A DNA stretch of 60,545 nucleotides, the filler included, from Dugesia japonica (Eukaryota): NCBI GenBank assembly GCA_001938525.1. It is 6 parts of 6 records of this genome, joined end to end, with 100 filler letters (N's around TTAATTAATTAA, not from the genome) between each part and the next. Parts side by side here need not be neighbours in the genome. Positions count along the whole stretch, not along the records: positions 1 to 10,311 come from MQRL01612613.1; 5 more parts are not named here. One strand, 5' to 3'. The notes under the pieces were generated by a model. The model saw only the letters and a list, made by a program, of their open reading frames with translations, was not told the origin of the DNA and did not search any database. This document shows, piece after piece, positions 1-60,545 of this stretch. The position numbers and the translations under genes were made by a program. Position 1 is the stretch's first letter. The number at the start of each line of letters is the position of its first letter.

Positions 1-39
1 TACTGCATTGGTGTATTATACCGAGAACGTAACTTTTTT

Positions 40-175
40 TACCTTTTGTCTCCTGCAATGGCACCACACGTCTATAAATAACAACTCAAAAATGTCGGCT
101 GGCTGTATCACTTTCGTTTCATCATTCGTTTTTGTTGTCAACACTTTAGCCTTTTGGCTTGTTATACATCTTTGG
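40..175 (-). mobile_element. Ty3/gypsy integrase fragment
   Basis: CITSQKAKVLTTKT...FELLFIDV, closely matching the gypsy copies at 30290-30380 (-) and 37630-37735 (+). Confidence 0.8.
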
Positions 176-1357
176 AGGGTCAGGAAAGGGTAAAAAAGAT
201 TAGACCAATGAGAAGCCATGAAAAAAGTAAGGAATAAAGAATAGGCACCAATAGACACAAGGAAAGTCATAGAAAAATTCAAAAATGGATGAGAAAAACT
301 AATAAACAATCTTGGAGAAAATCTCAAAATATTGGTTCAATTAGAACCAAGGAAGTATATAAACCCCCCAAAGTTTAGCAGAAAATGTCTAATTTTGTAG
401 TAATTCTAGTGTCAAGCATTTTAAAAGAATTAATACTACTACGGTTCATCAATTTGCGTTAAAGCTTGGTCAGTTATCATAGTAGTCATATTAGGCTCAG
501 TTAACTGTATTTCTGTTATACGTGATTTCGACCGGCTATTCTTCAGACAGATTAGCTGAAAGACTTTAGGAATCACAACTGCAATTCCAACTAACTTTTA
601 CAATTAGCATCACCATGATATTATTAATCACAATGGTAAATTTAACCAAAATAGCTCGTTCACCAGTTAGTTTATAACGTCACCATGCATTCATCACTGC
701 CTCTGGTATTGAGATTTAACTAACACCACGAGCTAGTTTGCCAAACACACCTACGACTTTTCACTATCTCTTATACATGTAAACCGCAGGTATGTTACTC
801 TGAAGCAAGAATTAGTCATGATAAACATCGGATTATACAGTAGGCTTTAATGGATAATTTCCAAAGGACAAATTACTGTGTCACGGTCAGTCAGTCTGGT
901 GCAAAATTATAAGAGATTAATTATATAATAATAACAATTACCTATTGTAGATTGTGTTTTTGGCTGAAATTTCATTGTAAACTAATAAAATAATTGTTCG
1001 CATCGCCATAAGTTCCATAATTTAACATCATTCTCCTAGAGCAAAGTTGCTGTCCTAATCAATATTGTTATTCTCAGCGACAGTTTTAACGTTTCTTTTG
1101 GATTTTATCATGGCTAATTAGTTCTAGTAATTATCATTAGATCCGTATTATTGTATCAACTTTTTATTATTAATTCCAGCGATGACTCCNNNNNNNNNNN
1201 NNNNNNNNNNNNNNNNNNNNNNNNNNNNNNNNNNNNNNNNNNNNNNNNNNNNNNNNNNNNNNNNNNNNNNNNNNNNNNNNNNNNNNNNNNNNNNNNNNNN
1301 NNNNNNNNNNNNNNNNNNNNNNNNNNNNNNNNNNNNNNNNNNNNNNNNNNNNNNNNN

Positions 1358-1422
<65 letters not shown>
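1358..1422. repeat. (TAT)n microsatellite; further (AAT)n runs at 27497-27557 and 28559-28590
   Basis: Direct trinucleotide repeats abutting assembly gaps. Confidence 0.95.
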
Positions 1423-1426
<4 letters not shown>

Positions 1427-3282
1427 TCTTATTATTGTCGAATTTATTATCGTTATTATTGTCAATTTGATTATTGCAAGTATTGCCATTATTATTATTA
1501 TTAACATTAACTACTGTTTTCTATGAATACGACGAATATCCCCATTAAACTCGTCATTATCGGCATTGCAAAATGAATTAATCTCATTGGTAACCGGTTC
1601 AAACTATGAATTATATGCACTATTGCCATTACTAGCNAAGCCATATTCATTATCGACGTACTAATACTAGTAATTCTAGTATCTCCAATATTATTCCTGT
1701 TGTGATTAGGGTTAACCTCATTATAATGTTTTCATTACTATTATTGTTCCAAAATCATGGTCAATCGTAAGGTTATAATGAGTTTCGCTGTTATTAATGA
1801 CTAATTTTGAATCTGCTTGCCATCACCATGAGATCCTGTTGACACTACTACCATTTTCTCTTACTCTCGATGCGAAACTATTGAATAAATTATGTCTTTT
1901 TGTANTGAATCCTGAGACAACCGCGATTACTTTCGTCTGGAAGTCATTCCCACTCGATGAAGGAACTAAAATAAATAAACCCGTAACGAATCCGCCTAAT
2001 TTGTGCATAGGAGTGTTCGTGGTTAATTATAACTTACCCCTGTCGAACAAGAAGTTAAGCGGGCGTCAGACACCTATTAGCAAGAGTTTGATCGTAACTG
2101 GCATCCCGAGTATGCTAGCTTCTCAGATCCACAACAATCTCCCTGTATGGTTTACATAGGAGATTGAAAAAACTACTGGAGTGAGCAGTACACCATTTAA
2201 GCTATTCTGACGTTTGATGTTTAGTGTTTCATTAAATAAAATCCTAATGTCTAACAGAAATAAATCGTCCTTCAATTTTTGTCTTGATCACAAGCTGGTT
2301 TAAGATAATCTTATTTTTATCTTATAGTGCCTGAATATGGCTGGAGATTAGTCCTTGACGTAACAAATCGCATGTAATTCCATCGGGTTAAGAACCCCTA
2401 TCACCGCGACGGGAGCATCCTAGTGGATAGGTCAAATTTACCACCCTTGGAATTAATTGAGCAACGTCGAATGGATGTTGCCTAACGCTGGCTATATCAA
2501 CATTGGCCCGATCGAGGAAGACGGGAAGTCCGAGCGCCCTCTATTCCTGCATCTCCAACATTATGAGGTGACGGAGATTTCAAAAATTATGAATAANCCA
2601 ATGTTTTTCTTTAATATAATTTAGTAATTCGCCGACTTGATTTTCTCTATTAATAGGACTAAGAGTTTATACATGCGTTCGTTTTGTATTGGCTGCTTTC
2701 ATTAATTTTGGTTTTTTTCATTGAATAACTCCTCTCATTCTCGATCCATCGCTCTAAATAAGAAATTGAGGGTTGACAGTGAAAACTCCAAGATGACATG
2801 GGGTCTATATCGCTTGGCAAAACTAAATTTCGAGGCCCATGTAGCAGATGAGAAGGCTTAGAATAAAAGATATAAGCAACGGTGTAAAGACTATTGAATT
2901 AAAGCAGAAATATCTCATTCTTAAGAAAGTGCCTGGAAAGCTCAATTGAAGTCGTTTGCAAGTATCATTCGCTCTTTACACGACCATGAAAACAAGCTGG
3001 TGTGATAAACTAACGTTCGGAAACGGGTGCCAGTAGAGCCCCTTCTTATAGATAAATCCACGGTTTTGATTTGAACTTCAATGGTCTCCATTAAATTAAT
3101 TACTCATCTAATTAATCGAATTATTAAAACATTTTACGAAATAATTATACCTTTTCATATCGTAATTTTCAATTTTCGTACCACGAGTTCGACTCCCAAA
3201 TAGCATTTGCCAATGTCATAAACTACTTCAAAAATTCATCATCTAGCGATACTATGCTAAGAGATGTAAACGAACATTATTT

Positions 3283-3540
3283 CGTTACATATCACAGAAA
3301 AATAGATTGATAAAGAAAATTGAGCTCGTTTCTAAGAAGCAATTAGAGATTGCAAACCTTACGGTTAATCAGTTGTTTAATAAAGTCAATTTCTTGACAC
3401 AGTATATTTTTTATTTAACTGCTAGGCATAGTATCGAGACCTTGGCAACTTGGAATAGTAAAAATGATGAGACCGCGTTTGGTTTCACAGACGACGCGTC
3501 AGTTCAGTAGGACTACTATGAATCGTTTAATGTCTTGTAA
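3283..3540 (+). pseudogene. Decayed small coiled-coil ORF of unknown function (module gene C)
   Basis: ...KVNFLTQYIFYL...W...FGF...Q*..E...L* aligns ungapped with the minus-strand ORF at 40439-40660. Confidence 0.7.
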
Positions 3541-3559
3541 ATAAATTTCATTGCTAATT

Positions 3560-3768
3560 AACTATTCTCTGTCTTATAATAACATAAAGAGGAAATGTTG
3601 AACCCGAACTAAATGAGTGCGAGTTTGAACTCTAGCTACGAATTGAGAGTCAATGGCTCCACTTCGAAAATCTAACTAAGGACATCAGATAAATTCTTCG
3701 AGGGTTTCCGCTGAGGACTGCGTTACCCCAGTCACATTTTGTTCGACACCAACTCAGATGGAGCCCTA
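3560..3768 (-). pseudogene. Decayed unknown ORF convergent with gene C (module gene D)
   Basis: VTGVTQSSAETLEEF; nucleotide and peptide similarity to 40196-40265 (+) VTGEKQSSGEPFQEF. Confidence 0.5.
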
Positions 3769-3891
3769 AAATAAGTAATGTTTGAAATGAATGCAAAAGT
3801 AATAAATTTTAAGTAATTATTTTCACGTAAGTAGGTAGATGTGGGCGCACTGGCACACTATGAGTTATCGAACCCGCCTTCGGGGGAGGAG

Positions 3892-3951
3892 GTTGTGCTT
3901 GAATGTGTTCTTGAATTTGTGCTTGAATTTGTGCTAGAACTTGTGCTTGAT
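3892..3951 (+). repeat. 12-bp tandem repeat (TTGTGCTTGAAT-like) x5
   Basis: ttgtgcttgaat/gtgttcttgaat/ttgtgcttgaat/ttgtgctagaac/ttgtgcttgatt read directly. Confidence 0.85.
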
Positions 3952-4002
3952 TTGATTGATTGGTTAGTGACTGGAGATCTAGTTTTTTTAATTTTAAAAT
4001 AA

Positions 4003-4150
4003 TTTGGCGGGAAATTTAAAAACAATTTTTATTTTGGCGGTCGGTTCAAACAAAATATTTTTCTAAGCAAGGATCATGTGTCAGTGCGCACATTACAACC
4101 GTATACTTTACTAGTTATCGTGAATACAATTTTTTTTGGCGGGGAAATTT
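4003..4150 (+). promoter_or_regulatory. Cluster of E2F-consensus-like sites (TTTGGCGGGAAA, TTTGGCGGT, TTTGGCGGGGAAA)
   Basis: Three TTTGGCGG cores within 150 bp of otherwise very AT-rich DNA. Confidence 0.5.
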
Positions 4151-4804
4151 TAAAATTAAAACTTTTCTTTGAAAATTTGTTTTGAAAAATAGTTTTTCAA
4201 AAGTTTTTATGAAATTTTTTTCAAGTATTTTTTTAATGGTTTTATGAGAATGATTGTTATTAGACTTGTGATTAAAAATTATTGTTCATGTAATTTTGAA
4301 TGATGTGTGTTGCTTAATAGTTACATCTGAGTTGCATCTGAGTTTCTTCCTTATTAGAATTTTAATATTTTTAGTATATTTTAATGGTTTCAGAAGTTTC
4401 GTGCTTTGTGTGTTGCGGCTTTACTGCATCTCTGTTGCAATCTTATTGTAATTATATGTATATATTAATTATAAAAGAAAAAACTATTTACGTTAATATA
4501 CATATAATTATACAACATTTATTTTCTTCTTTGATTTTTTCTTCATCTCAAATGTTTTACCATTGATTCCAAGTATTTTTCTGTGCAATCTAGAACTAAT
4601 AATAATATANNNNNNNNNNNNNNNNNNNNNNNNNNNNNNNNNNNNNNNNNNNNNNNNNNNNNNNNNNNNNNNNNNNNNNNNNNNNNNNNNNNNNNNNNNN
4701 NNNNNNNNNNNNNNNNNNNNNNNNNNNNNNNNNNNNNNNNNNNNNNNNNNNNNNNNNNNNNNNNNNNNNNNNNNNNTTTTTCAGTCTTCAATCAGAACTA
4801 TACA

Positions 4805-5167
4805 ATGAATTATCCAGATAACCTATCACGCTGTATAGTGAACAGGTCAGAAATCCTAAAAATTCATTGCAATCTAGATCCGTTTATGCCACCGATGACA
4901 GAAATCTCAAACAATGAGATCTTAATATATAGATACAAGTTAGAGAAGAAATTGCAAAAACGACTTCATGCATTAATAGAAATACAAATTCTGGACAGTT
5001 TAGTTGTCTTGCGAAAAGAAGAATGCAAGGAAAAATTGAAATTCGATTCAAAGAAATTTGAAAATATGAAATTTCTTATGAAAAATATGGTAATGTTTTT
5101 TAATCTTAATCCGTCAACAAGAGAAGAAAAGAATTGCAAACAGATTAAACTTCGATTGTACGTATAA
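4805..5167 (+). CDS. Hypothetical ~120-aa Lys/Glu-rich ORF, probably element-derived
   Basis: Open frame MNYPDNLSRC...KLRLYV; no recognised motif. Confidence 0.25.
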   Translation: MNYPDNLSRCIVNRSEILKIHCNLDPFMPPMTEISNNEILIYRYKLEKKLQKRLHALIEIQILDSLVVLRKEECKEKLKFDSKKFENMKFLMKNMVMFFNLNPSTREEKNCKQIKLRLYV

Positions 5168-5539
5168 AAGTCCAGAAATAATTGATAGCACAAAGGCTAA
5201 TATAAAAGTACAAGCTTTTTCTATAGCTTTAGGAAACAAATGTCTAGTTATTAGATATCACAATAATGGTAATTTTCTAATTTATATTTAAAAAATATTA
5301 TTTATTAATTTAGATCCGGTCTGTCAAACAAAAACTGTAAATTATCATAATGTTGTATGGTTATAAAAAACATTCCTTTTCATTTGTTGTTATCTGTTGT
5401 TATTTTATGTAATGTTATTTATTTTAAAGCTCCTGTTAACCGCTCTCCCTTTTTAATTTTCTCCCAAATTTTACTTCAATATTACAAATGTAATTTTCTA
5501 CTTTTCATTAGTTTCACAATCGAAGTTTCGTACAAGCTG

Positions 5540-5900
5540 GTTTCCAAAAGTCTTCTGGATATCTATTAACCCCAATCAGATTTGGTGTCACTAATTCAGC
5601 AACTAACAAAGCAGCCTATTTAAAAACTTCTTCCATTATCACTCCAATTCTAACTTTCCCAACAATTTCAAGTGGACTATAATTTGCACAACGTTATCTT
5701 TTACCACTCATTTCTAAATGTAGTTCTCGTAATTTATTAAAACAATTCAATCTCCTAACGTTAATTCGAGTCCCTGTATTTAATAGACATTCAATTTTAT
5801 TTGCTTGAATTGATACAATAGCATTTGTTCTTCCTTGCAAAATATTTGTTTCCTGTTCTGTTTCAATTTTTTCAACCTTTTCTACTTTTCTATCATCCGT
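5540..5900 (-). mobile_element. Ty3/gypsy aspartic protease remnant
   Basis: LQGRTNAIVSIQANKIECLLNTGTRINV...CANYSPLEIVGKV parallels QGRPSIAVEIQGVNVDCLLDTGRRINV...CANNSPLEI at 44587-45039. Confidence 0.75.
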
Positions 5901-7271
5901 AAAATTTTTCCTCTTTAAGAACTTGTATACTTATTCTGTAACTTTCCCGATATCATCCAACTTTATGACTCATTGAGAATAATAACTCACTTCATTTACC
6001 AATGGATTCCTCCAGCCAACTCATCTAATGAGAGATGGTATCAATCTGTATTCTATAATTTAACCAATTTATAATTTTGAACTGTTTTGTTTAGTTGATT
6101 TTATTTTAATATTACAATATTTAATATTTATTTTAATATTTAATTGATTGCCTATTTAGTTGAAATTAATTCTTTTGCAACATATTCTACTTAATTATTT
6201 AGATTTTATTTCTACTGATTTTATTTGATTAATTAAAAAATTCGCTTATTTTACTAGTTTCAATTATGATTTTACATAATTTATTAAATGTATCCATTTA
6301 TGATTTTAATAATGTCATTTGTTGATTAATGCAGACATTTATGAATTTATTTGGTTACCAAATCTTAGTTAATTATTTAACGGATTTCATTCGATAAAAT
6401 TAAATAAAAATTTGTTGTTCATAAAATTTAATATCGTTGGATAAATCATGAATGTAATAAAATGTATTTCACATTTATATCTATTACATTTCGTTAATAA
6501 TTTCTAACATAAATCGCCTAAATACATTTATATCATTTACTTTAAATAACAACGAAAATTTGACAATCAAAATAAAAGCGGGATAAAGTATACTTTATAA
6601 AGAAGAATTATAATCACATTAATGTGAAGCAAATATCAATAATTAAGCAATGATCCAAGTTAGCGATAAAGTATTTCTAAGTTAATCGTTAGTGTAGTTT
6701 TAATGTTTAATTCTAAATATATATATTACATTATCCCGCATAGATTCAGGGTAAATGTACTGTCAATTTGTACTGTCAAATTTCAGCTGGTTTCAGGTTA
6801 TCTATCCCTAATGTATAGAACTATGAAGAAGATTTAATCGGAAGGCATAGGAACATTAGCTGGAGAGTGAAGTAAATAAAACCTTGAAGCTCAGCAATAT
6901 TAACATATAAATAAAGTATATAGTAAGCTATTAAATGAAATTTTAAAAATACTTTACTAAGTTTAATTACAATAACAAAATTTTGTATTACAACTGAATG
7001 TATCATGTTATGATTTTTGCTAAAATAAACTTTGGTTGCAAATGACTAAATGTATAACTTAAAAGTCTAAAGATATGACAAACTACTAAGCTATTTATAT
7101 TAATTTTTGAGCATTCATTAAAACAACATATGTTTTCACGAACAAATTTTCCACAAAGTCTACTTAACAAACATTAAAAAATTTGTGAAATAATAAAACT
7201 TTACAGTTATATTAATAATAGAAATTTCAATAAAATAAACTTAACATAATAAATAACAAATAATTTTCAAA

Positions 7272-7800
7272 TCGGTCTACATGCATTTCATATAAAACTT
7301 TTTCATAAAAAACATTTTCATATAAAACTTTTACATATAAAAACTTTTTATATAAAACTTTTCATATACATTTTTTTATATAAAATTTTACTTTTCAGAA
7401 GCATTTTTGCCGCCTGATTCCAGGCTTAATGATACTGATAACATTTAATCTTCTATTCTGAACTTGAATTTCTGATAAGAAGTTCTCATATTTGTTTAGA
7501 TGGAATATTTGACACTGTTCCTTAACTTGAGTGAAAAATTGATGTTCCAGAATGGCATTTCTAAAAAAGTTGTGAAGCAGTCATTTACAAGAAATCATTT
7601 TTGAATAAAAATGCTATGAACCAATATTTAATATAAATCACATTGATATCTTATACTGTTTTCTTCTGATTTCAAATGAAAAATATATAACCGTTATTTG
7701 ATAACCTGATACATGAAATAGTTTCTGCTAATTACTGGTACACAATTCCTTGAAGAAATTTTAACAATATAATGAAATTGGTAAAACATATGATATATTA
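7272..7800 (+). mobile_element. MULE (Mutator-like) DNA transposon remnant with repetitive terminus
   Basis: Degenerate TTTCATATAAAAC tandem units at 7285-7390, then ICLDGIFDTVP resembling the MULE DGTFxTVP motif. Confidence 0.5.
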
Positions 7801-8375
7801 ATGGACTTCAGTTTATGTTAGTATGAAAAAGTGTAATATTATTGAGAAAGTGCCTATTTCAGTTTAGAAAATAATGAATTTTAAGATTAAACATGCACAA
7901 TTTTATTATTGTTCACTTAACACACTCTGTAAATGAATCTCAAGTTATAACAGTTGTTACTGGTAATTAAATTTCTGTAGTCAGAGTATTAAAACATATA
8001 AAAGTCGAATAAATATAATTAATTAGTAAAAAGACTTTATTTTCATAGGTCTAAAAAATACAAACAGTATTTTCAACATTTTTCTTGCAAAAACTAATGC
8101 TACTTTTGAACGAATAACCTTCAATTTTGTGTTTGAAAATATCAATCTAGTAATACTTTTGTTGATAATAAAAGTTTATATTTTAATTTTCAATTTTTCT
8201 AAAAATTTAATTGAACATTAATTTTACGGTAATTTCTTAAAATTCATAACATCAATATTGTAAAAATTTTAATTATAACTAATAAAATTATTAATAGTAT
8301 AATTATCGACTTTAATTGATTTATTTTTTATTAAAATTGTAGATTTTTAAGCCAATTACACAATTATTAAACTTA

Positions 8376-10311
8376 ATGAATTGGCTATTTCCATATTCCT
8401 ATATTTATNTAACTTTGTTTCTTCTTGGAATAATTCCTCCTCTTCCTCATATTAATGGATATACTCACTGGATAGTTACACAACATGGTATGATTGAACC
8501 ACTAACTACAAGTTATTATCATTTACGACAATCATGGAATCTTATAAAACTTATTCAACAAGAACAAAACTTTGAATTTATCCAACAAATTGAGCTCAAA
8601 TTGAATCAAGTATCAAATGATTTGCAGGCAAATCAAGATTATCAAAATAAAGTCCAAAAATATTATGTTGATTCTGACAGCGCTTGCGTTAGAGCCAGTA
8701 AACTACTATCCGAATTCGATCTGCATTCCAATCACATTCTTACTCTCGAAGCGAAAGGTATTAAAACTCTTGATTATTTGCAAGAGGAAAATCTTGAGCT
8801 CTCTCAACCTAATCAGTTACAACAACCCTTGTGCCAATCGATTTTCAATCAAAATTTCTCAATGTGCTGCTTTGAACATTTAGAGATATTGCGTAACCGA
8901 TCATTATTTGAGGGTGTACCAGAGATATCTCTATATAAAATTGCTTTACCGCAGCATTTAACACCGTCGGAATATGGACATTTAGTTGCATTATCACTTG
9001 CAAAGAATTCCAATGACGCAACACGCAACTGGATACTTTATAATATGGCTGCATTTTATTGGCGCGTGAAAGGATCCGCCAGAAATGCTATTGAGTGCTT
9101 GCGTGCTGCGTTGCATACTTCACCATGGCAATATCAGGATATAGCTTTGGTTAGTCTAGCTAATGTGATACAACTTATCAAAACTGCTTCATTAGATGCG
9201 GTTATATTGATGAAGAATGCCATTTTTGTTAGCCCTGAGTTTGCAAGTCATCACATAATATTGGGAAATATTTACGCTAGTTTCGGTCAATTTAACAATT
9301 CACTACATCATTATCAGCTTGCTGCTGTACTCCATAAACCATACCGAGATAAAATCAAGTTAAAAGATATTGAAGAGCGAATATTTGCAGCTCGATGTAG
9401 CTTAGAGTTGAGTATGGCAATTGTTACTCAGCAAAATAAACTCGACAAACAGTTAGAAGAACTAGAATCCTTTCAGACCGAGACTAATCGTTATCAAGAT
9501 GTAAAGATATCATTGAGTCATGAGAGCGAAAGTAATTTAACGCAAATTAAAAGACAAAATCTTTACGAAACATCCGATTATTTGAGAACAATACAAGAGA
9601 CTCAATGTTTAATATCTGATTCATTATCACAAAAGGAATTGTTATGTGAGCCGGGAACTGAATATCTCATATCTAGTTTATTTGAAAATACAAAACCGTT
9701 ATTTAGTAAACCAATAAATCGTATATATACACAATATAAAATCACAGAAAATCAATTCTTGCGTCCGTCGCGATCTCGTGTGTATAAGTATCTAAAAATG
9801 GAACAATACAAATCCCATAGTCATGCTACAATCAATGAATCAATTTGTAAACAACTAAAATGTCAATATTACGATTCTCCATCTTCTAATGTGCATTTAT
9901 CAATTTATTTATCTCCTAGTAACAAGGGATTTAATTTAGATAATTTATTGACTAAACAACAACATCTCTCTGTACATAATGAGCATCCTTTACCATGGCA
10001 TCCTCCGTATTGTTCGGTTTATGTTAACACCACTAATCTTCTTTCTGATGATCTTATTGACAATCTTGAATCCCTTAAATATTATAACCTTGTTAAATAT
10101 CACGATATCGATATACCTCATTTCACAGATAAGAGATTATTGCATGACCTATTAAAACTGGTTCACGGAGTCAATATGAAATTAGAAGATATAGGACAAA
10201 GAATTGTTACAGCCATCAAACAACAGTTAATTTCACATTGGATTATGTTCAACATAGCTGGTCTCTATTGGAGCGTTATGGGCAATGTTATTCATGCAAT
10301 AGAATGTCAGC
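8376..10311 (+). CDS. TTC17: Tetratricopeptide repeat protein 17-like, N-terminal ~645 aa, single exon, truncated by linker
   Basis: Hydrophobic leader then THWIVT..G.I; repeated WILYNMAAFYWRVKG.A.NAIECLR and WIMFNIAGLYW...GN...AIEC motifs; DIALVSLANV; TPR region. Confidence 0.85.
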
Positions 10312-10411
10312 NNNNNNNNNNNNNNNNNNNNNNNNNNNNNNNNNNNNNNNNNNNNTTAATTAATTAANNNNNNNNNNNNNNNNNNNNNNNNNNNNNNNNN
10401 NNNNNNNNNNN
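10312..10411. other. Artificial contig linker N44-TTAATTAATTAA-N44 (identical copies at 18683-18782, 28459-28558, 40662-40761, 50571-50670)
   Basis: Five identical 100-bp spacers with a six-frame stop 12-mer; genes are cut off at them. Confidence 0.97.
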
Positions 10412-22742: not shown

Positions 22743-24969
22743 ATTATCAAAAAAAGTTTGATCAAAGATTTTATTTGAAGAAATAAAAAATTTCCATTCA
22801 AGTTTTTCTATAAACTTTTAAAATTTTATTTGAAATTTTAATGTGAAACGGTTAAAAATTTATAAATATTTCTTTAATTTTTCAATATATTTAAAATGAA
22901 GTTAAACATATCAATCGGTTTATAATTTAGATTTAAATAATTAAAACAAATAAGAAAATCACCAATAATTATATTTAGTAAATCAATGTTTTTAAATTTA
23001 ATTACAATGTGCTGTTTTATCAATAAATGTAGGTGGAAAAGATTTATAAAAACTTCATTATTAATAATTCAATAATAACTTCTTGATAAAGCCCACCATA
23101 TAAGATTGATTTTGTTTTACTTCTTGAGTTTCCAAAGAATTTATCATTTCAAAATATTTATCATTATTATGTTTAAAATATTTTAAAATTTTATTTTTAA
23201 ATTTACCATTCAGTTTTAATCTAAACACAAAATGTTTTATTTGAATAATTACTAAAATATTATTAAAATCTACTCGAACCTTGACTATTTCTTATCGTTA
23301 TTCTTGTCATAAAAATATATTTAAATATTCAAATCTTTACAATTACACTACAAAATCAACCAAGTACAACAATAACTCGTTTTTACTGCTCACATAACAA
23401 ATTAAATGATTTTATTAAATGACAGAACATTTGTGGTCCCAAATGCATATGTAATTCAAATTATTCAATAATGTCTTTAAAACCTCTATAAAAACATAAA
23501 TACATGTAAACCTATTATATCATCTTTTAAAACTCATAAAATATCTCCAGAAAACTTCTATAAAACCCTAAAAATTTATTAAATGTTTGATAGAATCCTG
23601 AAAACCTGTATAGAACCCAATAAATTAATATACATTTGTTAAAACATCATATAAAACTCATATAAAATAACATTATTAAACACTTTAAATCCCTTGAAAT
23701 TCATAAAACAATTAAAAATCTGTAAAACCCACACAATAACCATTTAAAACCATGTGAATCAATTATATCATCATATCAAATACTATTATAAAACTCATAT
23801 AAACCCCTATAAATCCTTATAACAATATTAGAACACAATACATGAAAACGAAATGCAATTTTTATTCCGTAAACTATTGTGTCTTTAAAAAACCAAATGA
23901 TCGCTCAATAGGTAATAAATTTTGATTTGTAATTATTGTGTCTATTATTATTATTCTTTAGTAAAACAAATGTCTCAAATATTCTCAGAGCAATTCAACT
24001 CAAATAATATTATAAAAATGTTATGAATAATAAATTTTATTGATGTGAACACTGTTGCATTTTTATTGTTTTAATTTCTGAGTATACTTTGCTAGTAATT
24101 AAATAAATTGAATTAATAGGTTTTTGTTATACAACTTTNNNNNNNNNNNNNNNNNNNNNNNNNNNNNNNNNNNNNNNNNNNNNNNNNNNNNNNNNNNNNN
24201 NNNNNNNNNNNNNNNNNNNNNNNNNNNNTTTCAAGGGTTTTCATTGGTCCATCATAAGGCTTTGTAATATTAGAAATGTTCATCATTTTATTACGGTTTA
24301 AATGATAACCATATTGATGTATAAAAATAAATGTTAAAGGGCCTTGAATGATTTCAAGGGTTTTCGTTGCTTATTCATAGTGTTTTATAATACTAAAATT
24401 GTCCGCAAACTTATTACGATCTGAACAATACCAATATTGATGTATAAAATTAAATTTTAAAGGGTCTTGAATAATTGAGAAAATTTATGAAAGGCGGTAC
24501 AAGGAGAAAATGAGCAGCGATTAGAAAGAAATGTGGAAAACTTAGAAAGTTTACTATATTTTACACATAGGTGGTGACATTTGCTTGTAGGTGACTGCAA
24601 CTATATTTTGGTGCAACTATATTTAGGTGCCTTCAATTCATTCAAGGTTTAATGAAATTAGTGTATAGATAATTAGATTTGATGCATGTTCAATTGATAA
24701 ATTAGTAATAAGTCGAATAATTTACATAAACAATTTAATTAAATTAAGTATTATGTGTGGTATTCATTGACTTAAAAATACATCCACTGAACTCTATGAA
24801 ATAAATACAATAAAGTACACCTAATATCATTTCCATATTTTTTTATTCATGACTTAAAAAAATTGGTGTATAAAAGATCAGTCTTGATGCATATTCAATT
24901 AAGAAATTAGTAATAAGTCGAATAATTTACTTTAATAATTTGATTTGATCAGTCATTATGTGTCGTATT

Positions 24970-25160
24970 CATTGACTTTACTGTATAACACTGGTTTTAC
25001 TCTATTACATTGGCTTACTGTAATAATATGCTTACCTATCCATTGGTTTTGTTGTGTTTCATTGGTTTCACTTTATTAAATTAGGTTACTGTACTTATTG
25101 GTTTACTCCATCCATTAGCTTTACATATATGGATACATATAGACTATGCTATGTTCATTG
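24970..25160 (+). repeat. Degenerate ~20-bp CATTGGTTTAC tandem repeat
   Basis: Repeated cattgg(c/t)ttac/tcac units. Confidence 0.6.
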
Positions 25161-27503
25161 ATTAAAAGATAATTAATAGTGAATTTGCTTTGAAGAAATA
25201 TTTTATATTTTTATAGCTATTTAAGTTGATTAACGTTATCATTAGTTGTAAGATGAAATGGATTATAAATATAGAATCTCGTTAACCTCCACAAACATTA
25301 GAATCAGATTAGTATTTATTTTAATAAAAATAGTAGCTATTGCTTATAGATTTCTGTCTAAGGGAATAAATTTAAAATATTCAATGGATTAAGGGGCTGT
25401 ATGGATTAACTTGAACGATAAGATTAAGATAAATGAAATCATTAAATACAATTTGTAAGTCAAATAAAAAATAAATTGAATGTATAGGTTTAATGATTAT
25501 ATCGGATGCATGGAATGTAGTAGATTTATTGACTGTATTGGGTCAGTGAATGTATCTGATTTAATGATTTGTATTGGTCTTNATAGAAGATAATCAAGTA
25601 ATGTCACATTTTCCTTTAAAATATTTAATAATTTCTAAACGATTTTACTTGTATATACGAATAAATAATTTTGCTAATTTGAAAAGATTACATTTATTGC
25701 AATAAATGAATTTAGAAAAGATATATTTAAGATTTTAATACAATCAATTAATAATTTTAATCAAAATTAATTAAATACGTGTATCAATAGTATGCTTATT
25801 TCTAAAATATGACTAAATAACATTCAAGTTTTAATCGATGACTTGTACNCATAAAATAAATATGTGCAACAACTTTTATAAATCTAAAGGAAGACAAATG
25901 ATTGTTTAAAATAAAAATCTATGGATATCGGTAAATAGAGTATATTTTATCAACGTATAACAATTTATGACTTCTATGAAATTTTACTAACTTTCACNNN
26001 NNNNNNNNNNNNNNNNNNNNNNNNNNNNNNNNNNNNNNNNNNNNNNNNNNNNATTTCCATGACTCTCGGAAATTGTGAATAATTTTCCAACACATCTCGA
26101 AAATATTTGAATTATTTTCCAATTGTTTAACATAGGTTTTGAGAATTTTCCAATACATCTCGAAAATTCTTTATAATATTCCAACACTTCCTGGATACTC
26201 TATATAAATTTCCATCACTTTTCAAATAAAATAGTCATTTATCCTTCATNNNNNNNNNNNNNNNNNNNNNNNNNNNNNNNNNNNNNNNNNNNNNNNNNNA
26301 CAATTTATGACTTCTATGAAATTTTACTAACTTTCACACACTACTTAAAAATTTTAAATAGATTTCCATGACTACTTGAAAATTTTGGATATATTTCCAT
26401 GACTCTCGGAAATTGTGAATAATTTTCCAACACATCTCGAAAATATTTGAATTATTTTCCAATTGTTTAACATAGGTTTTGAGAATTTTCCAATACATCT
26501 CGAAAATTCTTTATAATATTCCAACACTTCCTGGATACTCTATATAAATTTCCATCACTTTTCAAATAAAATAGTCATTTATCCTTCATNATCACCATCT
26601 ACATGCATTTCTGCGTGCATCTTGCAAGCAACTAATCTGCCCCTCTGCTTGCACTTCTGCTTTCCTCATTTTATCTTTCTTCTAAAAATTAAAAACAAAC
26701 TTTTTAAGAAATTTGTAGAAATATTTCCTTCATCTATATTTATTTACGACTAATATGAATAAAATCATAATTTCTGGGGTATACTTTACTTATAATTTTC
26801 AATAATGGATTTGTTGATTATATTTAGTTTTATAGTGTTTAATGGATTTGGATTGCATTTTTAATTAATAAATTCAATATATTATGGTTAATTGTATTGA
26901 AATTCAGGTTATATTTGTATGATAGTACTGGATACGTATGATATTAGTACATCCATTTTAATAGACTTATTAAAATTTGTATAAAACGAGTATATATTCT
27001 ATTGAAATTAATGCTAATATAAATAAAAGGAGTAACACACTTAATAAATCTATTGTTTACCTAAGAAATCTATGTGTATATTTTATCGACATAATACTCA
27101 TGAGAATTAAAATACTTAACAATAAAACAGGACAATTATTACACAGCAATTAATAATAAGACAATACATTACATTTAAAATATTTATTAAGGAAATTGGT
27201 CTATCATCTTCATAATAATTTTCATCTTCTATTCACTTTTTCTCTGTTATACTTATTCCTTTTCTGAATCTTTTCCATATAATAGCTAGTGTTCTCTCTT
27301 CAGCTTAATGTTTTATATCTTCATGTTATAGAAATTGACATTATTACTTCTATTTTAATGCTAAATTATTACATTTAAAGTTATTTATATAAAGATCTAA
27401 CCAATCAGATTATATTCATGTTATATATTCATTACTCAATCGAATTCAAACATGTATACACACCTAAACGTATATTACTTATAAGGTTTTAGTCTTAATA
27501 ATA

Positions 27504-27557
<54 letters not shown>

Positions 27558-28119
27558 NNNNNNNNNNNNNNNNNNNNNNNNNNNNNNNNNNNNNNNNNNN
27601 NNNNNNNNNNNNNNNNNNATCCTTCTCAATAAAATATTCATCGTTATCTGTTTGCATCTCTGCGGGCTCACTGGTTCCCTTGTTGCTCTTCAGTTGCCTG
27701 CGTGAGCCCCAGTTCCTTGAGTGCACTTTGGTTTTTATGGGTTCGATTTCTTTTAAATACCTAAATACAAGTCAGTAAAATCAATCTTTTGACTATAAGC
27801 TATACATTTATTAAATTTTTGTGGAAAGCAGACATTAAAAATCAAATAAAAACAACCCGCATGAAACACAATCATACAGAACACAACAAACAGCCAAACA
27901 TCTAATCAAGGAATCCGAAAAATTAAATGCAATCCCATCAATCCATTACTCAAAGATAAAGAAAAACTAACAATGTTATCTTGACAATACCCAATTGTGT
28001 ATCGACAATATCTTATGACTTATATAATTGTGACTCATTTAATAATTATAAATTGTATAATATATTTATCTTTATCAAATTGTATAAATCAAATTGTAAA
28101 ATATTTTTATGATTTACTA

Positions 28120-28458
28120 GCTTGAGTCTAAAGTTCCCGGACACTTGTTATTTTGTCTAATTTTAATTATTTATTTTAAAAAATTGTATTATCTATTTTT
28201 ATATAGTAAGTCAATTATTATAGATTTAATTTCAAAAAAGTATTTATCATAGAAACTCACAAAATGGCGGACAAAAAAATCATAATTAGCGGTATCCTGC
28301 CTTATTATTTGAAACAGGGTCTAAGTGTTAGAGCAACAACCATGAAAATATGTATAATTGAAGGTCCTGGGATAGTCTCAAAATTAACCGTTGGGGAATG
28401 GTTTCGTAAATTTAATGAAGGTGATACCAATCTGGAAGACAAATCACGTTTTGGAAGG
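28120..28458 (+). mobile_element. mariner transposase 5' end (HTH), truncated by linker
   Basis: YYLKQGLSVRATTMKIC...VSKLTVGEWFRKFNEGDTNLEDKSRFGR. Confidence 0.85.
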
Positions 28459-28558
28459 NNNNNNNNNNNNNNNNNNNNNNNNNNNNNNNNNNNNNNNNNN
28501 NNTTAATTAATTAANNNNNNNNNNNNNNNNNNNNNNNNNNNNNNNNNNNNNNNNNNNN

Positions 28559-28590
<32 letters not shown>

Positions 28591-28592
28591 GT

Positions 28593-29022
28593 TGTAAAGA
28601 TTTGAATGTTTTAAGTATTTTATAATTAGGTACATTATTTTAAAGAGAGTTTTAAAATAATCTACTTTGTTTGAATATTGTTGTTTTGTAAGTTTTTTTT
28701 ATAAGCGTTTGTAAAAAGTAAATATAATTAAAAATTATTGAAATTTTAAATTTTAAATTTCTAATTTGTAAATTTTACTTGGATCAATAAATTATTGTGC
28801 AACAGAATTTGTATTTTTAAGTTAATGGATACGTAAGCTTTTTATTGTTCTATTTTTGTAGCCAGTTGAATTCGTTTACTCTAATTTTTGAAATTTTCAG
28901 TTAATTCTTTTCTAGCTGCATTGTAATATTTTACTACTCAATTATTACAATTTTATTAGAATAAATGTTATCAAGAAATTATTTGCTTTTAAATGGCGAG
29001 TATATAGGCCCAGCACTCAACA
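28593..29022 (+). mobile_element. Ty3/gypsy 5' LTR (TG...CA), followed by PBS 29023-29035 and a decayed gag start
   Basis: ...CAACA TGGTGGCAGTGGT; gag DSITNKLMPKIF resembles DAITEKLLPKIF at 36481; left LTR boundary inferred. Confidence 0.65.
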
Positions 29023-29909
29023 TGGTGGCAGTGGTAAACATGGACTCCATAACGAACAAGTTGATGCCCAAAATATTTGAAAGGCACGTGGAAAAATGTT
29101 TATCCGAAAATGCAAATTATATTTCGAAGTAACAGGAGTATAGTAGAAACGACGATTAGAGATCATATGCTAGCTTGCTACCTCCGTGCAAAACAGCCCT
29201 TCACCAAAAATCAAAAAATCCTCAAACAGAAAATAACTTTCCTCAACACAAACAAATTCTCCACCAACAGAAAACAAATAGGAAAAAAACAGAAACAAAT
29301 CCTTTCCAACAGAAAACAACCTCCCCCAAAACCATGGGTTTATAGTAATTAAGATCTAAAACATAAACTTGTTACATTTTGTAATTAGAAAAATGTTTAC
29401 ATAAAGTGAAAAAATGTGTGAAAATGTTGTTGATTACATTAATAGTGCAAATAACTTTGATTATTAAATAAATCTCAAAAGATTTCTTTGAACTTGTTTT
29501 TAAAGATCCAAAAGTAAATGATTCTTTTATTGCAAAAGAAATGGGAATAAGTTTTCGGAAGTTTATTAAAAATTTAAGAGAATTAAATTTAAAAGAAAAC
29601 ATAAAAAGATATTCTCGTTTGAAATATTCTTTTGATAAAAAAAGTCTCAACAATATGTAAAATAGTATAATGGTGATTATGTTTCTAATATCAAGACAAA
29701 TTCTTTTGATTTAATAGAAATTCATATAAAAGAAAGTTTAACAGATAAAAGAAATATTTTATCTTCAAAAATGAAAAATATAACTATATCAAGCATACCT
29801 TTTTTTAAAAATAGATCAATAAACAAAAAATATAGAAAAACATTTAGAGGATGTGTAGGACAAGAAAGAGATGGCAAAATAAGTAAAGTATTACATTTTA
29901 ATACCCTCT

Positions 29910-32900
29910 AATAAATTCTATATCTGGAAATACATCCGCACAATCTGAGGTTTTCCTTTCTTAAAGTGTTGCTTTTATCATATCCCACAAAGTTATAAAC
30001 TGTCTCTTAATTTGCCCATTTGTGTTATGATGATATAGACTCGAAACCCTGAGGATAATGGCATGTTCAGCTGCAAAATCTTTCATTGATTTAGACTCAA
30101 ATCCTCTTCCAGAATCAACTCGAATTTCTCTCGGACACCCAAACTTTAAAATACACTTCTCCATCATTGCCTTATGGTATCTTCGTCTTGTCTTGTCATT
30201 GCTATCAAGGCTATATACTTACTGCATTAATCTATTATATCGAGAACATATTTTTTTCGACCTCTGGTTTCTTGCAATGGTCCACACGCATCTATAAATA
30301 ACAACTCAAACATTTCGGCTGACTGCGTCTTTTTTGTTACTTCCTTCGGTTTTGTTGACAACACTTTAGCTTTCTGGAATGTTTTATAGCTTCGCACAAC
30401 CTCTTGTACTTTGCTCCACAAATATTTTGCATTATTTTTATGTTTCATATACTTTGCAACCTTTTCTGCTCCAGCATGAAATATTAGATGACGTATCCTC
30501 ATTATAACATTTTCTACTTTATCATCAGATATCCACGTTCCTTCATCATTTTCTTCAAAATTGCCTTGATTCTTTTGTATATCTACTTCATTTAACATCA
30601 TTGTTTTTAATTTTCCAATCTTTTAATCTTCATGTGACATTATACATTGTGCACATGTATCATACATACTTAACAACATATCCGCATTTCTATGAAGCAT
30701 TCTTTTTCTATATTCTAATTTTATATCTAAACTGCTCAAATAGTTAATCCAAGTTTGAAACTGTGATGTGATCGGTTCTTAGTATTTAGCATAAAAGTGA
30801 TTGCTTTATGGTCTATTCTAAGGATAAATCTATTTCCATATAAGTAATGTTTTAAATAAATACAAAAGTAGTAAATGGAGAGAAATTCTTTCCGCGTAGT
30901 ACAATATCCTTTCTCATGACTCGTCATTGATTGTGACCCATATGTAATTACTCTTTCTTGTCCATTATTGTCCTTTTGAGATAGTATTGCACCAATCGTA
31001 TTGAAAGTCGCATNCTTGACCAAAATAAATTTTCTATTAATATCTGGAAAGCATAATATTGGAGACATAATTAGTGCTTATTTCATTCCATTAAAAACTT
31101 CTAATTCGTTAGCCCATTCAATATTCTTGTTACTCGGCCCACTACACAGTTGTTCCAACAATCTAGCTTTTTCGAATAATCTTTAATAAATTTGCGATAG
31201 TAATTGCAAATTCCCAAAATGATTCTCATCTTCTTAACGAATATTGGTTTACCAAAGTTTTTAAGTGATTCTATTTTGTTGGATCTGTTTTGACACTTTC
31301 TTTACTGATAACGTGTCCAAAAATTTGAACTCCTTTTGCATGAATTGACATTTCTCCAGATTAACTCTTAGACCAGAATTCTTAATTTCTGTCAATACTT
31401 CACTGACTATTTCATAGTGTTTCTCCTTTGTTTCGGTAAAATGAGAATATCATCTAGATAAACAATTGCTGTATTTATTTTCCCAATTACTTTATTCATA
31501 TTTTCCTGGAACGTACCTGGTGCCACTGCAATTCCAAGTGGCATTCTATTGAAACAATAATGCCCTTGTTTAATCTAAAAAGCCGTCTTCTCTTGAGAAT
31601 CTTCAATGAGTTCCACTTGATAGTATACATTTCTAAAGTCAATTGAGCTAATATATTGTGCACCTTCCAAAGCATCCAGCATTCTTTCCATATTTGGCAT
31701 AGGAAAAGCTTGTCTTTCTGTTATTGCATTGAGCTGTCTAAAGTCTTGGCATAATCGTATATCCTTTTTTCCTTTTTTCAAACACAATGGCGCATTTTAC
31801 TGAGAATTACACTTCTGGATGATACCGTTATCATGCAGATTTTATATATGACCTTTTCAATCCTATCTTCTAGATTCATTGGTTAACGATACGGTTTGAT
31901 TGAATTTTGATTGAACATCCATTAGTGATTATTCGATGCTTCGTTAAGTCTGTTCATTCAATGTCCCATTTATCCGCCATAAATACATCCTCAATATTCT
32001 GAATAATCGCAGACAATCAATAATCTTTTTTAATTTCTAAAATCTACATTGCATGTCTCACTCGCTCACCCATCGGCATCTGTCTTCCATATTTTTACTC
32101 GATGTAGCAAACAAATTTTTCTCGATGATTATTGATTTCTACTCTTCACGTTTTTTCAGATGGTACTCAAAAATATGCTGAAATTCTACTTCATCAATTA
32201 GATCTGGTATTAGTTTCTCTACTATTATAATGTAATGCAATCGTTCCTCGCTTTTCTCTAACATTGTTTCTCAGAGTCTATTAAATTCTAGGTCTCTCTT
32301 GTATCTTATCAAACGTAATTTCTGCATTCTATTTCTCTTCAATTGTTCCTATCAGGTTTTTTTGTTAACTTACACATCATCCATACCATTTTATAATGGT
32401 AAATTCTCTCTTCTAGTCTTGGTTTATTAATGTTCGAATACCATTCCTTCGCTCCGTGACCCAGTTTTTCACATCTACCGCATAAAATGTCTGTACAAAT
32501 CCTTCTGATATGACTAATCTTTGTACACCCAAAATATTTTGATGGTTTCTTGTCTGGAGAATTTCTACTTAAATGCCCTTTTTTGTGACATGTCCAACAT
32601 TGCACATGAGAATTTTTTGGACATTCACTTTTTGAAGGCCCATAACTCTGGCATGTACAACACTGTGGTTCTGTTATTTTTGTAACTCTCTCGATATTTT
32701 GTCTCCTTTCTTCAAAACGTTCTCCGCGTGTTACACCAGCGTAACTCTTTACTACATTAATAGGTTCTCTTCTTTCTATTTCTTTCAACCAAAGATAACG
32801 TTTCTTTTATGTCTTCTACTTTCTCCAATTTTCACATGATAAAATCTTCTTCTGTTTTAGTACTATTTGCACAAATTATTAGCATTTTTGAAAAGAGTTA

Positions 32901-32910
32901 TTCATTCTTC
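29910..32910 (-). mobile_element. Decayed Ty3/gypsy gag-pol (zinc knuckles, RT, RNase H, integrase)
   Basis: CWTCHKKGH; RLCQDFRQLNAITERQAFPMP; VYLDDIL; GAILSQ; HAGAEK; DSGRGFES. Confidence 0.95.
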
Positions 32911-33719
32911 AGCTTAATACACATTAATTTATTTTATAAATAATCAAAATGATAATTTATTTATTTTAGAAATCTATTTTTGATACAAATTTAAATATTT
33001 AACAAATCTGATTTCAATAAATACCGCTTTTAAAATAGGAAAAATTCAAATCTGTTTTAAAAAATATCAAGTTCGTTCTAAATTAGGAGAACAATTAAGT
33101 TATCTCCAAAAAAAGTTAAAAATTCAAAAGCACATATGAAAAAATTATTAAAAGTAAATTTTATAAATTACTCAGATCCTTATATCTATAAATTAATAAA
33201 CTATCATTATTTACTTTTAAAATATCCTGTTTTATTTAATTGTACTTTATATTGGTATCAAATAATAAAAAGTTAAGTAAAATTAAAGAGATTTTAGAAG
33301 AGCTAAGAAAACATAATGAAACACCAATTTTCGATCTATTAATTTTAAATGACAATGAAGAAGAATAAGAAGAAAAGTGTCATGCATGACACTATCTCTA
33401 AATTTTTAATTTAAATTAAAAAACAAACTGATNNNNNNNNNNNNNNNNNNNNNNNNNNNNNNNNNNNNNNNNNNNNNNNNNNNNNNNNNNNNNNNNNNNN
33501 NNNNNNNNNNNNNNNNNNNNNNNNNNNNNNNNNNNNNNNNNNNNNNNNNNNNNNNNNNNNNNNNNNNNTTAATTCGTCACCTCCTCATTTTTAATCATAT
33601 TTGATTCCTCACTTGAAAATTTAATTCCTCTTTTTTCTTCACACTTGAAAATTTAATTCCTTATTTCTTCTTCAAACAAATCACCTACTTCTTACTAAAA
33701 CGATCATTCCAACAAATCA

Positions 33720-34060
33720 ACCATTAATACATCAGCTACTCTATCTAAATAATAATAGTCTTTAGTTTTCCAATGTAGATTTACTTGATAATCATATTCC
33801 ATTTTACTTAAAAATATATTATTAAATAAATCATAATAACATTATTTTTATCTGTTTTGTTTAATTTTAAAAATATAAAACAATTCGAATTATTTCTTTT
33901 AGAGTTTTTATCTAATTGAAAATAAGTTTGAGAAATATAAATAACATTACAATTAACATGTCTTCCTCTAGTAAAACAACTTTTTTGTATTTCTTGATTT
34001 TTTATTCTGGAGTTAATAACATTTTCATTAATAAAACATTTTTCTAGATCCAGAAAATTA
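33720..34060 (-). mobile_element. Maverick/Polinton (family B) packaging ATPase remnant
   Basis: FTRGRHVNCNVIYISQTYFQLDK..RNNSNCFIFLK, the A32-like GRH..I..SQ motif. Confidence 0.8.
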
Positions 34061-34699
34061 TAGGGAAAGACTTTGTTATTGAAGATATTTTCATTTTTAT
34101 TCCAGATTAGCTGCGCCGAGGTTTCACCGATTAGCAAAGAAATTTTTATTAAATAAAAATTGGGGTTATTGTTTTTCAGCATCATGTTTTTAAAAATCAT
34201 CTTTTAATTTTTGTTTTTTCATATAATNNNNNNNNNNNNNNNNNNNNNNNNNNNNNNNNNNNNNNNNNNNNNNNNNNNNNNNNNNNNNNNNNNNNNNNNN
34301 NNNNNNNNNNNNNNNNNNNNNNNNNNNNNNNNNNNNNNNNNNNNNNNNNNGAGTTAAATTATTTTCACTTTGTGAATTTCCTGTTTCTAGTTATTAATAA
34401 TTTAAATTTTATAATATTTTATGAATTAGCTTTCTGAATTTTATTACTATAAAATCTTTACAAGATCTTTTCATTATTTAAATCTGTTATTCTATAAGTG
34501 AAAGGTTTATTATTACAAACTTTAGCTATAACAGATATTTCATTTGTCCATTTAGCTGAGTTAGAACACAAAATCCTTTCATAAATATTTATTTGTTAAA
34601 ATTCAATAATAATTGCAAAACTGATAATATATAAACAAAGTTCTACAATTAAAATAATATTAATAATTTTCTAAATTATTAAACTAAAACTATATATCA

Positions 34700-35215
34700 A
34701 TTTATAACTTATATTTAACTAGCTGTAAAACAATTTTCAAATTTATATTTGTATTTAAATATTCTAACTCTATCTCCAATTTTTAATTTTTGTTGCTCTT
34801 TTAAAAAGTCATTGTCATGATTATGTTTATTCATTAATTATTTTAATTTTTCTGTACTATTATTAGCTTCTTTTGGCGAAAGATTAATACTAGAATGAGT
34901 TGTATTATTAGAATAATTTACAATCTTTTGTAATAAATTATTATTCCATTCTTGTTTTCCAACTGATGTAAAATATTTCCACATTTTATTTTTTAAAGTT
35001 CTAATTAATCTTTCAATAAAAACTGATTTAACTTTGTTTTCAGTATGATATAATTTAATATTATTTTCTTTTAAAAATCTATCAAAATAATTTGATTTAA
35101 TTGCTGCTTCCTTGTCAAACCAAATATAATTTGGAATTTTATTATTTTCTTCAAATTTTCATGAGCTTATCTTAATTATTCTTGATTTTTATTTATCATT
35201 GGAATACAAAATCCA
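34700..35215 (-). mobile_element. Maverick family B integrase remnant
   Basis: PNYIWFDKEAA...LKENNIKLYHTENKVKSVFIERLIRTLKNKMWKYFT...NNTTHSSINLSPKEA. Confidence 0.85.
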
Positions 35216-35218
35216 AAT

Positions 35219-35999
35219 TTAGAATATTTTTTCTTCTAAAATACACCAATAAATATTTCCTTTAAAATCACTATCTTTAGTTATATGTAAAGTTACATCT
35301 ACATTATTAATATTTAATTTATCATCTTGAGAACTAACATCAAAACAAATGATTGCATTCAAATCCCCAAAGTCTTGTAATGATAATTGAGGTTCATTAT
35401 AGAAATCTTCACAAAAATTTAAATAAGAGAAAATCATTTCATTATTATGACATTCATTTATAGGGTAGTATGTATTATTTAATTGTACTTGTATACTTTT
35501 AAACGTAGAATTGTAGTAACATCTACTGCTGAAGTTCCTTATTTATCAGTTTTTGGTATTCTTTGAATAAAAAATTATTATTCTTTTGAAATGAACTTTC
35601 TGAATCTTTTACTCCTATAAATATATATCTCGGTTTATAAGCTAAATTTCTTAATTTTACTGCATAGTAATTTCTTGAAAGTAAAGTTGTTTTTGAAATT
35701 ATTTTATTTAAAAATGAAATTGTATAGCTTTATTTGTTTTAATTCTTTCCAAGAGATTCAATTTCATTTTAAGGATTAATCTACATTCTGGAATATGTAA
35801 TTCAAGTGTTTTTAATTTTAAAGTGATTGTTATTTCTTTATCTCCATAAAAAATAATTTATCATTTATTTGCCTATTACAAGTTAATTCAATCATTACAT
35901 TGTATAATAATCTATTATATCATTTAATAAATCCAAATAAATTCTTTAAAGGAAAACAACCTTCAAATTTCTTTTTTGTATTATGCAGTTTCTTTCATT
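35219..35999 (-). mobile_element. Maverick family B major capsid protein remnant, interrupted by a gypsy LTR at ~36000
   Basis: FEGCFPLKNLFGF...IELTCNR; IQVQLNNTYYP; LSLQDF...IICFDVSSQ; adjacent to integrase and ATPase. Confidence 0.65.
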
Positions 36000-37765
36000 T
36001 GTATAAGCNTAGGTTTGAGTATGTTTTGAGCGAGTTGAAATTTTTCTGTGGTTGCTGATCGTTTTTCTTGAAATCTTTTTTGAAAAAGATTTAAATTGAA
36101 ATGAAAAATAAAATGACGAATAACTAATTGTTTTTCAATTTTAATAAGTAAACAGAAAATTTATTTTTAAAAAATCTGTTTTAAAACATCAAATGACTAA
36201 TAAATGATTGTTTTAAATTTTGAAATTAAAAAGAAAATTNNNNNNNNNNNNNNNNNNATTTTAAAAATCTTAATAAAAAATCAAATGGCTTTAAATAAAT
36301 TTTTTAAAAAATCTTAAGAAACGATCACCAATTAAAAACAGGAATTTAATTTTTTTAAAAACTCAATTAGTTTTGTTATAGTTTTTTATATTAATAAATC
36401 GTTGTAATGAATTTGAATTCTGATGTTAATGATTCGATGAGTTTTCAAGACTCAACTAACATGGTGGCAGCGGTATACACCGATGCAATCACAGAAAAGT
36501 TGTTGCCAAAAATATTTTGCAGAGGCGATTATCTAGAGAAGTTTATCAAACGGTGTGAAATATACACCGAGGTGAAGAACATCGTTATTAAGAAAGATCA
36601 GAAACATTGGGTAACATATATGCTTCATGAAGATTTAATGGAAGCATATGTAAAAACATTGAAGAAAGCGGACAGATATCGAGAGAGATTGCAATTAGCT
36701 TTTGAGAGCAAGAGAGACATAATAAAAGATTTACAGAATCTTGTAAGCTATCAATGTGATGATGAAGAACTTGAGGTGTTTTTTAAAAAAGTGGAAGATT
36801 TTGTCGATAAATATTTAGCAAATGGAGAGCTGACGAATGAAAAACTCTTTTCAAAAATGCTAAAAATTTTTGCAAATAGTACTAAAACAGAAGAAGAGAT
36901 TATCATGTGAAAATTGGAGAAAGTAGAAGACATAAAAGAAACGTTATCTTTGGTTGAAAGAAATAGAAAGAAGAGAACCTATTAATGTAGTAAAGAGTTA
37001 CGCTGGTGTAACACGCGGAGAACGTTTTGAAGAAAGGAGACAAAATATCGAGAGAGTTACAAAAATAACAGAACCACAGTGTTGTACATGCCAGAGTTAT
37101 GGGCCTTCAAAAAGTGAATGTCCAAAAAATTCTCATGTGCAATGTTGGACATGTCACAAAAAAGGGCATTTATATGGGAAGAGATTTATACTCAGAACAG
37201 ATCATAAAGCAATCGTTTTTATACTAAATAACAAGAAGCCGATTACATTACAGTTCCAAATATGGATTAATTATTTGAGCAGTTTAGATATAAAGTTAGA
37301 AAATAGAAAAGGATCGCTTCATACAAATGCGGATATATTGTCAAGGAATGAATGCGGTACATGTGCACAATGTCTAATGTCACATGAAAATCCAAAAAGT
37401 GAAAACCTATAAACAAAGATTTTAAATACAGAAGATTTTTAAGTGAAATAAGGCAATTTTGGTGAGAATGATGAGGGAACATGGATACCTGATGATAAAG
37501 TAGAAGAGGTTATAATGAGGATATACCATCTTTTGTATCATGCTAGAGCAAAAAAGNNNNNNNNNNNNNNAAGCATGAATATAACTCGAAATATTTGTGG
37601 AGCAAAGTACAAGAGGTTGTACGAAGCTGTATAACATGCCAAAAAGCTAAAGTGTTGACAACAAAAACGAAGGAAGAAACAAAAAAGACGCAGTCAGCCG
37701 AAATGTATGAGTTGTTATTTATAGATGTGTGTGAACTAATGCCGGAGACAAGAGGTCGAAAAGCA
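36000..37765 (+). mobile_element. Ty3/gypsy deletion derivative: LTR ~36000-36461, PBS 36462-36474, gag, RNase H tail, integrase start
   Basis: AACA-TGGTGGCAGCGGT is complementary to the tRNA-Leu(AAG)-type 3' end; gag joined in frame to YGKRFILRTDHKA. Confidence 0.9.
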
Positions 37766-39026
37766 CAAAGATAATATATTCAATGTGTGGACGAGAGACT
37801 TACCATTAAAAATGTTCGGGAAGACAGTATTTCCCATGCAGATTGATATGTCACATCAACAAGTAATGTCAATGAATGAATAACATAGTGGGTAATTACG
37901 TAATATATTGTATGAACGTGTTGGGTTCTCATTCAATCCCCAATCCAATCAATTAATTGTTTGACAACTGGCAATTTGATTCTAAGGAACCAAGGAAACA
38001 ATGTAGTAAAATCTGAATTATGTTGATTTTTTTAATTATTAACATTTCATATTTTATTTTTTAATATATTTAAAATTAAATTATTTTTCCTACATGTTTA
38101 CTAAATTTAAATATACAATAATCAAAAAAATTAACGAAGTTGAGCATAATAACGTCCAAATACACAAAATATGGAGCCCAACAATTTTACAAATAGATAA
38201 TTTTTTGTAAACAAAAAAATATTAATCAAAATAATAAAAATTTACCAAGTGAGGACATTACGGGAGATTGATTTCATAAAAAAATTTTTTGACCCTATTT
38301 CTAGTATCTAAAATTTAATATTTTATCCTGAATTGATTAAATAATTGAATTTTCTCTCTAACTTATATGACTGTTGAAGACATTTTTTTGATGAAAAAAA
38401 CAATTGATGAATGGGCAGGTAATCTTTTTGTTTTACTAGAGTTATAATAGGTGATCGAAAAGAAGCTTGATACTGATGGTTCAGAAATACCAGATATTTC
38501 CGGTGAAATACTCTTTCACTGATAATTTATTTTTAGATAGCTACATGTGTTACTAACTTATAGTTTTATTAGAGGAATTTCAAAAAATAGAATTCCTTAA
38601 TTAATATTTTTTTCTGAATTAGAAATTTTCATTGATGGATCTTGTATTTCTTTTGCTGGATATTTTTTCGATAAAAGTTTTAGTTTTAGATAATAAAAGT
38701 TTTAGTTTTAGAGATTTTTAATTAATTTATTTTTTAAAAGGTGGATTTGATCAAATTTGTGGGTTTTTATATACCTCACTTTTTCTTTTGGTATATATTT
38801 TCCATTTGTTTTTAAAACTTTTTAAAATGGTATTTTGGTTGATTTTATTTTTCTTTATTAATATTTCGGAGTTTCTAATAAAATTTTCCTTTTTATTAAA
38901 TATTGGTATATTCTTATAATAACCATTTCAATTTATTATAAACTGGTTTAAGTTAAAAAATTATTTGTGAATTTTTTTGATAACTGAATAGAATTTTTAT
39001 TCCCAATGAAGTTATATGCTTATATC

Positions 39027-39190
39027 TACAGTCGAATCCGTTTAATATAAACCTGCTTACAAAAAACCCCATTTAACGTCATAAAATTTTGTGATCTCAA
39101 CACGTATCCCATTTAAAACGCAGTCATTAAAACCCATATAATATAATAATTGGCCTAATATCTAAACACTTTCTGGTTCCAAGAGAGAAT
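39027..39190 (+). mobile_element. pogo/Tigger-like terminal repeat
   Basis: TA|CAGTCGAATCCGTTTAAT terminus. Confidence 0.45.
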
Positions 39191-39284
39191 TTGACAATAT
39201 AAACCTCAAGTCACTATCATATACATATATATATATCACGAAACCCATAGTATGCAATCATTTATATGGAAACAATCACGTGTT

Positions 39285-39316
<32 letters not shown>

Positions 39317-39347
39317 CGCATACAATCATGTGTATGTAACGTACCTA

Positions 39348-39790
39348 CAGGCCTGCATCTGAGCACATGGCCGCTTGTGTGCAAAGACTTTATCGACGGC
39401 TCTATGTAGTAAAGAAAACTAATTTACTGGGTAGTAATAATAAAGCAATTAAGTTTTAATATTTTAATTTTCATAACATTAATATAATTTACATAAAATA
39501 AGATCGTTTAGGTTTTTTAGGGTGAATAACATCCATATTCAAATTGTCAACCATCTGATGTTCTATAGATATTAAAGCTAAATTTCAAGTAGTTCATCTA
39601 ACATCGTTGACCTTCGATAATATTTAATAAGTTTTAACAGTGTGCTATTCGACGTGTTTTGAAGTCTACTTCATTCTTATTATTTGAAATTCCAATAAGA
39701 GAGTCATAATTTTGCACAATATGATACCTCAAAGGTTTATGATATCAATTCGACTAGATTAACGTCTTTCACTTAAAGGTTTTTAAGTTA
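39348..39790 (-). mobile_element. hAT transposase C-terminal dimerisation domain remnant and element end
   Basis: LKLIKYYRRSTMLDE...LALISIEH...NLNMDVI (frameshifted); CAGGCC terminus. Confidence 0.7.
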
Positions 39791-40195
39791 AATTAGTCAT
39801 ATATTTTTTATAACAGACCATCTTTTGGTTGAACTAAAAAGAGATACGCATATTTATTGTACTAAGTAAAAAAACTTGCGTACATTTATAGTATAAATGG
39901 ATAAAGAGCTTGCATCTTTAATGTTAGGATTGCATTATAATGTTTACATATGGACAATTTAGTTTTGCAAAAATGCTGGTGATGGTATGCCTAATTTAAA
40001 CTGTTTAACCAATCAGTTTGTAGTATCCAAGCTGTTAATATAAGTTGTGTTGCTTAAAAATTTGAAGTAATTACACTTAGAAGTATGTACTGTTGCTACT
40101 TGCAAATATAACATGCACCTCTGTTCGAAAACTCAGATTTTCGGTGGCCACTTATTTTTTATGTTATGCAGTTTAAACTGTATTTTAATGTTGTT

Positions 40196-40340
40196 GGGGT
40201 TCTACCTGAGTCGGAAAAGTGACTGGGGAAAAACAGTCCTCAGGTGAACCCTTTCAAGAATTTAGCCCTACCGTCCCTTTGGTAGGTTTTCAGTTTATTG
40301 TGGTTGACCTTACCCTTGATGGAAGGTGCGCGCCAATAAA
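40196..40340 (+). pseudogene. Module gene D homolog
   Basis: gtgactggggaaaaacagtcctcaggtgaaccctttcaagaattta vs gtgactggggtaacgcagtcctcagcggaaaccctcgaagaattta (3690-3735, -). Confidence 0.55.
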
Positions 40341-40438
40341 NNNNNNNNNNGGGTTCTATATATTTTCCCTACTGTTATTTGGTGATAATTAAAAATCTTT
40401 ATTATTCGAATCAAAATATTTATTTATTAACAACACAC

Positions 40439-40660
40439 TTATAACAAATCCAAGGCTTCTGGATCCAGCCATTGGTCAGGGGTAGTGGTGATGAAATTAA
40501 ACATCGCTATTTAATCATCTTCATCCCACTGGGATGTATTTGGGTTCCCAAGCTGACGCGACAAGTCAGCGATATATTGTTTCAAAGATTCCACCTTGCG
40601 TTGCAGCAAAAGTTTGTTTTCCGCCTCCAATGCTTTAGTTTGGGTTGCTAAGTCTGATTG
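40439..40660 (-). pseudogene. Module gene C homolog, 3' part, one internal TAA
   Basis: KVESLKQYIADL...W...FNF...QW...E...L*; ungapped match to the 3' part of 3283-3540. Confidence 0.7.
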
Positions 40661-41354
40661 CNNNNNNNNNNNNNNNNNNNNNNNNNNNNNNNNNNNNNNN
40701 NNNNNTTAATTAATTAANNNNNNNNNNNNNNNNNNNNNNNNNNNNNNNNNNNNNNNNNNNNAGAATTTACTTATTACTTAAAATTAAAATAAAAATTAGA
40801 AAAATAAAATAAAATAAATGGTACCCTTAGAATGCTAATGCGTAACACCAATGATTTGTTTAGCGTTACTGCTATAAATTTTTTTGTTCAAAAGTTTAGT
40901 GTCTTATGATTGACTTTTGTTCAGTATTTATATAACTTTTAAGATTGGTTTCAATCTACACAAAATTATAATACCAAGTTAATAAAATTTTATTTCTTTA
41001 TTAAAATTAGTTATTTTTTAAACTTTAAAATAGAACGGAATAATAAAAAAAATATCTAAATATTATAATTATTATAATTATATATTAAGTAATTTTTTAC
41101 TAACCTTGAATTATAATAAATAAAATCCTTAAATAATAACTTTGAATTATGAATAAAATTCTTAAATAAATAATCTTGAATTACTTAAACAAAATAAACA
41201 AAAACTGTATATATAAAATTTATTGAATTGATTAACGTAAGCCTAGCTTATGATGCTATAAAATTATTTCGCGTGGGATTTTAGGATGGCTTCAAGTATT
41301 ATTGCTCCTTTATATTTTATGAAAAAAATCGGTGATACAATACCGCCGTCCAAG

Positions 41355-41600
41355 TTTTCATGCTTCAATTGTTTAATATCAGTTAGCTGATTTATGCTTT
41401 ACAAATACAGAAGATTATGTTTAAATGACAAAGTTGCAGGAATTATTTATCCTGAAGATGTTTATTTACCATTTAATAAATTTCATTTTAAAAATAAAGT
41501 TCCAGTAGGTTTAAGTGCAGACTTAAAAGTATATATTATTGAACGAGAAAAAATTCACGATAATGCTACAAAGGAAATATTGTGTTTATTAGTTAAATTC
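41355..41600 (+). mobile_element. Maverick protein-primed DNA polymerase B N-terminal remnant
   Basis: CFNCL...LC...IIYPE..YLPFNKFHFKNKVPVGLSADLK, resembling the pPolB CxxCL...KVPFVIYADFE motif. Confidence 0.6.
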
Positions 41601-41663
41601 AAAACCTCAAAACTCTCCATAAATTTTATTTACTATTACAAGCGTATTTGATTAAAATAAACA

Positions 41664-44600
41664 TGTCAAGAATAATTCATAGTATTCAAACAAAAATTCT
41701 AAGAAATATTTCAATAAAATAATAAATATTCTACTTTACATAAAAATTTATAAAATATTTTACCAAATATTTCATTAAATAAATTTAAAATATTGACTTT
41801 TAATTTAATGAAATATCTCATTTTACATAAAAATTTCATTAAATATTTTACTTATTAATTTCAAAAATAAATTAAAAATATCGATTTAATTTTATGGAAT
41901 ATTTTATTTTACATATGTTTTAAAAATAAATTTTAATATTATATTTATAAAAATTAAAGAAAGATTTCACCGATATTTTAATCCATGAATAATTCTTACA
42001 TTCCCCCTTTAAAATATTTATTAATCTTTTCCACATTTCTTTCAATCCTCTTGCTTCTGAACTCTTTAGCAGATATCGTCTTTCATGAACTTGTTTTATC
42101 ACCTAGTATGGACCTGTATATCTTTCTTTGTCTTTTGATCTGTTTTCCACCTTGATTAGCACATCGTCTCCAACTTGAAAATGTCTCTTTGTTGGTGTCA
42201 ACTCTCCAGATTCTTCATTCTTTTCTCCATTATTGAACTATCTTTCTCTATGTATTTTCTTACTGAATATCACTCCTGCTGGACTTATGCCCAAAGTCTT
42301 CTGGCTTGTTCCATTTAGTTTATATTCAATTTCTGGTATTAACTCTGCCCAATTTTTATTCTTTTTATCTTTTAATGCTGCATTGATGTAATCTCAAATC
42401 GTTCTGAATTGCCGCTCTACTATTTCATTTGTATTATGATGATATGGACTTGATAAGCCAATTGTTAAATTCATTGAATCTGTCATCTCTTTGAAGGCTT
42501 ACGATTCGAATATCTTTTCACAATCTTCATGTATCTCTTTTGGGGCACCAAATCTCAGTATCCATTTATCTATAATCGTTTTCTTTATTGATTCCTCATC
42601 TTGTTTAACTAGGGCTGTTAAGCATATGTATCTGCTAAATTTATTTATTATGACACATATATATATCTTTTCCTTCCTTAGGTTTCTTGTAATGGCCAAC
42701 AGATATCAATATAAATAATCTCAAATGGTTCATTAGCCTTTAATTTTATAGTTTCCTCCTTTGTTCCAACTGTTGTTACTTTGTGCATTTAGCAAGATGT
42801 ACATTCTTTAATTACTTTTGACAATTTTTATCTCAAATCTTCCATATCATATTCATTGTTAAAATAATTTATGACTTTTTCCGTGCCTGCATGCACCTAT
42901 AAATTATGCATTTCTTTTACCATTTGAATTTTCTTTTCTGACGAGATCCATATTTTATCGTCTTTTGTTTTTATTATATCTACTATTAATCAAAACTTTT
43001 TACATGTTTCATTTTTCATATCATTCTTTATCTGTTCAATTTCTTCTACGTTACTTTGCCATTTATATGTATCTGAATTTGATATACCAATAATTGTTCT
43101 TGTCTTTATTTTTCCTTCCTTTGGATTCTCATAATCTGTTAAACATTGTACACACGTACCACAATTCATTTTCGACAGCATATCTGCATTCGTGTGCTTC
43201 GCACCTTGTTCACATTCCAATACCATATCCAGGCTACTAAGAAAATTCTTCCAAGTCTGAAATTGCGGAGTAATTGTTTGTCTTTTTCATAAATGCTATA
43301 GCCTTTTGGTCTGTTTTCACCAAAAAATCTTTTTCCATACAAATAATGTTTAAAATGGTTACCAAATTAGTAAATGGCCAATAATTACTTTCTTGTTATA
43401 CAATATCCTTTTTCATGAGCTGACATTGCATGTGACCCATATGCAATGACTTGTTCTACACCTTTTCATCTATTTGTGATAAGACTGCTCCAATCGCATC
43501 AAAACTCGCCTCTGTATCTAGTACAAACTTCCTTTTGATATCTGGAAAGCTCAATATCGGGGCTTTTGTTAATGCCTCTTTCATCTCATTAAAAGCTTTA
43601 TCACAATTTTCAGACCACACAAGTTTTTTATTGTTACTTCCACACAGCTCTTCCAAGCTTCTAGCTTTCTTTGAGTAATTATTGATAAATCGTCTATAGT
43701 AATTGCATATTCCCAAAAAGCATCTTAAGTTCTTCACACATTTAGATCTTCTGAAATTTTATATAGCTTCAATTTTTGTTCGATCAGTTTGGACAACATT
43801 CATTTCTATAATATGTCCTATAAATTGAATTCTGCTCGCAATAAATTATTTTTTCCGGATTAATTCTCAATCCTGATTCTTGAATTCTTTTAAAAACTTG
43901 GTCAAAAATTCAATACTGCTGCTCTAAATTTTCTGAAAATATCAATATATCATCAATGTATACTATTGTTCCTCTCAAATTTCCTAATACTTTTGTCATT
44001 AATTCTTAAAACGTTCCAGGTGCTGCAGCTATACCGAAAGGCATTCTTGTGAAACAATACTGTTCATTGTTTGTAGAGAATGCTGTTTTCTCTTGTGAAT
44101 CTTTATGTAACGGAACTTGATAATATGCATTACCCAAATAGTACTAAAATATCTTGCACCACGTAAATTGTCTAGTATTTTCTCTACACTGCACATCAGA
44201 AATGCCTGTCTTTCTGTGATTGCATTCAGATTTCTAAAATCTAGACATAATCTAACGTCTTTCCTTTCTTTTTATCAAACATATATTAAATGAGTGTTCC
44301 ATTGCAAATAACACTTTCTAATAATGCCATTGTCAAACAAATTCTTGATAGCTTCATCTATCTTGTTCTCTAAATGTATTGGTTGTCTCCATGGTTCTCC
44401 ATTTGTGATTATTTGATGTTCTGCCATTGTTGTTCTGCTGATAGCCCAGTTGTCTGCCATGAATATTCTTTTATAAATTATTATAACTGTCTTCAAATTC
44501 TCGTTAGGCTTGTTAATCAATATTTTTATTGCTGTCTGTACTCTATCTTCCTCCGTTGTATTGCGTCCATACTTTGCTTCTATATTTCAAAGATACATTT

Positions 44601-45040
44601 CCTTGTCCTCACATTTAGTCTCTCTCAGCAGTTGGAATCCGAACTGTTTATGAAATTCCATTCCTCCTATTAGATCTGGATGTATCTGTTTCACGACAAC
44701 GAATTTAACTGGTTTTCTTTTATTCTCGAATTCCACTTCTACCTTTATCGTAACTTCTATTTCGAGCGGACTATTATTGGCACATCTTAAATTGTCTTCG
44801 CTTTTAAATATAATAACCTTTCCCAATCTTTTCAAAATTCTCAAACTCATCACATTAATTCTTCTCCCAGTGTCTAACAAGCAATCAACGTTTACGCCTT
44901 GTATTTCGACCGCTATACTTGGTCTACCTTGCATCTTGTCATAACTTATTTCTTGTCGCTTTATTTCTTTTATCGTTAGAATTTCACAATCATCTTCTCC
45001 ATTTATATCATTGATCATCTTTGGTTGGCCTCTAATCAAT
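41664..45040 (-). mobile_element. Decayed Ty3/gypsy pol (PR, RT, RNase H, IN) with PPT 42001-42010 and 3' LTR ~42000-41664
   Basis: LLDTG; VYIDDIL; FLGICNYYRRFI; DTEASFDAIGAVLSQ; YTGPY; AAAGGGGGAA|TGT. Confidence 0.95.
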
Positions 45041-45284
45041 TTTTTCTTAACAAACTTGTAAACCTTTTCTTTTACATTATTGTACTTAGCTACTTGTTTA
45101 TCTTCGTTTCTTTTAAAATATAAGGCCGCAGGCCTAAGATTCGTCTATTATTAATATATTGGTTTTAAAATTTTCTTTTTTATTTTTACAAATATGTTGG
45201 TTAATCTTCCATTTAATACTGATTTTTTTATATAAATAGCAATAGATGAATAACCACAAGCGAAATAATGGAAAAGTAAATTTC

Positions 45285-46210
45285 TAGATATGACCCTATA
45301 TTGATGCGTTAGTGCTCTATCATATCGCGTGGAACAAAGTTTAGAGTATTGCTGTCTATGCTAAATCATGAGTTGAGACAAAATTAAGTAATTGAAAGCC
45401 GACCAGAAGACGATGAAACTACAAATAAGCATCAGAGTAGAAGAACGACAAAACTACATTGCACAACAAAATTGGGCAATGAAATCTGCGGGGAATTAAT
45501 CTAGGAAATTACAGAAGGGTTACCGGTGAATAGCAATGAATGCAGCAGCATACTAGAATTAAAGCGTAGAGTTGGAACATGAACTCAAGGTGCTACAAGA
45601 ATTAATGGACCTTGCGGCTTCATTAAGTGTTTGAAATTCACAAATGACGAATAAATAAATATTGGTAATAATGTTATTTTCGTTGAGTCTGGAGCTTTAA
45701 ATTTTTTGCGTGTTATTAAAGTGATATGTATGTTACTAGTTTGGAGGTTTTGCTAATGTGGCTATGCAGATGCAGAAGTAAATGAAATTAGTCGTGAGTC
45801 GTTGCTAAAACAACAAATACACAAATAGACGACTTCACCTAAATTAAACTGAAATTTTCGTTTGTGTAATGATAACATAATAACGATTAATGTCAATAAT
45901 TTAGTGAATAAACAAAGCGAACAGCGGATGCCGAAGAAAGAAGTGATACTGCTGCTGAAAAATGCAAACTGCGAAATGAAGTATTAAAACTAAAGGGATT
46001 GTAGACAAAATTCGAAAGTAAGCGGCTGCAATTAAAATAATGGGAGTTGGCATTACAGGAGGCCAATCGACTTATGACTGATGGTATAAAAATATACGCT
46101 GAAAGGCAATCAACTTTCTTCACCTCACTTTCAACCTTGTAATTGACGTACCAATCACCGAAAGAAGAAGTAGACAACAAGTAGGAAACAGTTAATTTGG
46201 ACAGCTAATG
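45285..46210 (+). pseudogene. Decayed unknown ORFs, putative homologs of module genes A and B
   Basis: AAEKCK...K....KFE....Q...W...L aligns ungapped with the peptide at 2840-2950. Confidence 0.35.
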
Positions 46211-49200
46211 TAATAAATTTTAGTAGTAGAGCATATTGTTAAATTCATTTTTTGGTTAGGTATGACTTTTAAGAATAAACATTTTATTTTTTATTTTTAA
46301 ATTTATCGCAACTATGAGATACACTGAGCTAGTGTCCAGCAAATCCAATAAAGTACAAAACGCGATACCACAAAGTCGCTCTGGATCCAGGAAATAGGGG
46401 CATGGCACAAAGGTGTCATAAATACTTGCAGTTTCTAGGTTTGCACCTAGACTGATACAACAATTTTGATTGCGTGGATGAAAGTAATTAAAGAAAAAGA
46501 GAAATAAAAACGAATAACAAAAAACTTAGAATTCCAACAAATATCACACTTGACCATTTTAAAACGGACAACATCAATTAAACGAGAATTATAACTATTG
46601 AATATTTGATAATATCGAAAATCAAACTAAAAAAATTATTTAAAATTAAATATGTATGTTTTATATATGTACACGTTTATTAAAAATATATTTTGGAATT
46701 TTTAGATACAGTTTTATTTCTAATATCTACTTTTTTTGAACAAATACTGGAGGGGGGCCACACCAAAAAGAAAATCTCAAAAGGGGGCCACAGGCCAAAA
46801 AAGGTTGAGAAACTCTGGTTTAAATGACCAGTTATGTGAGAACTGATAAATTACAAGTGAATTGCTCGAAATGAAAATTTTATTTAAATTATTAGCAACA
46901 TTGAGGAACAGAAATGTGATAATTGTTTAAACGATCCGAATCGAAAATGAATTAATTGTTTAAATTGATGAGAAAATATAGAGTATGAATATTGATTAAT
47001 GAATTTGTGAACAATCTTAACATAATAAATGCGATTTTAGATCAATTATTGAGAGCAGGATCATCTGGAAAAATATTATTTAATTGGATATTAATGAATT
47101 TATTTTAATGAAATTAGAAAATTTAATTTTATGTCACTCGGATTATGTAAGAATTTATGAAATTTTATTTAATAATGTTCTTTTATCATGCGCATTAATA
47201 TTTTCTTTTTAAAATTATGCAATATATTTAATAATTTTATAATATTAATATTATTATGATGTTCTCCAGCCAGTAGCTGGTAACAAAAATGTTTTAAATA
47301 CTTTTCCGTTATAATTTCCCGTAAATATTTTTGTAATAACCTTTCTGTAAATCTTTAGAGTAAAAACTTAGTAATAATTTGTATAAATATTTGTGTAGGG
47401 AGTTTGATTAACAGTTTGGGTAATGGCTTTAGTAAATAATGAAGTAACGACTTGAGTAACGAAATAAAAAGAGCACTGGGATTAATTTTTAATTTTTTTT
47501 AGTTTTTGAACTTTAATTGATATAAATATTAGTTGCTATTCATATTAATGTAATAAACGTTATAGGTAGTATTAATTGTATTAATAATTATAAATTATAA
47601 TTATGAATTTGAAAATTAATAATTTTTGAAATTATTTTTATATCATTCAACTGGGAATTAAAACCTGAATTTATTTTATATAAGACTTTCTATGTTAACA
47701 AGTCAATTTACATTTTTAAAGTAATAGTATATGTTATTATTTGCTATTATTATTATTTTGATTTTAGTATATAGTTAAGCTGAAAACATGTCTATGCAGT
47801 ATTCGATTCTCTAAAATAAATTTAAATGATCAAGTAATAATCAATATTCTCTTCCCTAGGATGAATAATTTATTTTAAAAAAATGTGATGCTTCTTTTAT
47901 AATTTCCAAAGAATTAGATGAAAATACACATGATAATAATAATAAATATTTGATAGCAGAGAAAATCAAAGGTTACAACATATTTGTGAGTACTAATAGC
48001 ACAATATGAAAAATAAAAATTATTAAAACTGTTTAAGAAACAATAAATATTCTTTGATAAATTTTGACTTTATTTAGATTTATATTATATGTTGTAATTT
48101 GAATTAATAAATAATTGTTTACATGATTCTCCTAAATATTTAAAAAATTTTAAACCAAGTCAATTTTGAGATTGCCATATAAATTTTAAAATAAATTAAG
48201 ATGGTTAACTGATTAGATAAAGTTTAGATCACTAGGGTCTTATTTTATAAGATATCTTCAGTTTTTTTGTATAAGCGATTAAACTTAATAAACCTATTAA
48301 ACTCAACAGATACAACAAACCAATACATACATACAACGAACAATATACATATAATAAAACAAACACATACACATTCGAAACACAACATACCAATACATAT
48401 AATAAAACAAATAGACTTAATACATCCAATACAATAAAGTTATTAAATCATGTTATAATATCATAAAAATCATTCCTCCTTAACACATTTTCATAAATTT
48501 ATTTATTTTAATTTTTTATAAAATTTAAAATGCGCATGAAATAAACGATCATTTTAAACTTTACATTCGTATTTTTATAATTTTTATGCACTCTGTAATT
48601 ATTTTATAAATATTTTTTTGTTTCATATTTTAAATTTCAAAAAAAATAATATATACAATTGCAATTATTGCGAGAATAATTATTGGACGTAACCATTGAT
48701 CGTTTTTTAGAATTCATTTAAAATAAAAGCTTCAATCAAAAATTTTTTATCGAAGCTTTTATTTTAAATGAAAAATAGTAAAAATTAATTTATTTCTTAA
48801 AATTAATACATTTGTTTAAATTTGATTTTAACTTTAATTTTAATTTTGTATACATTTTATATTTATCAACGTTTTAAATATTGCTCTATTTTCCGCCTAT
48901 GATAAAAACATTCCTATTAATTTTACCATTTAATTTCATCGTTTTGATAACAGGTTAATTAACAATTTTTATAATTAAATTATGAAAAAATGCATTTTTT
49001 AATTGTAGAAATCTCCNNNNNNNNNNNNNNNNNNNNNNNNNNNNNNNNNNNNNNNNNNNNNNNNNNCAATAAAGTTATTAAATCATGTTATAATATCATA
49101 AAAATCATTCCTCCTTAACACATTTTCATAAATTTATTTACTTTAATTTTTTATAAAATTTAAAATGCGCATGAAATAAACGATCATTTAAACTTTACAT

Positions 49201-49687
49201 TCGTATTTTTATAATTTGTATGCACTCTGTAATTATTTTATAAATATTTTTTTGTTTCATATTTTAAATTTCAATAAAAATAATATATACAATTGCAATT
49301 ATTGCGAGAATAATTGTTGGACGTAACCATTGATCGTTTTTTAGAATTCATTTAAAATAAAAGCTTCAATCAAAAATTTTTTATCGAAGCTTTTATTTTA
49401 AATGAAAAATAGTAAAAATTAATTTATTTCTTAAAATTAATACATTTGTTTAAATTTGATTTTAACTTTAATTTTAATTTTGTATACATTTTATATTTAT
49501 CAACGTTTTAAATATTGCTCTATTTTCCGCCTATGATAAAAACATTCCTATTAATTTTACCATTTAATTTCATCGTTTTGATAACAGGTTAATTAACAAT
49601 TTTTATANNNNNNNNNNNNNNNNNNNNNNNNNNNNNNNNNNNNNNNNNNNNNNNNNNNNNNNNNNNNNNNNNNNNNNNNNNNNNNNN

Positions 49688-50523
49688 CAATAGGGCTCAA
49701 GGAAAAAGTCATGTTTACTTGTAAAGTATTTCAAAGGCCAAAAAATGGCCTTCCAGTTAATGTTTTGATAAATGACAGACTGATATCAGAAAATTGTTTC
49801 GTTTTTGATAATAAAACATTTAAGATGAGTTGCTTANATGATATGGAATATAATTTGACAATAAACGAATTTGATTGGGTACATCAAGGCAAATGGGCGT
49901 GTAGTTTTAACACAGAAAAGAAATATGTTCATGTGAATATGAATGGTATACATATAGTCACTATATTATAGTGTTTAATATTTCTTTTCATAAATATATA
50001 CTGATATGTTCATTTAGCCTCTAGTAATGTATCAATTTCAATTACTCTGAAACCTGTTTCAGAGATCTCGCCGAATTTAGGATCTGAATTTTTTCACTTG
50101 AAACCTAGAAGAATTCATCAATTGAATGGTCGAGGTGTCAAATTAAATCCTTATGATTTACGGGGAAATATTTCAGTAAAAATAATTTGTAAATCTGATT
50201 GCAGTTATCCAGCTGTCAATCATTCATTTACTTTCCAAAATGCTGTAAGTATTTATTGACTGATTAATTAATTCATTAATTACTTAAATTTGGAATTAAG
50301 TCAAATTTCTTGATGAATTTTGATTATCATTCATTTAATGTTGGAAATTATTTGTGTGACAATAAAACAAACACATCTTCATCTACTAGCTCACTCGAAT
50401 TCAATTGTTTCCAATACAAACTGCGAGGACTCTTTAATTTGACATGTTCAACATTTAATTCCAATTATAATATATCGCAATTGAAAATTTCTCAAGGAAA
50501 TATTTATATTTTGTGCCCCAGCA
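49688..50523 (+). CDS. Immunoglobulin-superfamily protein, internal exons <49688-49945, 50018-50244, 50301-50523
   Basis: FTC...YNLTINEFDWVHQGKWACSF and IICKSDCSYP...FNLTCST; GT-AG introns of 72 and 56 bp keep the frame. Confidence 0.7.
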
Positions 50524-51574
50524 GTAAGTTATTAATTAATGATTGTTACAAAATCTAATTAAATAAATTGNNNNNNNNNNNNNNNNNNNNNNNNNNNNNN
50601 NNNNNNNNNNNNNNTTAATTAATTAANNNNNNNNNNNNNNNNNNNNNNNNNNNNNNNNNNNNNNNNNNNNTGTGCCTTCGGGTATTTACATTGGAAAAGT
50701 TATGTAATAAATTTTTACACACGGGGGGGGGGGCTCTGCATGTGAGCTGGCTATTCCCGCCACTATCTATCTACTAAAGTAGGAAAAAGAATCATTGAAA
50801 TCACAACTGCATGATGTTTGAAAGACAAACCATGTACTCAAAGATAAAATGACTATTGGATACTGATTGACGTATTGAAGACTTACACCGATCGATAGCA
50901 GGCTCTGTTCCAGTGCCTCAAGATGTTTATGGGTCTCTTTAGGTTGAACAATCACAACAGCAACCTGCAGAATTGAGATATATGAGTACTAATTATAATG
51001 ACTACTTTATATCATAATAGTGAAATTATTTAATATCAGAATAAGAATGTGATATTGTACCCAATTAAATATTAATATCATGGTTTTGTATTCGCTAAGA
51101 GATAGTGATTAATTGAAAGAGCAACGCCGCATTAAACCTTATCAGGTGACAATTGATTCATTTATGGGAATGATAGTCAGGTGTCCAATTATCCGGATTT
51201 GCTTACCCTAATGAAGTCTAGGAATCCACACACTTTGTGAAATATGCAGAATTACTAGATGACTCCAAAGACGAACATGAGACATTTGTTAATGCTTGTG
51301 GATTCATGAGGGATCCTCTTAGCCTAGAAAGTAAGAAAAGAACAGACCTAAAAATAAACCCAGTGGTATCTTTTTTTCTTTGTTTTTATTCAAAATTTAT
51401 TAAAGTTTAAAAACTTTGAAAGAGTTAATGAAAATTATTCTAAAAATGACCAAGAAAAATATTCAAAAATGATTAACTTCAATGATGATGATTTTAAAAT
51501 TTTTAATGAAAATTTGTAAACTTTCAATGAAAGTTATTTTAAAAAAGAACAAGAAAAATTTATGAAAGCAGATA

Positions 51575-51770
51575 ATTTAAAAATTTGGACCATGCGGCAC
51601 CAATATTTGTATGCATAGAGAATGATGTTTGCAAAATTAAATTCCCGAAAGACTTCAACGAAGTGACGATACCAAATGTAAGTGGCTATTAAGTGTACAG
51701 ACGTCGCCGAAGTGAACGAGCTTTAGTCCGAGTTGTATGGATGGACAATCGTTTCGTAAAATACCTAGTG
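51575..51770 (+). mobile_element. Helitron Rep domain fragment
   Basis: GPCG...CKIKFPKDFNEVT...GY*VYRRR...MDNRFV. Confidence 0.75.
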
Positions 51771-51989
51771 TTAAATTACTTTTTAAATAATGTTTTGAGG
51801 ATATAAAATTTACTTGTGACGTCCTTACTTGATTTACAGTTACAATTATTGCGATAATAATTTTTGGACGTAACCATTGATCGTTTTTCCAAATTCATTA
51901 AAATAAATTAAAAGCTTCAATCAATTTATTTTTATTTTTAATAATATTTAAAATAAATTTAAGAAATACTTGTTGTTTACCATTCAACA

Positions 51990-52400
51990 GTGTTCATATA
52001 TTTACATCAACTTGGAATGACTACCAAAATTGATGGAAGAGGCGGCATCAATTTACGGAGAAAACTTTAGAAGACATAATTTCGGCTTGCAATTCTCTAT
52101 TTAAGCGTAGCAAAATTATAGACCACACCTGCCTTTGACCACCCGACAGAAACTTCTACAATTGAACTGGAATATTTTAATTCATCCACTGTACTCACCT
52201 GACCTTGCGTCCTTCGACTATCATTCATTTAAACTGCTTCAAAATAATTTACGTGATAAGAACNTTTCTTGCTTGGAAGATTGAAAATGCTATTTGAATC
52301 AGTTCATCGGCATAAATCTCAGAGTTTCTGAGTGCAGTATTATGCGGCAACCAGACAGATGGAGGAAGGTCATTCAACAGATGAAACTTAATTTGTTTTA
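51990..52400 (+). mobile_element. mariner transposase catalytic C-terminus remnant
   Basis: LNWNILIHPLYSPDLASFDYHSFKLLQNNL; PDRWRKVI. Confidence 0.9.
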
Positions 52401-53019
52401 AATAAAATGATTATTTAACTTTTGTATGAACAGATCTAATATATCATTTACAAAAGTGAAGATAGATCTTTTACGAAAATTTAAGGATTTCTTGCCTTTG
52501 AGATTTAAATATTTTATTTGTATCAAATAAATCTTTTATGCATGTTTCTTTTTACTATGCTAAAGTTATTTAAATAAACTTGTTCAAAAGTCATTAATCT
52601 TATCATTTATCAGTGTAAAATCGGATATCACTTCATCTTGGAAAATATATATTTGTGATTAGATGCTCTCATTCTCAAATTCAAAAATCCTCTTTTTTAA
52701 ACTTACTTGTGATATCCCTGCCCAGTAATGATATAAAGCAGTGGTTTCAAATCACTGAATTGAAGAATTTTATTCTTTGATATAACCATTACATAATAAG
52801 TTTTATTGATCAACTTATTCAAAGGGTCAATATAACTATTTTCACTTTTCTAGAAATAACTAAATGGCTGTAAGAAAAGGAAATTATTTATTGAATAAAT
52901 ACACAATTACCTTATATTAAATTGGTATCTCTTAATTATAATTTGCTTACCGATATTCATAAAGATATCAACTAATTTGATCTCTCGTAATTATTAATCG
53001 ATAAAGAAACATTGCTTTA

Positions 53020-53913
53020 CTAAGGTGGATTTAGAACCTCTGCCGATATCAAGTAAACATTAACGACAGTCACTGCGTCACAGTATGTAAAAGTTAAAGA
53101 AATAATCTTGTCAACTCCTTTTTCAAACAGGCATCTACTACCAACCAAAACTCCTTGGCCAGAACATTCGATTACTGATGTATGTACAACAATTTTATAC
53201 TGTGTAAACTTTCCAAAATATCTTTGAATATATTTACATAAAATTACAGCCAATATTTTTCCCATAAAAATTTTCTTTAAAGAATCATAAACACATCCAG
53301 TCATAAAGCCTTGAGTTTTCTGTTCTAGAATAGATTTCAACCGATCGCATCTCAATAATTTTTGCAATTCTAATAATCTAATGTGTCTTCCAGATAATTT
53401 GGCTCTAGAACCTTTATTCTTTTTCGGATATAATAATTCAAATTCTTTTTTCTCCTTTAAAAATTTTATTTTCCTACGTAATAAATTTTGAAAACAAAAC
53501 AATCCGTACATATTATTGTACAATAATTCTTGTTGGTGTTGCCTTAAAGCTTCAGAATTATCTTCAGGTTCCTCAACAGGAAGTAATGATGACTTTCCTT
53601 CTTTTTTACTCGATCCTAATTTGGTCTTCTTTGGTTTCTTTTGTGTCCGGGATTTCTTACTACTTTTATTTTGATTAATATCCAATTGTAAAGATTTCAA
53701 AGGAATTTTTAATCTATTACTAAAATTTAAATTAAGTTCTTCATTAATTTTGTTGAATTTTGTTTTATTTTTCATGTCTAATCTTAATAGAGTTTTATCT
53801 ACATTTTCCATATCTGAATATTTTCGTTCCGGTAAAAAAGAAGAGTCTTGGCGATATTTTAATAACTTCTTTAACAAATATTCTTTTTTATGAAAATCAA
53901 TAGCTTTATTCAT
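53020..53913 (-). CDS. Tctex1-domain-containing dynein light chain-like protein, 297 aa, single exon
   Basis: C-terminal YKIVVHTSVIECSGQGVLVGSRCLFEKGVD...VVNVYLI; Lys-rich N-terminal extension. Confidence 0.85.
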   Translation of the reverse strand: MNKAIDFHKKEYLLKKLLKYRQDSSFLPERKYSDMENVDKTLLRLDMKNKTKFNKINEELNLNFSNRLKIPLKSLQLDINQNKSSKKSRTQKKPKKTKLGSSKKEGKSSLLPVEEPEDNSEALRQHQQELLYNNMYGLFCFQNLLRRKIKFLKEKKEFELLYPKKNKGSRAKLSGRHIRLLELQKLLRCDRLKSILEQKTQGFMTGCVYDSLKKIFMGKILAVILCKYIQRYFGKFTQYKIVVHTSVIECSGQGVLVGSRCLFEKGVDKIISLTFTYCDAVTVVNVYLISAEVLNPP

Positions 53914-54854
53914 TAGTTAATATAAAATAATTAATAATTTGAATGATTTTATTTTGATTTTAAAATTGAATTTCAATAATAGAAAGCACGAATAGTAATG
54001 ATGATTATGAAGAAAACAAAAAAATTTATTTTAACTTGCTTATATATGCTAATAAAAAAATATGTTTCAGCGAAATTTTGCTCGAATAATAAAATATAGT
54101 TATACGTTCATAATTTTGAGCAATGTTAAAAAAATCTAACACTAGAATTTAAGTAACAGTTATAGATAATAAACAATAAAATACTGAAATGAGTTTTCAT
54201 TACTTTTACAATTCTCAACGACTAGGGGAAACTCATGGAGACCACAAACATTTAATGAATGTCCAAACTTCGTATTTAAAGTGTTTCTAGTGACTATCAT
54301 TTCCAAATTTAAATCTCTTCGCTCATGAGATATATTTTCCTGATTTATTTGTATTACTCATCTCCGTACTTTTAGATTTTGAAGGCATTTCTTGGTTTCC
54401 ACACTTATGGTTGTCTAAATATCAAATGGTAAGAAATTATAGGTTTTATGACACGCATATCGCTGTTCACTTTTGTTTTCAAATTATCATTCCTGTTATC
54501 TGATGTGTATTATTTCTAAAAACATTTCAATTCATTTCAAATTCCTCAATTTAGTTTTTAATACCCGTTTAATATTTGCAAGTGTTGCAAGTGGTTAAAT
54601 CAGTATTACATTTGTTTAAGTCGTTTTTCATTTGATGAAGTCAGTGTAACAATCAATTAAGTCACTATTGAAATTGATAAATTCAGTGTTATTTGTATAA
54701 AAATTAAAATAAATTTATTTAAAAATTAAAAAAGAAATTAAAGGTTGCTTCATAGAATTTAATTCAATAGTTTTGTTGTGGTAGAACACTGGGTATAAGA
54801 AGTTAATAATAGGGTAACCAGAAATTTGACATAAAATATTTTTAACATAAAATT

Positions 54855-55290
54855 CAAGGTGCTATGCAATCTAAACATGGGAATATTTGGAAATTTATTA
54901 AATTCATTAAAAGAGATGAATGTGAAAACGAGCGATCGATTATACAATTATATGGTGGACACAGAAAACTCGAGCATCCAATTACGAAAAAATATCGGAT
55001 AAACAACTGTCGAATTCCAAATTTAGGAATTTATGATGAATTTAAAAGAAACCACGAAGTTCTAGTTTATTTGCAGCAGATAGGCAACGAGCCAGAAGAT
55101 GAAGAAATCACAATTAAATAAATAGTTTTTTATTTAAAATAAATTTTATGTTTAATAAATAGTTTTAAAACAGTTTTTTATGTAAAATATTTTTTATGTC
55201 AAATAAATTTTGTCAAAGATTTTTATGCCGAATAAGTATTATATCAATTAAATTGTATGTCAAAGATTTTTTATGTCAAATGTCTGTGGA
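54855..55290 (+). mobile_element. MULE transposase C-terminus plus repetitive terminus
   Basis: KHGNIWKFIKFIKRDE (HPNIWKFI-like); TTTTATGTCAAA tandem units at 55140-55280. Confidence 0.6.
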
Positions 55291-55940
55291 TCAATAATAG
55301 CGATGGGTAGAGATGAAATAAAAAAGAGGATATGATAAAGAAAAATAACGAAACCAAAAAATGGGAGGTCAAATATTAGTTAAAGAGAGAAATAATCAAA
55401 ATAAAACCAGGATTAGCGAATTAAAACATATGCAATAACCAAAGAAATCTTGAAACAAAAAAGAAAAAACTTGGAAACAAGGAAACCATTGAAGAAAGAA
55501 AACGACGGAAGACACTAGCAGACCGAGAAGACAAAGAAATAATAATTCGAGTAAATAATTTATTAAGAAGAATAAAAAAATCGAATTAAATTAATAATTA
55601 CAGATGAAAAAAATAAATGAAATTAATTATCTGTGGAAAGAAATGTCTAAATTAAATTAAATTTTAATTTTGAGACGAGAAATGGCAACCCAATTAATAA
55701 ATTAAGTAAGAAAAAAACAATTAATTTATTTAATAAAATAAATTATCCAAATTAAAATGACTTATTATTAAAAGAAATTAATTTACAAGAAAAACGAAAA
55801 TAGAAAAAAATGAAAGCTTTCCAGTAAGGTAAAAGCAGCAGTTAAGAAAATTATAGTCAAAAAAACGTCGTAGAATTCAAAAATTTGCGTTACAAAATCA
55901 TAACTCAGCCAAGAAAGAAGTTACCAGGGTTTTAAGATCA

Positions 55941-56106
55941 ACCAATTAGATTCCAACAGTTTTGGAATTCTAAAATTTTGACCAATAAGAAGAACTCAGA
56001 TGTCAGAAATTGAATAATCCAACCAATAGGAACGTTAGAAAAATTGAACGCTGTTGATTAGCCAATAGAAAGAAAGATGGCTTACCAGAAAACTGGTATA
56101 AATACC
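55941..56106 (+). promoter_or_regulatory. Four CCAAT boxes at ~40-bp spacing followed by TATAAATA
   Basis: CCAAT at 55942, 55982, 56023, 56062; TATA box 56097-56104. Confidence 0.6.
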
Positions 56107-56944
56107 GTCGCAATTTTCAGAACAAAATCAATCAAAAGGTTTAATCAAATTAATTGAATCACTAGTAAAAGGGTAATTAGTTGATAAAAATTGTTCTTGC
56201 AACGGATTCTGGCTTAGAAAATCTACGGAATATGTATGGGCCCCGGAGTATGATAAAATCACTAAGTATACGAGGAAGTGTGTAATCGAAAAAGGAATAT
56301 ATCGTATCGGTGTGCAACTACATTAAGATACACATTGATTATACTAGTCTGCAAATATAACAGTCGGATTCTAGTAGGTGTGTTAATTCGGACATAGAAG
56401 AATCATCTATCGGGTTGTCCTGGTGATTCTAATTACACCTATGCATTTGTAGCACATAGACTTTTGAGCAGTGGTTAGAAACAATTTTTTCAATCGAATC
56501 GTCGTGGTGATTCCAATGTGCTTGCTTCGGATGGATCTGCAGTCCACGTTAGTTTTGTTTGATTTGTGTAAATTATTATTTATTCTGTAATCAGTGAAAT
56601 TTTAGTAATGATAATATAATTTTCATTAAATAAATTCTTTTGTTTAATAGTAAAAAATTTCACCATTAAAAGTTTTATAATTAATTACCTTTTGTTAATG
56701 ATATTTATTATTAATTAATATGATTAATTAAAACTTTTCTTAATGATGCCTTGCAGTAACGTTTAATTAATGTTTTATTAGTTTCATTCATAGTAATGAT
56801 GTTTTATGGGTTTGGATAGATGGTTTTCGCTAGAAGGGTAGTGGCGCCACGGCCCAGTCGTATGCGTTATCGTGGCATAGGGGTACAGATGAGGAGTATG
56901 GTCTGACTAAATCTGAATTTTGTAATATTAAAATGAAAATTATA

Positions 56945-57470
56945 AACGGTTTTGATTCTAATTGGAGTAAAAGATTAAGACCAGGTGATGTTATTGTTGT
57001 TGATGATCTGTATCAGGAGGCNNNNNNNNNNNNNNNNNNNNNNNNNNNNNNNNNNNNNNNNNNNNNNNNNNGATTCTAATTGGAGTAAAAGATTAAGACC
57101 AGGTGATGTTATTGTTGTTGATGATCTGTATCAGGAGGCAAACAATAAAAGAATGGAGACATCGTAATCTGACTGTGATATTTATAACTCAAAATCTATT
57201 TCATCAAGGAGGTAGTCATAGAACCCGTAATTTAAACGTACAATATTTCTTTTTATTCAAAAATCCTAGAGATCAAACTGTTGTTGGTTTTCTAGCAAGC
57301 AAGCATATCCAAATGACAGAAAATTTCTTATTGAATCATTTCAAGATTTAACAGAAAAACCACATGGATATCTATTTCTTGACTTTACGCAATAATGTCC
57401 AGGTGATTATAGGGTGAGAACGGATATATTAAACCCTAATGATATCACAGTATATAAACAAAACAGGTAA
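56945..57470 (+). mobile_element. Maverick family A packaging ATPase (C-terminal half, frameshifted)
   Basis: Walker B VIVVDD; RHRNLTVIFITQNLFHQG...RT..LNVQY..LFKNPRD; KPHGYLFLD. Confidence 0.92.
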
Positions 57471-57490
57471 TTTTTATAATATTATATAAA

Positions 57491-57718
57491 ATAGCAAAGT
57501 TTAAGAAAATTGTAGTTGAAATAGTTACTGGTGGTGAGGTTGTTAAACAACAAAAAAAGCTGGTTTTGAAGAAAAAGACGAAACAATCTTATAGGAAAAA
57601 ATCCCACAAGAAACAATCTCATAAGAAAACGTATGTAAATAAAAAAAACAATTGAAAACCTTTCAAAAAGTAGTGGAAAGAAACTGGAAATGGTGAATGG
57701 AAAATGGATATCATTATA
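57491..57718 (+). pseudogene. Maverick small Lys-rich basic protein (putative core protein)
   Basis: KKKTKQSYRKKSHKKQSHKK; homolog with ATG at 17746 (-). Confidence 0.55.
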
Positions 57719-57755
57719 AACAATTAACTGGTATGTCTTTGTTATTGAAATAAAA

Positions 57756-58063
57756 ATGAAATTAAAAAGAAGTATTCCGTTTTTTACTACTTTGATTAAA
57801 TAATCAAAATCAATGAGAGTGAGAATTTTGGACTTATTTCCACCATATTTTATGGATGATTTACTTGAGATTATTGTAAATATTATTCGTGGTAATGTAA
57901 ATTTAAGCGAAGCTAAAAAGAAAACATTGAAAAAACATAAAAAGCTTTACTATCGCTTGTAAATACAAAAAATAGAAGATTGATGAGGAAAATAATACGA
58001 GATAATCAAGGTGGTGGATTTATAGCAGCATTACTACCAATTGCATTAGCAGCATTAGGCTAA
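57756..58063 (+). pseudogene. Maverick/adintovirus pX-like small virion protein
   Basis: NIIRGNVNLS..KK.LKKHK...NQGGGFIAALLPIALAALG*; one stop and one frameshift. Confidence 0.7.
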
Positions 58064-58171
58064 ACTCATTTTAAATAAACAATTTACCCTTTTGACCAAT
58101 ATATTAATAAACAATGGTTGGATTGTAATCATTACCTAATTTTGACTTAAAATTTGCATCGAATTGTTGTA

Positions 58172-59190
58172 ATGGGAAAACTAAAGACAATATGGAAGCG
58201 TAGAAAAATTGATGAAAGCAGCTCAAAAAACGAAAAGAGGGACGAAAAAGTGGTTATTGGGTCAGCAAGTGTACAGTCTGAACAAGCCGATGTTGAAAAG
58301 ATTTCCAACAAGAGCATATAAAACATATGGTATTGATGATTTATGGCAAATGGATCTAATGGAGAAGATTCCATATTCAAAAATTAATAAATGGTACAAG
58401 TATATTTTGACATGTATCGATGTATTCAGTAGATTTGCAAGAGCTGTTCCTGTTAAATCAAAATCTGCTAATGATATGGAACCAGCAATNNNNTCAATGT
58501 TTAAAAATGGACATCCAGATAATTTACAAACGGATTTGGGTAAGGAATTTTACAATTCCAAGGTGAAACAACTTATAAATAATCTATCTATAAACCATTA
58601 TAGTGTATTCTCTCAGTATAAAGCTGCACATGTAGAGAGATTTAATCGCACATTGAGAGATGCATTGAAATAGTACTTTGTACATGTTGGTAAAAGGACT
58701 TGGATAAATGTTTTACCGAAACTTATTCACAGTTATAATCATTTTGGTCATAAGGGATTAAATGGAGTAAGACAGGTTGATGTAAGTACAAACAATCAAT
58801 TAAAGTTATGGTTATTACGTAAACAACCAAAAGCAATTAAAAAACCGAAGTATAAAGTTAGCGATCATGTGAGAATCTCGAAAATATCAGCTTCACCATT
58901 TATCAAGAATTTCAATAGTAATTGGAGTGATGAAGTGTTTCAAATAACAAAAATCAACATGAAACAAAATCCGGTCATGTATGCCATTAAAGATTATGAA
59001 GCTAATATCGTGCAAGGAAAATTCTTTGAGCAAGAATTACAAGTCATTCCACCACCAGAGATATTTAGAATAAAAACAATAACCAAATCAAAGGGATCAA
59101 GAAAGAATAAACACTACTGTGTAAAGTGGCATGGATACGAAAAACCAAGTTGGATATTAACATCACAAATAGTCAATCAAGAAGAAAATT
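58172..59190 (+). mobile_element. Maverick rve integrase with C-terminal chromodomain
   Basis: LWQMDL; YILTCIDVFSRFA; LQTDLGKEF; HVERFNRTL; NWSDEVF; YCVKWHGY. Confidence 0.95.
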
Positions 59191-59194
59191 CAGA

Positions 59195-59810
59195 TAAAAT
59201 CGAGTCATTTCTATACACTTTTACCGAGTAATATCCACTGATTCATCCTGAGAATAATGCTAGTAAATTCATTGTTGAGCTACAAAATCCAATTTATTTG
59301 GATGGTAGTTGGGAAGATGCCATGATGGACTTTACCTTTCTATATTCAACATTTCCGGTAAAGAGCATGTCTAAAATTGAATACATCACTGCAAAAAATA
59401 TATGGAATGAAATAACTGTAACAAAAAATAACAAGGAAAAAACAATTAGTGTTGATAAAAATAAAAATTTGGAAATTTTTGAAAATAATCTCATAAGATT
59501 TAATTGCTGTTTTTCATATGTTGTCATATTTGAAGATGCACATATCGCACACTCATTGGGATTAGAATTTAAATATAACAAATTATCAAAGAAATTTGGT
59601 CATATCTATACAAACTTTACAAATGATGATACAGTACAAAAAGTAAAAATTAAAGTAGCTTATACAGTGGTGAATTATCAGACTTTTCAGTTTAAAGATG
59701 ATATATACATATCAAAATTGGAACAATTAAGTAAATATTGGACAGAAAATTGTACTCAAATATTTAAGAAATTTTCCTCCAAATTGTGCTTTAAAATGTG
59801 TAGTGGTGCC
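59195..59810 (+). mobile_element. Maverick minor capsid (penton) N-terminal part
   Basis: HPENNASKFIVELQNPIYLDGSWE, typical of the Polinton penton N-terminus. Confidence 0.8.
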
Positions 59811-59819
59811 ACTATTTAC

Positions 59820-60545
59820 ATATTTTCCTCTTTCGTTTTTATTGTATACACTTTTTCTTCATGACATATTCTGTAATTGTAAATGTTATTTTAATTATTC
59901 TTCAAAGATTTCCATATAATATTTTTGTTTCATAAAATCGTACACCTTCTGAAATCTAGCGTGACATAATTTCTTGTGCGTTTCCGTAATGATGTCATTT
60001 TGTTTATCTTTATGAACATATATTTTATTATTTTTAAAAACAATTCCGTCTTGATATTCAAATTTTACTGTCTCTTTACTATGAATCTTATTTATTTTTT
60101 CATTAATTTCCTCATTATTATTCTGCATTTCATATTTAATGATATTTTTATTTACAACTAATATACGAGTTTGTGCTTTTCTAGTTTTAGCATCAGCTTA
60201 TTTCATATTACATTGTTTACACAGCTGGTTATTCAATGTTTATAAAGCATTTGCGTTTGAATGCTTCTCTTTTCTGTACTCCAACTTAATATTTGAACTA
60301 CTAAGAAAATTTATCCTATTTTGAAATTGAGCTGTAATTTGTTTTTGTGGTTGTTAACATAAAAGTTATCGCTTTATGGTCTGTTCGCAATACAAATTGT
60401 TTTCCGTAAAAATAATGCTTAAAGTGTTGAGTAAAGTGAAATACTGAAGGTAATTTTTTTCTCGTAATGCAATATCCAACTTCATGTTTTGACATACTTT
60501 TTGAAACGTAAGCAATGACTTTTTCTCTTCCGAAATTATCTTTTT
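59820..60545 (-). mobile_element. Ty3/gypsy RNase H and integrase zinc-finger fragment
   Basis: FKHYFYGKQFVLRTDHKA; THKKLCHARFQKVY. Confidence 0.9.

Follow-up and report, generated by a model that had tools for sequence, protein, structure and literature searches.

The window analysed here is a 60,545-nt stretch of Dugesia japonica DNA (filler included), a pack of six stretches joined end to end. Two of its pieces, near positions 3283 and 40442, are the decayed last gene of an array carried in the LTR of a retrotransposon; this gene, ORF C, is a 127-aa coiled-coil ORF. The features in the two pieces are as follows.

1881 to 2164, plus strand: an extra ORF upstream of ORF A, decayed and frameshifted, common to other old-subfamily copies and by eye an A paralogue
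2333 to 2554, plus strand: 5' part of ORF A, decayed, behind a TAG/TG acceptor (the slash marks the joint); 36% over 75 aa against an intact copy, E 2e-8
2712 to 3075, plus strand: ORF B, a decayed coiled coil; 47% over 118 aa, E 3e-27, with the LC8-type tail eroded to DKSTV
3178 to 3540, plus strand: ORF C, old subfamily, decayed, with two internal stops; its 3' half is the first gene of the sequence-only reading
3540 to 3545, plus-strand stretch: AATAAA after ORF C, in the first window piece
3541 to 3771, plus strand: non-coding LTR 3' end, previously read as a second gene, with a decayed terminus at 3771
3861 to 3873, minus strand: match to GTTCGA(A/T)AACTCA, in flanking DNA of a different repeat
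40123 to 40135, plus strand: match to GTTCGA(A/T)AACTCA, in the flank outside the LTR
40192 to 40438, minus strand: non-coding LTR 3' end, with the terminus ...GAACCCCAACA at 40192
40439 to 40660, minus strand: 3' part of ORF C, young subfamily, with one internal stop; the contig end cuts the ORF

The two 52-aa peptides that the sequence-only reading had assigned to its first gene lie where it placed them. Re-aligned, they show 13 of 52 identical residues without a gap, the TAG at 3508-3510 faces TGG, and the stop positions are the same. Their local score of 37 was equalled in 82 of 20,000 shuffles (p ~0.004), a control suggested with that reading, and is modest when taken alone. Searches of the genome (854 Mb in 648,594 contigs) with both pieces returned at least 150 matches per piece (150 of 150 scored, from 8,756 and 6,902 candidates), and many matches to the 40442 piece are free of stops. 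The 127-aa frame is open in unbroken copies and matches both window pieces; against an unbroken natural copy, window positions 3172-3486 gave E 7e-20 and positions 40660-40442 gave E 3e-41. The first gene is therefore real. A tree of 65 copies of ORF C, built with a quick search, separated two subfamilies (SH-aLRT 100), with the 3283 copy falling in a star-like cluster whose end branches are long and the 40442 copy in a cluster whose end branches are short.

The same reading had placed a second gene, with the frame VTGxxQSSxExxxEF, on the opposite strand and converging on the first. This frame is found at both places (blastn 80% over 50 nt), and the minus frame at the LTR end is often open for 55-65 codons, but it lacks codon periodicity. 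Across 28 copies the differences at the three codon positions are near equal (0.128/0.108/0.149), with dN/dS of 0.59-0.71, against 0.163/0.063/0.47 and a dN/dS of 0.03 in ORF C (pairs of at least 70% identity, qualified below). Among 19 copies, non-triplet indels were present in 165 of 171 pairs in the LTR end and in 34 of 171 in ORF C, and the LTR end is better kept as DNA (13.7% differences versus 25.8% in ORF C). Past the ORF C stop the copies remain alike over ~230 nt, as far as CCCCAACA, where they diverge. Given the flat codon positions and the frame-breaking indels, the convergent gene was rejected; what had been read as a gene is the last ~230 bp of the LTR and is non-coding. The real genes are more numerous than had been seen, and all lie on one strand.

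The motif GTTCGA(A/T)AACTCA, described as lying upstream of the second gene, is present at both places as reported, but it lies outside the LTR, ~90 and 57 nt beyond the ends at 3771 and 40192. It was found in 2 of 242 loci examined, both being the window stretches themselves, and the DNA around the first match is an unrelated repeat; the motif was discarded as a chance occurrence in the flank. A check for TIRs, and for pPolB or capsid genes linked to the ORFs, showed instead that LTR termini form the ends and that PBS and gag come next. Window positions 3830-4135 belong to another dispersed repeat, with 45 matches in the genome and several TTTGGCGGGAAA-like motifs that are presumably of the E2F type. 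At a locus related to this repeat (L246), a Cys-rich zinc-finger-like frame adjoins, perhaps from a DNA transposase.

The LTR runs from TGTTGGGG to CCCCAACA, is mostly 4-5 kb long and is flanked by 4-bp target duplications, and in all copies homology ends at CCCCAACA. The start motif TGTTGGGGTGAAAC and the end motif occur on the same strand, 2.4-5.3 kb apart, at six loci. A 4-bp duplication accompanies three of these six pairs (CATG, ATAG and ATAA, the last uninformative because it lies in a simple repeat). Clean duplications bound the solo LTRs L046 (4,925 bp) and L061 (4,087 bp), that of L055 sits in a simple repeat, the LTR of L123 is directly followed by the PBS, and two of the six pairs have neither duplication nor PBS. 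Exact junctions of LTR end and PBS, the latter of what we take to be the tRNA-Pro type, numbered 78, with 0 in a reversed control, and one recurrent purine tract repeatedly precedes the LTR start motif. Having a PBS, a polypurine tract and 4-bp duplications, the ends are LTR termini and not the TIRs of a pPolB/capsid element; the LTR start was not found in the window itself.

An integrase-LTR junction at L046 had been considered as the element's own 3' junction and was dropped, since the recurrent purine tract differs there; the junction probably arose by insertion into another Gypsy. Two contig runs join an LTR end to an LTR start with 20 nt between them (L046:9963 to 5039), and the two lie 78 nt apart at L047:5460-5538. 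These are either LTRs in tandem or joints resembling circle junctions.

The solo LTRs L046 and L061 carry three further ORFs upstream of C on the same strand, namely B (~122 aa), A (~135 aa) and Z (~61 aa). The first window stretch retains decayed A, B and C, the acceptor context of A being taken from L021, together with one further A-like frame, which matched L027, L037, L054 and L033 in tblastx (E 5e-10 to 1e-5). Two diverged tandem A paralogues, 29-39% to the reference A, occur in some lineages (L047, L049, L121, L135).

Differences between copies of Z, A, B and C follow the order position 3, position 1, position 2 in every identity class, whereas the non-coding LTR end given the same treatment is flat. 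At 70% identity or above, dN/dS was 0.03 for C, 0.07 for B and 0.08 for A, with Z saturated, values to be read with dN lowered by binning the classes by protein identity, dS near saturation and copy pairs not independent. Stop-bearing rows were left out of the alignments (A1, 19 rows; A2, 14; A3, 10). Z, A, B and C are thus under strong purifying selection. There is very little doubt that the array ORFs were coding, and they likely encode accessory proteins of the element itself. The earlier view of an old, multi-gene, virus-like mobile element conserved at the protein level was right.

Each of the four ORFs is preceded by a pyrimidine tract and AG and ends with its own stop, and the spacers between them measure ~120-170 nt. 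The coding frame begins at AG/TG in 54 of 63 copies of B and 65 of 80 copies of C. ORF C has no N-terminal ATG, and among its unbroken young-subfamily copies no Met is conserved within residues 1-100; the first Met of B lies some 23 conserved codons in. In Z and in young A, an ATG follows the AG at a gap that varies (by eye, 2-4 nt and about 9-11 nt, respectively), and this variation indicates that the gap is untranslated. AATAAA lies within 80 nt after the stop in 33 of 36 copies of C (10.6 expected), 11 of 18 of Z (0.9) and 23 of 53 of B (3.1), with the reverse-strand control also raised (Z 6, B 17), so that the signal is clear for C and weak for Z and B; for A it is weak too (2 of 19 within 80 nt).

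At PBS loci, the PBS is followed by gag. On contig C609115 the distance from a PBS at 22,526 to a slightly decayed LTR start at 294 is ~22.2 kb, so that, with an internal region of ~22 kb and two LTRs of 4-5 kb, the complete element would be near 31 kb. Gene content follows the Burro order of gag, Bcl-2-like, env, PR, RT, IN and BIR. Pfam matches above cut-off were zf-CCHC (E 6.5e-9; three gag knuckles counted by eye), the fusion protein PF24664, which is of the Monjiviricetes type, two proteases, RT, RNase H, rve, BIR and RING. Below cut-off, Retrotrans_gag (E 1.3e-4), Bcl-2 (E 9e-4) and dUTPase (E 0.007-0.009) matched at positions as in Burro. At L192, PF24664 (E 1.7e-34) lies downstream of the Bcl-2 match within one ORF, and at L195 env, PR, the dUTPase-like domain and RT share one frame. 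Two aspartic protease domains stand in tandem between env and RT (L177:6075-7238; L195). BIR (PF00653, E 8.8e-14) follows the integrase, and an IAP-type RING (E 3e-16) was found in another copy. The domains run PR-RT-RH-IN, the Ty3/Gypsy order.

Several further arrangements were observed around these internal regions. At L185-L190, upstream of the purine tract, the stretch immediately ahead of the 3' LTR holds additional small coiled-coil ORFs, acceptor-led and with an internal repeat, the last frame of which crosses the purine tract. About 300 nt past the PBS there is a conserved acceptor with ATG, followed by 15-nt tandem repeats (region of L121:5362 and other PBS loci), well upstream of the gag capsid domain. 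By eye, a Polinton-like polymerase and ATPase/capsid-like frames adjoin Burro pieces at L175:967-5890 and L196:434-2546. Window positions 13450-14126, 30200-31800, 42000-44300 and 60265-60545 hold RNase H-integrase fragments from another, ordinary Gypsy family.

Burro/GYPSM1 elements are described with an internal region of up to 25 kb, a total of over 30 kb and a gag with two or three CCHC knuckles (PMC6431247). The present element resembles them in its ~22-kb internal region, ~31 kb total and three CCHC knuckles, in its BIR and RING domains, in an env placed in frame before the protease, and in its accessory ORFs and decayed copies; a candidate Bcl-2-like domain before env and a candidate dUTPase-like domain between PR and RT, both below cut-off, stand where Burro has them. 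The available part of that account mentions no ORFs inside the LTRs, and scans of 30 segments here, from broken copies, revealed no MATH, ankyrin or SUMO-like domain. We therefore regard it as very probably a giant Burro-type Gypsy retrotransposon, its kinship with Burro-1 being judged by architecture and not by sequence. The platyhelminth GAG-ENV-POL errantiviruses with gB-type env (PMC13524379) have the same gene order and a class III-type fusion protein, PF24664, in common with it, and the portion of their main text available does not mention Burro or accessory or in-LTR genes. The element type is known; the part that may be new is the presence of at least four same-strand genes inside its LTR. 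No description of ORFs in Burro LTRs was found in the literature consulted, though the 2018 genome paper, its supplement or the Repbase entry may have one. On contig C619908 (L177:700-873 and 134-530), Z and A directly follow RING and coiled-coil ORFs without an LTR-start motif, which represents a deletion or a lineage with the array before the LTR; the location of the array inside the LTR may vary by lineage.

The AlphaFold2 model of C is a single 84-residue helix (residues 8-91, pLDDT 80.9), and the protein has a basic first third and an acidic, aromatic tail. No homologue of C was found among 1.84 billion representatives or in a word-index search (lengths 72-231), with best values of E 0.19 in the PDB and 0.82 in the Atlas; the word-index search was likewise without a homologue for B, and the libraries searched for both may contain few planarian proteins. 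Pfam gave nothing above cut-off for A, B, C or Z, in keeping with the earlier description of protein families that were not recognised. The model of A has a pLDDT of 53, and Foldseek found no match for it in the PDB or BFVD at E<=0.001. A family for A drawn from Atlas matches of 0.91-0.94 was rejected, with family agreement in 1 of 10.

ORF B is coiled-coil-like, with weak Pfam matches only, and its tail reads I-D-K-G-T-Q-T-K. The pattern [DS]K-x-[TVI]Q[TV] is found in the B tail of 26 of 28 young copies and of 18 of 51 older ones, against 0 occurrences in 25,274 background residues. Host LC8 genes are present in the genome. By the published definition of the LC8 binding motif (PMC3078936), the tail is a plausible predicted site for LC8 (dynein light chain). 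B and the LC8/DYNLL clients in that source have in common a D-K-x-T-Q-T core, a hydrophobic residue at -5 and a coiled coil beside the motif; the B tail differs in K at +2, where the clients have D/E.

Taken together, the pieces are probably decayed LTR ends of a Burro-type Gypsy in which Z, A, B and C serve as alternative last exons behind a shared leader. The shared-leader splicing, considered separately, we put at even chances. A common non-coding leader exon would be spliced to the acceptor of each ORF. Z and young-subfamily A would be translated from their own ATG, and have no shared frame because their spacing from the AG varies, while a leader ending in A would make the AUG of B and C at the AG/TG joint. 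The proteins would be accessory, acting on the host cell or the element RNA, and the predicted coiled coil of B would be dimerised by host LC8 through its DKGTQT tail. No splice joint was seen among raw RNA reads, which numbered 23-233 per run and nearly all fitted the reference copy in part, and no closer reference was present among the loci examined. GT..AG was found at 0 of the 15 contig joints listed, of 28. Coverage in the contig runs extends over spacers and repeats as that of DNA would, and is uninformative about expression. No conserved A/GT donor was found in 15 copies of the first 900 nt of the LTR, nor in 21 copies of the region around the PBS, scanned up to the last columns.

B and C share their phase after the AG, as would be expected if they were phase-1 exons joined to a short coding exon in another part of the element, so that the proteins would form a family sharing one N-terminus. 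We consider this unlikely, given that a common phase does not demand identical TG letters in unrelated ORFs and that the phase varies in Z and young A. The same element and genes could also form an operon resolved by spliced-leader trans-splicing, with the short spacers, the acceptor before each ORF and the frequent AATAAA after it matching flatworm operon candidates, which have gaps of <=300 nt in the part of the source available (PMC12582326). The flatworm leaders described there end in ATG, however, and joining this to AG/TG would shift B and C from the frame that is conserved; in addition, a conserved Met is lacking in the first 100 residues of young unbroken C. This makes an operon quite unlikely for the array as a whole, although trans-splicing could serve Z and A still.

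That the ORFs are captured host exons, carried as passive LTR cargo, is very improbable: from one element lineage to another synonymous sites have reached saturation, yet the proteins are still 70-90% alike, and the searches reported above, in libraries that may be planarian-poor, returned no homologue for B (word index) or for C (word index and the 1.84 billion representatives). Acceptors and poly(A) signals do resemble those of host last exons, and Burro elements are described as carrying host-like domains (PMC6431247). The model proposed at first, in which two convergent genes belong to a Polinton-like or DNA-viral element, retains next to no probability. The minus frame is frequently open and Polinton-like pieces occur in the genome (L175 and L196, by eye), but that frame carries no codon signal and is often frameshifted, LTR termini with a PBS form the ends, and the GTTCGA motif is flank.

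The favoured reading, alternative last exons behind a shared leader, has partial counterparts elsewhere. In complex retroviruses, small spliced genes with regulatory roles sit at the 3' LTR or within it, such as MMTV sag, HIV nef and foamy-virus tas/bet. These amount to one or two LTR genes, whereas here there is an array in a Ty3/Gypsy element, and no sequence homology was found. The Drosophila MDG1/412 sORF1 and sORF2 (bioRxiv 10.1101/2025.03.14.642691) are likewise selected short Gypsy accessory ORFs with an internal poly(A) site. As presented in the available part of that work, they are two unspliced ORFs lying after the 5' LTR and before gag in an env-less element, in contrast to at least four acceptor-led ORFs inside the LTR of an env-bearing one. 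The full combination, in which one leader serves at least four alternative last exons inside the LTR of an env-bearing Gypsy and the splice joint itself supplies the start codons of B and C, is put forward as a rather doubtful possibility.

Planarian Burro elements are described as abundant, PIWI-repressed and expressed in a tissue-specific manner (PMC8532177). A selected multi-gene array would explain the very long LTRs of Burro elements, and it would add four orphan protein families. LC8 is said to feature prominently in a fly study of Piwi co-transcriptional silencing, and for this reason a counter-defence role of the array is a testable guess. If the combined model is true, each solo LTR, of which there are hundreds to thousands per genome, would be a potential mini-unit yielding host-modulating proteins, an LC8-binding coiled coil among them, and these products may possibly be counter-silencing factors.
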